A DNA stretch of 64,000 nt from Niabella sp. (GCA_017744795.1 JAGIAQ010000001.1:15403-79402), one strand, 5' to 3'; shown: positions 1 through 64,000, counted from the first letter of the stretch. The notes: generated by a model not told the origin, from the letters alone. Program-made: numbers and translations.

Positions 1-2
1 CT

Positions 3-194
3 GCTGCCGCCTTTTTATGCCTGCTGGGTTTTGAGTACGGACCCGGGATGGCCGTTTATATTGCCGTCGTTTTGCTGATCACCGGAGGGGTGGCTACAGC
101 CCGTCTTTTACTGTCTGATCATACCGCAAAAGAAGTGTACTGGGGCATTGCGGTAGGCGTGGCCGGATTGTTGGTGGCAACTGTTGTGGCATAG
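3..194 (+). CDS. C-terminal fragment of a membrane protein, PAP2-like (runs off the left edge)
   Basis: Open frame from base 3 to TAG at 192-194. Hydrophobic translation containing ARLLLSDHTAKEVYWG, which resembles the C-terminal RxxxxxH motif of PAP2-type proteins. Confidence 0.55.
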   Translation, partial: AAAFLCLLGFEYGPGMAVYIAVVLLITGGVATARLLLSDHTAKEVYWGIAVGVAGLLVATVVA

Positions 195-502
195 TCTGCT
201 TCCCGGTCATTTTTATTGCGCGCATAAGACCAAAACTCCTTTTTCCCTAGCACAGTTTACATTCTGTAGTAATTTCTATTTTATTGAAATTAAGTCATTT
301 GTATTTGAAAAAGCAGATGCTTAAGAACGCCTGCCTTTGCCTGAAAGATTTTTTCGTTTGCGTGCTATACTTGTAAATGAAAAGCTGCTTTGGCTATTAA
401 AAAACTGATTGCCACTTCAGCTGCGAAAAAGTTTTTAGTAACAAATAACGATCCCATATGATGTATTCCAGAAAAAGGTACCCCTCCCGGCGAGGTAAAA
501 CA

Positions 503-3500
503 ATGCCTCATTTTTTCCTGTTACTGCTGATGGCACTTTTAGTTTCCGGCAGTCTTTGTGCACAGCAGGCAGCAACCACTGTAAGTGGTATTGTAACCAA
601 TAATAAAGGCACCGCCCTTGCCGGTGTAACGGTAGCCGAAAAAAACGGCACTAACAAAACACAAACAAACGCTTCCGGATATTTTAAGCTCGAAAACAGC
701 CGGGATAACCGGGTGCTGCTCTTCACCATGGTGGGGTATACTTCTAAAGAGGTGGAAGTGGGCGATGCGGCACAGATCGCAGTAGTACTGGAGCAGGACG
801 TGCTTTCTCTTTCGGATATTGTGGTGATCGGGTACGGCACCCAAAACCGCAAAAACCTTACCTCCTCGATCGCTTCGGTAAAAGGTGCTGATATTGCGAA
901 CGTTCCGGTTACTAACCTGGACGCAGCCATGCAGGGCAAAATAGCAGGGGTGCAGGTGGTACAGAATTCCGGCGCGCCGGGTGATGAAACCTATATCCGC
1001 GTAAGGGGCAACGGCTCTTTATTTGGGGAAAACAGGCCCTTGTATGTAATTGATGGTGTGCCTATGAACAATATCCCTGCAGGCGCTTCTCCCCTCGGGG
1101 GCGATGGGCAGCGGATCACGGCTACTAATGATATCAATCCAAATGATATTGAGTCCATTGACGTGTTGAAAGACGCCGCTGCAACCGCCATCTATGGTTC
1201 CCGTGCGGCAAATGGTGTGATCCTCATCACGACCAAGAAGGGAAAACCCGGTAAATCGAAATTCAATTTCAGCATGTACAGCGGTGTGGCAACAGTTACC
1301 AAAAGGCTGCCGCTGCTAAATAACACGCAGTATGTTGACCTGATCAATGAGGAGCGGACCAATGCAAAGCTTCCCGCAGATCCCTATATTGTTAAAACAG
1401 ATACCAATACCAACTGGCAGGACGCTATCTTCCGGCCGGCACCCATATCAGAGTTTAATCTCTCTGTGTCCGGCGGCGATGTAAAATCCTCTCATTATGT
1501 ATCGGTGGGCTACCTCGATCAAACCGGTACCGTTGTAGGGCAGCAGCATTTTAAGCGGATCAATGGCCGGGCCAATTTTGATTTTGCCGCCACCCGGAAT
1601 TTTAAAATGGGCGTTAGTATTAACGGGATGCACTCGATCAACAACCGCATCGACAACAGCTTTTCCGGCGCCTCCGTATTGGCAAATGCGTTGATCATGA
1701 ACCCCAATTTTCCGGTTTATAACAGCGACGGTACTTATTTCTTCGATCCCAGCCGCAGGGCAGCCAACCCGGTAATGCTGGCAAATATGCTGCGATTTGT
1801 GTCCATTGTGGACCGGTATGTGGGCAATGTGTACGGCGAGCTGGCCATAACCAACAATTTAAAACTGCGCTCCAGTTTTGGTATGGATAACCAGATCGTA
1901 CAGGACGACCGGTACCAGACAACCATCGTTAACGGTAAAACACCGGCAACGGGCGCCGCTGATTATTTCAGCCAATTATTGTGGCTTAACGAAAATACTT
2001 TAACCTACACCCCCAAATTAAAAGGCCGGCACGACCTGGTGGGCGTTATCGGGGAAAGTCAGCAGTTAACCACATTGCGTCGTATCGGCGCGGCGGGCAG
2101 TACCAGTTCTACGGACCTGATCGAATCGGTTTCGGGATTTACCGTGCGCACCGAAGCCAGCGATTATCGCTCCAAATCCGGCCTGGTCTCTTATTTCGGC
2201 CGTTTGAATTATAGCTTCGCCAACCGATACCTGGTGCAGCTTGCGGCCCGTATGGACGGCTCCTCCCGTTTTGGGGCCGACAAACGCTATGGTTTTTTCC
2301 CTACCGCATCCGGCGCCTGGCGCATAAGCCAGGAAGCCTTTATGCAAAACCAGCATTTTATAAACGATCTTAAATTGCGCGGAAGCATCGGGGTTTCCGG
2401 AAGCCAGGAAGGACTGGGGTCTGATTTCCCGTCCCTGGCCACTTATGCTGCCGGAGCCAATTATGGTAATGAAGCAGGCATTGCCAAGGCCTCCTTATCG
2501 AATAAGGACCTTAGCTGGGAGGCTACAACCCAAAGCAACCTGGGGCTGGACCTTACCTTTCTGGACAGCCGTATCAACATTACCGTGGATGCCTACAATA
2601 AAGCAACGAACAAGCTCATCTTTAAATTAGAGCTCCCTTATACTTCCGGATTTACGCGTACCAATGGTGCCAATATTGGTAAAATGGTGAATAAAGGGTT
2701 AGATGTGAATATCAGTACCGAAAATATCCGGGGCAAATTTTCCTGGGTTACTAACTACAATATGTCGTTCAACCGCAACAAGATCACTTATCTGCCGGAA
2801 GTGGTGGAGGGAGATCCCACCAGCTCGGACTTTACCGAATCGCTGCCCGGTGTGTACGGAACCATACAACCCACCAGTATTTTCAGAGTGGGTTCCTCTG
2901 TTGGATCATTTTTTGGCTACAACAGTTTGGGAGTAGATCCGGCCACCGGCAATATGATCTACCAGGATGTTAACAATGACGGCAAGATCACCGCGGCCGA
3001 CCGGGTTATTATCGGAAATGCATTGCCTAAGTTTACCGGCGGATTCACCAATAATTTCAGCTACAAAGGATTTGACCTCAGCATCTTCTTCAATTTTTCT
3101 TATGGCAACCAGGTGTACAACCAAACAAGGGCCATCCTGGAGCGCATGGCCGGGTTTAATAATGGTAACACCAATACATTAAATCGTTGGACTACCAGCA
3201 ATACCAACACAAAAGTGCCCATTGCTGTGTTTAATGATCCGGTGATCCTGCCCAACAGCACCAGCAACGGCGTGATGTCCCAGCGCTGGGTGGAAGATGG
3301 TTCCTTTGTTCGCCTGAAGAATCTTACCCTAAGCTATACACTCCCGAAAGCACTGATCAGCCGCGTCAAACTGAGCAACGTAAAAGTATATGTAAGTGGA
3401 ACGAACCTGGCACTTTGGACAAAGTATTCCGGGTATGATCCTGAATCCCAAAATCAATCTGTGAAGAATTCACAACTGGGAATTGACTATGCAGTGCAGC

Positions 3501-3544
3501 CGCAGCCCCGTACGCTAATGGCAGGTTTAAATGTAAGCTTCTAA
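503..3544 (+). CDS. SusC/RagA family TonB-dependent transporter
   Basis: Signal peptide from ATG 503 (ORF track starts at 458). Carboxypeptidase-regulatory-like N-domain, IVVIGYGTQ, LYVIDGVP, INPNDIESIDVLKDAAATAIYGSRAANGVILITTKKG, C-terminal Phe. No N-terminal STN extension seen. Confidence 0.96.
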   Translation: MPHFFLLLLMALLVSGSLCAQQAATTVSGIVTNNKGTALAGVTVAEKNGTNKTQTNASGYFKLENSRDNRVLLFTMVGYTSKEVEVGDAAQIAVVLEQDVLSLSDIVVIGYGTQNRKNLTSSIASVKGADIANVPVTNLDAAMQGKIAGVQVVQNSGAPGDETYIRVRGNGSLFGENRPLYVIDGVPMNNIPAGASPLGGDGQRITATNDINPNDIESIDVLKDAAATAIYGSRAANGVILITTKKGKPGKSKFNFSMYSGVATVTKRLPLLNNTQYVDLINEERTNAKLPADPYIVKTDTNTNWQDAIFRPAPISEFNLSVSGGDVKSSHYVSVGYLDQTGTVVGQQHFKRINGRANFDFAATRNFKMGVSINGMHSINNRIDNSFSGASVLANALIMNPNFPVYNSDGTYFFDPSRRAANPVMLANMLRFVSIVDRYVGNVYGELAITNNLKLRSSFGMDNQIVQDDRYQTTIVNGKTPATGAADYFSQLLWLNENTLTYTPKLKGRHDLVGVIGESQQLTTLRRIGAAGSTSSTDLIESVSGFTVRTEASDYRSKSGLVSYFGRLNYSFANRYLVQLAARMDGSSRFGADKRYGFFPTASGAWRISQEAFMQNQHFINDLKLRGSIGVSGSQEGLGSDFPSLATYAAGANYGNEAGIAKASLSNKDLSWEATTQSNLGLDLTFLDSRINITVDAYNKATNKLIFKLELPYTSGFTRTNGANIGKMVNKGLDVNISTENIRGKFSWVTNYNMSFNRNKITYLPEVVEGDPTSSDFTESLPGVYGTIQPTSIFRVGSSVGSFFGYNSLGVDPATGNMIYQDVNNDGKITAADRVIIGNALPKFTGGFTNNFSYKGFDLSIFFNFSYGNQVYNQTRAILERMAGFNNGNTNTLNRWTTSNTNTKVPIAVFNDPVILPNSTSNGVMSQRWVEDGSFVRLKNLTLSYTLPKALISRVKLSNVKVYVSGTNLALWTKYSGYDPESQNQSVKNSQLGIDYAVQPQPRTLMAGLNVSF

Positions 3545-3563
3545 ATTTTAAAAACACATTCAA

Positions 3564-4976
3564 ATGAGAATCATAATTTATATATGCGGTTTGCTGTTTA
3601 TAACCTCCTGCACGCGGGTGCTGGACCAAACCCCGCAAGACCGGATCAGCGAACAGAACTTCTATAAAACGGCCACCGACGCCGAATCGGCCGTTGTGGG
3701 TATTTACAATTCGGTACAGACATTTGCACAGAGTTCCGGTCCGCAGTACCCACTGGCTTTTGATGCAGGGTCAGACCTTGATTCTGCACTATTGCTGAAC
3801 TACAATCCCTACAGCAAACACCTCATCCCCGTAGATGACCCCATCGTTCAAAACTATTGGATGAATAATTATACCGGTATCGGGCGTTGTAATGATGTGA
3901 TCCAGAATGTAGGGGGCATGGATTCCACGCTTTTTGCATCCGGTCAGAAACAGCGCATATTGGGCGAAGCCTATTTTATGCGGGCCTACTTCTATTTTGG
4001 ACTGATCAGGGCCTACGGTGATGTGCCTATTGTAACAGTGCCTTATCAATCCTATAATACCAATTTTACGATTCCCCGTTCTGCAACAGCCGATGTATTT
4101 AAGCAAATACTTGCCGATCTTAAAATTGCGGAAGCAACCCTGCCCGTTACCTATCCTGCCAGTATAGACACCCGCGGCCGTGCCACCCAGGGCGGTGCAA
4201 AAGCCCTGCTGGCGCAAGTATATCTCAGCACTAAAGATTATGCCAATGCTGCCGCAAAAGCATTGGAGGTTATGAATAATTCAACCTATACGCTGGTAAC
4301 AGGAGCTGCAGCTTACCGTTCTATGTTCTCTCCCAATGGTAAAAACGGAACAGAATCGATCTTTGAGATCCAGTACCTGACGTCCAGCAATCAGCCCAAC
4401 AGTCTTTCCAGTTTTTACCTGCCCAACGGGGTACCATCCGGTATTCAGCCCAGCAGTTACCAGATAGCGCCTACGGCAAAAATTGTAAATGCCTTTGAAA
4501 CGGGCGATATCCGCGCCGCAACAGCCGTTGCCCGCAGCACGGATAAAATTCCGGTTCCCTATGTGTTCAAATACCAGCGGCTGACCAACGGTACCGATCA
4601 GAACTTCATCGCCATACGCCTGGCGGAGATCATTTTGCTGAGAGCCGAAGCGCTCAACAACCAGGGGCAAACAACAGACGCCATTGCAGCATTAAATATT
4701 ATTCGTAGAAGAGCTTTTGGTCTTCCGCTGGATGTGGCTTCTGTACACGATTTTCCCAGTGCCAATGATCTGGCTAATAACTATACCCTGGCATTAGCGA
4801 TAGAAAATGAACGCATGAAAGAATTATGTTTTGAGGGACAGCGTTTTTACGACCTGGCGCGCACAGGGCGGTCACAGGATATAATGAATGTGCCTGCCAA
4901 CCGGATGGTATGGCCGATCCCCCTGCGTGAGATCGGACGTAATCCATTGCTGACGCAGAATGAAGCGTATAAATAA
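3564..4976 (+). CDS. SusD/RagB family surface lipoprotein
   Basis: Lipobox FITSC; GEAYFMRAYFYFGLIRAYGDVP, IRLAEIILLRAEAL and ERMKELCFEGQRFYDLAR motifs; directly follows SusC. Confidence 0.96.
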   Translation: MRIIIYICGLLFITSCTRVLDQTPQDRISEQNFYKTATDAESAVVGIYNSVQTFAQSSGPQYPLAFDAGSDLDSALLLNYNPYSKHLIPVDDPIVQNYWMNNYTGIGRCNDVIQNVGGMDSTLFASGQKQRILGEAYFMRAYFYFGLIRAYGDVPIVTVPYQSYNTNFTIPRSATADVFKQILADLKIAEATLPVTYPASIDTRGRATQGGAKALLAQVYLSTKDYANAAAKALEVMNNSTYTLVTGAAAYRSMFSPNGKNGTESIFEIQYLTSSNQPNSLSSFYLPNGVPSGIQPSSYQIAPTAKIVNAFETGDIRAATAVARSTDKIPVPYVFKYQRLTNGTDQNFIAIRLAEIILLRAEALNNQGQTTDAIAALNIIRRRAFGLPLDVASVHDFPSANDLANNYTLALAIENERMKELCFEGQRFYDLARTGRSQDIMNVPANRMVWPIPLREIGRNPLLTQNEAYK

Positions 4977-5023
4977 TCCCATTGATAGCTAGTGCCTGGC
5001 ATTTGTAAAGTAGCGTATAACAT

Positions 5024-5080
5024 CGTGAGAAATGAAAGGATAAACGTGAACGCCTCACGTTTATCCTTTGAGATTTCACG
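5024..5080. repeat. Intergenic inverted repeat / stem-loop
   Basis: AAAGGATAAACGTGA (5035-5049) pairs perfectly with TCACGTTTATCCTTT (5055-5069) around a 5-nt loop; imperfect extension to 5024/5080. Confidence 0.85.
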
Positions 5081-5168
5081 GTTAACACTGGAGGCACTTC
5101 AAAAACTGTGACAGGCGGTATAAATGACTACCACATTAACGATAATTAATAACGATCTTAGAGCAATA

Positions 5169-8100
5169 ATGAAACGAAGAAATGGAAGGCGCACGCTCCT
5201 ACAGGGCTGTATCGGTTTGATGATCTGTTTTTCCTGCGTACAACTGAACGGGCAAATGACGGCGCCCGCAGATTGGGTAAATTATGACGCCGTTTTTGGC
5301 GTAAAAGGAAAGCAGCGGTCTTATAATTACGATGTAGCGGTTATAGCCTCTAACACAGAAACAAATGTGCTCTGGCCGGGCGAACAACCTGCATATACCA
5401 TCCAGGTGGTTAATAATCTTAACGAGCCGATCAAAGCCGGTGGCAAAATAGTGCTTATCCATTATGGTCTCAAAGGACGGCCCAATGATATCTGGCTGCC
5501 TGAAGTGATTGCATTGAATGACAGCCTGTCCACATCCATAACGGTAGACATCAATACAAAGGGATATCAGGATATAAAGATCACACCCAATGTTCCGGCA
5601 ACCTTTGGAGGCTATGCGCTGATTGTGGACCTGGGCAAATATGGGCGCCGATTGATCACTAGTGTGGTGCGCAGTTTTGCTGCCAACCCGCAGCGGATCC
5701 AGTATCCCAAACAATCGCTGGATGATATGGGCGCCGATTTCCTGCACCGGATTGGGGTACAGGCTATCAGGATGGGTATCGACTATACACCCACCACTGC
5801 CGCGGATTATGAAAGCAAAATGGCAGAAATAATCGCAAAACTTAAAAAGTACCGCGAAAAGAATATTACCGTACTGCTGATGTTTGGTGCCGGCACTGCA
5901 AAAATGCCGCTGGGCATGCCACGGTCCTTCCTGGACGATGCAGGCATCATGCGCAAAACAAAACAGGATTATGCATGGCTGCCATCGGAAGATGCCGACT
6001 TTAAAAAATTTGTACAAAGGCTTTGCACCGATTACGGATGGCCGAAAGGCCCGGTAACAGCCGTTTCCTTATGGAATGAACCCTGGGAAGGAGCTTCTAT
6101 ATCGGGCTGGCAATCGGATATTCTACGGTACCGGGAGATCTACACAAAGATGGCAGAAGCGGTGCTGGCAGCCCGTCAAACGGGAGCGGAGGTACTTGTA
6201 GGCGGCGGTGACTCTAATTCCAACGCCTGGGACAAATTATTCGCTGACGGCAAAATGACCTTTCTGCCCATTTTTGATTTTTGTTCCATCCATTACCAGG
6301 GAATAGAAGCCCCCAGCATTTACCCCGAATGGGTAAACCGCAAATCGCCCTACGGCCGGGTAAAAATATGGGATACCGAAAGCTGGGTGGGCAATACAGA
6401 TGATCGCATAGGTCTTACAGTAGCCGTGGATCGTTCAGCCGGGTACGATCGTTCTATGGGCATTTATGCCGGATATTTGAGTACCGGTGGCCGGGGCAGC
6501 GAGCGGTTTCGTCAACGTGTAAGAACGGCTTCCGGGAGTATGCAGATCGATCGCATCCCGGACACCTGGTCGCCTTCGGTAGCGGTGGCGGCCGTACAAC
6601 ACCTGATTGGTGAGCGGGCTTTTGACCGTTTGCTGTTTAAAAAAGGATTGCCCTGGGTAATGCTGTTTGACGGGATAAATAAAAACCCGGATGATGGCAC
6701 GGCGGTGATATGCGGCGATATCGGCGAAGCCTTCGGCGCCGAGCATGTTTTGTTCCGGAACGTACGCGGATTAAAAGAGATCAGTGAAAAAGAGAAGATC
6801 CGGCAATACCTGGCAACCACGCAGGTTACGGCAACGCAAAAGGACAGTCTTCAAAATATCCTCAGAACATATGAACCCTTATCCGATGGAAAAATGCTGT
6901 TGCCGGCAAATAAACATTTTATCCTGTTCGATTTTTACGGGAACCCCATCCGGCCAAAGGGATCAAATATTGAAATACCGTTGAACACGCAGGGCTACTA
7001 CCTGCGCACCGATGGCAGCAAGGGCTCTTTTACCGCGTTGTTACAGGCAATCAACACTGCCCGAATCGAAGGGTATGAGCCCGTGGAGATCATTGCCAAA
7101 GACATGACGGCCGCCGTTGCCACCCATCCGGTAATGGAACTGCAGCTCACCAATATTCTTAACAGGCCCATAAAAGGAAAAATTAAGGTATCGCTGGGAT
7201 CATTAAAAACAATAGTTCCTGAAACAATAAGCTTTGCCGCGCATGAAACAAAGATGATACCGGTAACCATCACCGGCGGGGCTCCTGTCGCCAACAATAC
7301 ATACCCGCTCGCCGTGCATATAGATGCCGGTGCAGATGGCTTTGCGGTGTTGTATGAGGATATGCATGTAAACCTCATTTCACATCTTACCATAAACGTA
7401 GACGGCAAACTGGACGATTGGAAGCAGGCAATACCACAAACGGTTTCCAGCAATGGTGCGGGCACGGTGAGCCTCACAGAAGCGGCCTGGTATCCGTTTA
7501 AAAATTTTGATACCCGTTCCGATGGCTTTGCCAACGGTTATCTGGCATATGATAACCAGTATTTTTATTTTGCTGCCAAGGTTGCCGACAATACCCCGCA
7601 TCCCGGTACCTACCGTTTTGCCAACAGGCCGGATGACAGCTTCTTTTACCCGGATACTTCCTATATTATGAACATGGACAAAACGTTGCTGTCGAAGGAA
7701 GATAGTGTACCCGTGAAAGCCAGTGACAGCTGGGCTTTGGAGCGGCCTGATGCTAATGGGCGCAGCATGCACTATTGGTGTAGCAGTGATGTTTCCTATG
7801 CCTTCGCTGTTAATCTGGATCTTCCGGAAAATAACTATACAAGGGTATCTTTTTATTTACCCAATATCAAAGTGCCTAATGCTACAATAGAGTTGTTTGA
7901 TGCCGTTACCAACAAGTTTCTGCAGCGCCGGAAGATCGATAACCTGTGGAACGGGGCTTACGAGACCTTTGATCTGAGTGGTAAAGTGCGCGTGGTGTTC
8001 CGCGCCTATAACTGGTGGACCAGTGTAAAGCTGGCCGGTATCTTTTTCGATCCCTCACCTGTTGCATATAACAAAGAGAAAGCGATTTTTATTTCCGAAG

Positions 8101-8813
8101 ATCTGGATTCCAAAGGCGACTGGAAAAATAAATATGGAAAGCTGGGGTATAAAATAATTGGAGCAGAAGATCAGTTGCCCGGCAACCTATCAATAGCGCC
8201 TGTTACAACAGAAGAGAAAATACCGCTGGTATGGCCGGAAGGCGTGCGCCGGTTCACTTACCGAAGAAATCCGGTGACGCCCGATAATTCGGGCCTTGGC
8301 TTTTCCTACGATAATGTTTTGATCGCATTCAATGTAATTCCCGAAGGGCAGGACGGTATGCTGGCTAACCCTCCCGGAACGATGCCCCGGTATATTGGTT
8401 ATAAAGACACGGATTACGAATACGCGCTGAATAGTGTATCAGATGAATTTGGCGGGGGTACAGAAATATGGCGGCTGCTGGCGCCGGGTATGAACCGGAA
8501 GCATTTTTTCCCCCGGCAGCCAAAATCAGCCGGGGAAGGGCCTGTTAAAAATGGGAAGCTCGTCATCAAAAGAAACGGGAACACCCTCATTACAGAATGC
8601 GCTATTCCCTGGCCGGAACTGCCGGATGTAAAAAAAGCACTGGACGCAGGCAAAAAAATAAAATTCTCGTTCCGGGTGAATGATAACGGGGCTCCGGGCA
8701 GTGTAATGGAGCTGGCAAAAGAACGAAGTGTTTCCAAATTAAATGCCCGGGCTTTTCACCCCGACTGGAAAACGCATTGGGCTAACGAAGTAGAATTTTC
8801 ATTTGAAAAATAA
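5169..8813 (+). CDS. Secreted multidomain clan GH-A (GH39-like) glycoside hydrolase candidate with Ig-like and DOMON/CBM9-like modules
   Basis: Signal peptide from ATG 5169 (ORF track starts at 5124). SLWNEP acid/base-type motif, DFCSIHY, KIWDTESW nucleophile-type motif; later VDGKLDDW...LAYDNQYFYFAAKV...FSFRVNDN DOMON-like motifs. Confidence 0.6.
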   Translation: MKRRNGRRTLLQGCIGLMICFSCVQLNGQMTAPADWVNYDAVFGVKGKQRSYNYDVAVIASNTETNVLWPGEQPAYTIQVVNNLNEPIKAGGKIVLIHYGLKGRPNDIWLPEVIALNDSLSTSITVDINTKGYQDIKITPNVPATFGGYALIVDLGKYGRRLITSVVRSFAANPQRIQYPKQSLDDMGADFLHRIGVQAIRMGIDYTPTTAADYESKMAEIIAKLKKYREKNITVLLMFGAGTAKMPLGMPRSFLDDAGIMRKTKQDYAWLPSEDADFKKFVQRLCTDYGWPKGPVTAVSLWNEPWEGASISGWQSDILRYREIYTKMAEAVLAARQTGAEVLVGGGDSNSNAWDKLFADGKMTFLPIFDFCSIHYQGIEAPSIYPEWVNRKSPYGRVKIWDTESWVGNTDDRIGLTVAVDRSAGYDRSMGIYAGYLSTGGRGSERFRQRVRTASGSMQIDRIPDTWSPSVAVAAVQHLIGERAFDRLLFKKGLPWVMLFDGINKNPDDGTAVICGDIGEAFGAEHVLFRNVRGLKEISEKEKIRQYLATTQVTATQKDSLQNILRTYEPLSDGKMLLPANKHFILFDFYGNPIRPKGSNIEIPLNTQGYYLRTDGSKGSFTALLQAINTARIEGYEPVEIIAKDMTAAVATHPVMELQLTNILNRPIKGKIKVSLGSLKTIVPETISFAAHETKMIPVTITGGAPVANNTYPLAVHIDAGADGFAVLYEDMHVNLISHLTINVDGKLDDWKQAIPQTVSSNGAGTVSLTEAAWYPFKNFDTRSDGFANGYLAYDNQYFYFAAKVADNTPHPGTYRFANRPDDSFFYPDTSYIMNMDKTLLSKEDSVPVKASDSWALERPDANGRSMHYWCSSDVSYAFAVNLDLPENNYTRVSFYLPNIKVPNATIELFDAVTNKFLQRRKIDNLWNGAYETFDLSGKVRVVFRAYNWWTSVKLAGIFFDPSPVAYNKEKAIFISEDLDSKGDWKNKYGKLGYKIIGAEDQLPGNLSIAPVTTEEKIPLVWPEGVRRFTYRRNPVTPDNSGLGFSYDNVLIAFNVIPEGQDGMLANPPGTMPRYIGYKDTDYEYALNSVSDEFGGGTEIWRLLAPGMNRKHFFPRQPKSAGEGPVKNGKLVIKRNGNTLITECAIPWPELPDVKKALDAGKKIKFSFRVNDNGAPGSVMELAKERSVSKLNARAFHPDWKTHWANEVEFSFEK

Positions 8814-8849
8814 CAGCATTCCCTCTGACTAAAATCAATAAAAAATACA

Positions 8850-9557
8850 ATGATCCTTAAATTTAAATTTGTTTTATTTTTTTTACTGGCAGCTAACTTA
8901 CTACTGACGGCGCAGCCTTCCACTACGGTGCCTGTAGTACAAAACAGGGATAAATTATACGACTGGCAACAGCGGCATGAGGCGATACTCGCTTTGAATA
9001 AAGAAAATCCACCCCGCAATGTGATCATGGGAAACTCCATTATTCATTACTGGGCGGGACTGCCCAAGGGGCCCGTTGTGCGTGGAGCAGATTCCTGGAA
9101 CGAATATTTGGAACCGTTGGGGTTAAGGAATATGGGTTTTGGATGGGACAAAATTGAAAACGTTTTATGGCGTGTGCAAAATGGAGAATTGGATGGGTAT
9201 GCGGCAAAACACGTGGTGCTGATGATCGGCACCAATAACTTAGGCGATAGTAATGACAAGGATATAATTGAAGGACTAACCGTATTGGTAAAAGCAGTAC
9301 GGCAACATCAGCCTGCTGCTAAGATTATATTGTCTGGCGTTTTACCGCGCCGTAAACAGGAAGAGCGGATCTTTACCTTAAACAAAGCCATTAAAAAACT
9401 TGCCCGTAAAAGCCATGTTGTATTTATTAACCCGGGCCTGTTATTTTTAAACAAGCAAAATAAAATTGACGAGCAATGGTTTGTTGACGGCCTGCATCCC
9501 AATGCCGCCGGGTATCGGAAAATAGCGCCTTTATTGGCGGGATATTTGAAGGATTAA
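8850..9557 (+). CDS. SGNH/GDSL esterase (probable carbohydrate acetylesterase)
   Basis: Signal peptide; blocks GNSI, NMGFG, GTNN and DGLHPN. Confidence 0.88.
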   Translation: MILKFKFVLFFLLAANLLLTAQPSTTVPVVQNRDKLYDWQQRHEAILALNKENPPRNVIMGNSIIHYWAGLPKGPVVRGADSWNEYLEPLGLRNMGFGWDKIENVLWRVQNGELDGYAAKHVVLMIGTNNLGDSNDKDIIEGLTVLVKAVRQHQPAAKIILSGVLPRRKQEERIFTLNKAIKKLARKSHVVFINPGLLFLNKQNKIDEQWFVDGLHPNAAGYRKIAPLLAGYLKD

Positions 9558-9731
9558 TAAGCGGGGTTCATAGCAGAACTTGTGAGACGAGGGTGACGCG
9601 TACTAAAACCGAATTGCCTTTGTCCCACAGGTCCTATGGTCACCCAAAAGCGGGCTTTTTTCTTTTGGAGGCATGCTCCCTACTACCTGCCAATCTATGA
9701 AGAGCACTACTATGAAGGCACAAAATCTATC

Positions 9732-11564
9732 TTAGTGCATCTTCCTCATCTTTAGCAATCCGGATAAAGGAACCTTTATCGAATTTATTCCTTTATTAAG
9801 ATGTATCGTACGCGATTCCACTAACTTCCCTTCACAGTTAAAAATTTCCGCCATAAATGTTCTGTTCTGTTGCAGGTTTATTTGTACCTCTTCAGTGGTT
9901 TTGGCATTGATAATATCCGCCTGTTGTATTTTATCATTTATTTCAACCGGCAGGTCTGCGTATAAACCAATGATCGTTTTATTGTTTTTTGTACTTATTA
10001 ATATGGGATAATTCAGTTCAGGATGAAAAGGTTTGAAATCGCCGTTTAGTAAAATGTCACGGTTGTGCAGCCAATAGCTGGTATAAAACCGGACCATATT
10101 CATTTGAGCTGTGGGTATTTCATTGAGCCTTACGGAAAGTTGCGGAACCGCAAAAAGTACATTCAAAAATTGCAGCGCGGCAATGGAAGCAGGTTCATCT
10201 TTATTCCAGGTAAGCATATCGGAATGAGTGGCAGAGGTTCCCGCCAGCAGCTTAACATCGGTAGTGCGAATGCGGTTGGCAATAGCGCCATCCGGACAAT
10301 CTCCTGCCCGGAACATATTGCCATACTTACGCATGGCCGGCCCTGTATAGGATTGACGGAATTCAATCAGGACCTCCGGGTTTACGGCAGTGAGCCTTTT
10401 TTTAATGCCCGCCATCAGTGTATCCACAGCATCATAAAGTGAGGCAATATCAGCGTCTTTTCCCGCTGGGGGAACAACGGTTTCCATACCGGTAAAACTG
10501 TCAATAAAGTCCAGCTTAAATCCATCTAACCCCCACTGCTTTTGAGCGGTTGCATATTTGTCAATAAGGAAAGCGCGCACATCCGGATACCGGGGATCCA
10601 ATATAGCCGCTGCCCGCCGGTCATTTTGAGAAAGATATTTTCCTTTGAATCGTTTATAAGCGTCTGCGTAGTAGCCGACAAACGGAACGGAATACCACAG
10701 CATGCATTTCATCCCTAATGCGTGTACCTTGCGTACAAATCCCGCCATATCCGGCAGCCGGTCCGGGTTCCAGTCGCCCGTGTAACCATAGCCCCTGATG
10801 GCTTTTGCCGTTTGCCAGCCGTCATCCACAATGATCGTTTCATAGCCCAGTTGTTTCGCTTTTGTACATTCATCCAGTAATTGTTGGGCGGTAAAATTCT
10901 GATGGTAGCTGTACCAGGTGGAATACATCGGCATTTTAGCCGTGGCGGGCGTTGCAGCCGGGTGGTAACGCGGCATTGCTGCCCACCAGCGGGATACGTT
11001 TTTAAGTACATCGGAATAAGGACCGGTACGGTCATCCAGCAAAAGCGTTACACTGTAGTCGCTTTGCAGATCGGACGCATTCAAAGAAACGGTTGCAGAG
11101 CAGTTTACCGCACTTTTTTCTTCGTCAATGCCTGCTGTTAGTGCACTTTGGTGCAGGGCATCGGACAGAGCAAATGTATGCCTGTTGGTGCTGTTAGAAC
11201 CAAATACGCATAATACAGGCGCATGACTGGAAATATTTGACTGGATCATTGACCGCATACGGGTAAAGCGGGTATCGTCGCTATTGCTTGTCCAGCATCC
11301 TACAATGTCTTTCATCGGTACCAGCCATGAAACGGAGAATTTATTAAAAGAACTGTCTGTTCTTTTGAATGTGAAGGTTATTTCGGTAACGCCCTCCTGA
11401 TCGGATTTCGTGCTGAGCGCCAGCCGGGCCCCCTTTAGGTCCTTTACCAAAAAAGTATATTTTCCGGCCGGAAATTCCTGCGCCTGAGCACGGACTAAAA
11501 CGAAAATTAAAAGGCAGAGTCCCAGGTATCTCGCAATGGTCCGATTGGGTATTTGTTTTTTCAT
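9732..11564 (-). CDS. GH36-like alpha-galactosidase (secreted)
   Basis: Signal peptide; YSTWY, IIVDDGW, MLWY, GFKLDF and FRAGD motifs of clan GH-D barrels. Confidence 0.8.
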   Translation of the reverse strand: MKKQIPNRTIARYLGLCLLIFVLVRAQAQEFPAGKYTFLVKDLKGARLALSTKSDQEGVTEITFTFKRTDSSFNKFSVSWLVPMKDIVGCWTSNSDDTRFTRMRSMIQSNISSHAPVLCVFGSNSTNRHTFALSDALHQSALTAGIDEEKSAVNCSATVSLNASDLQSDYSVTLLLDDRTGPYSDVLKNVSRWWAAMPRYHPAATPATAKMPMYSTWYSYHQNFTAQQLLDECTKAKQLGYETIIVDDGWQTAKAIRGYGYTGDWNPDRLPDMAGFVRKVHALGMKCMLWYSVPFVGYYADAYKRFKGKYLSQNDRRAAAILDPRYPDVRAFLIDKYATAQKQWGLDGFKLDFIDSFTGMETVVPPAGKDADIASLYDAVDTLMAGIKKRLTAVNPEVLIEFRQSYTGPAMRKYGNMFRAGDCPDGAIANRIRTTDVKLLAGTSATHSDMLTWNKDEPASIAALQFLNVLFAVPQLSVRLNEIPTAQMNMVRFYTSYWLHNRDILLNGDFKPFHPELNYPILISTKNNKTIIGLYADLPVEINDKIQQADIINAKTTEEVQINLQQNRTFMAEIFNCEGKLVESRTIHLNKGINSIKVPLSGLLKMRKMH

Positions 11565-11592
11565 ATATAAAAAAATCTGTTAACGTAGGACG

Positions 11593-13152
11593 TCATTTCT
11601 GCATGATTGCATTCGGGGCCACTTCGGCATTCCGGGTGTAAATCTTTTGAACGCCATTCCAATCATTATTCACCAGCAATATGCGGCTGGTGCGGGCATC
11701 GCGTAAATGCAGAAACAATGGGATCACTCCGGGAGCAATATACCCGGAGATAGAAAGGTTCTTTGTTGCATCGCACATAATGACCGGGCTTGTATTTTTC
11801 AGGGCGGGTGCCTGCAACTGATCGATCTTTATCTGCGTAGCATCACTAAAATAAAGCGCGGAACGGCTGTCTTCATGCTGTAACTGCAGCACCAGGTTAT
11901 CGATGGTCAGGTTTTTCACATGCCGCACAAACAGACCGTATGCAGGAAGCGTTGCGCCAAACATCCGGTTCTCCGGGTAGGCCTTTTCATTTTCGGGGAT
12001 TGTTGGGGCAGCGTCATGCGGACCTGCCATTCCGGGCGCTTCAATAAAAATATCTCTCAGCGTAACATTATCTACATAAAATCCGGGAACAGCCGTGATG
12101 CTGCTGGGAATGGGGCTGCAGGCCCGGGCAATTATATTGCTTATGATAATATTTCGAAGTGATCCTGTTGGATGGCTCCGGCTGCCTAATCGCATAAATA
12201 CCGGCGTTTGAACCCCCTCCATAGTAATATTGCTGATGCTGATGCGATCCATGGCCCCACCGTCTACCACTTCCAGAGCAATACCGGCCAGACCCGATAT
12301 AGAGTCAATTACTCCCAGGTTCTTTTTATTCCAGAACCGGAAATTTGATTCGGATGCCCTGCGAAGCGCACAGTTGGAAACCGCAATATTCTTAAAACCA
12401 CCCGCCGAGGCCGTACCCATTTTTATAAAATTGCAATTGGAGGCAATAACACAATTGGTAACGGTTACATTCTCGCAGATAAAAGGGCTGTCGCTCTTAA
12501 AACAAATGCCGTCGTCATCCGTATCGATCACGCAATTGCTGATCGTTACATTCCGGCTGTCAATATCAATCCCATCATTATTAAAATTGGCATGAGAATA
12601 AATGTGGATCCGGTCAATAACAACATCTTCGTCGTATAGCAGGTGGAGGCCCCAAAAGGCCGAGTTTTTAAGTGTTATCCCGGTAATACTTATTTTTTTC
12701 GATCGTTTAAACGAGATCAGTACCGGCCGGTCCGGCGCATTATCTCCTTTTAAAAAGGCACGACCGTTTCCATCAATTTCCCCTTCGCCGGAAAGGGCGG
12801 CATTGATGACCTCATAAGCGGTGATCAGCGCCTTTTCTCCTTTAGAAGTACCATAATCGTCCTTGCTGGCGCTGCCCCATAGTACGGCTCCTCGTTCAAG
12901 ATGGAGTTCAACATTGTCTTTGAGCGCAAGCATTCCCGTCAAAAATTTTCCAGTGGGGATCATTACCCGGCCGCCGCCCTCCCGGGAACACTGGTTGATC
13001 GCTTTTTGAATAGAAGCCGTAGCGATCGTTTTTCCATCGGGCAGGGCCCCGAAATCCCGGATATTGTAGTCTGCTGCTTCCGTTTTAGAAAACATGAAAA
13101 GCAGGCAACCCGCTGTTATTGTTTTTACGATGGCAATCAAATGGCTTTTCAT
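11593..13152 (-). CDS. GH28 family beta-helix glycoside hydrolase (divergent)
   Basis: Start refined to ATG 13152, giving a signal peptide. YNIRDFGALPDGKT, IPTGKFLTG, NNDGIDID and DDDGICFKS motifs. Confidence 0.85.
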   Translation of the reverse strand: MKSHLIAIVKTITAGCLLFMFSKTEAADYNIRDFGALPDGKTIATASIQKAINQCSREGGGRVMIPTGKFLTGMLALKDNVELHLERGAVLWGSASKDDYGTSKGEKALITAYEVINAALSGEGEIDGNGRAFLKGDNAPDRPVLISFKRSKKISITGITLKNSAFWGLHLLYDEDVVIDRIHIYSHANFNNDGIDIDSRNVTISNCVIDTDDDGICFKSDSPFICENVTVTNCVIASNCNFIKMGTASAGGFKNIAVSNCALRRASESNFRFWNKKNLGVIDSISGLAGIALEVVDGGAMDRISISNITMEGVQTPVFMRLGSRSHPTGSLRNIIISNIIARACSPIPSSITAVPGFYVDNVTLRDIFIEAPGMAGPHDAAPTIPENEKAYPENRMFGATLPAYGLFVRHVKNLTIDNLVLQLQHEDSRSALYFSDATQIKIDQLQAPALKNTSPVIMCDATKNLSISGYIAPGVIPLFLHLRDARTSRILLVNNDWNGVQKIYTRNAEVAPNAIMQK

Positions 13153-13301
13153 CTTAATATATCGTTGAGTAATTAAATCTATAGCAAGAATGGTCGGCGT
13201 GATTAAAAAGTATCTTCCTACCATAGCCCTGGGTGATTGAAACAAGAGCTTTTCGAATGCCCGGCTAATGATTAGCACGCAGCTTTTTGAGCAGCCCAGG
13301 G

Positions 13302-13309
13302 CAAAGCTA
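13302..13309 (-). promoter_or_regulatory. Bacteroidota -7 promoter element for the GH28-GH36 operon
   Basis: TAGCTTTG on the minus strand matches the TAnnTTTG consensus, ~150 nt upstream of the GH28 start. Confidence 0.55.
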
Positions 13310-13537
13310 CGGGGTGTTAATAAAAGTCAGGAACGCATTTACAGGCAAGTTGGCGCAAAGTTTAATTCTGTTCATTACCAATATCTTACCTTGTTACCCT
13401 CCAAAATCTGAAAAAGCAGCCAAAATATTTTCATAAAAAATAATGTAGCGCTCGCCGGCAGCGTAGCTACCGTTTTAAGAATTTCTTTTTAAGTTTACCG
13501 GCCGTTCTTTATTTGTTGAAATCAACGGCAGAACAAA

Positions 13538-14842
13538 ATGAAAACTCATAGTTATTTATCAAAATGCGTCGGGCTTATTGAAGAAAAGCTTAATTGGGGA
13601 GACCGGAACCAGTGGATCGACTATAATTTCAAAACCTTAAGTGACCAAATATATCAAGTTTCTAATATTACTATTAGCATCCGCACACTGAAGCGTATTT
13701 TTAAACCCGCCAATACTACGGAAGCGTCGTACGAACCGCAGATCGCTACTAAAAATGCATTAGCGCAGTTTTTAGGTTACCGTGACTGGATGCATTTTGT
13801 TAACGAATATTTCCAGGAACCGGGGGAATCCAATGGGCAGCCCGCACCTGCTGCTGTCTCAGGTAACGATCCGATAGCGCCCGTTGCTGTGGAAGCGGGG
13901 AGAAAACCGGCAAGAAAACGGATCATCCGCCTGATCATCGCCGGATCCGTGCTGTTGCTGGCGGTTGGTTTTATGATTGCCCGGGGGAAAAAGAAGGTTG
14001 CATTTTCCGTAATAAAAACAGGGGGCGCCGATTCGCATAACGCAGCACTTAGCTACGACATAAGCTCCATTAATTTTGATAATGCCATTATTGATTTTGA
14101 TAACGGTCAGTTCAAGTCGCTTTCCAGCAAAAAGGGAGAACTGGTTTTTTCTTATAAAACACCCAATTTTTACCGGATAAAGCTGATCTCAGATGGCAAA
14201 ATCCGCTCAACCGCTGAAATGGAGATCCCTTCAAACGGGTGGGTCTGTTATATTGGTAATAATGATGCCAATGCCCGGGTGATCGAAGACAGGCGGCTAT
14301 TTACAAAGGACGGTGCTTTATATTTTCCGCCTGCGGAAATAGCAAAGATAAATATTGATACCACCAGTGAATATTGGGCCGATTACCGGAATATAAAAGA
14401 TTTTCACCTGGATGGCGACAACTTTATTATGGAGCTTCGGTTGAAGAACAGCAAGCAAACCGGTGGGGTGGATTGTTTTGATACCTGTATTGAATGGGTT
14501 GGGGAAACCGGCAAAGGACGCTATAAATTCGTACGCCCGAATTGCACCGAATATGCGGACGCCCAGTTTGGCGATATGCAGGTTTCCGGAAGTTTTCATA
14601 ACCTCTCGGCACTGGGCACCGATTTATCCAACTGGACAACGATCCGGATTGAAGTAAAAGACAAACAGGGGATGGTGTTTGTAAACAACCATCCCAAATA
14701 TGCGTTGAAATATAATACGCCGATCGGCGATGTACGGGGCATTTTTTGTCGTTTTAAAGGATCCGGCGCCCTGGATTACGTCAAGATTTACAACCTTAAT
14801 AAACAGCTTGTTTACGATGATGAGTTTAATGCGGCAGATTGA
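13538..14842 (+). CDS. Uncharacterised bitopic membrane protein: N-terminal HTH-like domain, one TM helix, periplasmic beta-sandwich domains; candidate one-component regulator
   Basis: FKTLSDQI...ISIRTLKRIF helix pair; basic RKPARKR immediately before the hydrophobic IIRLIIAGSVLLLAVGFMIA (aa ~129-148); beta-rich C-terminus. CDS is clear; function is inferred. Confidence 0.6.
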   Translation: MKTHSYLSKCVGLIEEKLNWGDRNQWIDYNFKTLSDQIYQVSNITISIRTLKRIFKPANTTEASYEPQIATKNALAQFLGYRDWMHFVNEYFQEPGESNGQPAPAAVSGNDPIAPVAVEAGRKPARKRIIRLIIAGSVLLLAVGFMIARGKKKVAFSVIKTGGADSHNAALSYDISSINFDNAIIDFDNGQFKSLSSKKGELVFSYKTPNFYRIKLISDGKIRSTAEMEIPSNGWVCYIGNNDANARVIEDRRLFTKDGALYFPPAEIAKINIDTTSEYWADYRNIKDFHLDGDNFIMELRLKNSKQTGGVDCFDTCIEWVGETGKGRYKFVRPNCTEYADAQFGDMQVSGSFHNLSALGTDLSNWTTIRIEVKDKQGMVFVNNHPKYALKYNTPIGDVRGIFCRFKGSGALDYVKIYNLNKQLVYDDEFNAAD

Positions 14843-14956
14843 TATTGTTTAGATTTCCTGCATAGAATTACTTCCCCAAAATATATTTCCTCTTCGCGTC
14901 TTTGCGCCCTGGCGGTTAAAAAAACAACAAAGTCCAATATTTTTAGTTTTGTATTA

Positions 14957-14974
14957 CTAATTTTATTAGCTTTG
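14957..14974 (+). promoter_or_regulatory. recA promoter -7 element overlapped by a CTAA-N5-TTAG palindrome (candidate SOS operator)
   Basis: CTAA-TTTTA-TTAG at 14957-14969; TAGCTTTG at 14967-14974. Confidence 0.7.
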
Positions 14975-15025
14975 TGCTGTTGATAAGTTAATCAGACCGG
15001 ATATATTGAAATTGTAATTTTGATT

Positions 15026-16054
15026 ATGGCAAAAACAGAAAAAACTACAGAAATGGACACAAATAGCGAAAAACTGAAGGCGCTGCGGCTGACCATGGAT
15101 AAAATTGACAAGGATTACGGCAAAGGCAGTGTAATGATGATGAACGAGAAGGCCGAAGTGAACCAGGAAGTGATTTCCACCGGTTCTATCGGGCTGGACA
15201 CGGCGCTGGGCATTGGCGGGCTGCCGCGTGGCCGGGTTATTGAAATTTACGGGCCTGAATCTTCGGGTAAAACCACGATCGCTACCCATGTTATAGCAGA
15301 AGCCCAGAAAAAAGGCGGCATGTGCGCGATCATTGACGCGGAGCATGCTTTTGACAGCAACTATGCAAAGAAATTAGGGGTAAATGTTGATAATCTTTTG
15401 ATCTCCCAGCCTGATTATGGTGAGCAGGCGCTGGAAATTGCAGACCGGCTGATCCTTTCCGGGGCGTTGGACGTTGTGGTAATTGACTCTGTTGCAGCAT
15501 TGGTGCCCAAAAGTGAACTGGAAGGCGAAATGGGTGATAGCAAGATGGGGCTGCATGCCCGGCTGATGAGCCAGGCGCTGCGTAAACTTACTGCTACCAT
15601 TTCTAAAACCAATACGATTTGCATTTTCATTAACCAGCTGCGGGAAAAAATAGGGGTCATGTTCGGGAATCCGGAAACCACTACCGGTGGTAATGCCCTG
15701 AAGTTTTATGCTTCCGTACGTTTGGATATCCGCCGTTCGGCACAAATAAAAGATGGCGATAGCGCCATAGGAAACCGCGTGAAGGTAAAAGTGGTTAAAA
15801 ACAAGGTGGCGCCGCCCTTCCGCGCTGCGGAATTTGATATCATTTTTGGAGAAGGCGTTTCCAAAACCGGCGAGATCATTGATATGGGTGTGGAATTGAA
15901 TATCATCCAGAAAAGCGGGTCCTGGTATAGCTATAACAGTGATAAATTGGGTCAGGGCCGTGATGCGGTAAAATCGTTGTTACTGGACAACCCCGAATTG
16001 GCCGCTACCATTGAGGCCCAGATCCGGGAGAAGATCAAGGAAATGCAGGGATAG
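15026..16054 (+). CDS. recA: Recombinase RecA
   Basis: GPESSGKTT Walker A; [15 protein letters not shown] and [17 protein letters not shown] motifs. First ATG at 15026. Confidence 0.99.
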
Positions 16055-16081
16055 TTTTTTAAATAGATATGGGTTAGTAAG

Positions 16082-16115
16082 AGCGCTGTACATAGGTACG
16101 GCGCTTTTCTTTTTT
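16082..16115 (+). terminator. Rho-independent terminator of recA
   Basis: AGCGCTGTAC-atag-GTACGGCGCT hairpin (one G-U pair) followed by a T-rich run. Confidence 0.8.
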
Positions 16116-16187
16116 CGGATCGCGCAACTTCTTTTTCTTTTTTCGAAACAGCATGCAGGAATTATCCGGATATTTTTGAAAAAAAAC

Positions 16188-16523
16188 ATGTGCAGCTTTA
16201 GAACACTTTATTACGGCGAAGAAGGCTACCTGATCGTTTGCGATGAGTGCCGGCATTTTCAACTGGCCTTTCAGACTTCGTTGTTTACGCTTACGGCGGG
16301 CGATCTTAAAATATTACATAGCCTCGTAAAGCAGCACCGGGAATATCATGACGGAGCACCGGGCTCTTTTCAAAAAAATATTTACATCCCAACACCGTTG
16401 GAAGGCTACGGGATGATCCTGGATATAAAAGAGCTGCAACTACTTTTTGAATTGCTTGAAACAGCCGAAATAAATTTTAAGACAATGGGACTGCTGGAGT
16501 TATTTAAACCGGCCCGGCGTTAA
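16188..16523 (+). CDS. Small DUF6686-like protein (111 aa)
   Basis: ATG 16188 lies after the recA terminator; MC...CDEC...FQLAF pattern. The longer ORF-track start overlaps recA and its terminator. Confidence 0.6.
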   Translation: MCSFRTLYYGEEGYLIVCDECRHFQLAFQTSLFTLTAGDLKILHSLVKQHREYHDGAPGSFQKNIYIPTPLEGYGMILDIKELQLLFELLETAEINFKTMGLLELFKPARR

Positions 16524-16565
16524 TTTTTGTATAGCCTGGTGAGGTTTATTTTAATCTGAAATTCC

Positions 16566-17735
16566 TTATATATTCTTTAAAATATTTTTCAGTTGGCTTA
16601 GATCGGCATCGTTTTCATATATTTTCTCTGCGCTGTCATAGATTATTTTTCCGTTCTTGTCAATGAGGCAAACCCTTGGCACCGGCCGGTTACCGTATTT
16701 ATTAATCAAATTATCGTCGTTATATATATTGATCCAGTTCATTTTCCATTTCTTAATTGCATTGGAATAGTCGCTGTCTTTTGATGATTTAAGCGCAACA
16801 GAAATGATTTTCAGGTCCCGGGATGCAAATTCATTGTTGATTTCGGCTATTGCGGGAATCTCTTTAACACATCCCCGGCACCAGGTTGCCCAAAAGTGAA
16901 GTAATACAAAATTTTTTCCCTTAAAATCTGACAAGCGTATTGTTTTGCCGTCAGCGGATCTTGAAACAAATTCGATAGCAGTTGAATTGCTTTTGAGCGG
17001 AAGCCTTCCGAAAAGCTGTTCCTTCAAATAGTTGCCTTCGTTGCTGTTTTTATACTTGTCGGGAAAAACAGTATTTAAAATATTTAAAAGAGTGTCAGGA
17101 GCAACGGCCTTAGTTGGTGCCACAAGATTGCAAAAAGCAAAAAAGGAGTAATAGGAATCAGGGGTCTTTAAGATGTATTCCATTCGTTTTTTGTTTACAT
17201 CTTTAAGCAAAACAGCGAAGTATTGGTGCGTAATTTCAGGATTTGTGTTGGCATCAATAATTGCCATATTTTTCTCCTCGAAAGCTGATGCCTTTTTCAT
17301 TTCGACAGAGGTATAAGCATCCATTTTTTCTTTTCTAAAGTCCTTACCCTTTTTAAAATCATATTTTTCAAAAGGAGAGGATCCTGTTGAATCTTGTTTC
17401 AGTATTAGGGTTGCTGGCTCCTCATCTAAGAAAAATCGTCTGCCCCACGTGTTTTCAGGGTGTCCTTTGCTTTTGGGATATTGCAGATCAATAGCCGCAT
17501 AGGTTGAGTAGTATGCCCCGGAAAATTGTAATGCACCATTGGGCGCGGACGTGTAATTTATTTTCTCAGTGTGCTTTCCGTCGTCTAAAAATGCAGTAAA
17601 CGAAGCTGCATCTACCCCGGCAGGTGGCGTCACGGTTAACCGGAATTGCTTTTGAGCATTAACAGCCGAAGTAACGAAAATGCACAGGACCAAAATAGAT
17701 ACAAGCTTAATTTCAATAGGAATGGATCTGATCAT
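16566..17735 (-). CDS. TlpA/AhpC-TSA family thioredoxin-like disulfide reductase
   Basis: Signal-like N-terminus from ATG 17735; C-terminal LSDFKGK..VLLHFWATWCRGC motif. Confidence 0.88.
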   Translation of the reverse strand: MIRSIPIEIKLVSILVLCIFVTSAVNAQKQFRLTVTPPAGVDAASFTAFLDDGKHTEKINYTSAPNGALQFSGAYYSTYAAIDLQYPKSKGHPENTWGRRFFLDEEPATLILKQDSTGSSPFEKYDFKKGKDFRKEKMDAYTSVEMKKASAFEEKNMAIIDANTNPEITHQYFAVLLKDVNKKRMEYILKTPDSYYSFFAFCNLVAPTKAVAPDTLLNILNTVFPDKYKNSNEGNYLKEQLFGRLPLKSNSTAIEFVSRSADGKTIRLSDFKGKNFVLLHFWATWCRGCVKEIPAIAEINNEFASRDLKIISVALKSSKDSDYSNAIKKWKMNWINIYNDDNLINKYGNRPVPRVCLIDKNGKIIYDSAEKIYENDADLSQLKNILKNI

Positions 17736-17785
17736 TACAGCGCTTTTTAATTTGTGCCGGAGCCGATCAAAAAATACGATCTGCG

Positions 17786-17827
17786 CCTCGCCACGAGGCG
17801 AGGGTCTGCTCCCGATTGCCATCGGGA
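17786..17827. repeat. REP-like double hairpin
   Basis: CCTCGCC-acga-GGCGAGG (17786-17803) and TCCCGAT-tgcc-ATCGGGA (17810-17827). Confidence 0.75.
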
Positions 17828-17935
17828 TGCGGGCCAACAATCCTTTTCACACTCAAGGGGTCCATGAAATTACGTATAATAAAAGAGGAGTTGCTTGAAA
17901 AATCCGTTAAAATAATTGTAACAGATCCCTCATAA

Positions 17936-19297
17936 CTAATTATCCTTTAATGTACTGGGCTCTACTGCCGGTTGCGGCAGTCCCAGGTTGGCGATTTCAG
18001 TATAAACAGATGCGCCGGGTTTAAAACCCCATTTCTTGAAAAAAGTAGTGAGGTTTTTGCCTGAGATGGTACAGGCTTTAAGCATAAAATAGCGCATCTT
18101 GTCTGCATCGGTCGACAGATTGGGCTTTTCGGCTCTGGTTTGCTTATGTAAAGTGATATAAAACGAATCGCCAAAGGCCAGCCAAAGCTGGTGGAACATA
18201 AATAACCGGGTAAAATTACCATCGGTCATTTGCGCATCTGAATTAAAATCTTTGCTGGTATCGGCAATGGCCAAAAAGTTCATGGCATTAGTTGTGGGAG
18301 TGCCTTTCAAACGCAGCGCGCCGGCACCATTGACGGCACGTTCTGCCGCCAGGGTGTAAATGTTAACGGTTACTTCACCCAGCGTAGACCATTTCCACGC
18401 TTGCTGCTGGTGCAGATGACCGAGCTCGTGCCAGGCCCCCCAGCCGTTATCGGTGATGTTTTTTGCCGTTAGCGCCTCGTTCAGCAGCCCGGGAGCAAAC
18501 CAGGTGCGATAAGAGCTGGCAACGCCCCAGATATTTTTGGCGTTTGAAACGGTCATCAGGATCTTATGCGTGGGCGGTGCATTTTCCGGCGTGGAATTAT
18601 CCATACCCGCGATATAGTTTTCTCCTTTTTCTACTCCTTTGTCGATCGTTTGAAGGATAAAATTGGCGTCTGCATTACTGGTACTCAGCGCCCGGCTTCT
18701 TTCAAAAACAAGGTAAGTAGTATTGTTGGCCAGAATGGCTGCCGGGGATTGGGTGTATTGATTCAGTTGCGCTGCCCAGTCGGTGGTTTGATCTTTTACA
18801 AACACCGGCGCCCGCACGGCGCCGCTCTTAAATGTAATGCGCACTTTGGCCGCCGGGGTTCCGGTAGTGGTAAACCGGATCCATAATAATCCGCCATATT
18901 GATCCGCCGTTATCGCATTGTCTCCCGCTGTAAGCTGCTCTGAACGCGGGTTCCAGCGCAGTGTGTCGAAAGAATACGTGCCTATCAGCAATTTGGGAAG
19001 TGCGGCGCCCGCCAATTGCGCCACATTAAGGGTTAAAGAAGTGTTGGGGGGAAGGTAATATCCTGTGGGTTCAAAATCGGACCAGATGAATCCCTGCCTC
19101 AGCCGGTCTATCGACTCTTTGGAACCATCAATACCTTCGTTAAAATCCTGGATGTTTGACCCCAATGAATAGGAGGGCACTGTGCTGTCTGCAGGTGTGG
19201 TGTGGATCATGGATGGTGTCGCTTTTTGGCAACCCTGAACCAGCATCCACAAAGGGAAAAGAAACAGATAACTTTTTCTAAACAGGAACAACCGCAT
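17936..19297 (-). CDS. Peptidase family M60 (M60-like glycopeptidase) lipoprotein
   Basis: Lipobox VQGC; FEPTGYY N-terminal M60 motif; GWGAWHELGHLHQ (HExxH) and GEVTVNIY. Confidence 0.9.
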   Translation of the reverse strand: MRLFLFRKSYLFLFPLWMLVQGCQKATPSMIHTTPADSTVPSYSLGSNIQDFNEGIDGSKESIDRLRQGFIWSDFEPTGYYLPPNTSLTLNVAQLAGAALPKLLIGTYSFDTLRWNPRSEQLTAGDNAITADQYGGLLWIRFTTTGTPAAKVRITFKSGAVRAPVFVKDQTTDWAAQLNQYTQSPAAILANNTTYLVFERSRALSTSNADANFILQTIDKGVEKGENYIAGMDNSTPENAPPTHKILMTVSNAKNIWGVASSYRTWFAPGLLNEALTAKNITDNGWGAWHELGHLHQQQAWKWSTLGEVTVNIYTLAAERAVNGAGALRLKGTPTTNAMNFLAIADTSKDFNSDAQMTDGNFTRLFMFHQLWLAFGDSFYITLHKQTRAEKPNLSTDADKMRYFMLKACTISGKNLTTFFKKWGFKPGASVYTEIANLGLPQPAVEPSTLKDN

Positions 19298-19472
19298 CTG
19301 AACATTTTTCTAAAGCTATGCAACAATCATGCGAAAAAGCGAAACAACCGTTTGCACAATGCGTTTGGATTTTTGGCAGATCCTGTGTATATTGTTACCG
19401 ATCGCGCTGCTGCGGTCATTTTTCCGGTCAACCGGAATCATTTGCCCGAACGGCGTAACTTTTTCATAGGAA

Positions 19473-20708
19473 ATGAACTATAATAACGAATCGCGCGGCT
19501 TTGAGGATATGTGCTCTGCCGCCATACATGGTATATCTGACGAGGGAAGTTTGCATGCACATGCGATCCCTATTTATGCAACATCAACATTTGTATTTGA
19601 CAGCGCGGAACAGGGGATGAACCGCTTCGCGGGAAAAGAACCGGGGTATATCTACTCCCGTTTTGCAAACCCCACTACAACGGCAGCCGAGCAATTACTT
19701 GCGGCACTGGAAGCATTTGGTCTTAAAAATGAAAACGGACAACCGTTACAATTAAAAGCCTTGCTGCATGCCAGCGGGCAGGGCGCGTTGGCTACTTTAT
19801 GTTTTGCCTTGTTAAAAAGCGGCGACCGCATTCTTACCAATACGGCGCTTTACGGCGGTACGCATGAGTTTTTCTCTTTTATTTTAGCCAAAGCAGGAAT
19901 AGAAACGGTTTTCACGGATCTTACTGATCTCAATGCCGTTGCTGTGGCTTTACGGGAATATCCGGATATAAAACTGATCCATATCGAATCGCCAACCAAT
20001 CCCACCATGGCCTGCACCGATATTGAAGGGGTGTGTAAGCTTGCAGCGCCTCATGGTATAAAGGTGAGCATCGACAATACGTTTGCCACGCCTTATCTCC
20101 AGCAGCCCTTTGCTTCCGGGGTCGATTTTGTTTATCATTCCACTACCAAATTTTTAAACGGACATGGAACGGCAATTGGCGGGGCTTTGATTGGCAAAGA
20201 CCTGGCTTTTATGCAAACCACCGGCGCCAAAACGGCTAAGCTGCTGGGGGCAAACAGTAACCCTTTTGATGCTTTTCTGCTGATCAACGGGATCAAAACA
20301 TTGCCGCTCCGGATGCAGCAGCACAGCAAAAATGCCCAGCAGGTAGCGGAATGGCTGCATGCGCATCCTGCCGTTGCAAAAGTAAATTATAATGGCTTGC
20401 CCGATCATCCGCATTATGCCTTAAGCGCAAGGCAAATGCGTTCCCCGGGCGCCCTGCTCAGTTTTGAGTTAAAAGGCGGATTGGAAGCCGGGAAAACATT
20501 TATCAATAAATTACAAATGTGCACCCGCGCCGTTTCCCTGGGTACCATTGATACGCTCATATCGCATCCGGCATCGATGTCGCATTCCGGAATGAAACCT
20601 GAAGATCGTTTAAAATCGGGCATTTCAGACGGCCTGATCCGCGTGAGCGTTGGCATTGAAGCGGTAGAAGATATTTTAAGCGACCTGCAGCAGGCGCTTT
20701 TGCCCTAG
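19473..20708 (+). CDS. PLP-dependent Cys/Met metabolism enzyme (methionine gamma-lyase / cystathionine gamma-lyase family)
   Basis: YSRFANPT, IESPTNP, IDNTFATP, HSTTKFLNGHG (PLP lysine), AVSLG and LIRVSVGIE motifs. Confidence 0.93.
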   Translation: MNYNNESRGFEDMCSAAIHGISDEGSLHAHAIPIYATSTFVFDSAEQGMNRFAGKEPGYIYSRFANPTTTAAEQLLAALEAFGLKNENGQPLQLKALLHASGQGALATLCFALLKSGDRILTNTALYGGTHEFFSFILAKAGIETVFTDLTDLNAVAVALREYPDIKLIHIESPTNPTMACTDIEGVCKLAAPHGIKVSIDNTFATPYLQQPFASGVDFVYHSTTKFLNGHGTAIGGALIGKDLAFMQTTGAKTAKLLGANSNPFDAFLLINGIKTLPLRMQQHSKNAQQVAEWLHAHPAVAKVNYNGLPDHPHYALSARQMRSPGALLSFELKGGLEAGKTFINKLQMCTRAVSLGTIDTLISHPASMSHSGMKPEDRLKSGISDGLIRVSVGIEAVEDILSDLQQALLP

Positions 20709-20834
20709 CTACATGGCATATTTATTGTATTTTTAGTAGGCTGTATTCCAACCGGCCATTCGGGTCGGTTACAGAAATGGTGCCCGGCATCCGGTGCGGG
20801 ATGGGGTATATTCTTCGCTTCATATTAAACTACT

Positions 20835-23800
20835 ATGAAAATTTCTAAACCCGTTGATGAAATAGTGGTGCGCATGCGTGAGCTTTTTACGGGTGATGCC
20901 CTCCCTGCATTTTCAAAGGAAGAACCGTTTCGCCAGGAGTTATTCGGCTATGAACAGATGCAGCAGCATGGCGTTCATGTGGCCAAATCGCACGTAGTGC
21001 TGCGGTCCCATCCACATGACAAAGTACTGCCCCGGCTGGCCGATAACGAGGTGGTGATCGGCAAAGTATATGAGCTGATGACGGATGCCGTAAGCGCCCA
21101 ATTGCCCATTGTGCCGGCAAGTGAATGGCTGCTGGATAATTATTACCTTATAAAGGAACAGATCGCGCTGGGGCGTACCCACCTTCCAAAGGGGTATAGC
21201 GAAACCCTCCCGATTCTTGCCAAAGGCAGATCGGCCGGTTTTCCCCGTGTGTATGATATTGCGTTGGAGCTCATCGCGCATAGCGACGGGCATATCAGTC
21301 TTTCCAGTCTTACGGCATTTGTTGATTCCTACCAAACGGTTACCAAACTCACTCTGGGTGAATTATGGGCGGTGCCGATCATGCTGCGCCTGGCGGTTAT
21401 TGAAAACATCCGCCGCATTGCCTCCCGCATCGCATTGGACCGCTTAGATAAAAATGTAGCCAGTTACTGGGCCGAACAATTATTGGAAACAGCGCAAAAA
21501 AAACCGCGCGATATTATTATAGTGATAGCCGAAATGGCAAAATCGAAGCTCAGGCTGAACAGTGGCTTTGTTGCGGAATTTATCCGGAGGCTGCAGGGAA
21601 AAGATCATGGTTTGAGCATGGCCCTTACCTGGCTGGAAGAACGACTGGCCGAAACCGAACATTCCTCCACCGACCTGGTGAATATTGAAAATCAGAAACA
21701 GGCTACCGACCAGGTTTCGATACGCAACTCTATCGAAAGCATCCGGCTGATCAAAAGCACCGACTGGCGCAAATTTGTTGAAAGCGTGAGCGCAGTGGAA
21801 AAGATCCTGCAGACCGACATCGATGGTATTTATGAAAAAATGGATTTTACCACCCGGGACCGCTACCGCCATATTGTGGAATGGGTGGCGAAGCACAGTG
21901 TTTATGAAGAATTTCAGGTAGCGCAGTGGGCCATCGATCTTGCAAAGGAAAGCTTTAACAGGAACGATACGCCCCGAAAGCAGCATGTGGGTTATTACCT
22001 GGTCCATGAAACCGGGCAGCAACAACTGATAAAAAAAGCGAACATGCAGCTTACGGCCCGGCACCGGTTTAAAAAAATGTTGAAATATAACCGGCTGGTG
22101 TCCTATGTAGGCGTAACGATTGCTATCACCCTTTGCTTAAGTATTTGGGTAGCCTGGCACGCCTACCACCACGGATCCGGCCATTGGCTGGTATGGGTTA
22201 TGGCCCTGTTGGGGTTTGTAGCTCTGAGCCAGGCGATCATCCTACTGGCCAACTGGATCGCCACCCTGCTGGTTCGCCCGCGCCCGCTGCCCAAAATGGA
22301 TTTTTCTGAAGGCATACCCGAAGGGGAAAGCACACTGATTGCTGTTCCGTCAATGCTGACGAGCATTGCAGGAGTTGATGAGTTGGTGGATGAACTGGAA
22401 GTGCGCTACCTTGCTAATCCTGAAGCGCATTTGTACTTTGCCCTTTTAACGGACCTGCCAGATGCCGATGCAGAGCGGCTTCCGGAGGATGAGCCCCTGA
22501 TCGCCCACGTAAAAAAACAGATAGAAATATTAAACGAACGGTATGTTGCACCGGACGCTGCCGGCAGTAAATTTTTCCTCTTTCACCGGCCCCGGAAATG
22601 GAATGCCGGCGAAAAAGTATGGATGGGTCATGAACGAAAACGGGGAAAACTGGCGGAGCTGAACAGCTTTTTAAGAAAAACAGGTCATGATGATTTTTCT
22701 GAAATAACCGGCGATACCGCTTCTTTAGGCAATATTAAATACGTTATCACGCTTGATGCTGATACGCAACTGCCCCGGGAAGCAGCATGGAAGCTGATAG
22801 CCGCAATGGCGCATCCGCTGAACCGGCCGGAGCTCAATAAAAAGGAGCTAAGGGTTATTGACGGCTACGGTATTTTGCAGCCGCGCGCGTCGGTAAGCAT
22901 TCCTAAAACCACCAGCAGTTATTACGCAAAAATGCATAGTAACGATTCCGGGCTGGATCCTTATACCCAGCTCGTATCTGATGTGTACCAGGATCTTTTC
23001 GCCGAAGGCTCTTTTGTAGGAAAAGGGATCTATGATATTGATGTGTTTGAACAATTGCTGGGTGATACCTTTCCACCCAACCGTATTTTAAGTCACGATC
23101 TTTTAGAAGGATCCTATGTGCGTTCGGGTTTATTAACCGATGTAGAGCTGTTTGAAGAATACCCCGAAACCTATTGGGCCGATATAAAACGCCGTCACCG
23201 CTGGATTAGAGGCGACTGGCAGATCGCGAGCTGGGGAACACCTTTCATTCCCGGGAAGGAAAATAAAGTGCAGCGGAATTTTATTTCGAGCCTTTCCCGC
23301 TGGAAGATCATGGATAACCTGCGGCGCAGCCTGGTGCAGCCGGCAACCGTATTATTCCTGATCCTGGGCTGGGCGGTTGCCCCGGAGCCTGGCTTCTGGA
23401 CCCTTTTGTTTCTGGCAACATGGCTGCTTCCGATCCTGGTTACCTCCACCTGGCAGCTGTTTCAGCGCTCCGAAACGGTCAGCCGCAGGGCACATTTTAT
23501 TGAAGTGATGGACACGGTTATTTCTGACCTGTCGCACCTGTTCTTTACCATTGTTTGCCTGCCCTTTGAAGCCGTTAAAAACCTGGATGCCATTATGCGC
23601 TCCAACTGGCGCATCCTGCTCTCGCACCGGCATTTACTGCAATGGACCCCTTCAAAAGCAGGGGCGAACAATCAAAAAAGTATTGCTGCGGCCTACCGGT
23701 ACATGTGGCCTTCTGTTGTGATTCCGCTGGGTTGTTTTTTTCTTTTAAGTTTTATGAACCCGGCCGCGTTATTTATTGCAGCGCCCATCCTGGTAGCCTG

Positions 23801-26800
23801 GCTGCTGGGGCCGGCGATTGCCTGGTGGGCAAGCAAACCGGGAGAGGCGAAGGCAGCAATATTACCTGCCAAAGCCGTCCAGACATTGCATCTGTATGCC
23901 CGGAAAACCTGGGCTTATTTTGAAGATTTTGTGGCAACGGAAGACAACTGGCTGGCGCCGGATAACTTCCAGGAGCAGCCCATCACCTCATTGGCGCACC
24001 GCACTTCACCCACCAATATCGGGCTGGCGTTGCTTTCGAATCTGGCCGCTTACGATTTCGGGTACCTATCGTTGAAAAAGTTAAAGGAACGTATCTCCAA
24101 TACGTTTGCGACGCTTTCCTTACTGGAACGGTATAAGGGCCATTTTTATAACTGGTACGACACTGTGACCTTATTGCCCCTGAACCCTAAATACGTTTCT
24201 ATGGTAGACAGCGGCAACCTCTTTGGCTGTTTGCTGGTGTTGCGGCAGGGGATCCAGGAACTGGGTCACGAAAAAATATTTAAACCCGGGCAGGCTTCCG
24301 GGTTGCAGGACACCCTTTCTGTTTTAAAAAGCCATGTAGACAAAAAAAATCAGCCCGCAGCGCTCAATGAAATAGAACTATTGATTGCTGATCTTAAGAT
24401 ACAGGAATCTATTGCTGCAATATTGCCACAGCTGCAAATAATTCTTGAAAAAACAAAAGCACTTAAGCTGATCCCTGCGATCGCGCAAAGTACCGCTGCA
24501 GCCGACTGGCGCAACCGGCTGGAAAGCCAGGCGGAAGATTTTATTAGCTGCATCAATAGTTTTTGCGGCCTTGGCGGTGCGATGCTATTTCCCGGAAAGA
24601 TCCCTTCGCTTAATGAGCTGATAGCACTGGAAACAGGGCAACCAGCCATTGATGAGACCGACAGCATAACCCTGGAAGAAAATAATCAACAAGCGCTTCC
24701 CGTGGCATTTAAAGAGGCCATAGCCAATGCGAAAACATTTTTGACGGAGCTGGGCGATCTTGAAGCAAGCTGCCTGGAATATACTACGGTTGAATATGAT
24801 TTTCTTTATAACAAAGCACAAAACCTTTTTCATATTGGGTATAATGTTACGGAAGATGCGGCAGATAAAGGGTTCTACGATATGCTGGCCTCCGAAGCGC
24901 GGCTGGGAATTTATACCGCTATTGCCCAGGGAAGAATTCCGCAGGCCGCCTGGTTTTCCCTGGGCCGGCTAGTAACCAATATGGGCGGACACCCCGTGCT
25001 GCTTTCCTGGAGCGGTTCTATGTTCGAATACCTGATGCCGAAATTGCTGATGCCCACTTATGAAAATACATTATTGGACCGTACCAGTAAAGGCGCGGTG
25101 CGCAACCAGATCAGTTATGGCAATAAGAATAATATTCCCTGGGGCATTTCTGAATCGGGTTATAACCTGGTGGATACCAGTCTACATTATCAATACCAGT
25201 CCTTTGGCGTGCCGGGGTTGGGGTTAAAACGCGGACTGGCCAATGATCTGGTGATAGCGCCCTATGCTACGGTCATGGCTTTGATGGTAGACCCTTTAGC
25301 GGCTTTTGATAATTTAGGGATATTGTCGCGCAATGGTTTTGAAGGAAAATATGGTTTTTATGAAGCCATCGATTATACAGCCTCCAGAATGCCCCGCGGG
25401 CAAAGCCATGCCATTATAAAATCATTTATGGTGCACCACCAGGGGATGAGCCTTTTGTCACTGGCCTCAGTATTGTTAAATAAAAAAATGCAGGAACGCT
25501 TTGAACGCGATCCGCAATTTCAATCGGCCCTGTTGTTGCTCCAGGAAAAGCCGCCGCGCACGACCAACTTCTATACGCATACCGAAGAGGAGGGCAACCG
25601 GCAGATCCTTTCGCAGGAATCGAACCTGCGACTCATCACTACGCCCAATACGCCGGTCCCGGAAGTACAGTTATTGTCTAACGGAAAGTATTTCCTCGTT
25701 ATTTCCAGCAGCGGCGGCGGTTACAGCCGCTGGAAGGACATTGCCCTGCACCGCTGGCGCGAAGATGCCACTCTTGATAACTGGGGTGTATTCTGTTATA
25801 TAAAGGACCTTGGTGATGGGCAGTTCTGGTCCAATACCTATCAGCCTACATTGAAAAAAAGCAGTTCCTATGAAGCGATATTATCAAAGGGGCATGTGGC
25901 GTTTCGCCGGTTAGACAATAATATTGAGACCAAAACCGATATCGCCGTTTCGCCCGAAGATGATCTGGAAATTCGCCGTATTGTGATCACCAATCGCTCC
26001 TCATCGACCAAAACACTGGAAATAACCAGCTATAGTGAAGTGGTTATTGCCGGCCAGTTGGCCGATGAAGCGCATCCTGCTTTCAGCAATCTGTTTGTAC
26101 AAACGTCCATCGACGAAAAGCAAAGCGCGATCCTCTGCACACGCCGGCCCAGAACAAAAGAAGAGCAGCCTCCCTGGATGTTTCACACCCTGATCCTTCA
26201 GGGTACAACTGCGGAAGCTGTTTCTTACGAGACCGACCGGATGCAATTTATCGGCCGCGGCCGGTCGATCGTAAATCCCGTGGCAGTGGAACAGGGCGGG
26301 AACCTGTTCGGCTCACAGGGCTCCGTGCTGGATCCGGTGATTGCTATCCGCTATAAGATCAGTTTAAAACCCCGGCAACAAGCCAGTTTTGACCTGCTGC
26401 TCGGCATTGCAGAATCAAGAGAGCTTTGTACCGGTTTACTGGCTAAATACCAGGACCGGTATATCCGCAGCCGGATCTTTGAACTGGCGTGGACACACAG
26501 CCAGGTGCTGTTGCGCCAGCTCAACGCATCGCAGGCAGATGCCCAGCTTTACAATATCATTGCAGGGTCCGTCATTTATGCTAACAATGCCTTTCGCGCA
26601 GAACCGTCGGTTATTGAAAGCAATTTGAAAGGGCAATCCGGGTTATGGGGTTACGCCATTTCCGGGGACCTGCCCATTGTGCTGATGCGGGTAAAAAACA
26701 GCGAAAATATTAACCTCGTTAAACAAATGATCCAGGCACATGCCTACTGGAGCATAAAGGGTTTAAAGGTGGATCTGGTGATCTGGAATGATGATTTCGG

Positions 26801-29495
26801 CTCTTACCGCCAGGTATTCCAGGATCAGATCATCGGGTTTATCACCGCCTCCGGCAGCAATGTTTTAGATCAGCCGGGCGGTATTTTTGTTCGCGCCGGT
26901 GACCAGATATCCAATGAGGACCGGATATTATTTCAAACCGTAGCGCGGTTAATTTTTGACGATGATAAAGGCACGCTGTTAGAACAGGCGCTAAAGAAAC
27001 GAACACCAAAAGGATTACCGGAGGCTTTTATTGCGCAACAACAGGCCTACAAACCGGATGGCTCCAAAACTGTGACATTGCCGGAGGGCTTATTATTCAA
27101 CAATGGAACCGGCGGATTTACCAAAGACGGGAAGGAGTATATATTGATCAGCGGCCCGGAAAAACGATCGCCGGCCCCCTGGTGTAATGTTATCGCAAAT
27201 AAAGAATTGGGCACGGTAATATCGGAAAGCGGTTCGGCTTATACCTGGGTTGATAATGCCCAGGCATTCCGGTTAACCCCCTGGCAAAATGATCCGGTGA
27301 CTGATAAATGTGGCGAAGCCTTTTATATCCGCGATGAAGCCTCCGGCAGTTACTGGTCTCCGGCGCCGCTGCCCCGGCCGGGGAAGAACGCGTATGTAAC
27401 GCGACATGGCTTTGGGTATTCTGTTTATGAACATATTCATAACGAGATCTATTCCCAACTATGGATCTATGCTGATGTGGCATTGCCCGTGAAATACACA
27501 GTGCTGAAGCTGCGCAATCGTTCCGGCCAGGTATGCAAATTATCCGTTACCGGTTATGTGGAATGGGTACTGGGCGATACGGCGCAAAAAAATAAACTGT
27601 TTGTGGTAACCGGCAAAGACCCTATCACCAATGTATTATTCGCCCGCAACCGCTACAACACTGCGTTTGCAGATAAAGTAGCTTTTTTTGATGTGGATGG
27701 CAGTGAAAGAACCTTTACCTGCGACCGTCTTGAATTTATCGGGAGAAACGGAACGTTGACAAACCCTGACGCCTTGCAGCGCAAACAGCTGTCCGGCAGA
27801 ACCGGAGCGGGGTTGGATCCTTGTACAGCCCTACAGGTGGTGATCGAGCTGCACCCTGACGAGGAACGTGAGCTTGTTTTTCGCCTGGGCGCGGGCAAAA
27901 ACGAAGAAGAGGCCCGTGAACTGGTGGCAAAAATAAAAGGCAGCGCTTTTGCACACGCCGCGCAATCAAAAGTACATGATCAATGGAACCATATCCTGGG
28001 TGCGGTAACCGTGCAAACGCCTGATGCGGCGTTCAACGTAATGGCTAATGGCTGGCTGATGTACCAAACGCTCGCTTGCCGGGTCTGGGGCAGAAGCGGG
28101 TATTATCAATCCGGCGGCGCATATGGTTTCAGGGATCAACTGCAGGATGTGTTGGCATTATTGCATACACGACCCGATATCACACGGGAACAACTGCTGC
28201 TGGCGGCATCGCGGCAGTTTCTCCAGGGTGATGTGCAGCACTGGTGGCACCCACCTACCGGCAGGGGCGTACGCACGACCTGTTCCGATGACTATTTATG
28301 GCTGCCCTATGTTGCGTCCCGGTATATCTCCGCCACAGGCGATACAGCTGTTCTGAATGAATACATTTCGTTTATTGACGGACGTCCCCTAAGGCCGGGT
28401 GAGGAATCGTATTATGATTTACCCGTGTTTCTCAACCATTGGGAAACCCTGTACAACCACTGCAAATATGCCGTTCGTTATGGCTTAAAATTCGGAGAGC
28501 ATGGGCTGCCCCTGATAGGCTCCGGCGATTGGAATGATGGTATGGACAAAGTTGGGGAAGAAGGTAAGGGCGAAAGTGTTTGGCTGGGCTTCTTCCTTTA
28601 TGATGTGCTGCGCCGGTTTGAAACGATTGCAGCTGATTATGGCGATGCCGATTTTAGTGCCTTATGCAAAACTGAAGCCGGAAAATTAAAAGAAAATATA
28701 CACAAAAATGCCTGGGATGGCGCCTGGTACCGCCGCGCTTATTTTGATGACGGCACACCGTTGGGAAGCAGCGGCAATGAAGAATGTAAAATTGATTCCA
28801 TTTCCCAAAGCTGGTCGCTATTATCCGCAGGCGGTGATCCTGACCGTAGCTTGCAGGGCATGAACGCGGTAAATGAATATTTGATAGACCGGAAGAACAA
28901 AGTGATCAAATTGCTTACGCCGCCTTTTGACCAATCAGATCTGTATCCGGGTTATATTAAAGGCTACGTGCCCGGCGTCCGCGAAAACGGGGGCCAGTAC
29001 ACTCATGCCGCTATCTGGACCATTATGGCTTATGCGGCGTTACAAGACCGGGAGCGGGTGTGGGAATTATTTTCAATGGTCAACCCGGTTAACCATACGC
29101 TGGATCCCGGACAGGTACTGCAGTACAAAGCGGAACCCTATGTTATGGCCGCCGATGTTTATGGTGCAGCTCCGCATGAAGGCCGCGGCGGCTGGACCTG
29201 GTATACCGGTTCCGCCGGGTGGACCTACCAGCTGACCATCGATAGTATTCTCGGATTAAAAAAGACAGGTGACCGCCTATACCTGAACCCCTGTCTGCCG
29301 GATCAGTGGGCCGGTTTTGAACTGCAGTATCGTTTTGGCAATACCTTTTATCACATCAAAGTGATCAACAGCAAACAGGAGGGGCCAGACCGGCTCCGGG
29401 TGGATGGTAATGAGTCCCGGGAACCTTATATTACGCTCACAGATGATGGGCAGCTGCATAGGGCTGAGCTGGAAACGGGGAATAAGACGGGTTGA
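20835..29495 (+). CDS. cgs: Cyclic beta-1,2-glucan synthase (GT84 + glucoamylase-like cyclization domain + GH94 phosphorylase)
   Basis: GFPRVYDIA, LWAVPIMLR, WMGHERKRGKL, ITLDADT, SHDLLEG, RRHRWIRGDWQ, PDNFQE, WSGSMFEYLMP, WGISES, GDWNDGM, RENGGQYTHAA and WYTGSAGW motifs; 2886 aa. Confidence 0.93.
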   Translation: MKISKPVDEIVVRMRELFTGDALPAFSKEEPFRQELFGYEQMQQHGVHVAKSHVVLRSHPHDKVLPRLADNEVVIGKVYELMTDAVSAQLPIVPASEWLLDNYYLIKEQIALGRTHLPKGYSETLPILAKGRSAGFPRVYDIALELIAHSDGHISLSSLTAFVDSYQTVTKLTLGELWAVPIMLRLAVIENIRRIASRIALDRLDKNVASYWAEQLLETAQKKPRDIIIVIAEMAKSKLRLNSGFVAEFIRRLQGKDHGLSMALTWLEERLAETEHSSTDLVNIENQKQATDQVSIRNSIESIRLIKSTDWRKFVESVSAVEKILQTDIDGIYEKMDFTTRDRYRHIVEWVAKHSVYEEFQVAQWAIDLAKESFNRNDTPRKQHVGYYLVHETGQQQLIKKANMQLTARHRFKKMLKYNRLVSYVGVTIAITLCLSIWVAWHAYHHGSGHWLVWVMALLGFVALSQAIILLANWIATLLVRPRPLPKMDFSEGIPEGESTLIAVPSMLTSIAGVDELVDELEVRYLANPEAHLYFALLTDLPDADAERLPEDEPLIAHVKKQIEILNERYVAPDAAGSKFFLFHRPRKWNAGEKVWMGHERKRGKLAELNSFLRKTGHDDFSEITGDTASLGNIKYVITLDADTQLPREAAWKLIAAMAHPLNRPELNKKELRVIDGYGILQPRASVSIPKTTSSYYAKMHSNDSGLDPYTQLVSDVYQDLFAEGSFVGKGIYDIDVFEQLLGDTFPPNRILSHDLLEGSYVRSGLLTDVELFEEYPETYWADIKRRHRWIRGDWQIASWGTPFIPGKENKVQRNFISSLSRWKIMDNLRRSLVQPATVLFLILGWAVAPEPGFWTLLFLATWLLPILVTSTWQLFQRSETVSRRAHFIEVMDTVISDLSHLFFTIVCLPFEAVKNLDAIMRSNWRILLSHRHLLQWTPSKAGANNQKSIAAAYRYMWPSVVIPLGCFFLLSFMNPAALFIAAPILVAWLLGPAIAWWASKPGEAKAAILPAKAVQTLHLYARKTWAYFEDFVATEDNWLAPDNFQEQPITSLAHRTSPTNIGLALLSNLAAYDFGYLSLKKLKERISNTFATLSLLERYKGHFYNWYDTVTLLPLNPKYVSMVDSGNLFGCLLVLRQGIQELGHEKIFKPGQASGLQDTLSVLKSHVDKKNQPAALNEIELLIADLKIQESIAAILPQLQIILEKTKALKLIPAIAQSTAAADWRNRLESQAEDFISCINSFCGLGGAMLFPGKIPSLNELIALETGQPAIDETDSITLEENNQQALPVAFKEAIANAKTFLTELGDLEASCLEYTTVEYDFLYNKAQNLFHIGYNVTEDAADKGFYDMLASEARLGIYTAIAQGRIPQAAWFSLGRLVTNMGGHPVLLSWSGSMFEYLMPKLLMPTYENTLLDRTSKGAVRNQISYGNKNNIPWGISESGYNLVDTSLHYQYQSFGVPGLGLKRGLANDLVIAPYATVMALMVDPLAAFDNLGILSRNGFEGKYGFYEAIDYTASRMPRGQSHAIIKSFMVHHQGMSLLSLASVLLNKKMQERFERDPQFQSALLLLQEKPPRTTNFYTHTEEEGNRQILSQESNLRLITTPNTPVPEVQLLSNGKYFLVISSSGGGYSRWKDIALHRWREDATLDNWGVFCYIKDLGDGQFWSNTYQPTLKKSSSYEAILSKGHVAFRRLDNNIETKTDIAVSPEDDLEIRRIVITNRSSSTKTLEITSYSEVVIAGQLADEAHPAFSNLFVQTSIDEKQSAILCTRRPRTKEEQPPWMFHTLILQGTTAEAVSYETDRMQFIGRGRSIVNPVAVEQGGNLFGSQGSVLDPVIAIRYKISLKPRQQASFDLLLGIAESRELCTGLLAKYQDRYIRSRIFELAWTHSQVLLRQLNASQADAQLYNIIAGSVIYANNAFRAEPSVIESNLKGQSGLWGYAISGDLPIVLMRVKNSENINLVKQMIQAHAYWSIKGLKVDLVIWNDDFGSYRQVFQDQIIGFITASGSNVLDQPGGIFVRAGDQISNEDRILFQTVARLIFDDDKGTLLEQALKKRTPKGLPEAFIAQQQAYKPDGSKTVTLPEGLLFNNGTGGFTKDGKEYILISGPEKRSPAPWCNVIANKELGTVISESGSAYTWVDNAQAFRLTPWQNDPVTDKCGEAFYIRDEASGSYWSPAPLPRPGKNAYVTRHGFGYSVYEHIHNEIYSQLWIYADVALPVKYTVLKLRNRSGQVCKLSVTGYVEWVLGDTAQKNKLFVVTGKDPITNVLFARNRYNTAFADKVAFFDVDGSERTFTCDRLEFIGRNGTLTNPDALQRKQLSGRTGAGLDPCTALQVVIELHPDEERELVFRLGAGKNEEEARELVAKIKGSAFAHAAQSKVHDQWNHILGAVTVQTPDAAFNVMANGWLMYQTLACRVWGRSGYYQSGGAYGFRDQLQDVLALLHTRPDITREQLLLAASRQFLQGDVQHWWHPPTGRGVRTTCSDDYLWLPYVASRYISATGDTAVLNEYISFIDGRPLRPGEESYYDLPVFLNHWETLYNHCKYAVRYGLKFGEHGLPLIGSGDWNDGMDKVGEEGKGESVWLGFFLYDVLRRFETIAADYGDADFSALCKTEAGKLKENIHKNAWDGAWYRRAYFDDGTPLGSSGNEECKIDSISQSWSLLSAGGDPDRSLQGMNAVNEYLIDRKNKVIKLLTPPFDQSDLYPGYIKGYVPGVRENGGQYTHAAIWTIMAYAALQDRERVWELFSMVNPVNHTLDPGQVLQYKAEPYVMAADVYGAAPHEGRGGWTWYTGSAGWTYQLTIDSILGLKKTGDRLYLNPCLPDQWAGFELQYRFGNTFYHIKVINSKQEGPDRLRVDGNESREPYITLTDDGQLHRAELETGNKTG

Positions 29496-29563
29496 TTTTC
29501 ATCAAACCCGCTTCAGGTTAATTTATTTTTATAAATTCGATACTGGATTTTATTGCCCGGCAG

Positions 29564-30466
29564 ATGCTTCAGAAGAAGGAGGAACATATCAAAAAGAAAG
29601 ACGGTTTCAATGGCCAGATGGCGATTGTGCTGCCCAACCCAATCATCAAACGCTGCGCGTCCGAGGAACTGCTGCGTAACCTTTATATTACGGATATCGG
29701 CTTCTACCCCCGTGCGCAGTATCATCACCGTAAACGGGAGCAAGGCAGCCAGCAACATATTTTGATCTATTGCGTTGACGGGTGCGGATGGGCGAATATT
29801 GATGGCAGGAAAGTTGAAGTAAGGGAAGGAGAATACCTCGTTATTCCCTCCCATAGTAAACACGAATACGGAGCCGATACCTTACATCCATGGTCTATTT
29901 ATTGGGTGCATTTTAAAGGAAATGATGCAGACCGGTTCGTTGGGTTGCTGAAAAAAGAGAAGGATGACTTTGTGGGGGCGGCCGCCTTTAGTGAAAAAAG
30001 AACGACGCTATTCACAGATATATACAGCACGCTCGAATCCGGGTATAGTATGGAGCATCTGTATTATATCAATATGGTTTTTATGAGTTACCTCGGCACT
30101 TTCTGTTTTCCGCAGTTCCTTGATCCGCCACATAAAAAAGAACAAAATCAAATTGACGGTGCAATAATCTATATGCAACAGCATATCGACACAGTAGTAT
30201 CCTTAAAGGAATTGGCGGCATTTGCACATATGTCATCTTCGCATTTCTCCGCCCTCTTCAAAAAGAAAACCGGCTATCCACCGCTTGATTATTTCAATCA
30301 TCTGAAAATACAAAAGGCCTGTCAGTATCTTGAATTTACAGACATCTCTGTAAAGGAGTTGTGCTACAAGCTGGGTTTAAATGATCCCTTTTATTTTTCA
30401 AGATTATTCAGCCGGTACATGGGTGAGTCGCCGGTGCGTTACAGGAAAAGGAAAAAGTTTGCATAG
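29564..30466 (+). CDS. AraC family transcriptional regulator
   Basis: Cupin/AraC-binding N-domain (LYITDIGFYP, WSIYWVHF) and C-terminal double HTH (DPFYFSRLF...SP..YR). Confidence 0.95.
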   Translation: MLQKKEEHIKKKDGFNGQMAIVLPNPIIKRCASEELLRNLYITDIGFYPRAQYHHRKREQGSQQHILIYCVDGCGWANIDGRKVEVREGEYLVIPSHSKHEYGADTLHPWSIYWVHFKGNDADRFVGLLKKEKDDFVGAAAFSEKRTTLFTDIYSTLESGYSMEHLYYINMVFMSYLGTFCFPQFLDPPHKKEQNQIDGAIIYMQQHIDTVVSLKELAAFAHMSSSHFSALFKKKTGYPPLDYFNHLKIQKACQYLEFTDISVKELCYKLGLNDPFYFSRLFSRYMGESPVRYRKRKKFA

Positions 30467-30500
30467 TGTGCATAAATGCGCCGGTTTTTAACGAAAAGAG

Positions 30501-32615
30501 TTATTCTGAATTTTTTGTTGCTATTGCGTTAAATGCCGCTATTCTTTCCTGAGGTAACTGGCTTAATTTCTTCCATTGCGTATTGCCATAAACACCAGCT
30601 TCAGGATAAGAAACTATTTTAAAACCAATCTTCTTTGCTGCATTCAAATTTTTAAATTTATAATCATCCGCCGCCGGGTTCTCAAATCCGGGATCGGCGA
30701 TGATCGAATGCAGGTCTTTACCCGTGGCTTTCCAAGCAGCAAAATTGTCCTTACCAAAAAGGAAATTTTCACCCTTAACATGCCAATAGCAATTACTGTC
30801 GGTTATGATCTTCACTTTGTTCCAATTGGATGCAAATAATTTCCCGGTTGTAAAATAAACAATGTTATGAGTAAATGTGAAAGATAAATGATCTTCGACA
30901 CGCGTTGCCTGCAATTGCTGTTCCAGATTGTCGGCAAAAATATTATTGGTAATTACATTATCTGCTCCATAATGCTGGTGAAATCCGCCGCTCTTGCAGC
31001 GATACACCAAATTGTTTTTCATAACAATACCCGATGTGCCTTCGTCGCAGTATAAGCCCCAGCCGCCATAATCATAGGTGTATACATCATGGATTCGGTT
31101 ATTGCTCACGATGGTTCCTTTTGAATTCCCCAGGGTATATACACCGGCCATATCACTCAATGCGCCCCAGCCTAAATGATGTATGTGATTATACAAGATT
31201 TTATTGTTGATGCTGGGACTGAAGGTGTAGCCCCAGACCCAGCCAACAGAAATGCCTGTGTATACAAAGTCTGATATTTCATTATGGCTGATGGTATTAG
31301 CCGGGCTATTAAAAACCAGTACACCCACAGCTTCAGGATAGACCAATCCACCATGTGTGATAATGTTGTTATCAACAGTAATATTGTGCGTGAGGTCAGT
31401 GTTGTCTTTTTGCAGATCCGGTTCACCGATCTTTATTCCACCGGCACCCAGATCGTGAAGATAGCAATGAACAATATGACAGTCTTCACAATTCTTTCTC
31501 AGCCAAAACGCATATTGGCCTGTTTGGGCAATAGTGCAATTATAGAAAGAAACATTCTTTGCAAAATCTAATGTTACCACTGCCTCAATTCCTGAAGCGG
31601 CTTGTTTCGGATAATAACCCTTCAACAAATTATCAGAAGCTGAAACGGCAAATGCTAAATTTTTAAAATAAATGTGCCCGATTTTATGCGCGTCATCATC
31701 CCCTTTCGCGATAATAAACTGTTTAATCGTGGGGAGATAAAAATTTGTATTGTCGGGTGTTTCACCAATAGCCGGTTGATAACTTAAAATGCCCTTGTTA
31801 TCCAGATCCCATTCGTTGGCTGTGTCCAATACGGCATTATTAAAAGCAAAGAAAAATCGTGTCTTTTTGTCGAATGAATTATAATCAGGAAGCGTTCGGG
31901 ATTCAATTACAAAACTTTTGTAATCGTCGTTAATTTTAATAATGGGAGCAATGAGGGTGTTCCATTTCAGAAAAAAATACACCGATGCATTCTTCTGGAG
32001 CGCATTAGATAATTGTTTTAAAATAGCGTTTCCTGCTGCATCCGGATAAATAGTATATTCAGCTTTTGTTTTAGAGCTATCCAGATAAGTGGTTTCAATT
32101 TTTTCAATATTAAGCAGGTCTTTATTCGGCGCTCTTGCTGGTGTGGCAGCACGGTTGTTGACATATAATTGATCAAAATGCATATCTCCTCCAACCTGAG
32201 ACTGTATACTAGCCTGCCACAAATGATCATTGACTTTTTGAAAACCCTTTAATTGCACCCCGCCATAAAAGACCGGGTGGGCATTTTTTGCCGCCATGAA
32301 AATAACAGGTGCATCTGCCGTTCCGCCATCTTCCGTTGATAATAGTAACGGCTCCGTCATAAAATATTTTCCATCGCCAATGACAACGTAAATTGTTTCA
32401 TTGATAGTACGTTGTCTTCTCAAGGTTCTTATTTTGTTTCGTGCGCCTGTTAAAGTCAGCAAGGGAGCGGTTATCGTTCCGTTATTGTTATCGTTGCCGT
32501 TTGGAGACAAGTAAATTTCGTATGCGTATATATTGCTGCAAGAAAAAAGCAGGAAACAGAATAACAATAAATATTTCATTGGAGCCATCATTGTTTTTAA
32601 AAATATTCGTGACAT
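30501..32615 (-). CDS. Right-handed beta-helix glycoside hydrolase, GH141-like
   Basis: YLSPNGNDNNNGT...P..TL; QLYVN; YTGISVGWVWG, LSDMAGVYTLG and GWGLYCDEG motifs. True start may be ATG 32579. Confidence 0.75.
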   Translation of the reverse strand: MSRIFLKTMMAPMKYLLLFCFLLFSCSNIYAYEIYLSPNGNDNNNGTITAPLLTLTGARNKIRTLRRQRTINETIYVVIGDGKYFMTEPLLLSTEDGGTADAPVIFMAAKNAHPVFYGGVQLKGFQKVNDHLWQASIQSQVGGDMHFDQLYVNNRAATPARAPNKDLLNIEKIETTYLDSSKTKAEYTIYPDAAGNAILKQLSNALQKNASVYFFLKWNTLIAPIIKINDDYKSFVIESRTLPDYNSFDKKTRFFFAFNNAVLDTANEWDLDNKGILSYQPAIGETPDNTNFYLPTIKQFIIAKGDDDAHKIGHIYFKNLAFAVSASDNLLKGYYPKQAASGIEAVVTLDFAKNVSFYNCTIAQTGQYAFWLRKNCEDCHIVHCYLHDLGAGGIKIGEPDLQKDNTDLTHNITVDNNIITHGGLVYPEAVGVLVFNSPANTISHNEISDFVYTGISVGWVWGYTFSPSINNKILYNHIHHLGWGALSDMAGVYTLGNSKGTIVSNNRIHDVYTYDYGGWGLYCDEGTSGIVMKNNLVYRCKSGGFHQHYGADNVITNNIFADNLEQQLQATRVEDHLSFTFTHNIVYFTTGKLFASNWNKVKIITDSNCYWHVKGENFLFGKDNFAAWKATGKDLHSIIADPGFENPAADDYKFKNLNAAKKIGFKIVSYPEAGVYGNTQWKKLSQLPQERIAAFNAIATKNSE

Positions 32616-32643
32616 AAGAACCGTTATGCAAATATAAATATGA

Positions 32644-35600
32644 CTAAGAAAGATGTAACCGTGCCCCCCAGTGCGCCGGATCCATTTCCAGCACTTTGGA
32701 TAAATGTATTTGGGCTTCTGCTGTTTTCCCCAATCCTTTGTAGCCCAGCCCTATCAGGTAATGGCAATGGATTTTATTCCGTATATCCAGATCATCATCA
32801 AAGATCATCAGGTCCGGCAGGGATACTGCAAAGAAATCAATCCGGATGTGATCCTGTTCATGTTCTTTTCCATAATGAATCAATTTTTCGAAGCGCTCAT
32901 TTGCCTCGGCTGTTCTTTCCAGCTTTAATAAAGCCAACGCCTGGTAAAAGATCTTGTCCGGTTGCTGATCATTATAATAGATGGCCGGCGCCGGTTCACT
33001 AAGACCAACAGCCGCTTTCTCCCATGCTTCCCGGGCGCTGTTATCATTTCCTTTTGCCTGATATGCACACCCGAGCCAATAAAAAATATCATTCTCCTGT
33101 GCGCCAAAGATCTTTCCCTCACCCAGGTTGTAGGGGTAGTGTTGCGCCGCGGTTAATAGTTCGATGGCCTGATCAGGATTGTTTTGTGACAACTGATGTT
33201 TGGCTTGTTCTATAAGCACCTGCACATATTGAAAAGACGTTTTGCCCTCTCCGCCCTCCCAGGGATGAAAATTGCGTTGCATTAATAATTCGTATGCCGT
33301 ATCAAACTGGCCAGTGAGACTGTGCAGACCAACATATTCAATATAGAGATCGTCACGCTCTTCAACAAGTTGTTTAAACGAATCCAGGAAAAACAATCGC
33401 TCCTGCGGACTTGTTTTAAATCGCTTTTGCAGCTGGTCCAGTTCAAACAGTACCCTGGAATCGGTTTTATCCGCTTCAAAAGCTTTTTTATATAATTGAA
33501 GTGCCGCTTCTTTTTTATCAAACTTGTTATAGTACGCAATGCCCAGGTTCCTTAATGCCGTGGGAAATTGATTATTGATGGCAACGGATTGTTCCCAGGC
33601 TTCCCTTGCGGGTTCATACAAACGCTTTGCGTAATAATAGTTGCCCAGGTAATACCATGCTTTGTAGTCAGACGGGTTGTGTGCAATTGCAGACCGAAGG
33701 ACCCCGATATCTTCCATCCGGTTGGGAAATACACGATCCGGATTGCCATCAAAAGCTTTGGCAAACCAACGCGCCGCCTCTCTTACCTTCCCGGCTTGTA
33801 TTGAGAAATATCCCAGGTAATACAAATGCATCGGACTAGTTGGCTGATCGTGCAATTGCAGCAACGTAATAGCATCCGCATATAGTCCGGCGTCGGCATA
33901 TTGCGTAGCTATTTCGATATAGGTGTAATCACAGCCCCGCATTAAGTCTTTCAGTCTGCTTTGCAATACATCGCTTTTTGTATTGTCTCCCTGCATCGCC
34001 AGGCAAAGACTTAACTCAAACTGACTTGCGAAATCAAACCCGTCAATAGCAATTGTTTCTTCGCAAAGTTTAATGGCTTCGTTTAACCGGCCCGTTTTTC
34101 GCAGCGCTATTGTTTTTAAATGGCGGGCTTTTAAACCGTGATAGTTTCGTAAGATTGATTTTTCAGCCAACTCATGTACGTCCTGCCAACGATTTTGCAA
34201 CGCGGCAATATAGCCCAGTTGTAAGTAGGCCACATCCTGCATTCCAGCGTTCCAGGTACTTTTAAATAGCAGGTCATAAGCTTCGTTGTATTGCTGTTGA
34301 TATTTCAGGCAAAGCCCCAGGTTATACAACGGCTCTCCGTCATAAGGGTTGGGATTGTGTTTCTTTGATTTCTCAACCGCTGCCCGTAAAAAAGGTTCAG
34401 CAACCCCGAAGGCCCCGCGCCGCAGGTACCAAAGCCCTTTGGCATTGTTGCATCGTATATCGGTGGCATCCCTGCGCAGCGCTTCATTGTAATAATCGAG
34501 CGGAGAGTAGGTAGCATGCCGGTATTGCTCCAGGTGTTGGCCTGCCAGGAAGAGCTCTTCAATGGTTGTAATATCGGCTGGCAGTGGAATGGGAGCCGCG
34601 GGGTCGGGCAATGCAGTGCCCTGGCGGTTAACCGGTGTGTAGTCTACCAATACGTTTCCGGTTGCATCTTTTACCGTTACGTATAATTTTTTATCCGGAG
34701 TTGCTGCAGTATACGCCAGTTCTTTTTCGTAGCTGATCAGTGGAGATAATTCAACCTGCTCCTGTAATAATATATGGGCGTCCTCCTGCAGTTGTATGGT
34801 TACTTTCCGTTTCTGCGTGATATATACTTTTAATAAAAGTTTATCTGCTACGGTTTCCAGGTTCACCATTGCATCGATAGAAGCATTTTTTACATACCCG
34901 ATGTTTTTATAGGGCATAAAATATTGTTTGAACTCGCGCGCTTCATTGGGCATGATCCATCCAAAATCCGGCTGGTTATCGGTGTATACACCGCACATCA
35001 ACTCAAAATAAGGCCCGTCTTCATCTGTAAGCTGGCGGTCCCAGGCCTTGCCAAAATCGCCGCAACCCCAGGTCCATTGCTTCTTTCCGGGGCTTACATG
35101 ATGATTGGCAATATGCATAATCCCCGCTTTTTTCTGATGATGATAGCCGCCTACAAAATCAAAAGCACTGTTTACCGCCATATAAGATGTTGGTACCGGA
35201 ATGTTGGTATAAACAGAAATGTCTGTGCCTGGTGAATAATCTACTTTGTAATAGGTGCCGGTGGCAATAGGAAAGGCGCTTACATCTCTTTTGCCGTGAT
35301 CAAATACGGCGTGCACATCCGGCGGGAACACACTTTGGTAGTGTTCATCCACACTCACAGCGGGGTTGGCCCACCACAGGAAGGTTTGAGGAAAAGGGCT
35401 CCGGTTGTATAGTTTAGCATGTAATTCAATATAGGCTTTGTCAGGATACAGTGTAAATCCAAGGGCACACTTGGTGCCAAACATCATTTCGTATTCGTTT
35501 ACCCAAACCGTTTTACTGCCATCTTTATTTTCCACGATCATATAATCAGTAGGGCCAAAAGTATTAGGCCGGTGGTGTTGTGGCCAGTTAAATTCGATAC

Positions 35601-35937
35601 CGCCGCTGATCCAGGGACCGGCTAACCCTACAAGGGCTGGTTTGATCACCCGGTTATGATATACAAAATGATAATCGTTAGTTTTGTCGTAAGCCATTTG
35701 TATGCGGCCGCCTAACTCGGGAAGGATCATCACCTTTAAATAATCGTTCTCCAGGAAAAGCGCCGTCCATTCCCTCTCTTCTTTTTCATCAAACACTTTA
35801 TCGATCACCGGATACGGATACACCACACCGCTGCTGCCCTGGTACACCCGCTTCTCCAGGAACATCGGGTTTTTGTCAGGCGCACCTGTTTTGTAGGTAG
35901 GAATGATTATTTTTTCTTTCCAGATCTTTACTTCCAT
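32644..35937 (-). CDS. DUF5107 domain + TPR repeat protein (YphG-like), no signal peptide
   Basis: LENDYLKVMILPELGGRI, WISGGIEFNWPQHHRP, FLWWANPAV and GKKQWTWG motifs; C-terminal TPR-like helices. Start refined to ATG 35937. Confidence 0.88.
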   Translation of the reverse strand: MEVKIWKEKIIIPTYKTGAPDKNPMFLEKRVYQGSSGVVYPYPVIDKVFDEKEEREWTALFLENDYLKVMILPELGGRIQMAYDKTNDYHFVYHNRVIKPALVGLAGPWISGGIEFNWPQHHRPNTFGPTDYMIVENKDGSKTVWVNEYEMMFGTKCALGFTLYPDKAYIELHAKLYNRSPFPQTFLWWANPAVSVDEHYQSVFPPDVHAVFDHGKRDVSAFPIATGTYYKVDYSPGTDISVYTNIPVPTSYMAVNSAFDFVGGYHHQKKAGIMHIANHHVSPGKKQWTWGCGDFGKAWDRQLTDEDGPYFELMCGVYTDNQPDFGWIMPNEAREFKQYFMPYKNIGYVKNASIDAMVNLETVADKLLLKVYITQKRKVTIQLQEDAHILLQEQVELSPLISYEKELAYTAATPDKKLYVTVKDATGNVLVDYTPVNRQGTALPDPAAPIPLPADITTIEELFLAGQHLEQYRHATYSPLDYYNEALRRDATDIRCNNAKGLWYLRRGAFGVAEPFLRAAVEKSKKHNPNPYDGEPLYNLGLCLKYQQQYNEAYDLLFKSTWNAGMQDVAYLQLGYIAALQNRWQDVHELAEKSILRNYHGLKARHLKTIALRKTGRLNEAIKLCEETIAIDGFDFASQFELSLCLAMQGDNTKSDVLQSRLKDLMRGCDYTYIEIATQYADAGLYADAITLLQLHDQPTSPMHLYYLGYFSIQAGKVREAARWFAKAFDGNPDRVFPNRMEDIGVLRSAIAHNPSDYKAWYYLGNYYYAKRLYEPAREAWEQSVAINNQFPTALRNLGIAYYNKFDKKEAALQLYKKAFEADKTDSRVLFELDQLQKRFKTSPQERLFFLDSFKQLVEERDDLYIEYVGLHSLTGQFDTAYELLMQRNFHPWEGGEGKTSFQYVQVLIEQAKHQLSQNNPDQAIELLTAAQHYPYNLGEGKIFGAQENDIFYWLGCAYQAKGNDNSAREAWEKAAVGLSEPAPAIYYNDQQPDKIFYQALALLKLERTAEANERFEKLIHYGKEHEQDHIRIDFFAVSLPDLMIFDDDLDIRNKIHCHYLIGLGYKGLGKTAEAQIHLSKVLEMDPAHWGARLHLS

Positions 35938-35996
35938 AACGATTTTATTAAGTGCATTCTGATACCTATTGACCATTCTCTATTCACCATTGACGG

Positions 35997-37334
35997 TTAG
36001 TGCCCAAGGAATATATCATCCATTTCTTCCAGAGATTTGCCTTTGGTTTCTATAACCTTATTTTTTACGAAAAGAAACCCAAGCACACATATCCCTGCAT
36101 ACATATAAAAAGGGGTGTAGGTGCCCAGGTGTTTCGCCAGTACCGGGAAACTGAAGGTGAGCAATGCATAAGAAAGCCAGAGCGCGATGATCGCCACAGC
36201 GGTAGCCATTCCGCGCACTTTATTAGGAAATATTTCAGAGATCAATACCCATGTTACCGGGGCCAGTGTCATGGCATATACGCCGATAGCAGCCAGTAAG
36301 GACCAGGATGCCGAAGGCGAATGCTTCTGTAGTAACACCGCGCTTATAATATAGAGAAGGGTTAGCCCTGCTGCGCCAAAAAGCATCAGCGGTTTCCTGC
36401 CCAGCTTGTCTACCTGCCACATTGCTACCAGCGTGCATATTAAATTTATCAAACCAATAAAGACCATTTGCTTTAGCTGGTCGTCCTGGCTGAATCCTAT
36501 ACTTTCAAAAATGTTGGCCGTATAGTTAAACACCACATTAATGCCGCAGAGCTGCTGAAATACGGCAAGCCCAATGCCCACAATAACGGCCGGCAATACG
36601 CTTTTGTCGCGCAGTGCTGCCCGGCTGAATTTCCGGTCTTCCGGCGCTGTTGTTTGGATGGATGCAATCGTTACGGCAGCATATGCAGGGCCTCCGATTT
36701 TTGTCAGCACGGCAGTTGCCCTGTCGCTCTTTTTGTTTTTCATCAGCCAGCGCGGACTTTCAGGCAGCCACAGTACGCCGGCAAGGAAAAGAAAGGAGGG
36801 TGCCGCCCCCAAACCCACCATCCAGCGCCAGGCATCCACACCATGGTCTCTCAAACTATAATTAACAAGATTGGTAATAAAAATACCTGTTACAATCGTC
36901 ATTTGATTGATGGCCACCATCCGGCCGCGCATGTGTGAAGGGGCTACTTCCGCGATGTACATAGGCGATAAAACCGAAGCCATTCCTACGCCAATCCCTG
37001 CAAAGAACCGTGCTATAATAAAATGCGTGCTGCTGTTGCTTACAGCCATTGCCAGTGAAGACACCAGGAAAACGGCCGCCGCTAACAGCAACCCTTTTTT
37101 TCTGCCAAACCGGTCAGAAAAATAACCGGCAATCATACAACCCACAATACAGCCTAAAGCCAGTGTGGCTGTGGTTAATCCTTCCTGCGCTTCACTAAAA
37201 TGAAATTGTTCTTTCAGAAAAGGAAGCGCACCGGCAATAACAGCAAAATCAAACCCAAAGAGATAGCCTCCCAGGGCCGATATGAATGAGATACCTGTAA
37301 TATACCCCGGATTGAACTTAAATTGACTATTCAT
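35997..37334 (-). CDS. Sugar porter family MFS transporter
   Basis: GYLFGFD, DRFGRK, PMYIAEVAP, PESPRWL, QQLCGIN and ETKGKSLEE motifs. Start refined to ATG 37334. Confidence 0.96.
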   Translation of the reverse strand: MNSQFKFNPGYITGISFISALGGYLFGFDFAVIAGALPFLKEQFHFSEAQEGLTTATLALGCIVGCMIAGYFSDRFGRKKGLLLAAAVFLVSSLAMAVSNSSTHFIIARFFAGIGVGMASVLSPMYIAEVAPSHMRGRMVAINQMTIVTGIFITNLVNYSLRDHGVDAWRWMVGLGAAPSFLFLAGVLWLPESPRWLMKNKKSDRATAVLTKIGGPAYAAVTIASIQTTAPEDRKFSRAALRDKSVLPAVIVGIGLAVFQQLCGINVVFNYTANIFESIGFSQDDQLKQMVFIGLINLICTLVAMWQVDKLGRKPLMLFGAAGLTLLYIISAVLLQKHSPSASWSLLAAIGVYAMTLAPVTWVLISEIFPNKVRGMATAVAIIALWLSYALLTFSFPVLAKHLGTYTPFYMYAGICVLGFLFVKNKVIETKGKSLEEMDDIFLGH

Positions 37335-37356
37335 AGACGATGCAATGTTGAAAGAA

Positions 37357-37412
37357 CAAAGATGATGGTAAAACTTAAACAAGGAATGGATCGAACGACT
37401 AAAAACATGGAT
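37357..37412 (-). promoter_or_regulatory. Candidate AraC-type tandem operator plus promoter of the sugar porter operon
   Basis: ATGGAT at 37386 and 37407 and ATGGTA at 37365 (exact 21-bp phasing); CATCTTTG -7-like element on the minus strand at 37357-37364. Confidence 0.5.
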
Positions 37413-37477
37413 TTTATGATGGCAGGAATATTTCACCGAAATGCTTTCGTGAAAAAAACCGAACTTTCGCGTTGAAA

Positions 37478-37485
37478 TAACTTTG
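37478..37485 (+). promoter_or_regulatory. -7 promoter element for GH36
   Basis: TAACTTTG about 25 nt upstream of ATG 37511. Confidence 0.65.
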
Positions 37486-37510
37486 CCTCCTTTTTAAATA
37501 AACAGCTATC

Positions 37511-39718
37511 ATGAATTCTTTTAAACTGCTTTTGCTTGCTCTGATCTGCAGCATCGCCAGTCATCCGGCAACGCAGGCCCAAACAACCACCATCCCTATC
37601 GAAACAAAAAATGTGGCTATTGTGCTGCAGACGGACAAGAGTAATCATCTTAAAATCGTTCATACGGGCAAGGCATTAGCGGCCGCCGCTGATTATGAAA
37701 CAGCAGCGGCGGCGCATCGGCTGGCAACGCAGGGGGCAACGCTCAACAATGCTTCTTATTCAGCTGCCGGCACCAGCAATATTTTTGTAGAGCCGGCCAT
37801 CGCCGTGGTACATGCGGATGGCAATAATTCACTGGACCTGGTTTATGAAAAAAAAAGCATCACGAATACGCCCGAAGGCGCCACGCTTACAGTGGTTACA
37901 TTGAAGGACGCCGTATATCCTTTTTATGTAGACCTGTTCTTTAAAGCCTGGAAAAATGAAGATGTTATTGAGCAATGGGCAACGATCCGGCATACTGAAA
38001 AAGGGAACGTAACGCTGAACAAATATGCTTCTGCCAATTTGTACCTGTTTAACAACCGGTTTTATTTAACCAGCTACAATGCCAATTGGGCAAAGGAAAT
38101 GCAACCGGAGGTAACGGAATTAAAACAAGGCATCCATACCATCGAATCCCGGTTGGGCACCCGGGAAAACCTGATCGGCACTCAGAACTTTATGCTGGCA
38201 ATGGACCACCCGGCAACCGAAACAACCGGTACGGTGTTAATGGGACAACTGGCCTGGAACGGCAATTATTCCATTCAACTGGAAACCGATACGTATAAAA
38301 AAATGCATATAGTGGCGGGTATCAATCCCTGGCAGTCGGCCTACCAGCTGAAGCCGGGCACGGCTTTTGAAACGCCAAAATTCGTTTACACAATATCTTT
38401 CAGCGGCACCGGAACGGGAAGCCGTAACCTGCAAAACTGGCTTCGGAACTACCAGCTGCTGGATGGCAAAGGCGAGCGGCTCACCTTGCTGAATAACTGG
38501 GAAGCCACTTATTTCAATTTTGATCAGAACAAATTGGTTGGCCTTTTCCAGGGAGCAAAAGAACTGGGTGTAGATCTATTCCTTCTGGATGACGGATGGT
38601 TTGGTAATAAGTATCCCCGCAATAGCGATAATGCCGGTTTGGGCGACTGGCAGGAAAATAAGAAAAAGCTGCCGGACGGCATTCCTTACCTTGTAAATGA
38701 GGCGGGCAAGCAGGGAATAAAATTCGGCATCTGGATAGAACCGGAAATGGTGAATCCCAAAAGCGAATTGTACGAAAAGCACCTGGACTGGGTACTGCGC
38801 GAAGAACAGAGACCGGAGATCTATTTCCGCAACCAGATGGTGCTGGACCTCACCAACCCCGAGGTGCAGGACTTTGTTTTTGGCGTGGTAGATGGCCTGT
38901 TTAAGAAAAATCCGTCGTTAGCCTTTATAAAATGGGATTGTAATGCCCCCATCTTTAATGGCCATTCAAAATACCTTGAAAAGAACAAACTGCCTCAATC
39001 GCATTTGTATGTAGAATATACGCGCGGCCTGGAGAAAGTGCTGCAGCGCATCCGTGCAAAATATCCTGCCGTGCCCATGATGCTCTGTTCCGGTGGTGGC
39101 GGAAGAACGGATTATAGCTTACTGAAATACTTTACCGAGTTTTGGCTGAGTGATGATACCGATCCGCTGGAGCGGGTGTTTATTCAATGGAATTATTCTT
39201 ATTACTACCCCGCCATAGCAATGTGCAACCACGTTACCGAGTGGGGGAAACAACCGCTCAAATACAGGGTGGATGTGGCTTCCATGGGGAAACTGGGCTT
39301 CGATATAAAAGCCAACGAATTAAAACCGGAAGACAAAGCCTTCTGTCAGCAGGCGATCAAAAACTATGATGGCTTCAAGGATATCGTATGGCATGGCGAA
39401 ATGTACCGGCTGAAAAGCCCCTACGAAAGTGATATAGCTTCGTTCCTGTTTGTAAACAAAGAACAGACAAAAGCCGTTGCGTTCAACTACCTCACTAACT
39501 GGCGCTATATTGAGGAGGCATCGGTGGACCCGGTTAAATTCCAGGGCCTGGATCCGGCAAAAAAATATCGTGTAAAAGAATTGAATCTGTACGGCAGCCA
39601 AAAGCCAGGCTTTGATGAAGACAAGGTCTATAGCGGCGATTACTTAATGAATATCGGTTTTAATCCCAATGTAAACCTGCGTCGGTCCAGCGTGGTGCTG
39701 AGTGCGGAAGCATTGTAA
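37511..39718 (+). CDS. GH36 alpha-galactosidase
   Basis: Signal peptide; LNNWEATYF, FLLDDGWFG, FGIWIEPEMV, IKWDCN, CSGGGGR and WLSDDTD motifs. Confidence 0.95.
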   Translation: MNSFKLLLLALICSIASHPATQAQTTTIPIETKNVAIVLQTDKSNHLKIVHTGKALAAAADYETAAAAHRLATQGATLNNASYSAAGTSNIFVEPAIAVVHADGNNSLDLVYEKKSITNTPEGATLTVVTLKDAVYPFYVDLFFKAWKNEDVIEQWATIRHTEKGNVTLNKYASANLYLFNNRFYLTSYNANWAKEMQPEVTELKQGIHTIESRLGTRENLIGTQNFMLAMDHPATETTGTVLMGQLAWNGNYSIQLETDTYKKMHIVAGINPWQSAYQLKPGTAFETPKFVYTISFSGTGTGSRNLQNWLRNYQLLDGKGERLTLLNNWEATYFNFDQNKLVGLFQGAKELGVDLFLLDDGWFGNKYPRNSDNAGLGDWQENKKKLPDGIPYLVNEAGKQGIKFGIWIEPEMVNPKSELYEKHLDWVLREEQRPEIYFRNQMVLDLTNPEVQDFVFGVVDGLFKKNPSLAFIKWDCNAPIFNGHSKYLEKNKLPQSHLYVEYTRGLEKVLQRIRAKYPAVPMMLCSGGGGRTDYSLLKYFTEFWLSDDTDPLERVFIQWNYSYYYPAIAMCNHVTEWGKQPLKYRVDVASMGKLGFDIKANELKPEDKAFCQQAIKNYDGFKDIVWHGEMYRLKSPYESDIASFLFVNKEQTKAVAFNYLTNWRYIEEASVDPVKFQGLDPAKKYRVKELNLYGSQKPGFDEDKVYSGDYLMNIGFNPNVNLRRSSVVLSAEAL

Positions 39719-39719
39719 A

Positions 39720-40037
39720 TTAGTGAGGATTAGTTTTGGGTTTAATAAACTTCCATTTGGGGTTTCTTTTGTGATGGTAAACAGAAACAATGACTATGAT
39801 TTCTTTGGCTAAATCAAAATAATACACAAGACTGAATGGGTATTTCTTCAACGATATTTCCCGGAAATTTTTGTAGGTGTTCCGATAGCGCTCCGGGTAT
39901 GTACAGGCTAACAATATAGCTTGCTCCACTGCTGCCACAAAATTGTCTGCGACTTTTGAGCTTTTTTGCTCGTACCATTCAAATGCGTTTTCATATTCGC
40001 TGGCAGCAACAGGATTAAATATATGTTTTAGCGGCAT
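39720..40037 (-). CDS. ParE/RelE family type II toxin
   Basis: 105 aa; A..EY..A..WY.......F, KKYPFSLVY and IVSVYHHKRNP pattern; directly downstream of a small acidic gene. Confidence 0.85.
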   Translation of the reverse strand: MPLKHIFNPVAASEYENAFEWYEQKSSKVADNFVAAVEQAILLACTYPERYRNTYKNFREISLKKYPFSLVYYFDLAKEIIVIVSVYHHKRNPKWKFIKPKTNPH

Positions 40038-40041
40038 TAGG

Positions 40042-40281
40042 TTAACCTTTCTTCTTTCTTATTGCCTTCAGTCTTTTATTCATTTGGTTAGGTGTAACCA
40101 TTTTTTCTCCCTTCAGGTAATGATCCAGTCGTTTATCCAATTCAATCTTAAAATCGTCAGTGTACGTTACGACTGCCTCCTTAATCTCGTCTTCCACCAT
40201 AATATAGATGGCTTTTAGCTTTTTATCATCGGCAATTTCCAGGTAATTGTGTAATTCTTCTTTAATTGTCACTGTTTTCAT
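40042..40281 (-). CDS. Addiction-module antitoxin
   Basis: 79 aa; ELDKRLDHY..GE..VT pattern typical of addiction-module components; 4 nt upstream of the toxin. Confidence 0.75.
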   Translation of the reverse strand: MKTVTIKEELHNYLEIADDKKLKAIYIMVEDEIKEAVVTYTDDFKIELDKRLDHYLKGEKMVTPNQMNKRLKAIRKKKG

Positions 40282-40318
40282 GCTAAAAATTTTATTATAC
40301 CCAACGTATCAATTCTCT

Positions 40319-40326
40319 CAAAATTA
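40319..40326 (-). promoter_or_regulatory. -7 promoter element for the TA operon
   Basis: TAATTTTG on the minus strand, ~40 nt upstream of the antitoxin ATG. Confidence 0.5.
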
Positions 40327-40633
40327 CGTAAAAAAGCAACCTCTTTTTTGAAACAGGACGTTCGCGTGCGGGAAACTTATGTTGAATATGTAAAATTTAC
40401 GGCAACCTTTAACCCCACCGGTGTTTCAGTGACAAAAGCCCCAGCAAAAGCCAGAACTACAGAAAGATGGGTGTTGCTATAATGAAAATGCGCCTTACTG
40501 TATTGTCCACTTCTTCAATAGACTACCGTAAAAACACGATAAAAATCAGGTATTCTTGCTCCTGTTTCCGGCGGAGAACTTTATGAACTTTGTAGTGGCT
40601 TTAATTCCTTTAAATCATTGCAAAAACAATGTT

Positions 40634-40786
40634 ATGTTACACAAAGACATACCCCAACCCGGCCGGATGGATCTGCGGATCAAAAACAGAAAAAACCGGT
40701 ACCTGCAATTTTTAGGCACTTTTTTTATCTGTGGCACAATTGTTACACTGGCGCTCTTTTTCTGCGCCTTGTTTAAGTTGATCTGA
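40634..40786 (+). CDS. Possible 50-aa single-TM protein
   Basis: Basic segment followed by a hydrophobic C-terminus (YLQFLGTFFICGTIVTLALFFCALF). Start uncertain; no homology recognised. Confidence 0.3.
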   Translation: MLHKDIPQPGRMDLRIKNRKNRYLQFLGTFFICGTIVTLALFFCALFKLI

Positions 40787-40948
40787 TCCTTCAAATTTTT
40801 TTCGCCTCTGGCAAAACAGGAAGCCGCTGTTTCCATTCATCACAAAAGAGCCGCGGTAAAAAAATGGCGACCGTTATTTCTGTTTTAAGGTATAAATTCG
40901 TAGCGTTCCGGCACACTGCCCGGTACATTAAAACAATTACCTACAGGG

Positions 40949-42757
40949 ATGAAAAAATTAACGCTTCTAATCGCCTTTTTTATTGCTTGTTTTACCAGCA
41001 ATGCGCAAAACAATAAACACGTTTTCAGTTTGGGCAAATCTGATTTCCTGATGGATGGAAAACCCTTCCAGATCATCAGCGGAGAACTGCACCCCGCCCG
41101 TATTCCGAAAGAATACTGGAAACACCGCATACAAATGACCAAAGCCATGGGGTGCAATACCATAGCAGTTTATGTGATGTGGAACGATCTGGAAACGGCC
41201 CCGGGGAAATTTGATTTTAAAACCGGCAACCGGGATATAGCTGCATTTATCCGTTTGTGCAAACAGGAAGGGATGTGGGTGCTGCTGCGCCCGGGCCCCT
41301 ATGTTTGCGCCGAATGGGATTTTGGCGGCCTCCCCACTTATCTTCTTAAAACGCCTGATCTGAAGATCCGCTGCAGCGACCCGCGCTACATGGCGGCCGT
41401 GACCAATTATGTGCAGCACCTGTCTGCCGAAGTGGCGCCGCTGCAATGCACCAATGGCGGCCCGATCGTAATGGTTCAGGTAGAGAATGAATATGGTAGT
41501 TACGGAAATGATAAAACGTACCTGGAAACACTGCGAAATCTTTGGGTAAAGAACGGCATTCGTGTACCTTTTTATACCGCTGATGGCCCGACCCCTTATA
41601 TGCTGGAAGCCGGGAATATAAAAGGCGCCGCAATTGGTATGGACAGCGGGGGCGATCAGCGGGCTTTTGATGAGGCACAAAAATGGAACCCGGACGTGCC
41701 CGCCTTCAGCAGCGAAACTTATCCCGGCTGGCTGACCCATTGGGGTGAGAAATGGGCCCGGCCCGATAGTGCCGGTATAAAAAAAGAACTGGAGTTTTTG
41801 TTATCCCATAAAAAATCATTCAATCTTTATGTGATCCATGGCGGTACTAATTTTGGCTTCACCGCAGGTGCTAATGCTTTTTCGCCTACTCAATACCAGC
41901 CGGATGTAACCAGTTACGATTATGATGCGCCCATTAACGAGCAGGGTTTACCCACAGCAAAATATTTTATGCTGCGCAATCTCATAAAAAAATACGTTTC
42001 CTATCCGGTTCCCGATCCCCCCGCAGCGATCCCCACGATCACGATCCCGGCAATACCGATGAAAGTGTATTCCAGCATCTGGCAAAACCTGGGGAAGCCC
42101 GTTCATTCGCAACAACCCGTTCCCATGGAGGCCTTGGATCAAAACCAGGGAGTACTATTATACCGCACAGTACTAATCGGGCATAAGAGCGGTACGTTGA
42201 AGATCTGGGAGCCGCACGATTACGCCCTGGTGTTTTTAAATGGTAAATTTATTGACACCGTTTACCGCGACGGCGGGAAATGGGAAGTGAAACTACCCAA
42301 AACAAATGTTGCCAACCCACAGCTGGATATACTGGTAGAAGGTATGGGGCATATCAACTTCGCGCAATTCATGATCGATCGTAAGGGGATTACCGACCGC
42401 GTAACCCTGAACGGGATGACCCTCATGAACTGGAACATTTATAAAGCGCCGCTGGATGACGCTTATATAAAGAATCTTAAACCGTCTGCTGCTGCAGCGT
42501 ACGACGGTAAAGGCACTTTCTTTAAAGGTACTTTTTCATTGGGCCAAACCGGCGATACCTATTTCGATTTGTCGGGGTATAAAAAAGGGGTCGTATATGT
42601 TAACGGCCACAACCTGGGCCGGTATTGGTATATAGGGCCGCAATACCGCCTGTACTGCCCGGCTTCCTGGTTAAAAAAAGGAATCAATGAAATTTTGGTA
42701 TTAGACCTGCTGCAAAGCAGTCCGGCCGCCGTTTCGACAGCTGCAGCGCTTTATTAA
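40949..42757 (+). CDS. GH35 beta-galactosidase
   Basis: Signal peptide; ISGELHPARIP, LRPGPYVCAEW, QVENEYGSY, SETYPGW, HGGTNFG and TSYDYDAP motifs. Confidence 0.96.
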   Translation: MKKLTLLIAFFIACFTSNAQNNKHVFSLGKSDFLMDGKPFQIISGELHPARIPKEYWKHRIQMTKAMGCNTIAVYVMWNDLETAPGKFDFKTGNRDIAAFIRLCKQEGMWVLLRPGPYVCAEWDFGGLPTYLLKTPDLKIRCSDPRYMAAVTNYVQHLSAEVAPLQCTNGGPIVMVQVENEYGSYGNDKTYLETLRNLWVKNGIRVPFYTADGPTPYMLEAGNIKGAAIGMDSGGDQRAFDEAQKWNPDVPAFSSETYPGWLTHWGEKWARPDSAGIKKELEFLLSHKKSFNLYVIHGGTNFGFTAGANAFSPTQYQPDVTSYDYDAPINEQGLPTAKYFMLRNLIKKYVSYPVPDPPAAIPTITIPAIPMKVYSSIWQNLGKPVHSQQPVPMEALDQNQGVLLYRTVLIGHKSGTLKIWEPHDYALVFLNGKFIDTVYRDGGKWEVKLPKTNVANPQLDILVEGMGHINFAQFMIDRKGITDRVTLNGMTLMNWNIYKAPLDDAYIKNLKPSAAAAYDGKGTFFKGTFSLGQTGDTYFDLSGYKKGVVYVNGHNLGRYWYIGPQYRLYCPASWLKKGINEILVLDLLQSSPAAVSTAAALY

Positions 42758-42869
42758 CAGAAAGCAAAGACGAAACCAATATTTTTTGCCACTGAAGCCA
42801 GATGTGCTGAGGGGATTTGCGGGCAAATTATTATTGTTGTTATTCAATGTCGTTTCCTTAAGTCTTTAA

Positions 42870-43022
42870 AAACCCTGAAAGGGTGTAATCCGCTTAACCG
42901 CGCGTGAAACGCGCGGGTTGGCGCCAAACCAATGTTGAACCCCGCAGGGGTTCAACAGCATCTATTGCAATTGAGCCGACGGTTGCACCGCCGGCTACTA
43001 AAGGGAAACCCCGTCAGGGTTT
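42870..43022. repeat. 153-bp multi-hairpin REP/MITE-like element
   Basis: Terminal inverted repeat AAACCCTGA/TCAGGGTTT and five hairpins, including the perfect TGTTGAACCCC-gca-GGGGTTCAACA (42933-42957). Confidence 0.8.
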
Positions 43023-43076
43023 ATCTAAATGATGTTTTCTGATTCTATTAAAGAAACTACATTGTGTTATTATCAC

Positions 43077-45458
43077 TTATTTACCTACCCTAAACGTACT
43101 TTCCGAATAAACCGGCTTGCCATCTTCGGTAATGCCCTGCAATACTATTTTGTAGGTTCCGGTATAATCGGAAGTGAAGCAGTTGATCTGTTGCTTTTTA
43201 TTTCCTTCAGAATGGATATCGGGGTTCCAGAGTAAGGTGGTGCGATAGTCGGGGATGCGCAGATCTCCTTTGTTATTGTCGGCATAGGCCGGACTAAAAA
43301 ATTCGCGTTTTAATTCCAGACCTTCGTAGTCGATGGGAACAGCGGAAGGGTCCAGTTCAAATCCGTCGAATTTAGAATCATAGGTCTGAAAACTCGCAAT
43401 TCCCGAATAAACGGCGGAGCCGATCACAAATCTGCGGGGGATCACATCCAGTTGTTTTACTTTAAAGGGGTCATAATTAAAAATGCTGTTATAATCAGCC
43501 AGCGGAACGCCGTCCAGCAGCACTAAAACCGCATACCGGTAAACCGTCTGGTTCTTTTCATCATAGAGGGTCATCTTCAGTTTCTTATCACGTACCACCA
43601 CGTTAATTGGTGTAACATATTCCCGAAGTACTTCTTCCATTGTCGAAAACCGTTTGTAATTATCCAGCAGATAGGTAATCTCCGGTTTATCATAAAATGG
43701 AAGAGTGTCTTTGTAGGTGGGAATCTGGAATCTGTTCAACTTGTCCTGGCTATAAATATTCTGCGCCTGCATGGCAATGCTTCTTTTCAGCAGCTCGGCG
43801 CTATCAGCCGGGTTCAGATAGAAAGCCGGTTGATAACATACCTTGCTGGCACTATCAGCAAAAGGCGAAATAAGCTCTATCCGATGGGCATCCGGGCTGC
43901 CACTTGATGGAAACGGCTTTATAAATATATCCCCGGGGCCATAGTACCGGGTTACATTAAATCTTACAATGCCGGCGGCATCGCTTGTTGCATTAAAAAG
44001 TCCAAAAGGAACAGAAGGCACGGTCAGGAAGCATTCATTATTCGCCTCGGGTTTATTCGTCCAGGTATTTATGATCCGTGCTGTAACAATATGACCATTA
44101 TATTCGGGAAGAGCCGTCAATTTTTTAGCTGTTGTAATCGGCGTAGTGAATCGTCGCCAGCCATTTACCAGCATCAGGTTTTCAATGGAATTTCCCTGTT
44201 GCGCTTCGGGAGTAAAATAGAATTCCGGTGACTCTATTTTACCGGACAAATGTCGGGTCAGCAACAAATAATCATGGATCGATCCATCTGACAGATCGTT
44301 ACTGTTTGCTGCATAAACCGACAGGGAACCATTGAATGCCTGTGATGGATCGAGGTCTATGGGCACTTGTTCCCGGCTTGCAAAGGCAGTTTTATCGGTA
44401 CTGATCTTAACTCCGGCTGCGGGCAGTTCTCCGGGAATAAAAACCAGCCGTTCGCTAACCGGCTGCCAGTTTTGATTAAACAGGGTGAAATAAACGATAC
44501 CCGTTCCCAGCCGGGATTTGCTTACGTTGTATGCCACACTGTTGTCTGCGCCCATATCAAACGCAACGGCTAATTTATTCGCCTGGTCAGAATGGGCGAC
44601 CAGGTATATTTTCTGCGGCGCCGCTTTTTGTGCAGAAACAATTATTTTATAGGCATCTTTGCCCGCATCGCTTATGCTGATGGTATGCCCGCTTAGTTTT
44701 TGCGTGGGTAGTCCGGTTGTAACAGGCCCCTTGCCCGGAACAGTAATTACGGCAGCATATCGTTTACCATAATGAGGGGTGAAGGTAAACTGGCCCAATC
44801 CGAATCGGGCTGTTTCAAACCGTGCTACGGTATCTGTTTCATTTTCAATGATGCTTCCGCTGGCTGGTATTCCCTTTGTTGTAGCGGGGTCCAATACCTG
44901 CACACCCACTTTCGTTATCAATCCTTCTATCAGGTCGCCTCCCTCGGGAAAGAAATTCACGATAGCATTTTTATTGCCCGCTGTTAGCCCGGAACCATTT
45001 GCGGTTAATGTATTGGAAATAACGATCCGTTTCCTGAAAAATAGTTTGGGATCGCCGTTTTTCATCTGACTGGTATAACATAAAAGGGTGTAGGCACCGG
45101 TACTAATGGTTACCGGAAGGTAGAGGCTGCCGCTGCCCAATCCTTTTTTTAGTTCCACTTTTGATTGTAACACCGCGGTTCCTTTATCATTAACCAATTC
45201 GATGTAAGCAACGGTATTATAGTTTGCTGTTTTGAATCCGGCTGCATTGAGCAGGTATATTTTATACCAGGCAATTTCACCTGCCAGATAGGAGGCCTTA
45301 TCGGTGTGAACAAACGCAACCTCTTTATTATGGGTATATTGTTCCTGTACGGCGGCTAACGACAGTTCGTCCTGGCTTAAGGCCATGGCGGTAATGCCCA
45401 AACCTGTCAGCAGCAGCAGCAATCGTGTACAAGAATATATCAGATAATTTCTATTCAT
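43077..45458 (-). CDS. Macroglobulin (MG2)-like secreted protein of unknown function
   Basis: Signal peptide from ATG 45458; VHTDKASYLAGE.AW.K.Y, FFPEGG.L..G and C-terminal DYRTTLLWNP motifs; no CxEQ thioester. Confidence 0.7.
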   Translation of the reverse strand: MNRNYLIYSCTRLLLLLTGLGITAMALSQDELSLAAVQEQYTHNKEVAFVHTDKASYLAGEIAWYKIYLLNAAGFKTANYNTVAYIELVNDKGTAVLQSKVELKKGLGSGSLYLPVTISTGAYTLLCYTSQMKNGDPKLFFRKRIVISNTLTANGSGLTAGNKNAIVNFFPEGGDLIEGLITKVGVQVLDPATTKGIPASGSIIENETDTVARFETARFGLGQFTFTPHYGKRYAAVITVPGKGPVTTGLPTQKLSGHTISISDAGKDAYKIIVSAQKAAPQKIYLVAHSDQANKLAVAFDMGADNSVAYNVSKSRLGTGIVYFTLFNQNWQPVSERLVFIPGELPAAGVKISTDKTAFASREQVPIDLDPSQAFNGSLSVYAANSNDLSDGSIHDYLLLTRHLSGKIESPEFYFTPEAQQGNSIENLMLVNGWRRFTTPITTAKKLTALPEYNGHIVTARIINTWTNKPEANNECFLTVPSVPFGLFNATSDAAGIVRFNVTRYYGPGDIFIKPFPSSGSPDAHRIELISPFADSASKVCYQPAFYLNPADSAELLKRSIAMQAQNIYSQDKLNRFQIPTYKDTLPFYDKPEITYLLDNYKRFSTMEEVLREYVTPINVVVRDKKLKMTLYDEKNQTVYRYAVLVLLDGVPLADYNSIFNYDPFKVKQLDVIPRRFVIGSAVYSGIASFQTYDSKFDGFELDPSAVPIDYEGLELKREFFSPAYADNNKGDLRIPDYRTTLLWNPDIHSEGNKKQQINCFTSDYTGTYKIVLQGITEDGKPVYSESTFRVGK

Positions 45459-45471
45459 TTTCTCCGGATTA

Positions 45472-46635
45472 TTAAGGCCAGTAGGTTGGTTTTTGAGTAG
45501 ATCCTCCCCTTGCGGTACAGTCCACGCATATGGCTGTAGAGGCATCATATCCATCAGCCGGCGGAGGAGGGTCGGTCCGCTTATTTTGGTTTATCGGAAC
45601 AATCGCCCCGGCGCCAAAATAGGCCTTTGTACTATCACTGTTTTTAATAACAAATTGCAAAGAGCAGCCTTGCTGCAAGTTCCACCCGGGCGGCGAGGCA
45701 ATGAATACCCGTTTTTGCGTTACGGTAGCAGCTGCAATATAGCCGATCACTGTTTCGGACGGATTGGTGACGCAATGTATATTTCCCCGTAATTCTGAAG
45801 GCATCGGGTCAAAAATACTGCCGATCGATTCGGTATTTTTTTTCATCAGGTCATAAAACTCATATGCGGCTTTGTCCATGGCGTATTGTCGTAAAAGAAT
45901 ACTGTATTTAACAGAAAGCCGGTCATCGCCCGACGGGATCTCGTTGATGGGAAATTCATGGATCACATCTGCGGTCAATTTTGCCGAACTGGCAAACAGC
46001 AGGCTGGTGGACTTGCCATACCGCCAGCAGGTATTTACATCTTCCTGCGGAAAGACGCGATACCGCACGCCGGCAGCATCTGCCAGGGGCGATTTGGGGT
46101 CATAAATTAAAGAGGATTGATAATAGCTATGGATCTCCCAGGTTTCATCCCAATCCCAGCGGTAATAGATCGTGTTATTGGCGGGGTCATGCGTATTTAC
46201 ATAAAGCTGCACCCCGTCGCTGTTTGACTTCCAGCCAATGCTGTCAATGGGGGGTGTGATTTTTACCGCTACAAAATCTGACAGGTATTCCTTGCCATCA
46301 CCTGTTTTGATCCGCACCCGGTATTTATTGCTGGCAGAAAGATTCAGGTTGTTGTTCTGATAAATGCCTGCACTGGTCATGGTAAGTTGTTTTGCCGAAT
46401 TATCCGTTCCTTCTACCGTTATGCTTGCATTACTTTCATATGCGGGCTGGTTACCGGAAGCCACTTTTTTCGTGCGGGATACCGTTAATGTTGTAGGGGC
46501 ATTTCCTGCATTCAACACGCCCTCTACCACCAGGTATCCTGTTCCGGTAGATTGTATATCGGGCACGTACCGGTCTTTACAGGAAAGAGCGGAAAAGAAG
46601 AATAATAAACAATAGCAACAATAGCGCAGCCTCAT
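45472..46635 (-). CDS. DUF4249 family lipoprotein
   Basis: Lipobox ALSC from ATG 46635; YLVVEG.L, PPIDSI, AYEFY..M, GSIFDPMP.EL.GNI, ETVIGY and C-terminal C.DC..RGG...KP.YW motifs. Confidence 0.85.
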   Translation of the reverse strand: MRLRYCCYCLLFFFSALSCKDRYVPDIQSTGTGYLVVEGVLNAGNAPTTLTVSRTKKVASGNQPAYESNASITVEGTDNSAKQLTMTSAGIYQNNNLNLSASNKYRVRIKTGDGKEYLSDFVAVKITPPIDSIGWKSNSDGVQLYVNTHDPANNTIYYRWDWDETWEIHSYYQSSLIYDPKSPLADAAGVRYRVFPQEDVNTCWRYGKSTSLLFASSAKLTADVIHEFPINEIPSGDDRLSVKYSILLRQYAMDKAAYEFYDLMKKNTESIGSIFDPMPSELRGNIHCVTNPSETVIGYIAAATVTQKRVFIASPPGWNLQQGCSLQFVIKNSDSTKAYFGAGAIVPINQNKRTDPPPPADGYDASTAICVDCTARGGSTQKPTYWP

Positions 46636-46636
46636 T

Positions 46637-49399
46637 TTAAAAACGAATATTATAGTTAATAAAAGGTATCGCACTCCCAAAGATGGAGAGCTTATAGCCG
46701 TTAGCCACTCCGTTTTCGGAAACAAAATAAACCGAGTAAGGATTTCTTCGGCCAAACAAATTGTAAACGCCGATGGTCCATGAGTTGTGCGTCTTTTGAT
46801 GCACTTTATGATTGCCATCGATATTCATGGAAAAATCGGTCCGGTAATAGTCAGGGATGCGGTATTGGTTCCGGTCCGAGTAGAGCACGCGCACAGAACC
46901 TGCATATACATACTCGCCAACAGGATAAGTAATGGGCCGGCCGGTACTGTAGGTAGAATTAAGCGATAAGCTGAACCGGTGATTGATCTCAAAATTGGCC
47001 ACAACAATGACATCATTCGGCTTGTCGTAGTTGGCGGGATAAAACTGCCCATTATTGATCATAGAGCCCAGGCTAAGATCGGTCGATTTCAACAGGATCC
47101 GGGAATAGGTATAACCGATCCATCCGTTCAGTTTTCCCACCGGTTTTTTTATCAGCAGTTCCACACCATAAGCCTTGCCTTTCGTATTGATCACGTCTGT
47201 TTCGATATGATGATTCATCGTCAATGAAGCACCGGGCTTATAATCCAGGTAGTTTTTGATGTTCTTATAATACACTTCTACCGAAGTTTCGATGGTGTTG
47301 GAGCGCAGGTTTTTATAGAATCCCAACGAAACCTGGTCGCCGATCTGTGGCTGAATATTAGGATCGCTCAGCTTCCAGATATCTGTTGGGGAAATAACAG
47401 TGGTATTGGACAGCAGATGAATGTATTGCCGTAGCGAATTGTAGGACGCCTTTATGGAGAAGGTGGGTGTAAACGCATACCGCGTGGAAAAACGTATTTC
47501 GGGCCCCTGGTAATTTTTTATGAACTTACCTTTTCCATAGGTAACTGTTCCTGTACGGGTGTCATCCGTACGTGGCTGCCCCGCGGCGTAATAACTTACC
47601 GTTTGCGGCCCCAGGTAGGAATAGAACGAATACCGGATGCCGGTGCTGAAGGAAAGTTTGGTTGTAGCATTGAACCGGTGGGTAATATACGCGGCATTCT
47701 CAAGTGCACGTTCCGTATTCAGGGTATCAGGGCGCACCAGCGAACTGTTGGTAAGCGGGTTAAATATTCCGGGTCGCAAACGGTAGGACAGGGAGCTTAC
47801 TCCAAAATCAACTCCGTGTTTTTGATTAATGAAATAAGAAAAGTTCAGTTTTCCGTACAATTGGCGGATGTCGAAAAACAGGTCAAAAGCATTTATGCTA
47901 TTGACGCCGCTATTGATATCGTATTTATAATAATCATAACCGCCGATCAGCTCTGCCTGCAGCCTGCGCGAAAAATTTCTTTTCCATTTAAGGGACGCGT
48001 TCCGGTTACTATAGCTGTAAACAGTATCGCTGTTGAGCTGAAACCGGTCGTTACTATAATAGGCGTTCAGGTAAAGCGTATTGTTAGAGTCGATGCGGTG
48101 GCTTATACCCAGGTTAAAGTCCTGGAAATTGGCTTTGCTTTTGTCATATTCTTTTGGCAAAAGATTGATCAGCCAGTTGGCATAAGTAGCACGGCCGCCA
48201 AAAATAAAGGATGTTTTATCTTTTACGATCGGGCCTTCCAGTTCCAGGCGGCTGGTAACCGGCCCGATGCCTGCCGAGCCCGTGATCTGTTTCTTATTGC
48301 CTTCCCGGCTGTTAATATCCAGTACGGAAGCCAATCTGCCTCCATATTTTGCCGGAATGGAACTTTTGTATAGTTCTACATCCTTCACAATTTCGGGGTT
48401 AAAGGCAGAGAACATCCCAAAAAAGTGAGAAGGGTTGTAGACCGTGGCATCATTGAATAAAATCAGATTTTGATCCGCCGAGCCGCCCCGTACATTAAAC
48501 CCGGTGCTGGCCTCCCCCACGGTTTTTACGCCCGGCAGGGTGGTGATGGCGCGCAAAATATCGGCCTCTCCAAATACCGTCGGGATCTTCTTTATTTCTG
48601 CTATGGTCAAACGGGATAAACCCATTTGCACATTCCGGATATTGCGTGTTTTTGTGGCCGAAATAATAACTTCTTTCAATGTGGGGATCTGGTCCGGAAT
48701 ACTTACGTCCATCCGCCCGTCGTTATATACCATCAGGTTTAAGCTGGTTTCCCTGATCCCAAACCCTGTAATATTTAATGTATGCTTCCCCGGGGGGATA
48801 CTTAATGAATAGTTACCATAACTATCTGTAGTGGTCGAATATTCATTATCGGCCAGCACCGCAATATTGGGCATGGGCTCCCCGGTGCGGGCGCTCTTTA
48901 CGGTGCCAACCAGTACTGCCTGGGGTGCCCGGGCCATGTTTCTGTTGCCAATTTCATAGAGTTTTTCGGTGGAGGTGGGGGCTGTTCTTTTTTTGCCATC
49001 AATGCCGTATTCATTGATTTTTTGAATATTGCTCTGATGGGCGGTCAACGGTTTTTCAGCCTGATAGATCTCCGGCGGCAGGGAAACCTGCATTTTTAGC
49101 CCTCGCGTGATATATACTTTTTTTTCTTTTTCATCGATGGCATAGGACAGCTCTGTCCGCTCCAATGCCTTTGTTAAGGATGCATCCAAGGATTCGTTTT
49201 CCGGCGGCAGCTTTATTAAAAGCGAATCGGTTTGTTGGGCCGGATAATAAAACCGGTGACCGCTCTTTTTTTCAAGCAGCAAAAAAAAGTCGGAAAGACG
49301 CATGCTGTCCCGGTTTGCAGGCACCTCCACCTGTGCGTTTCCACAAACCAGGGCGCAAACGCAAAAAATAAGGAGCAGCGTCCGTTTGTTAATAAGCAT
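46637..49399 (-). CDS. TonB-dependent receptor (non-SusC) with N-terminal extension and carboxypeptidase-regulatory-like domain
   Basis: GEADILR..TTLPGV, GFNVRGG..DQNL, NP.HFFG.FS and YGGRLASVL motifs; C-terminal YNIRF. Confidence 0.92.
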   Translation of the reverse strand: MLINKRTLLLIFCVCALVCGNAQVEVPANRDSMRLSDFFLLLEKKSGHRFYYPAQQTDSLLIKLPPENESLDASLTKALERTELSYAIDEKEKKVYITRGLKMQVSLPPEIYQAEKPLTAHQSNIQKINEYGIDGKKRTAPTSTEKLYEIGNRNMARAPQAVLVGTVKSARTGEPMPNIAVLADNEYSTTTDSYGNYSLSIPPGKHTLNITGFGIRETSLNLMVYNDGRMDVSIPDQIPTLKEVIISATKTRNIRNVQMGLSRLTIAEIKKIPTVFGEADILRAITTLPGVKTVGEASTGFNVRGGSADQNLILFNDATVYNPSHFFGMFSAFNPEIVKDVELYKSSIPAKYGGRLASVLDINSREGNKKQITGSAGIGPVTSRLELEGPIVKDKTSFIFGGRATYANWLINLLPKEYDKSKANFQDFNLGISHRIDSNNTLYLNAYYSNDRFQLNSDTVYSYSNRNASLKWKRNFSRRLQAELIGGYDYYKYDINSGVNSINAFDLFFDIRQLYGKLNFSYFINQKHGVDFGVSSLSYRLRPGIFNPLTNSSLVRPDTLNTERALENAAYITHRFNATTKLSFSTGIRYSFYSYLGPQTVSYYAAGQPRTDDTRTGTVTYGKGKFIKNYQGPEIRFSTRYAFTPTFSIKASYNSLRQYIHLLSNTTVISPTDIWKLSDPNIQPQIGDQVSLGFYKNLRSNTIETSVEVYYKNIKNYLDYKPGASLTMNHHIETDVINTKGKAYGVELLIKKPVGKLNGWIGYTYSRILLKSTDLSLGSMINNGQFYPANYDKPNDVIVVANFEINHRFSLSLNSTYSTGRPITYPVGEYVYAGSVRVLYSDRNQYRIPDYYRTDFSMNIDGNHKVHQKTHNSWTIGVYNLFGRRNPYSVYFVSENGVANGYKLSIFGSAIPFINYNIRF

Positions 49400-49401
49400 T
49401 A

Positions 49402-50115
49402 TTATTGGTTATATAGCTGAGCCGCGGTCAGAATTGCGTCTTCCGCATTTGTTTTGAATTTGATATGTGCTTTCCGGAGCGCCTTTGCAACTACAGACCT
49501 TCTCATCCCGAGGATCGTATATAAGTCTTTTTGTGATTGCACCGGTTGAAAGCGTTTGTCTTTATAGATATAGAATTTACTGATCCAGACAAACTCCCTG
49601 TCGATTTTTGACTGCTGCTGATCGATGGTTTCCCGGATGTATTTTTTCCTTAATATTAAAACCGGCAGCTTTGTTTCGTTTAAGACCTCATAAAATCCGT
49701 CTGTCAATGTCTTATCCACGGAGGGGTCCAGCTTTACAAATTTTCTGTGCTCCAGGTAAAAGGCAGACAGCTTTTGACGGGGCATGATCACGGGCATCAA
49801 TTGTTTGTCCTCAATAAGCAATGATCCGTCATTTGCGTCGTATCTTAAACTGAGATTTTTGTACCATATACTGTCGAAACACACCGCGCCATTGTGCCAT
49901 TTGGCATCGTCTAAAAACGGGGTGCCAATTACTGTCGGGGGATAGGACTCAAACAAACGGCCATTATATATGGGGAGATCGGTCTTGAGATTCTCATAAT
50001 ACGCGGCAGGCAGATAGGTAGAATCTAATGCAAACAAACCGCTTTTGCTTTGCGCAAAAGAAGACCCGGAGGTGATCAATAGTGTTAGAAAAAAAGCGGA
50101 TAGTTTTATTCTCAT
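49402..50115 (-). CDS. Secreted hypothetical protein, first gene of the TBDR-DUF4249 operon
   Basis: Signal peptide from ATG 50115; YNGR...Y.....G.PFL...W..G.V...Y....L.YD pattern; 2-nt gap to the TBDR. Confidence 0.75.
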   Translation of the reverse strand: MRIKLSAFFLTLLITSGSSFAQSKSGLFALDSTYLPAAYYENLKTDLPIYNGRLFESYPPTVIGTPFLDDAKWHNGAVCFDSIWYKNLSLRYDANDGSLLIEDKQLMPVIMPRQKLSAFYLEHRKFVKLDPSVDKTLTDGFYEVLNETKLPVLILRKKYIRETIDQQQSKIDREFVWISKFYIYKDKRFQPVQSQKDLYTILGMRRSVVAKALRKAHIKFKTNAEDAILTAAQLYNQ

Positions 50116-50293
50116 ATGTTTTACAAGAGGCATTCGTACCACATAAAACTAAAAAAAAAGTTCTGTCTGTCAAAATTTCATCCGCCGGCCGGGTCATTGT
50201 GTACAACCGATTGAACAAATGCGACCGTTGTATGGCTTTTTTTAACACCTTTGTCCGGTTGTTTGTAATCACATACTTTTTAAACCCCTTCAT

Positions 50294-51481
50294 ATGAACG
50301 AGCTTTTTGCAAAACGTATCGGTGACGAAGTTGAGGAGATCAAAACCTCTGGTCTTTATAAAACAGAGCGCATTATTGAAAGCCCGCAGGGCGCTGCCAT
50401 TACAGTAAATGGTAAAACGGTAATAAATTTTTGTGCCAATAATTACCTCGGCCTTTCTTCGCATCCGGAGGTGATCAAAGCGGCCCACGCGACGATCGAC
50501 TCACGGGGATATGGGATGAGCAGTGTGCGCTTTATCTGTGGTACGCAGGATATTCATAAAGAACTGGAGCAAAAACTGTCCGAATTCCTGGGGACGGAAG
50601 ATACCATTCTTTATGCAGCAGCGTTTGATGCAAATGGCGGCGTTTTTGAACCGCTTTTTAATGATCAGGATGCCATTATATCTGATGCCCTCAACCATGC
50701 CAGCATTATCGATGGGGTTCGTTTGTGCAAGGCGCAACGCTACCGTTATGAGCATAACAATATGGCGGATCTTGAGGCAAAACTGCAGGAGGCTGCCGGC
50801 GCCCGCAGCCGCATTATTGTAACAGATGGCTCTTTCAGTATGGATGGAACGATTGCACAACTGGATAAAATAGTGGAACTGGCTGAAAAATACGATGCGG
50901 TGATCATGATCGATGAATGTCATTCTTCGGGCTTCCTGGGCAAAACCGGCCGCGGTACCCACGAATACCGCGGGGTAATGGGCAAGATCGATATCATTAC
51001 CGGCACGCTGGGCAAAGCGCTGGGCGGCGCTTCCGGTGGATTCACGTCCGGGAAAAAAGAAGTGATTGAGATGCTGCGCCAAAAATCCCGCCCCTATTTA
51101 TTCAGTAATACGCTGGCTCCTTCCATTGTTGGGGGTTCTATCGCCGTGCTGGATATGCTTTCTACTTCTACACAGCTAAGAGACAAGCTGGAATTCAATA
51201 CAAAATACTTCCGCGAGAAAATGACCGCGGCTGGGTTCGATATTAAACCCGGCGATCATCCTATAGTGCCGATCATGTTGTACGATGCAGTGCTGGCTGC
51301 CGATTTTGCGGCCAAACTGCTGGATGAAGGTATTTATGTGATCGGGTTTTTCTTTCCTGTGGTGCCCAAAGGCCAGGCCCGTATTCGCGTACAGCTGAGC
51401 GCCGGCCACGAACAGGAGCACCTGGACAAAGCTATTGCTGCCTTTACCAAGGTAGGGAAAGAACTGGGCGTTTTAAAATAA
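50294..51481 (+). CDS. kbl: Glycine C-acetyltransferase (2-amino-3-ketobutyrate CoA ligase)
   Basis: [47 protein letters not shown] and ARIRVQLSA motifs. Confidence 0.97.
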
Positions 51482-51512
51482 AAGGAAGTAGTAGGGAAAA
51501 ACCTACAAATAA

Positions 51513-51570
51513 AACCATTAAGGGTTTGAGGCTCATTAAGCCCTTAACTATTCTTAACTCCTTAATGGTT
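51513..51570. repeat. Palindromic repeat (ATTAAG family), left copy; likely bidirectional terminator
   Basis: AACCATTAAGG/CCTTAATGGTT 11-bp terminal inverted repeat flanked by A and T runs; shares a 20-bp exact core with the right copy. Confidence 0.85.
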
Positions 51571-51572
51571 TT

Positions 51573-51980
51573 TTATTTATCTGGTAACCAGGCGAAAAAC
51601 TCATTCACAAATGGTTTTAAAGACCGGCTGATATTGTCCGTGAAAAAGTTGATTAGTAACCCCTGGGGTTTTTGTAATAGCTTCATATAAGTGAGCAGCT
51701 TGGCCTCATGTACCGGCAAGATATGCTCTATGGCTTTTAGCTCCACGACCACACAGTTGTTTACCAGTAAATCCAGGCGCAGTTCGGTGTCAATATAAAT
51801 GTCGTTGTAAACTACAGGAACGATCAGCTGCTGCTGCACCTGGTAGCCGTTTTGTTGCAGTTCATACTTCAGACATTTTTCATACACGCTTTCCAATAAC
51901 CCTGGCCCAAGGGCCTTATGCACTTTTATGGCATAACCCGTGATGTCATAAGATAGCTGAGTGACTTGTTTTTTGGTCAT
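51573..51980 (-). CDS. GxxExxY family protein (PD-(D/E)xK nuclease fold)
   Basis: GPGLLESVYEKCL; RLDLLV...VVELKA; QGLLINF. Start refined to ATG 51980. Confidence 0.93.
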   Translation of the reverse strand: MTKKQVTQLSYDITGYAIKVHKALGPGLLESVYEKCLKYELQQNGYQVQQQLIVPVVYNDIYIDTELRLDLLVNNCVVVELKAIEHILPVHEAKLLTYMKLLQKPQGLLINFFTDNISRSLKPFVNEFFAWLPDK

Positions 51981-52012
51981 GATGGTGGCTTTAATAGGTT
52001 TATGTTTTAACA

Positions 52013-52064
52013 ATTAAGGGATTAAGAACCATTAAGACTTAACTATTCTTAACTCCTAATGGTT
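52013..52064. repeat. Palindromic repeat (ATTAAG family), right copy
   Basis: ATTAAG three times, then CTTAACTATTCTTAACTCCT (52038-52057), identical to 51543-51562. Confidence 0.85.
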
Positions 52065-52068
52065 CATT

Positions 52069-53106
52069 TTAAAGGTCCAGCTCCATGTTTACCGCCCCGC
52101 GGTTCCCTGGCTTTTTTCCGAGGTGCTCATAGGCCTTGTGTGTTACCTCCCGGCCGCGCGGGGTTCTTTGCAAAAAGCCTTCCTGTATCAAAAAAGGTTC
52201 ATACACTTCTTCAAGGGTGCCGGGTTCTTCGCCCACGGCGGTGGCAATGGTGGTGAGCCCTACCGGGCCGCCTTTGAACTTTTCGATAATGGCAAGCAGG
52301 ATACGGTTATCCATTTCATCCAGCCCATATTCATCCACATTCAGGGCCTTCAGCGCATGCTGGGTTATACCAATATCGATGATGCCGTCATTGAGCACCT
52401 GCGCGAAATCGCGCACCCGCCGCAGCAGCCCATTGGCAATACGCGGGGTGGCACGGCTCCGGCGGGCTATTTCCATTGCGGCGCTTGCCGCGATCTTTAC
52501 GTCTAATATATTTGCGGCACGCAACACGATTTTTTGAAGCGTTTCTGCGGAGTAATATTCCAGTCGTGATTTGATGGCAAAACGCGACAATAACGGCGCC
52601 GTTAACAGGCCGCTCCGCGTGGTAGCCCCGATCAGCGTAAAAGGATTGAGCGAAAGCTGGATGCTGCGGGCATTGGGGCCGCTGTCCAGCAAAATATCCA
52701 GCCGGTAATCTTCCATGGCAGCGTACAGATATTCTTCCACCACGGTACTGAGCCGGTGAATTTCATCAATAAACAATACATCATTAGGCTCCAGGGACGT
52801 AAGCAGCCCTGCCAGATCTCCCGGTTTTTCTATAACCGGACCACTGGTTTCTTTAATATTTACCCCCAGCTCATTGGCCACGATACGTGATAAAGTTGTT
52901 TTTCCCAACCCCGGAGGGCCATGAAAAAGCACATGATCCAACGCCTCGCCCCGCATTTTCGCAGCACGGATAAAAATGACCAGGTTTTCAATTAATTGCC
53001 CTTGTCCGGCAAAATCCTTTATATGACCGGGCCGGATGGAGTTCTCAAAATCACTGTCCTGTGCGCTTAACGCCTGCTTTTCCTTATTTAAATTGGGATT
53101 GCTCAT
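52069..53106 (-). CDS. ruvB: Holliday junction branch migration helicase RuvB
   Basis: [35 protein letters not shown] and LEEVYEPFL motifs. Confidence 0.99.
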
Positions 53107-53113
53107 TCTTTTT

Positions 53114-53121
53114 CAAAGATA
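53114..53121 (-). promoter_or_regulatory. -7 promoter element of ruvB
   Basis: TATCTTTG on the minus strand, ending 7 nt before the ATG. Confidence 0.55.
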
Positions 53122-53199
53122 TTACAATTAAAGGTGGACGAAAGGCAGGTTGTTTCGTTTTTTATGTTTTACACGTCTGTACCCAAAAATGATTTAGTT

Positions 53200-53673
53200 A
53201 TGCGACTGATCTTATGCGGAATACTGTGCGCGCTTTTGTTGGGAGGCTGTAGCAAGTCTCTGTCGGATCACAACCCCAGTGCAAATGACCTGGCCTCGTC
53301 CTGCTCCAAGGGAGCCTGCGTGCTTCCCAATTTTTATGTGCAGCTGATCGATAAAAATACCGGGGGCAACTATATTGCCGAAAACAACATAACCACTGCA
53401 GAAATTGAACTTCGCAATGCGCAGAATCAACCCATCAGCTACAATGTTTCTGTTACTTCTCTCAATGATTCCCTTTCGAATATTATCGTTTTTCCCGTTG
53501 CGGATCAGTACAAGGTCATTCTCCGGATAAGAAAAGCGCTGGAAATTCCGATCGCTTATACCGCAACAGTGGCCGGCGCTGCCGGCGTTAAGCTGAGTAA
53601 TTTTACTGTTAACGGCTACATATTTACCACCGCAACAATCAATAAGAATTACCTGCTGCGTATAAAGATCTGA
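53200..53673 (+). CDS. Hypothetical lipoprotein
   Basis: ATG 53200, hydrophobic core, lipobox LGGC; beta-rich mature region. Confidence 0.7.
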   Translation: MRLILCGILCALLLGGCSKSLSDHNPSANDLASSCSKGACVLPNFYVQLIDKNTGGNYIAENNITTAEIELRNAQNQPISYNVSVTSLNDSLSNIIVFPVADQYKVILRIRKALEIPIAYTATVAGAAGVKLSNFTVNGYIFTTATINKNYLLRIKI

Positions 53674-53853
53674 TACTTTCCTGTTGCGGAAAAACAGCAG
53701 AATCCTGTTAAATAATCTCCCTTTAGGGGCAATTTGGACAATACGGCCTTATCTTTGTATATGATTTCATTCCGGGAAGCCGGAAATGCCGGAGTGTATT
53801 TCTTTTGAGTTAGAAGTTGTTTGAACTTTTTATAGAAACAATGTTGACCTGGC

Positions 53854-53939
53854 TTTCCTGCTGATGTCCGCAGAGATTGATTTTCGGCAATCCCGGTGGC
53901 TATCGGGAGCGCAAAAAATCTGCGATGATCCGCGGGAAA
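53854..53939. repeat. REP-like element (CGCAGA family) with a nested TCCCGAT-type hairpin
   Basis: Arms TTTCCTGCTGAT..CGCAGA and TCTGCG..GATCCGCGGGAAA; central TCCCGGTGGCTATCGGGA at 53891-53908. Confidence 0.8.
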
Positions 53940-54005
53940 TGCAAAGAAATCTGTAAGTCTGAATAATTTACCGTCTTGCTGCCTTTCCGGCAAAAAATAT
54001 ATTAA

Positions 54006-54983
54006 ATGAAACAGGTAACTATTGTGGTGCCCGAATGCAGGGTAAATATGAATACGATTGGTGGCGCCTTTGATATTTTAAATATCGCCAATGACTATTG
54101 GATGCGTACCGGGAATGCTGCCGCGATTGAGGTGCGGATTGCCGGCTTTATGTCGGAACAGCGGTCGCACAGCGAATACCTTTCGATTCATCCCATTGCG
54201 ATTGAAACCATTAAAAAAACAGACCTGATTTTGATCCCCGCGCCCCTGTCGGATCATGAAAATGCCGTTAAAAACAACCAGCAGCTTACTAGATGGATCC
54301 GGACCCAATATGAAAATGGAGCAGAGGTAGCCAGCATGTGCGCCGGTGGCTTTTTACTGGCGGCAACAGGGTTGCTTAACGGAAAACGATGTTCCATACA
54401 CTGGAATGCGATAAAAGATTTTAAACAGCTGTTTCCCGAGGTGGAGGTGGCGGGAGAAAAAATTATCACGGCCGAAAAAGGAATTTATACCAACGGCGGG
54501 GCTTATTCGTTTTTAAACCTGATCCTGTATCTCGTGGAAAAACTGTTCGACAGGACCACTGCTGTTTACTGCTCCAAATTTTTTCAGATCGATATTGAGC
54601 GGCACACCCAATCACCCTTTACCATTTTTGATCTGCAGAAGGGGCATGACGATGAACTGATCGGCCAGGCGCAAACCTATATTGAAGAACATATTGATGC
54701 GAAGATCTCGTTTGAGCAACTGGCTAAAACACTGGCCATCAGCCGGCGCAACTTCGACAGGCGTTTTATACGCGCTACCGGCGATACGCCCGTGGCCTAC
54801 CTCCAGCGGGTAAAAATTGAGGCGGCAAAAAAAGAACTGGAAAAAGGTCAGAAAACCGTGTTTGAAGTGATGTTGGATGTGGGCTACGCTGATGATAAGG
54901 CGTTTAGAGAAGTGTTTAAAAAAATAACGGGGTTATCGCCCACTGCTTACAGGAGCAAATACACTACAGTAGCATTGAATTGA
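54006..54983 (+). CDS. GlxA family transcriptional regulator (DJ-1/PfpI + AraC HTH)
   Basis: ASMCAGGFLLA.TGLL.GK..S.HW; ISRRNFDRRF; VGY.D...FR..FKK.TG.SP..YR. Confidence 0.94.
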   Translation: MKQVTIVVPECRVNMNTIGGAFDILNIANDYWMRTGNAAAIEVRIAGFMSEQRSHSEYLSIHPIAIETIKKTDLILIPAPLSDHENAVKNNQQLTRWIRTQYENGAEVASMCAGGFLLAATGLLNGKRCSIHWNAIKDFKQLFPEVEVAGEKIITAEKGIYTNGGAYSFLNLILYLVEKLFDRTTAVYCSKFFQIDIERHTQSPFTIFDLQKGHDDELIGQAQTYIEEHIDAKISFEQLAKTLAISRRNFDRRFIRATGDTPVAYLQRVKIEAAKKELEKGQKTVFEVMLDVGYADDKAFREVFKKITGLSPTAYRSKYTTVALN

Positions 54984-55007
54984 TAGATAGTATTGCGAAA
55001 TTTTTTA

Positions 55008-55067
55008 TTTCCCGCGAGAACAATCTGCGCGGATTAGCGAAAAAGATCCGCGGAAATCTGCGGGAAA
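55008..55067. repeat. REP-like element (CGCAGA family)
   Basis: TTTCCCGC/GCGGGAAA ends; 55037-55066 is identical (30 bp) to 56169-56198. Confidence 0.85.
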
Positions 55068-55069
55068 CT

Positions 55070-56065
55070 TTAATCAACCAAATAAATGATCCGTACCGAG
55101 CTATCCGCCGTTGTATATTCTTCTATTACCGGCAGTTTTACTTTTAACTGTTTGGTAGTAATGTAATCATCAAGGGCGTGGTAGGCGATGGTTTTATCAG
55201 TGGTATAATTTCCCCGAATGCGCAGGGCGATTCCCTTTGAAGTTGGCAGGCTGATCAACGTTGCCGGGGCCTGAACCGGCGGGTTGGTGCCGGAAGGGAT
55301 CTCAATTGCAGCGGCCACATCGGCAGGGCCGCCTTTCTCGTCCTTTTTATAAAACAAAGCGATTGTTTTTTTAACGGCACTATCCCCCAAAACGTTTTGC
55401 CCCAGGTAGCGAAAGTGAGCGGAAAAGAAAGCAGACAGGTCTGTTGCCGCAACCGGCTGCCGGACGGCCACGTAATTGGTCAACGGAAAATCAACGGTGC
55501 TGATCTGTGGAATAGCGGCTGCAGATCCTTTCTCTATCATCAGCTTCAATGCCAGCAATCCTTTTTCAAATTCGCTGCCTTTTTCTTTATCGAGACTGTA
55601 AAATAAATTATAAATATTCCATGGCTTTTTTGAGGGAACCGTAAACGTCCAGGTTACACGGGTGGCGCTGTTTTCATCTGTTAATTCAAATCTGGAATCA
55701 GCTTCTATTTTTTCTGGTTCCAGGAAACTGATATGATGGTCGATCTCTTTGTTTTCTTTTAAGCCCGTCAGCTGCAACATGCCTTTGCCAGACAACAAGG
55801 CATTGCCGTTCCAGGTAATGGTAGTGCCGATCTGCCCGTCGGGAATGCTATTAGGTGTATACCGGATGGAAGAATCTGCATTGCCCCAGATGGACCAGCT
55901 GTTGAAATTTTGCAGTAACAGCATTTGACGGTACACTTTTTCTTTGGGCGCATTAATGACGACCGAACGCACCACCTGTTGGTGATCGGGGGCCAGGAAC
56001 GAAAACGCAAATAACGTGATGCCCATGCAAAGCAAAAAGAGGAATACCCAGCGGATCAGTTTCAT
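55070..56065 (-). CDS. SRPBCC (polyketide cyclase-like) + GyrI-like effector-binding protein
   Basis: N-terminal TM anchor; V.RS..INAP...VY...W..W SRPBCC pattern; C-terminal GyrI-like G.Y...AY.AL..YI...P..E.Y. Start ATG 56065. Confidence 0.8.
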   Translation of the reverse strand: MKLIRWVFLFLLCMGITLFAFSFLAPDHQQVVRSVVINAPKEKVYRQMLLLQNFNSWSIWGNADSSIRYTPNSIPDGQIGTTITWNGNALLSGKGMLQLTGLKENKEIDHHISFLEPEKIEADSRFELTDENSATRVTWTFTVPSKKPWNIYNLFYSLDKEKGSEFEKGLLALKLMIEKGSAAAIPQISTVDFPLTNYVAVRQPVAATDLSAFFSAHFRYLGQNVLGDSAVKKTIALFYKKDEKGGPADVAAAIEIPSGTNPPVQAPATLISLPTSKGIALRIRGNYTTDKTIAYHALDDYITTKQLKVKLPVIEEYTTADSSVRIIYLVD

Positions 56066-56102
56066 ACCAGTTTTTGCGTGCAAAAGTAATTGTTTTAGAT
56101 CG

Positions 56103-56198
56103 CCCGCGGGAAGAGGATTGGCACAGATGAAAAGAGCTGAGCTCTTCTGCTAAAATCCGCGTTGATCTGCGAAAAAGATCCGCGGAAATCTGCGGGAA
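56103..56198. repeat. REP-like element (CGCAGA family)
   Basis: Ends with GCGAAAAAGATCCGCGGAAATCTGCGGGAA; internal hairpin AAGAGC-tga-GCTCTT at 56132-56146. Confidence 0.8.
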
Positions 56199-56205
56199 TT
56201 TCACA

Positions 56206-57426
56206 TTATTCATACCGCAACGCTTCAATCGGATCCAGCCGGGAAGCTTTTTGCGCGGGATAATAACCAAAAAATATCCCGGTAACGGCACATACTAAAA
56301 AAGATAAGGTAACGGAAGACTGGGATACCAGCGTGGGCCATTTGAGAAATACAGTGATCAGTTTGCTGGAAGTGATGCCCAGGGCAATGCCGATAAGACC
56401 ACCGGTAATACTGATGAGAATGGCTTCTACAAGGAATTGCATCAGGATATCTTTTCCACGGGCGCCTAACGACATCCGCAGACCAATCTCCTTGGTGCGC
56501 TCAGTAACGGAAACATACATGATGTTCATAATGCCAATACCCCCCACAATCAGCGAAATGCCGGCAATAGCACCGAGGAGCACTGTTAAAAGCTCACTGG
56601 TAGAGCTGAAGGTGTTGATTAATTCGGCCTGCGTACGGATCGTAAAATCATCCTCATCACTGGCTTTTAGCCGGTGGGTGGTGCGCAGTATGGAGGTCAG
56701 CTCATCTACCGCCTTATCCGTATTGGCCTGGTCGGTGGCGGAGCAATAAATGTTCTGGAAATAGATGGAGGCGGTTATTCTTTTTTGAACGGTTGAATAA
56801 GGTGTCAGTACAATATCATCCTGGTCCTGCCCAAAAGCATTTTCTCCTTTTTGTGCCAGCACCCCGATTACTTTAAAGGGAATGGTGTTAAAACGGATCA
56901 CTTTACCTATCGGGTTTTCGCCGCCGGTAAACAGGTTGGCCACAACCGTTTGGCCCAGCAGACACACTTTATCGGCTGTTTTCACATCGGCGTCGGTAAA
57001 GGAAATGCCGCTGCTGAGCGGCCAGTTGCGGATGCTCAAGAAATCGGGGCTAACACCTTGTATGGTGGTTTTCCAGTTCAGATTGCCGCTGATCACCTGT
57101 CCTCTTTGTGTTACAGCGGGGGAAACGCCGTTTATATATTGCGCCTGTTTTTTTATGGCGATGATATCCTGTTCCTTCAGGGTTTGCACGCTTGAAAAAT
57201 CAAGCCGCGCACCCGCTGCCACATTACTGTTGGGGCGGATGGTGATCATATTGGACCCCATGCTGGATAACTGATCCTGGATGCTTTTTTTTGATCCCTG
57301 CCCGATGGCCACCATCGCGATCACCGATGCTACGCCAATGATGATGCCAAGCATGGTAAGAAAGGCCCGCAGCTTATTGCGCTGCAACGCCCGTAATGCA
57401 ATCCTGAAAAGGTTGATCAAACTCAT
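56206..57426 (-). CDS. MacB-like ABC transporter permease
   Basis: RAFLTMLGIIIGVASVIAM, GGIGIMNIM.VSVTERT.EIG.R and PA.KAS.LDPIEALRYE motifs. Confidence 0.95.
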   Translation of the reverse strand: MSLINLFRIALRALQRNKLRAFLTMLGIIIGVASVIAMVAIGQGSKKSIQDQLSSMGSNMITIRPNSNVAAGARLDFSSVQTLKEQDIIAIKKQAQYINGVSPAVTQRGQVISGNLNWKTTIQGVSPDFLSIRNWPLSSGISFTDADVKTADKVCLLGQTVVANLFTGGENPIGKVIRFNTIPFKVIGVLAQKGENAFGQDQDDIVLTPYSTVQKRITASIYFQNIYCSATDQANTDKAVDELTSILRTTHRLKASDEDDFTIRTQAELINTFSSTSELLTVLLGAIAGISLIVGGIGIMNIMYVSVTERTKEIGLRMSLGARGKDILMQFLVEAILISITGGLIGIALGITSSKLITVFLKWPTLVSQSSVTLSFLVCAVTGIFFGYYPAQKASRLDPIEALRYE

Positions 57427-57438
57427 GCTGTTCTGTCT

Positions 57439-58185
57439 TTAATAATCATCAGTTGCAGGCATTGCAGCCAGCATTTCTTTTGCCGATTTTTTATTTTCAT
57501 TAAAATAATCTTTCACAATGCGGCCATCGCGCAGCATAATGGTGCGACTGCTGAAGGCGGCTATATCCGGTTCGTGGGTAACAAATACAATGGTTTTGCC
57601 CTCTGCATTCAGGTCCTGCATCAGTGCCATGATCTCGTAAGAAGTTTTTGAATCAAGGTTACCCGTTGCCTCATCGGCAAGGATCATCACCGGGTGATTG
57701 ACCAGTGCGCGTGCAATGGCCACCCGCTGTTGCTGTCCGCCGGAAAGCTGGTTCGGCGTGTGGTCCATACGATCTGCCAGTTTTACTGCTTCCAATGAAT
57801 GCATGGCGCGTTCCCGCCGTTCCTTTGCTGAAATACTGGAATTGTATAAAAGGGGCAGCTCCACGTTTTCAACGGCAGAGGTTCTGGGCAACAGGTTGTA
57901 GGCCTGGAACACAAACCCGATCTTATGATTGCGTAACTGCGCCAGCGCATCCCGCGAAAGACTTTTAACATCCACGCCGTCCAGCATATACGTGCCCTCC
58001 GTGGGTTTATCCAGGCAGCCAAGAATGTTGAGTAAGGTTGTTTTGCCGGAGCCGCTGCTACCCATAATGGTTAAGAATTCGCCTTCTTTTACATCAAAGG
58101 AAATGCCTTTAAGGGCATGCACTACCTCTGACCCCATCCGGAAGTTGCGCTTCAGTTCGGTAATATCTAAAATTTTTTTGCTCAT
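57439..58185 (-). CDS. ABC transporter ATP-binding protein (MacB/LolD-like)
   Basis: GSSGSGKTT, LSGGQQQRVAIARAL, ILADEATGNLD and VTHE motifs. Confidence 0.96.
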   Translation of the reverse strand: MSKKILDITELKRNFRMGSEVVHALKGISFDVKEGEFLTIMGSSGSGKTTLLNILGCLDKPTEGTYMLDGVDVKSLSRDALAQLRNHKIGFVFQAYNLLPRTSAVENVELPLLYNSSISAKERRERAMHSLEAVKLADRMDHTPNQLSGGQQQRVAIARALVNHPVMILADEATGNLDSKTSYEIMALMQDLNAEGKTIVFVTHEPDIAAFSSRTIMLRDGRIVKDYFNENKKSAKEMLAAMPATDDY

Positions 58186-58220
58186 TCTTTGATTATCTGT
58201 TTGTGGCCGGCGTTTGTTTA

Positions 58221-59519
58221 CTATCGCGGGCCGCCGCCACCTGCTTTACTGCCACTACCGGTGCTTTTTGTATTGCCCCTCCTTTGCGGCATAAACGGAC
58301 TGCGGTCTCCTGTAGAGCTGGCGGCCGGACTGCTTTGTGTTTGCTGCGTTGTGATCAGTTCATCATTTTCGGTAAGTCCCTTTACTACCTGTACATTCAC
58401 ATCATCCGTAAGGCCTGTTTCTATTCTTTTGTACACCAGTGAATCGCCCCGTTTTAACCATACTGAAGCATGTTTTATTGCATTGCCGGAGCTGTCCGTT
58501 TTTGTTTTGGACGAAGCCATACCCGGGGGCCGCGGGTTATTTTTCGTTTTAAAATTTCCCTGATCAGCCACCGGGGCTACTTTAAATTGTTTGGCAGTGG
58601 TAGCATCAGGTGTGTACTTTAATGCCGCCGCGGGTATCAGCAGGGCATTATCCAGTTCTTCCGTGTAAATGCTGATATTGGCGGTCATCCCCGGTTTTAA
58701 TTTCAGATCATCATTGGAGGCTTCTATAATGGTGGTATAAGTAACTACATTTGAAGAAACCGTTGGCTGCAGCCGGATCTCCTGTACTGTTCCTTTAAAA
58801 ACATCGTTGGGAAAAGCGTCCACGGTGAAGGTTACCCGCTCACCGGTCCGTACATTGCCAATATCTGCCTCATCTACTGCAGCGCGCACCTGCATTTTTT
58901 TCAGATCTTTTGCAATGCTGAACAGGGTGGGCGTATTGAAGCTGGAAGCCACAGTTTGCCCTTCGCTCACAGCTCTGGATAATACGGTTCCGTCAATTGG
59001 AGAATAAATATTGGTAAAAGAGAGATTTTTTTCTGCAGCCGATAATTGCGCCGCAACACCGTTGACCTGATCCCGTGCGGTTTTGAAGGAATTTTCCGCG
59101 GTTTCCAGTTCGGCTTTACTGATGGCGCCGGCTTTATACAACTCCGATTGGCGGTTAAAATTAGACTGCTGATAAGTAAGATTGCTGCGCGCCTGCTGCA
59201 GGTTGGCGTTTTGCTGCTGCACCTGTGCGTTAAACAACGAAGGGTCGATCTGGGCAAGGAGCTGCCCTTTTTTCACCACATCGTTAAAGTCGGTAAATAT
59301 TTTTTTTATCGTTCCTGATACCTGTGAGCCGATTACGACCGTATCTACAGGCTGTACCGTTCCGGTGGCCATTACACTGGTGGCAATAGCGCCGTAATGC
59401 GGTTTTTCTGTAGTAAGCACCAACGTGTTTTCATCTTTTCTGAACCTGGAGTATGCTATCGCGGCGGCAATCAGCACCAGCGCCAGCACTATACCTGTAA
59501 TTTTTTTGTTCCGTTTCAT
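58221..59519 (-). CDS. MacA-like efflux periplasmic adaptor subunit
   Basis: N-terminal TM; GTVQP...V.IGSQVSG, IYSPIDG.V, VDEADIG and LKPGMTA motifs. Confidence 0.94.
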   Translation of the reverse strand: MKRNKKITGIVLALVLIAAAIAYSRFRKDENTLVLTTEKPHYGAIATSVMATGTVQPVDTVVIGSQVSGTIKKIFTDFNDVVKKGQLLAQIDPSLFNAQVQQQNANLQQARSNLTYQQSNFNRQSELYKAGAISKAELETAENSFKTARDQVNGVAAQLSAAEKNLSFTNIYSPIDGTVLSRAVSEGQTVASSFNTPTLFSIAKDLKKMQVRAAVDEADIGNVRTGERVTFTVDAFPNDVFKGTVQEIRLQPTVSSNVVTYTTIIEASNDDLKLKPGMTANISIYTEELDNALLIPAAALKYTPDATTAKQFKVAPVADQGNFKTKNNPRPPGMASSKTKTDSSGNAIKHASVWLKRGDSLVYKRIETGLTDDVNVQVVKGLTENDELITTQQTQSSPAASSTGDRSPFMPQRRGNTKSTGSGSKAGGGGPR

Positions 59520-59543
59520 CCGCTGTTTCTTTTAATCGTTTGG

Positions 59544-60893
59544 TTATTCAATAGTTACCGGCGTGCCTTTATAAAAATCATACACTTTTACGCCAATGAT
59601 GGCATTATACTTTGCCTGTATATACTGCTGTAACGCCTGTATGTACAAATTTTTCTGCAATAAAAAATCGACCGAAGTGATGGCGCCTAAACGCAACTGT
59701 TCGCCCGATATCTGGTAGGTTTCCCTGTTCGTATTGAGCTGGGTTACAGCCGCTTCATATTGGGCCTGGGCATTCAGCACATTAATATAGGCCTGCTCCA
59801 CTTCCTGCGACAAGGTTGTTTCTGTTTTTTTCAGATTCAGTTTCGCCGCATCAATGGCAATTTTTGCATTTTCGATATTCGTGCGTGCAATTCGGTTATT
59901 AAAAATGGGAATAGATAGTCCGATACCGATACGCTGGTAAAAATTGTTATCCAGTTGCCGGATATAGGCAGAAGATTGATTATCGGAGTACCCTGTAGAC
60001 AATCCCCCGCTTCCGGTAATAGTGGGTCTTTTGCCTGCTTTTGCTTTTTCCAGGCTATAGCGGGCCATATCGACCCCCAATGCGCTGCTTTTGATTTCAG
60101 GCCGGCTGTCATGCGCCTGTTGCTGTGCCAGGTCCAGCGCATCTACGAGTTTGGGCGCTGTGGCAACGGTATCGGGTTGTATGATCTGCATATTATATCC
60201 CGAAGGCAATTGCAGCAGCTGTTTTAAAGTAAGGGTATTTTGCCGGATATTATTTTCTGTAGTAATGAGGTTATATTGATCAGTAGCTACCTGCGATTGA
60301 AAGCCAACGAGCTCCAGTTTGGAAATGCTGCCGGCATTGTACCGGATCGTGCCCTGTTTTAATTGCGCCTGGGAGGTATTGAGCAGGTCCTGCAGGTAAA
60401 TGCTGTTTTCCTTTGCCAGCAGGATGGCCAGATAGGCTTGTGTGAGCTGCAATATGATGCTGTTTTCCATGGCAGACGTATTGAACGCATCTGCTTTAAG
60501 CTGTGTTTCAGTCTGTTTTATATTATTGTTGATGGCGCCGCCATTATAGATCGTTACGGAAGAGTTTAATGAATAGTTGCTGGCAAAACTTGACTGGGTT
60601 TGAAACCCGCCTACCACGGGATTAGCATTCTTGCTGTTGGTAAATGTTTGAGAGCTGCTGCCCAGTAAATTCGGGTATTTTGCGGCTTTTGCCAGCTGTA
60701 CATTTTGCTGGTCTGTTTTTTCGTTAAGCCGTAAGCTATTGATCTCTATATTGTTGCGCTTCGCGTAGTCAATACATTGCTGCAGCGTCCAGGTTTGGGG
60801 CAATGCGGCCAGGGATGTATCTGCCTGGGCAAACCCTTTTAATGGTATGTAGCACAAATAAAGAAATACTGTTGTTATTATTATCCGGGCCAT
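59544..60893 (-). CDS. TolC family outer membrane efflux protein
   Basis: Signal peptide; WTLQQCI.YA..NN; two OEP-like repeats; last partner of the MacAB-type operon. Confidence 0.92.
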   Translation of the reverse strand: MARIIITTVFLYLCYIPLKGFAQADTSLAALPQTWTLQQCIDYAKRNNIEINSLRLNEKTDQQNVQLAKAAKYPNLLGSSSQTFTNSKNANPVVGGFQTQSSFASNYSLNSSVTIYNGGAINNNIKQTETQLKADAFNTSAMENSIILQLTQAYLAILLAKENSIYLQDLLNTSQAQLKQGTIRYNAGSISKLELVGFQSQVATDQYNLITTENNIRQNTLTLKQLLQLPSGYNMQIIQPDTVATAPKLVDALDLAQQQAHDSRPEIKSSALGVDMARYSLEKAKAGKRPTITGSGGLSTGYSDNQSSAYIRQLDNNFYQRIGIGLSIPIFNNRIARTNIENAKIAIDAAKLNLKKTETTLSQEVEQAYINVLNAQAQYEAAVTQLNTNRETYQISGEQLRLGAITSVDFLLQKNLYIQALQQYIQAKYNAIIGVKVYDFYKGTPVTIE

Positions 60894-61038
60894 ATCGGTC
60901 GTTTTCGTCTACAGGTCTTTGAAAAGATCCGTTCCAGAGTAGAAGCGGGTTCTATAAATTGACGTCGATACGGATGTTTTCCTGCTTTGAAAAGCAAAGA
61001 ATACCTTAAACAAAATGTTATAATAAGGTACAGATGAC

Positions 61039-61125
61039 CTTAGTGATTCTGTACTTCAGTGACAGAGAAGCAACAAAACCGGTTATATAAGTGAAGCCAC
61101 AGAGATTCTGAAGCACAGAATCTGA
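61039..61125. repeat. Degenerate REP-like element (CACAGA family)
   Basis: AGATTCTG-aagca-CAGAATCT hairpin (61103-61123) and a related GATTCTGTACTTCAGTG stretch near 61046. Confidence 0.45.
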
Positions 61126-61175
61126 GAGAAACCCGTGCCGACGAAGTGTAAAATCAGAACAATCTTCCTTCCCGG

Positions 61176-61736
61176 TTATTTCTTCTTATACTGTTCTGCT
61201 GCCTGTTGTGCTTTTTCAAAATCAAGAATGACCCCGTTGATGCAGTAGCGCAGCCCGGTTGGGGGCGGGCCGTCATTAAACACATGGCCCAGGTGGGCAT
61301 GGCAGCGGCCGCATTCCACCTCTGTGCGCACCATTCCATGGCTTTTGTCTTCCAGGTAGATGACACTGGTTTTGCTGATGGGTTCGTAAAAGCTGGGCCA
61401 GCCGCAGCCGCTTTCAAACTTAGTATCGCTTTTAAACAGGGGATTCCCGCAGGCGGCGCAGTAATAGGTCCCTATTTCTTTAGAAGTTTCGTATTTGCTG
61501 GTCCAGGGGCGCTCAGTACCCTTTTGACGGGCGATGTAATACACTTCTTCGGGAAGCACTTTTTTCCATTCGTCTTCCGACAGATTTACTTTTGAAGAAT
61601 CTGTATGCGAATAAACAGGGTTGTTTTCTTTTTTCATTGTTGATGCGCCTGATTTAGTGCCCGGTTGCGACTGTGAATAACCGCAATGCTGAAATAAAAC
61701 ACTGATTATTAATAATATTGCTGTTAGGTATTTCAT
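61176..61736 (-). CDS. msrB: Peptide-methionine (R)-S-oxide reductase MsrB with export signal
   Basis: GTERP, CAAC, GCGWPSF, RTEVECGRC.AHLGHVF.DGP and RYCING motifs; hydrophobic N-terminus. Confidence 0.96.
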   Translation of the reverse strand: MKYLTAILLIISVLFQHCGYSQSQPGTKSGASTMKKENNPVYSHTDSSKVNLSEDEWKKVLPEEVYYIARQKGTERPWTSKYETSKEIGTYYCAACGNPLFKSDTKFESGCGWPSFYEPISKTSVIYLEDKSHGMVRTEVECGRCHAHLGHVFNDGPPPTGLRYCINGVILDFEKAQQAAEQYKKK

Positions 61737-61755
61737 TATCCGGACGATACTTTAA

Positions 61756-61763
61756 CAAAGATA
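61756..61763 (-). promoter_or_regulatory. -7 element for msrB
   Basis: TATCTTTG on the minus strand, ~20 nt upstream of the ATG. Confidence 0.6.
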
Positions 61764-61850
61764 CGACCCAAAAAGTTGCTGCGGCTCCGGTTGTAGTTTG
61801 AACAGTTTTTAATAAACAGGCAGAACAGGCGTATTTTCACCAAGCTTTGT

Positions 61851-61858
61851 TATATTTG
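61851..61858 (+). promoter_or_regulatory. -7 element for adk
   Basis: TATATTTG ~28 nt upstream of ATG 61887. Confidence 0.65.
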
Positions 61859-61886
61859 TTGGCATCACTTTAAAAGAAAAGCTTAA

Positions 61887-62495
61887 ATGTTTAATTTAAT
61901 ATTATTCGGACCTCCCGGAAGCGGGAAGGGAACTCAATCAGACCGTTTGGTTGAAAAATATGGATTGATTCATTTGTCTACCGGGAATCTGCTGCGTTCA
62001 GAGATTGCAGAAAAAACACCGCTGGGCATTGAAGCAAAAAATTTTATGGATAAAGGTCAGCTGGTGCCTGATGAAGTGGTGATCGGCATGATCGATAATT
62101 CATTGGAGCAGCATAGAGAGGCTAAAGGGTTTTTATTTGATGGATTTCCGCGCACTGCCAACCAGGCTAAGGCACTGGATAAATTGCTGCAGCTGAAAAA
62201 GACAGCGATACATAGTGTGCTGGCGTTGGATGTTTCTGAAGATGAGCTGGTAAAACGGTTATTGGAAAGAGGCAAAACCTCTGGCCGTTCGGATGATACC
62301 AGCGAAGAGGTGATCCGCAAACGTTTTGCCGTGTACCAACAGGAAACCACTGCGGTTGCAGATCATTATAAAGCACTGCACCGGTTTAAAACGATTCCCG
62401 GAGAGGGAACGGTGGAAGATATTTTTAACGCGCTGGGCGTTCAGATCGATAAAGTGCTGGAACGGCAGCGCGAAGAGGAAGAAGCGTTTGATTAA
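61887..62495 (+). CDS. adk: Adenylate kinase (short LID type)
   Basis: GPPGSGKGTQ, HLSTG.LLR, G.LVPD, FLFDGFPRT and GRSDD motifs. Confidence 0.98.
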   Translation: MFNLILFGPPGSGKGTQSDRLVEKYGLIHLSTGNLLRSEIAEKTPLGIEAKNFMDKGQLVPDEVVIGMIDNSLEQHREAKGFLFDGFPRTANQAKALDKLLQLKKTAIHSVLALDVSEDELVKRLLERGKTSGRSDDTSEEVIRKRFAVYQQETTAVADHYKALHRFKTIPGEGTVEDIFNALGVQIDKVLERQREEEEAFD

Positions 62496-62599
62496 AAACA
62501 CGGAATAGTAGTACCAAAGTACGAAGCCGGGAAGGCGGTGAGGCGGTAAAACAGAGGTAATGGAGAAACAATACCTTTTCGCATTTCCGGTTTCCCGGC

Positions 62600-63052
62600 T
62601 TATTTTTTCGGTAAAATACTATCAGCCTTGCTAACACTGTTTAAAACAAGATCTTTAACGGCAGTGACCTTTACCTGTTGATCCCGGAGATATTGGATAC
62701 GAGCCGTTTCATTGTCTTTAAGGGAGTCATATTTGAACCCGTTCATCCATTCGTTCATGGCGGTGTTTGCCTGTTCCAAAGCCGCGTGGGCCGCTTCAAG
62801 CCTGGCTTTTAATGCTGCATTTTGTTTTTGGGCTGCGGAGGGTAACTTATCTATAGAATCAATCGCGGTTTTGGATTCATTTAAAAGTCGTTCCATTTTT
62901 TTGGTCTTGGGCATGGCTATATCGTGCACATCAATTACCGCCTGCAATAAGCTGTCCGCCTTGCTTTGCGGCTGTTCTTTTGCTTTTGACTGGTTTTCGC
63001 CGCAGGCAACCAAAACAACGGCAACAACTAATGAGAATAACAAGGATTTCAT
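62600..63052 (-). CDS. Helical lipoprotein with H-D-x-x-M-P-K motif
   Basis: Lipobox LVAC from ATG 63052; VHDIAMPK and MNEWMNGF; TACCTTTG promoter on the minus strand at 63071-63078. Confidence 0.75.
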   Translation of the reverse strand: MKSLLFSLVVAVVLVACGENQSKAKEQPQSKADSLLQAVIDVHDIAMPKTKKMERLLNESKTAIDSIDKLPSAAQKQNAALKARLEAAHAALEQANTAMNEWMNGFKYDSLKDNETARIQYLRDQQVKVTAVKDLVLNSVSKADSILPKK

Positions 63053-63137
63053 GCGCAAAAATTTTACGCTCAAAGGTACGGTAACAATGAATGTAAAATA
63101 AGAAATGAAGTTGTTTGGACTTTCTGATTTCTTTGCA

Positions 63138-63237
63138 TTTCCCGCAGATCACCGCAGATTTTTGTGCGCAGATTTTCGCAGAAAATCAATCTGCGGATAT
63201 CGGCGATGTATTAGATCTGCCTAAAATCAGCGGGAAA
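63138..63237. repeat. REP-like element (CGCAGA family)
   Basis: TTTCCCGCAGAT / ATCAGCGGGAAA ends; four CGCAGA units at 11-14 nt spacing. Confidence 0.85.
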
Positions 63238-63361
63238 GCCAGGTAATATTGTTTCTGTAAAAAGCTTAAACAACTTTAATATTAACTGTAGAATGTAAAA
63301 GTAGATTGGGTTTCATCAATGCAAATTTCCAATTTATAGGGAAGCCTCCCTTCTTTTTGCT

Positions 63362-63422
63362 GTCGTTTCGAACCCGACGTCAGGAGGGTGAGCAATCTCG
63401 TTGTTGAAGAACGAAAATTTCT
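63362..63422. repeat. Degenerate REP-like element (GTC..TCGAAC..GAG..ATCTC family)
   Basis: GTCGTTTCGAAC...GAGCAATCTCGT...GAAAATTTCT; resembles 63915-64000. Confidence 0.4.
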
Positions 63423-63486
63423 AACCTATCGCAAAGCAGGGAATGATTTTTGCATTCCTGCAGGTATAAAGTATAAAAATATGCTG

Positions 63487-63900
63487 ATGAAAAAAATAAT
63501 GTTATTTAGTCTGATCGTTATTGCGGCATGTAACAGTAACGCGCCTGCGAAGCCAAATTCATCCGATTCGATGCCGGCAAATCCCGCAGTGGCCGTCGCC
63601 CCGGCAGAAAGCAGCGCCGTAAAAACAGATGCTGCGGCGAGTGTTGCGGCGCCGGTTGATAAGGATGAGAAAAAATATACCAATGAAAAAGGAGATCTGA
63701 TTACAGCCGTTTACCATGATTCAGGGGATATGGGTATTGTGGTATTAAAAAAAGATGGAGCCAGCATCCAGCTGATGAAGGGCGAAAAAAAAGACGGCGC
63801 TACCGTGTACACGAACGGTAAGATCACCTGGAAAATAAAGGGGGGAGAAGCTTTATTTGAAAAGGATAATGTAGTGTCGGCCTACAAAGCAAGCAAGTAG
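63487..63900 (+). CDS. Lipoprotein with Pro/Ala linker and MliC-like C-terminal domain
   Basis: Lipobox IAAC from ATG 63487; L......G..Y..G..TW..KG.EA.F pattern. Confidence 0.65.
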   Translation: MKKIMLFSLIVIAACNSNAPAKPNSSDSMPANPAVAVAPAESSAVKTDAAASVAAPVDKDEKKYTNEKGDLITAVYHDSGDMGIVVLKKDGASIQLMKGEKKDGATVYTNGKITWKIKGGEALFEKDNVVSAYKASK

Positions 63901-63914
63901 ACGCTGTTCTAAAC

Positions 63915-64000
63915 GTTATCCCGAACAGAGAGCAGAGAAGACCTCGTACTAATAGTGCAAAACCTAAGTTAAACCACCTTTTTTTAAGCAAGAGATCTCT
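63915..64000. repeat. Degenerate REP-like element, same family as 63362 (may run off the edge)
   Basis: GTTATCCCGAAC...GAGAAGACCTCGT...GAGATCTCT. Confidence 0.35.

Follow-up and report, generated by a model that had tools for sequence, protein, structure and literature searches.

The window analysed here, a stretch of 64,000 nucleotides of Niabella sp. DNA, contains a gene whose product is, with a probability of roughly 0.7, a multidomain glycoside hydrolase with a clan GH-A barrel that is exported, probably to the periplasm, and that belongs to a family absent from Pfam, NCBIfam and PDB. The gene is real and its conservation goes far beyond chance: a protein homolog search yielded 1,097 proteins at E<=0.001, the best 120 of which show 98-100% coverage and 54-73% identity. 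The coding sequence lies within an open reading frame listed at 5124-8813 (+) and starts with the ATG at 5169, which encodes MKRRNGRR, a hydrophobic core and a terminal NGQM, that is, a signal peptide. Since this start agrees with the homolog starts and with the signal peptide, 5169-8813 is the right coding sequence, and the secreted protein of ~1200 aa postulated by an earlier sequence-only reading is a real gene product of 1,214 aa with full-length homologs.

5169..8813, + strand: putative glycoside hydrolase, whole coding sequence, 1,214 aa and stop (ORF list, translation, full-length homologs)
5169..5252, + strand: signal peptide of ~28 aa, read from the sequence, with cleavage predicted before the conserved Gln-Met

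At the N-termini of about 80 homologs the signal-peptide junction reads AQM in most cases and GQM in the Niabella protein. No lipoprotein cysteine is conserved in these N-termini, and Pfam Por_Secre_tail, indicative of a T9SS tail, has no match in the 1,214-aa protein. Judged from the conserved A-Q-M junction of the signal-peptidase-I type and the lack of both a conserved Cys and a T9SS tail, the protein is probably periplasmic, and imported oligosaccharides would be a likelier substrate for such an enzyme than polymer selection at the cell surface. The earlier proposal that the protein is probably the specificity-defining enzyme of the polysaccharide utilization locus (PUL) is not supported in this form.

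AlphaFold2 models were obtained for the full-length protein (pLDDT 83.7, pTM 0.80) and for the barrel only (pLDDT 88.3, pTM 0.85), and secondary structure was assigned with DSSP; residue numbers refer to the mature protein unless the precursor is stated. The full-length model shows a beta-rich, Ig-like N-terminal region (25-139), a barrel and further Ig-like domains in the very order read from the sequence, followed by a beta-rich C-terminal region (716-1185).

5313..5675, + strand: N-terminal beta-sandwich (Ig-like), mature ~20-140 (DSSP strands only, pLDDT mostly >85)
5703..6755, + strand: (beta/alpha)8 barrel, mature ~150-500, predicted catalytic domain (AlphaFold2 models, Foldseek top 50)
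6771..6866, + strand: two-helix linker, mature 506-537 (DSSP)
6891..7385, + strand: two beta-sandwich domains, mature 546-614 and 626-710 (DSSP, pLDDT ~90)
7401..7664, + strand: first half of a split C-terminal CBM9/DOMON-like domain, mature 716-803, starting with VDGKLDDW, highly conserved
7665..8225, + strand: inserted beta-sandwich, mature 804-990, less conserved (BLASTP against member P0378)
8226..8810, + strand: remaining half of that CBM9/DOMON-like domain, mature 991-1185, conserved to a very high degree (sub-threshold Pfam CBM9_1 matches)

When the barrel alone was used as query, Foldseek retrieved 137 PDB matches at E<=0.001. The best 50 of these are exclusively (beta/alpha)8 enzymes of the clan GH-A type, namely GH30, GH39 PslG, GH35, GH53 and GH164 enzymes, a former GH5 xylanase and a putative beta-galactosidase, and none of them stands out (TM 0.45-0.53, rmsd 6-9 A and 10-15% identity to solved GH-A enzymes). 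The models thus predict that the catalytic domain is a clan GH-A type barrel of (beta/alpha)8 architecture, and these matches, together with an N-E pair after strand 4 and a Glu after strand 7, uphold the earlier assignment to this clan. Foldseek with the whole model finds GH2, GH66, GH39 and GH5 enzymes, and it ranks a GH66 dextranase and a cycloisomaltooligosaccharide glucanotransferase high (3e-9, TM 0.32 by target length). This would be compatible with a barrel that is catalytically unlike clan GH-A, either GH66/GH13-like with an Asp nucleophile (for example Asp373, which is invariant in the family alignments, as is Glu278) or a phosphorylase or transglycosylase; retaining GH-A enzymes often transglycosylate. 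However, neither GH66 nor GH13 occurs among the best 50 of the 137 matches of the barrel alone, and the clan GH-A signature is present, with N-E, H-Y and E behind strands 4, 6 and 7, respectively, which makes a different catalytic machinery highly improbable. The GH66-like reading was rejected, as it vanishes when the barrel is searched alone; the whole-model match is probably due to a common succession of beta-sandwich, barrel and beta-sandwich.

The WNEP and WDTE motifs noted earlier are present in the barrel, at 6072-6083 (LWNEPW, 6069-6086) and 6369-6380 (WDTESW, 6369-6386) of the translated gene, and SIHYQ is encoded at 6285-6299. The catalytic-type residues are the following.

5769..5771, + strand: Arg172 (precursor R201), in strand 2 (170-176), invariant in alignments A1, A2, A3 and A4
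6075..6080, + strand: Asn274-Glu275 (precursor N303-E304) of WNEPWEG, right after strand 4, predicted acid/base (translation, DSSP)
6291..6296, + strand: His346-Tyr347 of SIHYQG, right after strand 6 (342-345), invariant (DSSP)
6378..6380, + strand: Glu375 (precursor E404) of IWDTESW, two residues past strand 7, invariant, predicted nucleophile (translation, DSSP)

A location of the two glutamates at the ends of strands 4 and 7 had been set beforehand as a test of the clan assignment, and Glu275 and Glu375 are so placed in both models: the strand 267-272 is followed by Trp273-Asn274-Glu275, and the strand 370-373 by Thr374-Glu375. This placement derives from DSSP strings and strand counting, and the count leans on strand 1 (153-156), which is short in the model, as is strand 8 (399-400). 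Confidence in the full-length model is lowest in the best-conserved active-site loops (275-286 and 346-352), and pLDDT is ~62-72 over residues 270-289 of the barrel-only model. Glu275 is invariant across phyla and Asn274 is conserved in at least 90% of the aligned sequences, with one Asp. The complete set of R, E (of NE), HY and E is kept across five phyla down to 43% identity, the N being nearly invariant. Such conservation is expected of an active enzyme, and catalytically dead homologs normally lose these residues. It is therefore extremely improbable that the protein has no enzymatic function and serves, with a retained barrel fold, as a large scaffold or glycan-binding protein in the periplasm or at the cell surface, although the CBM9-like C-terminal 40% of the protein is conserved as strongly as the barrel in the alignments and no biochemical activity data for any member were found in the literature.

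The family is compact and isolated in sequence space, with a length of ~1,200 aa and a fixed architecture, in which a beta-sandwich and the barrel are followed by two more beta-sandwiches and by a split CBM9-like domain whose insert varies. A search of a library of 1.84 billion cluster representatives with a profile of the N-terminal half (A2) found only 467 proteins at E<=0.001, and the best 150 of these all have E<=1e-44. A homolog search with the barrel alone returned fragments of the same family, almost without Pfam labels. Relatives are encoded in 373 stretches of species-representative genomes from at least five phyla (Bacteroidota, Planctomycetota, Verrucomicrobiota, Armatimonadota and Lentisphaerota), and cultured hosts include Mucilaginibacter gossypiicola, several Chitinophaga species, Parabacteroides faecis, Dysgonomonas and Bacteroides. 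Searches of Pfam, NCBIfam and PDB sequences gave no match, whether with the single sequence or with profiles, in agreement with the earlier remark that there is no obvious family assignment; in particular, the window protein does not match GH30, GH5, GH2, GH35, GH53 or GH164 in Pfam or NCBIfam, and profile searches of the PDB were likewise empty. A description of the family, or a matching new glycoside hydrolase family, was not found in the literature.

The sequence-only reading had offered two options, a GH39-like or an unclassified family. The latter is borne out for Pfam, NCBIfam and PDB, whereas the available signals only weakly point to a GH39-like character of the barrel. Among 36 diverse members scanned with Pfam (alignment A1 comprises 59 members), GH39 (PF01229) appears below threshold in three, in the NEP region, and GH5 in one; the GH39 gathering score is reached by none of the 36, the best match scoring 17.4 versus 26 bits and covering profile positions 130-227 only, and the window protein itself has no Pfam match to GH39 at E<=1. 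An hhalign comparison with a GH39 neighbour places WNEP on WNEP with an E-value of 0.0016 and a probability of only 16%, and alignment of the family profile with a GH5-like/PA14 neighbour and with a GH2 neighbour gave no meaningful result. GH39 PslG of Pseudomonas aeruginosa (PDB 4zn2, 5bx9, 9g17) resembles the family in having a (beta/alpha)8 barrel to which a beta-sandwich is attached (E ~3e-6 and TM 0.45-0.48 in Foldseek against the barrel model; TM 0.55 for the whole model, normalised to PslG length), and GH39 enzymes share the NEP acid/base motif. In contrast to PslG, to which identity is 11-15%, the family protein is three times longer and has in addition an N-terminal beta-sandwich, two further beta-sandwiches and the split CBM9-like domain. 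PslG ranks 10-14 in the barrel search, in which GH30 xylanases score equally well or better. The glucuronoxylanases of GH30, a family of clan GH-A retaining enzymes with a barrel and a tightly packed beta-domain, give the best barrel E-values (4fmv, Bacillus subtilis XynC 3kl0 and 1nof; 4.9e-7, TM 0.50-0.53), but identity is only 11-14%, Pfam gives no GH30 signal at all for the window protein or the 36 members scanned, and size and extra domains are very different. Recognition of a uronic-acid side chain is a feature of the GH30_8 subfamily and would, by analogy, fit the uronic-acid enzymes adjoining the gene. With the whole model, the best E-values (1e-12 to 1e-8) belong to GH2 enzymes (Bifidobacterium bifidum BbgIII 7nit; Bacteroides uniformis BuGH2A 5t98 and BuGH2C 5t9g), which resemble the family protein in their large multidomain layout with beta-sandwiches flanking a GH-A barrel. 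However, the global TM is only 0.13-0.17, there is no Pfam GH2 match, hhalign with the GH2 neighbour is negative, and GH2 enzymes have two beta-domains before the barrel as opposed to one in the family protein.

Absence from Pfam, NCBIfam and PDB is not proof of absence from CAZy, and the family might already be classified there as GH147, GH148, GH169, a family numbered after about GH173, or a remote subfamily of GH39 or GH30, of which the Niabella protein would then be an ordinary member. As of 2021, CAZy contained TIM-barrel families without a crystal structure, GH147, GH148 and GH169 among them (PMC8602953), the founding members of GH147 are from Bacteroides (PMC6442616), and the sub-threshold GH39 signals from Pfam and hhalign would be in line with such a placement. 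On the other hand, the more than 200 homologs listed are all named 'hypothetical' or 'uncharacterized' in their source records, and the activities of GH147 (endo-beta-1,4-galactanase) and GH148 (endo-beta-1,4-glucosidase on konjac glucomannan; PMC6442616) have no obvious fit to a gene context of GH92, GH28 and GH88/105. With the GH39 cut-off missed and Foldseek showing no preference for GH39 over GH30, we regard an existing CAZy assignment as rather unlikely. Within the comparison made, which covered Pfam, NCBIfam and PDB, the family qualifies well as a candidate for a new family of glycoside hydrolases.

The DOMON/CBM9-like C-terminus of the earlier reading stands as a beta-rich region, and the CBM9 label is plausible. 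Like CBM9 and DOMON-like modules, the C-terminal domain begins with a DGxLDDW motif, and it shows sub-threshold matches to CBM9_1 (PF06452) at the extreme C-terminus in 12 of 36 members (best E 0.0012), although none of the 36 reaches the gathering score (best listed 12-15.5 versus 23.4 bits). One homologous fragment, retrieved in a search with the C-terminal 470 aa alone, carries the NCBI name 'DOMON domain-containing protein'. Unlike CBM9 modules, the domain is interrupted by an insert of ~190 aa, at whose position other members of the family have a PA14 domain (BLASTP against P0378; Pfam labels); in P0378, which carries PA14 in between, residues 716-803 are contiguous with the last 195 aa according to BLASTP. 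The last 200 aa were also considered as a mobile module shared with other glycosidases. This was rejected, since P0378, the '41-44% coverage' match that was examined, is a family member with the PA14 insert, and the other matches of this kind are probably PA14-insert members or fragments. As a separate observation, a 482-aa protein combines a GH42/GH35-like N-terminus with the last 256 aa of the family and may represent either a genuine fusion or an erroneous gene call. The conservation of the CBM9-like domain far exceeds what is typical of appended CBMs, so the domain may have a role in the active site or in oligomerisation.

The gene is located directly downstream of susC and susD, and susC, susD, the glycoside hydrolase gene and an SGNH esterase gene are co-oriented, an arrangement characteristic of a PUL.

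458..3544, + strand: SusC-like TonB-dependent transporter, upstream (Pfam Plug, TonB_dep_Rec, CarbopepD_reg_2)
3564..4976, + strand: SusD-like protein (Pfam SusD_RagB, SusD-like_3)
8850..9557, + strand: SGNH/GDSL esterase, 36 bp downstream of the glycoside hydrolase gene (Pfam Lipase_GDSL_2, 1.9e-23)
9732..11564, - strand: Melibiase/GH31-like glycosidase (clan GH-D type), convergent (Pfam Melibiase 4e-10, GH31 3.5e-8)
11593..13278, - strand: GH28 family enzyme, rhamnogalacturonidase/polygalacturonase-like (Pfam GH28 8.6e-20)
13538..14842, + strand: 434-aa protein without family match in Pfam or NCBIfam, with a relative in 14 of 80 homologous loci

The GH28 neighbour matches the NCBIfam model of BT4146-type rhamnogalacturonidases with 5.5e-75, which is below the model cut-off, and the Melibiase/GH31-like neighbour is conserved only in the three closest loci. 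Across 80 homologous loci, neighbours include GH92 (35 loci), SusC (32, within 10 kb), GH28 (24, within 10 kb), GH88/105 (21), GH27 (12), GH2 (10), and SGNH, GH31 and GH140 (8 each). GH88/105 is encoded immediately upstream in 20 of the 80 loci, while the immediately downstream gene is GH28 in 14 and GH92 in another 14. The neighbour sets vary between clades, and a non-Bacteroidota clade has no fixed partner. The presence of GH28 or GH88/105, GH92 and esterases alongside the gene suggests, from gene neighbourhood only, an esterified glycan with uronic acid and mannose.

For the Niabella protein we infer hydrolase activity, retention of configuration and a periplasmic location. By analogy with all characterised clan GH-A families, the enzyme would act on an equatorial glycosidic bond (beta-D or alpha-L) and break it by retaining double displacement, in which Glu275 (precursor E304) would act as acid/base and Glu375 (precursor E404) as nucleophile, while Arg172 in strand 2 and His346-Tyr347 behind strand 6 would assist catalysis. 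It might work beside the uronic-acid-removing GH28 or GH88/105 enzymes and the GH92 alpha-mannosidases, and we tentatively propose, again on the basis of the genes found nearby, that its action is the removal or cleavage of a beta-linked sugar in imported oligosaccharides derived from an esterified glycan of uronic acid and mannose. A more comprehensive proposal, to which we would give slightly less than even odds, is that the protein is the first described member of a new clan GH-A family of ~1,200-aa proteins with a fixed architecture in at least five phyla, whose subfamilies each have their own partners (GH28 and GH92; GH88/105, GH92 and GH27; or an NHL-repeat T9SS protein). The specificity of these enzymes would be directed at a linkage within an esterified glycan of uronic acid and mannose, for example of the glucuronomannan or glucuronoxylomannan type, for which no dedicated enzyme is known, and the split CBM9-like domain would be part of the substrate site.

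PUL-encoded proteins without assigned function form the principal source of carbohydrate-active enzymes still to be discovered. If dbCAN already assigns the family, the finding is a routine annotation. The family represents a well-defined target, as it has many members and clear boundaries, its fold is predicted with confidence, its catalytic signature is complete and cultured hosts exist, and the conserved partner enzymes narrow the search for its substrate. Its characterisation would probably add a family to CAZy, would permit the annotation of more than 1,000 homologs (373 species-representative genomes), and would help to identify the glycan targeted by these widespread loci in soil, sediment and gut.

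The gene for the exported putative glycosidase lies in a 1,229-codon open frame (window 5124-8813, forward strand, by the ORF listing), whose second in-frame ATG, at 5169, encodes MKRRNGRRTLLQGCIGLMICFSCVQLNGQ followed directly by MTAPADW. From this start the N-terminus runs through a charged stretch and a hydrophobic core to a junction. In about 80 homologs the junction has the form A-Q-M-(K/R)-x-P-x-x-W and lies some 20-30 residues past the start codon. Because the N-terminus is signal-like and the position of the junction is shared with the homologs, the coordinates of the sequence-only reading, 5169-8813 (1,214 aa), are correct. Residues are numbered as in the alignments, mature residue 1 being precursor Met30 (window 5256).

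The protein had zero matches in Pfam-A or NCBIfam (hmmscan, E<=1), and nothing significant was found among all PDB chain sequences, either by phmmer with the protein itself or by two family profiles. A search of 5.8 billion proteins returned 1,097 at E<=0.001; the best 120 of these align over 98-100% of the query, are 54-73% identical to it, lack a precomputed Pfam domain and are named only 'hypothetical' or 'uncharacterized'. In relatives at 43-50% identity the match still spans nearly the full length. When one genome of each prokaryotic species was scanned, 373 stretches proved to encode a relative, and they occur in Bacteroidota (Mucilaginibacter, Chitinophaga, Niastella, Puia, Bacteroides, Parabacteroides faecis, Dysgonomonas, Tannerella, Muribaculaceae, Prolixibacteraceae), Planctomycetota, Verrucomicrobiota, Armatimonadota and Lentisphaerota. 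A profile built on the N-terminal half and run without a word filter against 1.84 billion cluster representatives recovered 467 proteins and no more at E<=0.001, the best 150 of them all at E<=1e-44, and HMMER gave no link from this family to any other. Since the profile matches are so few and so strong and the Pfam, NCBIfam and PDB searches came back empty, the family is sharply bounded in sequence space.

AlphaFold2 modelling of the mature protein with the 59-sequence alignment gave a mean pLDDT of 83.7 and a pTM of 0.80, and a barrel-only model (mature 140-545; 65 sequences, identity down to 43%) reached 88.3 and 0.85. Domain and strand limits were read from the DSSP strings of these models.

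Predicted domains (mature residues, AlphaFold2 model)
25-139, beta-sandwich
about 150-500, barrel of alternating strands and helices
506-537, two helices
546-614 and 626-710, two beta-sandwiches
716-1185, beta-rich C-terminal region

Barrel elements found in both models (mature residues; b, strand; a, helix)
b1 153-156; a1 160-166
b2 170-176, holding R172; a2 185-201
b3 205-211; hairpin insert 223-238; a3 243-260
b4 267-272, then W273-N274-E275-P-W-E-G; a4 286-307
b5 314-316; a5 321-328
b6 342-345, then H346-Y347
b7 370-373, then T374-E375-S-W; a7 382-394
b8 about 399-400

R172, E275, P276, W277, H346, Y347, D373, T374, E375, S376 and W377 are invariant in every family alignment, while N274 is invariant in A1 (59 members) and A3 and present in at least 90% of the sequences in A2 (the N-terminal-half profile) and A4, with Asp in one sequence. 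In clan GH-A enzymes strand b2 carries an Arg, b4 Asn-Glu, b6 an aromatic/His pair and b7 a Glu, and the residue pattern as placed by the models matches this. By DSSP E275 and E375 follow strands 4 and 7, respectively, in both models, as opposed to lying elsewhere in the barrel, and the clan GH-A reading made from the sequence thus holds. The loops 275-286, after the predicted acid/base, and 346-352, after the H-Y pair, are the most conserved of the protein:

window 6078-6113, forward strand, loop 275-286
window 6291-6311, forward strand, loop 346-352

These invariant loops are the least confident part of the full-length model (pLDDT below 50), and in the barrel-only model confidence is lowest over mature 270-289 (pLDDT about 62-72). 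Being conserved yet modelled with low confidence, they may adopt a ligand- or metal-dependent conformation.

When 36 diverse family members were scanned singly against Pfam at E<=1, matches were obtained to CBM9_1 (12 of 36, best E 0.0012), GH39 (3 of 36, 0.0021) and GH5 (1 of 36, 0.0051), every one of them under the curated threshold. The GH39 match covers profile positions 130-227, aligned on the WNEP-bearing part of the protein; the CBM9 matches sit in the final ~100 residues. Comparing the family profile by hhalign with a GH39 protein encoded next to a homolog (locus L003) aligned WNEP on WNEP and SIHY on SSHPY (E 0.0016, 16% probability), and the same comparison with a GH5-like and a GH2 neighbour gave nothing. 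The sub-threshold GH39 matches and the WNEP alignment support the earlier description 'GH39-like, clan GH-A'. Because these bridges lie below thresholds or at 16% probability, we do not assign the protein to GH39.

In Foldseek searches of the whole model against the PDB, multidomain GH2 enzymes lead (7nit, 1e-12), and GH66 dextranase/CITase (3e-9), a GH5 and the GH39 enzyme PslG (1e-6, TM 0.55 normalised to PslG) were also found. The barrel alone gave 137 matches at E<=0.001, of which the best 50 include the GH30 xylanases 4fmv (4.9e-7, TM 0.50), XynC and 1nof, GH39 PslG (TM 0.45-0.48), GH35 beta-galactosidases, GH53 galactanase and GH164 beta-mannosidase. These best 50, which we take from the CAZy classification to be retaining enzymes of clan GH-A type, share 10-15% identity with the barrel, with no single family prominent; structurally the nearest solved enzymes are the GH30 xylanases and GH39 PslG.

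In the sequence membership tests run, the protein did not qualify for GH39, GH30, GH5, GH2 or CBM9. The TIM-barrel families GH147, GH148 and GH169 were among those without a crystal structure in 2021 (PMC8602953), and members and activities of GH147 and GH148 have been described (PMC6442616); compared by description, neither activity suits the gene context of our protein well. That CAZy already lists the family is unlikely, if by no means negligible, in our estimate. Judged against Pfam, NCBIfam and the PDB, and against GH147 and GH148 by description, the protein probably represents a family that is new within a known clan.

When the last 470 aa served as the query, family fragments were found together with a group covering only about 41-44% of it. 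One protein of this group, P0378, matches mature 572-803 and 991-1185 by BLASTP, and a PA14 domain replaces 804-990, which indicates a CBM9/DOMON-like domain split by a variable inserted domain. Its halves, 716-803 and 991-1185, equal the barrel in conservation. Appended binding modules are not usually so conserved, which suggests an integral role for the domain in function. Another homolog, the 482-aa P0381 from a metagenome contig of 68 kb, is labelled GH42/GH35 by Pfam over its first ~226 residues, and its last 256 are 63% identical to mature 930-1185; either adjacent genes have undergone a natural fusion or deletion, or the protein is an artefact of gene calling.

At the conserved junction Gln directly follows the predicted cleavage site, no conserved Cys was found there among about 80 homolog N-termini, and no Por_Secre_tail (T9SS) domain was detected in the protein, which is therefore probably a signal-peptidase-I substrate and most likely periplasmic. 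In the window protein and in the Mucilaginibacter relative closest to it, an S-C pair occurs 6 or 7 residues upstream of the junction. A periplasmic enzyme is less likely to set what the locus recognises at the cell surface, and this weakens the earlier proposal that the protein is probably the specificity-defining enzyme of the polysaccharide utilization locus.

Genes for a SusC-like and a SusD-like protein, the glycosidase and an SGNH esterase follow one another in that order on the forward strand, with 192 bp between the susD-like gene and the glycosidase gene and 36 bp between the latter and the esterase. Two genes, one Melibiase/GH31-like and the other GH28, are convergent with this operon, and beyond the GH28 gene lie a 434-aa ORF and then recA, the end of the locus.

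window 5022-5082, forward strand, RNA hairpin between susD (end 4976) and the glycosidase gene (start 5169)
window 13538-14842, forward strand, 434-aa ORF

The hairpin is long and nearly perfect, its outer stem enclosing a perfect inner stem of 15 bp; its energy is -33.1 kcal/mol, with a z-score of -6.4 relative to shuffled sequences, and no T-run lies 3' of it. Placed between susD and the enzyme genes, it could act in processing or stability of the transcript, or as an attenuator. The 434-aa ORF has zero Pfam or NCBIfam matches. Its relatives (24-58% identity) are found chiefly in loci of the GH88/105 subfamily, and the family representative combines a cytoplasmic N-terminal part with a single predicted membrane helix and a C-terminal part rich in beta structure. 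The protein may fill the role of the regulator or sensor otherwise missing from these loci.

For 80 homologous loci, ORFs within 10 kb on each side were called and clustered, and cluster representatives were labelled by Pfam.

Neighbours in the 80 loci (counts inflated by kinship between loci)
GH92, 35
SusC, 32; SusD, 28
NHL-repeat protein with T9SS tail, 26
GH28, 24; GH88/105, 21
relative of the 434-aa protein, 14
ECF sigma and FecR, 13
GH27 with NPCBM, 12
~740-aa protein (cluster c11; e.g. L022:6289-8511), 11
GH2, 10
HTCS, GH31, SGNH, GH140-like, 8 each
BD-FAE esterases, 6
further SGNH esterases, two clusters, 4 each

Directly upstream of the glycosidase gene we found GH88/105 in 20 and the NHL protein in 16 of the 80 loci; directly downstream, GH28 and GH92 in 14 each. 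A maximum-likelihood tree divides the family into four groups.

Tree groups and their partners
non-Bacteroidota, no fixed partner
group of the window (Mucilaginibacter, Chitinophaga), SusC/D and NHL protein; GH28 in Mucilaginibacter-type loci
Bacteroidales/Prolixibacteraceae, GH28 and GH92 (also GH140, GH31, SGNH)
remaining group, GH88/105 and GH92 (also GH27, GH2)

Each of two metagenome-assembled Chitinophaga genomes has a copy in two of the groups, which indicates that the groups are paralogous subfamilies. In contrast to its closest relatives, the window has no NHL gene between susD and the glycosidase gene. In those relatives (L004, L005, L006-L010, L012, L015 and others) this position encodes an NHL-repeat/beta-propeller protein of ~720 aa whose C-terminus is a T9SS sorting domain; this protein could be the surface component of its loci. 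The ~740-aa c11 family, with zero Pfam matches, adjoins the glycosidase in Bacteroidales, Puia, Planctomycetota and Lentisphaerota loci and is another candidate enzyme of the same pathway. Just upstream of the glycosidase gene in Prolixibacteraceae/Bacteroidales loci (L002:4785-8848, L021:533-2974, L066, L074) a carbamoyltransferase (Carbam_trans_N/C) is encoded, an odd companion in a catabolic glycan locus; these loci also carry an SxtJ-like small protein, DUF5989 and SGNH-TPR proteins.

The protein would act as a retaining glycosidase of clan GH-A. The recurrent neighbours share a theme of a terminal-uronic-acid enzyme, alpha-mannosidases and esterases, and on this gene context its glycan might, tentatively, be an esterified one containing uronic acid and mannose.

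Follow-up and report, generated by a model that had tools for sequence, protein, structure and literature searches.

The closest described relatives of the locus analysed here are the TonB-dependent transporter (TBDT) BT2172 of Bacteroides thetaiotaomicron and the DUF4249 protein BT2173, which show cofitness (Price, Deutschbauer, Arkin 2023, bioRxiv 10.1101/2023.03.17.533168; PLoS One 2024, PMC11003636). AlphaFold-Multimer places BT2173 on the outer face of BT2172, pairs of this type are conserved in dozens of genera, and lids of DUF4249 type go with small substrates (Price et al., bioRxiv 10.1101/2023.03.17.533168). Here, we describe a Niabella cassette of four genes, g1 to g4, which adds two undescribed exported partners, g1 and g4, to the published TBDT–DUF4249 pair formed by g2 and g3. 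Price et al. mention neither g1 nor g4, and set aside unstudied three barrel-less B. thetaiotaomicron Plug proteins (PMC11003636); our literature search found no paper on the four-part cassette.

Like BT2172/BT2173, the Niabella unit pairs a TBDT, made up of CarboxypepD_reg, Plug and a predicted barrel, with a DUF4249 lipoprotein encoded immediately after it on the same strand, and has no SusD. It differs in the additional N-terminal STN domain of g2, in the length of g3 (387 aa versus about 270-330) with its Cys-rich C-terminal extension, and in the two further conserved genes. With SusC/SusD (RagA/RagB) it would share a TonB-dependent barrel, a surface lipoprotein cap encoded next to it and an NTE before the TonB box, but it lacks TIGR04056, a SusD-family gene and glycan-degrading enzymes, and the presumed barrel region of g2 (~565 aa) has the size found in non-SusC TBDTs. 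An STN domain also forms the transporter N-terminus in FecA/FecR/FecI and PupB/PupR (PMC7186176), whereas the Niabella cassette has no sigma or anti-sigma gene and g1 is unrelated to FecR.

Organization of the cassette

In the window, that is, the whole 64,000-nucleotide stretch of Niabella sp. DNA that was analysed, the cassette consists of four minus-strand ORFs, with the coordinates given in the first-pass annotation:

50116..50293, minus strand: intergenic region upstream of g1, next to a divergent aminotransferase gene; presumed promoter region, judging from sequence
49402..50115, minus strand: g1, 237-aa exported protein (ORF and signal peptide MRIKLSAFFLTLLITSGSSFA, ending in A before Q)
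46637..49399, minus strand: g2, 920-aa non-SusC TBDT (Pfam, family alignment, tree)
45472..46635, minus strand: g3, 387-aa DUF4249 lipoprotein, long form (PF14054 and lipobox)
43077..45458, minus strand: g4, 793-aa exported protein, not a lipoprotein (ORF; signal peptide ending in S before Q)
42933..42957, minus strand: terminator-like hairpin, 11-bp stem, ~120 nt 3' of the g4 stop (consensus scan only)

The gaps between g1 and g2, g2 and g3, and g3 and g4 are 2, 1 and 13 nt, bearing out the tight operon with gaps of 1-13 nt described on first reading. The cassette is flanked by the divergent aminotransferase gene and a convergent GH35 gene, and the operon probably ends at the hairpin. A search of 50116..50293 against Rfam matched nothing, riboswitches included. 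A signal-peptidase-I site, with A or S before the cleavage point and Q after it, is found in all three non-lipoproteins (g1, g2 and g4). Pfam and NCBIfam searches, the latter without any hit at E<=0.1, gave no SusD-like, enzyme or regulator domain in g1-g4, in agreement with the earlier description of four exported proteins without any of these. SusD-family matches numbered 0 among the four cassette proteins and the flanking genes, as did matches of g1-g4 to PADLOC anti-phage defence models.

Conservation and phylogeny

The four-gene cassette is a real, widely conserved operon of soil Bacteroidota. Of 401 Bacteroidota genomes sampled, at least 31 carry a core of TBDT (T), DUF4249 (D) and g4 homologue (M); the core was found at 38 loci in total, some of which hold two or more cassettes. 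The order g1-T-D-M, with one to four copies of D, is kept at 12/12 close-orthologue loci; of two more distant loci, one (L047) has the order g1-T-D-M and the other (L046) has T, D and M with g1 undetected. Fifteen further loci with 16 cassettes carry the same gene set with a short g4, and 9 more have T-D-M. Overall, 30 cassettes have g1 upstream of their TBDT gene; g1 is absent from 9 T-D-M loci and is thus not obligatory. Gene order is conserved over at least six Bacteroidota families, and no family of flanking genes recurs outside a single genus. This neighbourhood survey, proposed as a check by the first-pass annotation, found the genes co-conserved amid changing flanks and confirmed that, as stated there, the gene order recurs in Bacteroidota. 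The DUF4249 lids are tandemly multiplied up to four times, and genomes can hold up to at least 3 cassettes.

In the TBDT tree, all T-D-M transporters fall into one 46-row clade (99%), and those of g1-bearing cassettes, including Niabella g2, form one clade (99%, 32 rows). An N-terminal STN region is present in every TBDT adjoining a g4 homologue and missing from 20 of the 26 sampled TBDTs without a neighbouring g4, an association that could go back to a single ancestral event instead of a functional constraint. Five loci that have an STN-type TBDT but no g4 were checked, and in each the TBDT gene is directly preceded by ECF sigma and FecR genes; we refer to these sister TBDT-DUF4249 loci with ECF sigma and FecR as class B. 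Sigma or anti-sigma genes are neither in nor beside the Niabella cassette, and none recurs in the flanks of the 38 loci.

The transporter g2 and its predicted lid g3

From its N-terminus, g2 consists of a signal peptide, an STN-like domain, a linker, CarboxypepD_reg (NTE), a putative TonB box, a Plug and a presumed barrel region of ~565 aa ending in F. Its features are:

49100..49330, minus strand: STN-like domain, aa about 24-100 (family-level matches)
48665..48913, minus strand: CarboxypepD_reg / NTE, aa 163-245 (PF13620, 40.2 bits; PF13715, 39.9 bits)
48656..48679, minus strand: putative TonB box, L241-K-E-V-I-I-S-A248 (pattern and position before the Plug)
48335..48571, minus strand: Plug, aa 277-355 (PF07715, 36.2 bits, cut-off 23.9)

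At family level, g2 is predicted to have an STN domain: Pfam STN (PF07660) is matched by 12/16 orthologue N-termini (best 3.2e-9), the Niabella copy itself being sub-threshold (no match within E=1); the N-terminal family profile matches the PupA signalling domain (PDB 2a02, E=1e-3); and hhalign of the g2 STN with FecR C-terminal domains gives Prob 92%. In an alignment of 32 orthologues, at least 80% keep L241, E243 and V244 of the putative TonB box, and conservation extends to the Plug motifs. No match to g2 was obtained for the PF00593 barrel at E<0.1, for SusC/RagA (TIGR04056) or any other NCBIfam model at E<=0.1, or in a PDB sequence search. The g2 family profile matches TBDTs adjoining short DUF4249 proteins with E-values of 1e-150 to 1e-260.

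Encoded 1 nt after g2 on the same strand, g3 matches PF14054 over profile positions 2-269 of 269 (169.8 bits, cut-off 28.5) and continues into a C-terminal extension of ~80 aa; it has no relative in the PDB. Cys19 of its lipobox (ALS-C19) is invariant in 36/36 cassette homologues, and the residues that follow (K-D-R-Y-V-P-D) bear a weak likeness to the Bacteroidota surface-export signal. Beyond this lipid-anchor Cys, cassette DUF4249 proteins have four conserved Cys, namely C203 (36/36), C324 (35/36) and the two in

45517..45528, minus strand: C370-V-D-C373 motif of g3 (invariant C370-x-D-C373; C370 and C373 in 36/36 cassette homologues),

which is the terminal CxxC that the first-pass annotation had pointed out among several Cys. 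The four would probably form two disulfides holding the additional C-terminal extension.

The exported proteins g1 and g4

No Pfam family was matched by g1. Its AF2 model (pLDDT 85.7, pTM 0.79) shows a core rich in beta-strands, followed by three helices at the C-terminus, with no match among PDB folds at E<0.1, and Q22, the +1 residue of its signal peptide, is invariant among homologues. The family is large and unnamed, with 6,771 cluster representatives (50%-identity representatives at E<=1e-3); some homologues stand alone, away from any TBDT (L068-L072), and both the g1 and g4 families have many stand-alone paralogues elsewhere in genomes. A relationship of g1 to FecR was considered and rejected (hhalign Prob 0.4%). 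Neither g1 nor g4 has a lipobox or a type IX sorting tail (Por_Secre_tail / TIGR04183; Pfam, NCBIfam).

In g4, an array of macroglobulin (MG)-type beta-sandwiches is followed by CarboxypepD_reg-like, Plug-like and C-terminal MG domains, with no barrel:

45078..45317, minus strand: N-terminal MG2-type domain, aa 48-127 (PF01835, 31.6 bits, just under the cut-off of 32.8)
43359..44093, minus strand: CarboxypepD_reg-like (aa about 456-530) and Plug-like (aa about 594-700) regions, collinear with the TBDT NTE-Plug
43080..43340, minus strand: C-terminal MG-type domain with motif R-x-P-D-x-R-x-x-L-x-W-x-P (beta-sandwich in model)

The MG2 match recurs at E <= 0.01 in 62/62 aligned homologues. Residues D737, R739 and W744 of the C-terminal motif are invariant, and the motif itself is one we take to resemble alpha-2-macroglobulin (A2M) MG domains. 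The AF2 model (pLDDT 85.7, pTM 0.83) has as top Foldseek hits complement C3/C4/C5 and bacterial A2Ms (E about 1e-14, prob 1.0), with TM <=0.28, so that g4 shares only the repeated MG fold with those structures. It has the MG beta-sandwich chain of bacterial A2Ms (E. coli ECAM/YfhM, Salmonella A2M; PDB 5a42, 4u48), but is shorter (793 aa versus about 1,500-1,650), lacks a thioester, a thioester domain, a lipid anchor and an evident bait region, and alone has an NTE-like plus Plug-like insert. Its description on first reading as an MG2-like protein without the CxEQ thioester holds: the motif is absent from the sequence and the model contains no large helical thioester domain.

The C-terminal half of g4 appears to be a barrel-less copy of a transporter NTE-plus-Plug, on family-level evidence in which hhalign aligns it with TBDT aa 160-380 (Prob 70%, E=4e-5, 201 columns). 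Plug is matched in 10/62 homologues, some above the Pfam cut-off, including two with 38% identity, P0028 (26.0 bits) and P0043 (25.7 bits), in which the match lies at the corresponding place, and distant paralogues reach up to 60 bits. Niabella g4 itself has no match to PF07715 at E<0.1, and its family profile found no plug in the PDB. Five extra g4 paralogues occur in the same Niabella genome, and in the short form the MG array is missing ~190 residues, at profile positions 168-353, while the cassette is still kept. Both the STN domain of g2 and this barrel-less NTE/Plug-like half of g4 had been overlooked in the first-pass annotation.

A proposed uptake module

We lean, by somewhat more than an even chance, towards the view that the four proteins together make up a TonB-dependent uptake module of the outer membrane ('class C') that is complete in itself. 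In this model, g2 would be a non-SusC BT2172-type TBDT energised by TonB, since its Plug is intact and its putative TonB box conserved, and transport would be directed inward. Its partner g3 most likely acts as a lid at the cell surface and binds the ligand; the role of DUF4249 as a transporter partner agrees with the published AlphaFold-Multimer model and cofitness for the homologous BT2172/BT2173. Exported by signal peptidase I and having no lipid anchor, barrel or type IX tail, g1 and g4 would most likely stay in the periplasm, where they would probably dock on the periplasmic extension of g2 (STN plus NTE) and occupy the place held in sister loci by the STN-paired FecR anti-sigma and the ECF sigma. 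There, g4, as an MG array fused to a predicted NTE-Plug copy with neither barrel nor TonB box, may receive cargo or modulate plug/TonB coupling. The uncharacterised TonB-dependent machine envisaged on first reading stands as a real co-conserved operon, but its TBDT-DUF4249 pairing had already been published. Uptake of proteins or large ligands, as suggested there, finds no support, given the small substrates that go with such lids (Price et al.), nor does envelope maintenance: multiplied lids and several cassettes per genome look more like the logic of nutrient uptake.

Alternative explanations

Outward transport or surface display, in which the barrel would export or anchor g4 and/or g1 and g4 would catch ligands at the surface like a surface glycan-binding protein, seems unlikely to us, even though g1 and g4 are exported with no other assigned route. 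The precedent is Myxococcus xanthus Oar, a TBDT with a CarboxypepD_reg N-terminus that is required for protein secretion, including that of PopC, and has no known small-molecule ligand (PMC6434023). Oar has this protein-secretion role and no described DUF4249, g1 or g4 partner; it was compared with g2 by common domains only, and one common domain is all that links it to the g2 family. A surface partner was likewise admitted in the first-pass annotation. To our knowledge, the known surface proteins of Bacteroidota either are lipoproteins that carry an export signal or leave the cell by type IX secretion, whereas g1 and g4 have no lipobox and no Por_Secre_tail match in Pfam or NCBIfam. Rather improbable, too, is a role of g4 as an A2M-like periplasmic protease trap in envelope defence, with the transporter and lid only loosely connected or importing the threat. 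The best PDB matches of the model (A2Ms and complement C3/C4/C5, E about 1e-14) and the universal MG2 match (62/62) speak for it, and multi-protein envelope complexes reportedly form around thioester-less macroglobulins such as MagD of Pseudomonas aeruginosa. However, g4 is half the size of a bacterial A2M and has no thioester motif, helical thioester domain or recognisable bait region; with TM <=0.28 the common ground is the repeated MG fold only; the cassette persists where short g4 has lost ~190 MG-array residues; and several cassettes per genome with multiplied lids are unlike a housekeeping guard.

We give still less credence to a signalling device in which the STN domain would report ligand binding to g1 as a novel sigma regulator in FecR's place. 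The position of g1, directly upstream of an STN-TBDT as ECF sigma and FecR are in class B, would suit such a role, and the structural basis of contact between STN and sigma regulator is established (PMC7186176). Against this, the signal peptide of g1 is cleavable, its +1 Q being invariant, and the protein has neither a membrane span nor a cytoplasmic domain, so it would be unable to signal across the inner membrane alone; its comparison with FecR (Prob 0.4%) falls far from the STN versus FecR_C control (92%); the surroundings of the cassette contain no conserved sigma factor; and 9 T-D-M loci do without g1. That g1 and g4 are unrelated exported proteins which merely happen to be encoded beside a TBDT-DUF4249 pair is very improbable. 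The g1 and g4 families are indeed widely represented elsewhere in genomes, but the set is kept at 38 loci with differing flanks, the gaps are 1-13 nt, and the cassette TBDTs form one clade.

A conserved four-gene cassette encoding exported proteins

The window belongs to a Niabella-like Chitinophagaceae genome, its closest homologues being from Niabella soli and N. ginsenosidivorans. It carries at 43077-50115 four head-to-tail open reading frames (ORFs) on the minus strand, named g1 to g4 in gene order.

Features of the cassette and its 3' flank
49402-50115, minus strand: g1, secreted protein, 237 aa
46637-49399, minus strand: g2, TonB-dependent transporter (TBDT), 920 aa
45472-46635, minus strand: g3, DUF4249 lipoprotein, 387 aa
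43077-45458, minus strand: g4, MG2-like protein, 793 aa
42933-42957: terminator-like hairpin, 11-bp stem, ~120 nt past g4 and ahead of a convergent GH35 gene

The intergenic gaps between g1-g2, g2-g3 and g3-g4 measure only 2, 1 and 13 nt, a spacing from which we infer co-transcription, and the hairpin could serve as terminator for both g4 and the GH35 gene. The 5' neighbour is a divergent aminotransferase gene. Upstream of the cassette, an Rfam search for a riboswitch or other RNA leader gave no match, and a sigma-70-type promoter scan, of a kind unsuited to Bacteroidota promoters, scored no higher than shuffled sequence. The first-pass annotation had described an operon of exported proteins free of SusD, enzyme and regulator, and its account is right in every checkable detail: no such domain was found among the four proteins with Pfam or NCBIfam, the terminal CxxC of the DUF4249 protein is present as C370-V-D-C373 in g3, and the g4 sequence does lack the CxEQ thioester motif. 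PADLOC-type defence-system models matched none of the four proteins. Elsewhere in the window, the gene directly after a GH36 gene, at 39720-40037 on the minus strand, encodes a 105-aa toxin of the ParE family (PF05016, E=7e-11).

Distribution and gene order in Bacteroidota

Conservation was surveyed in 401 Bacteroidota genomes, among which sampled relatives are not independent. The DNA around survey matches was fetched and its ORFs were scanned with profiles made from the cassette proteins; with part of the matches inspected, all cassette counts are lower bounds.

Genomes with a match, of 401
g4 query: 78
g1 profile query: 70
DUF4249 query: 265

At all 12 loci with close g4 orthologues the order is g1, TBDT, DUF4249 (in one to four tandem copies) and g4. 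The full order also occurs at one of two loci with more distant g4 orthologues (L047), and at the other (L046) TBDT, DUF4249 and g4 were found with g1 undetected. Weaker g1 matches led to 15 further loci holding 16 more cassettes, in which g4 is shorter (540-625 aa) and devoid of the middle MG domains; at one of these loci the last two cassette genes are swapped. At nine additional loci with TBDT, DUF4249 and g4, g1 was undetectable in eight and partially matched in one. This brings the total to 38 loci with the TBDT-DUF4249-g4 core, and at some of them multiple cassettes are present. The cassette is thus common, being present in at least 31 of the 401 sampled genomes and in six families, often in several copies: two are found in some genomes and at least three in others (e.g. 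L065-L067 in genome G295), L060 (G343:C1) consists of two complete cassettes in tandem, and L035 (G383:C9) has four tandem DUF4249 paralogues within one cassette. Across the cassette loci surveyed, no conserved flanking gene hinted at a cargo beyond within-genus synteny, such as a PNPase gene upstream in one genus. As flanking families recur within a genus only, the four genes move together, independently of their surroundings.

In a tree of 67 TBDTs, built with a quick method and midpoint-rooted for drawing only, the transporters of g1-bearing cassettes form one clade (32 rows, 99% support), and those of all g4-holding cassettes fall within one 46-row clade (99% support). The cassette is a real, widely conserved operon. 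The neighbourhood survey that the first-pass annotation had proposed as a check shows the genes to be co-conserved, bears out the recurrence of this gene order, there cited as needing confirmation, and contradicts the view that the four genes are mere neighbours.

The transporter and its surface lipoprotein

TBDTs govern uptake by Bacteroidota, whether in soil, water or gut, and to our knowledge their partners outside the SusCD paradigm are barely known. The Pfam domains of g2 are CarboxypepD_reg, here termed NTE, and Plug; as NCBIfam returned no match, g2 is not a SusC/RagA protein. Its conserved Plug motifs and putative TonB-box residues L-x-E-V argue that it would be a working TonB-dependent gate. 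A search of the PDB by sequence found no solved relative of either g2 or g3. Evidence at the level of orthologues identifies the N-terminal ~100 residues of the cassette TBDT as an STN domain: PF07660 is matched by 12 of 16 orthologue N-termini (best 3.2e-9), the family profile matches the PupA signalling domain, and it aligns with FecR C-terminal domains (hhalign 92%). The window's own copy scores below threshold, yet aligns along its full length.

Lipoprotein g3 carries a lipobox and matches DUF4249 at 169.8 bits. Cassette DUF4249 copies are long forms in which C203, C370 and C373 are invariant (36 of 36 homologues) and C324 nearly so (35 of 36). Six families, DUF4249 among them, have been proposed to supply alternative 'lids' to non-SusC TBDTs, in a study in which BT2173 of Bacteroides thetaiotaomicron was cofit with the TBDT BT2172 and placed by AlphaFold-Multimer on the barrel's outer face (Price, Deutschbauer and Arkin; bioRxiv 10.1101/2023.03.17.533168); the pair is kept in dozens of genera (PMC11003636). 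By homology to this pair, g3 would be the partner of g2 and probably a ligand-binding surface lid. The loci surveyed fall into three classes.

Classes of TBDT-DUF4249 locus
Class A: STN-less TBDT and short DUF4249
Class B: ECF sigma, FecR, STN-TBDT, DUF4249
Class C (the cassette): STN-TBDT, long DUF4249, g4 and usually g1; sigma/anti-sigma absent

The STN region occurs in each TBDT that adjoins a g4 homologue; of 26 sampled TBDTs with no neighbouring g4, it is missing from 20. At five Pfam-checked loci (L076, L077, L084, L086 and L111), an ECF sigma factor and FecR precede the TBDT-DUF4249 pair and the TBDT has an STN-type extension; judged by gene content, such loci represent the classical cell-surface signalling form of the DUF4249 module. 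Putative pairs of the same kind lie at L080 and L090. To the published two-gene module the cassette adds the STN domain along with two partner families not previously described. Price et al. are silent on g1-like and MG2-like partners, left aside three barrel-less B. thetaiotaomicron Plug proteins, and refer to BT1139, BT4200 and BT4324 merely in passing (bioRxiv 10.1101/2023.03.17.533168); a literature search on MG2/Plug proteins beside TBDTs in Bacteroidetes found no report.

The two additional partners

Signal-peptidase-I sites with Q at +1 are present in g1, g2 and g4. The g1 protein matches no Pfam family; AF2 models it with confidence (pLDDT 85.7, pTM 0.79), no PDB fold matched the model with E<0.1, and a search of PDB sequences with its profile came back empty. 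Two origins were considered and ruled out: a degenerate FecR periplasmic domain (hhalign Prob 0.4%, against 92% for the STN/FecR_C control) and kinship to another cassette protein (every hhalign probability <9%).

For g4, Pfam reports MG2 at 31.6 bits, slightly below the cut-off. The confident AF2 model (pLDDT 85.7, pTM 0.83) is a chain of beta-sandwiches with no thioester domain; in the PDB it most resembles complement C3/C4/C5 and bacterial alpha-2-macroglobulins (E about 1e-14, but TM <=0.28). In its C-terminal half, g4 aligns collinearly with the CarboxypepD_reg-Plug region of the TBDT (hhalign Prob 70%, E=4e-5); at the same place g4 homologues with 38% identity clear the Pfam cut-off for Plug, and distant paralogues reach a Plug score of 60 bits. 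A profile of this half found no plug among its PDB matches, so the assignment rests on the homologues' Pfam matches and hhalign. By inspection, no TonB-box-like strand was seen ahead of this pseudo-plug.

A possible periplasmic half of a TonB-dependent transporter

Both g1 and g4 have an ordinary signal peptide but neither a lipid anchor nor a barrel nor a type IX tail, which, by the established pattern of protein sorting in Bacteroidota, points to a periplasmic location. The only long periplasmic parts of g2 would be the STN domain and NTE. Since STN domains are protein-docking modules (PMC7186176), the usual partner FecR is absent from the cassette, and g1 and g4 are its conserved extras, our proposal is that g1, g4 or both bind the STN/NTE region and act past the gate, where they may receive cargo or control plug/TonB coupling. 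In the most far-reaching reading, which we hold to be less likely than not, TonB-dependent transport would here work in a new way: STN would recruit as periplasmic partners g1 and g4, the latter a macroglobulin-like protein with a spare NTE-Plug module lacking a TonB box, in place of an anti-sigma factor, and the spare plug or MG array would serve directly in gating, cargo hand-over or cargo capture. If true, it would represent the periplasmic half of a TBDT machine, so far described for no transporter.

The MG fold of g4 would also agree with a protease trap, which is nevertheless improbable given the size of g4, the absence of thioester and bait, and middle MG domains that the cassette can do without. 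Outward transport or surface display, by analogy with Oar/PopC secretion in Myxococcus (PMC6434023), is similarly doubtful, as g1 and g4 are without any sorting signal for it. A signalling role for g1 is unlikely because it has no means of crossing the inner membrane. The lid alone is tandemly multiplied, up to four copies; this, with several cassettes per genome, is typical of nutrient-uptake loci diversifying their ligand range and unlike single-copy envelope machines, which speaks against the envelope maintenance offered as an option by the first-pass annotation. The cassette links two large nameless families, the ~240-aa g1-like proteins (6,771 representatives at 50% identity) and the barrel-less MG/Plug proteins, and presents an STN 'signalling' domain persisting without a sigma/anti-sigma pair. 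A single solved complex or mutant phenotype would give thousands of hypothetical proteins a role and test whether a transporter uses a detached plug-like partner.

Relatives outside the cassette

Not all of the large g1 family belongs to cassettes. Remoter g1 homologues at L068-L072 (E 1e-18 to 1e-25, first ~50 profile positions missing) are solitary or tandem pairs with no adjacent cassette-type TBDT, DUF4249 or g4; at L071 a weak TBDT-like match is seen two genes off, on the other strand. Outside the window, the Niabella genome itself (G000) holds a second TBDT-DUF4249 pair at C38:8376-10587 (L002), with the TBDT cut by the contig end and a short-form DUF4249 (88.5 bits), followed by 138-aa and 359-aa ORFs rather than a g4 homologue. 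The same genome encodes five more MG2/Plug-type g4 paralogues of 793-1306 aa.

Paralogues of g4 in G000
C44:104-2485
C158:34816-37209
C165:10911-13652
C169:22448-25297
C219:30550-34470

Judged from ORF lists, the neighbours of these five are unlike the cassette, which suggests that this barrel-less family also has roles elsewhere.
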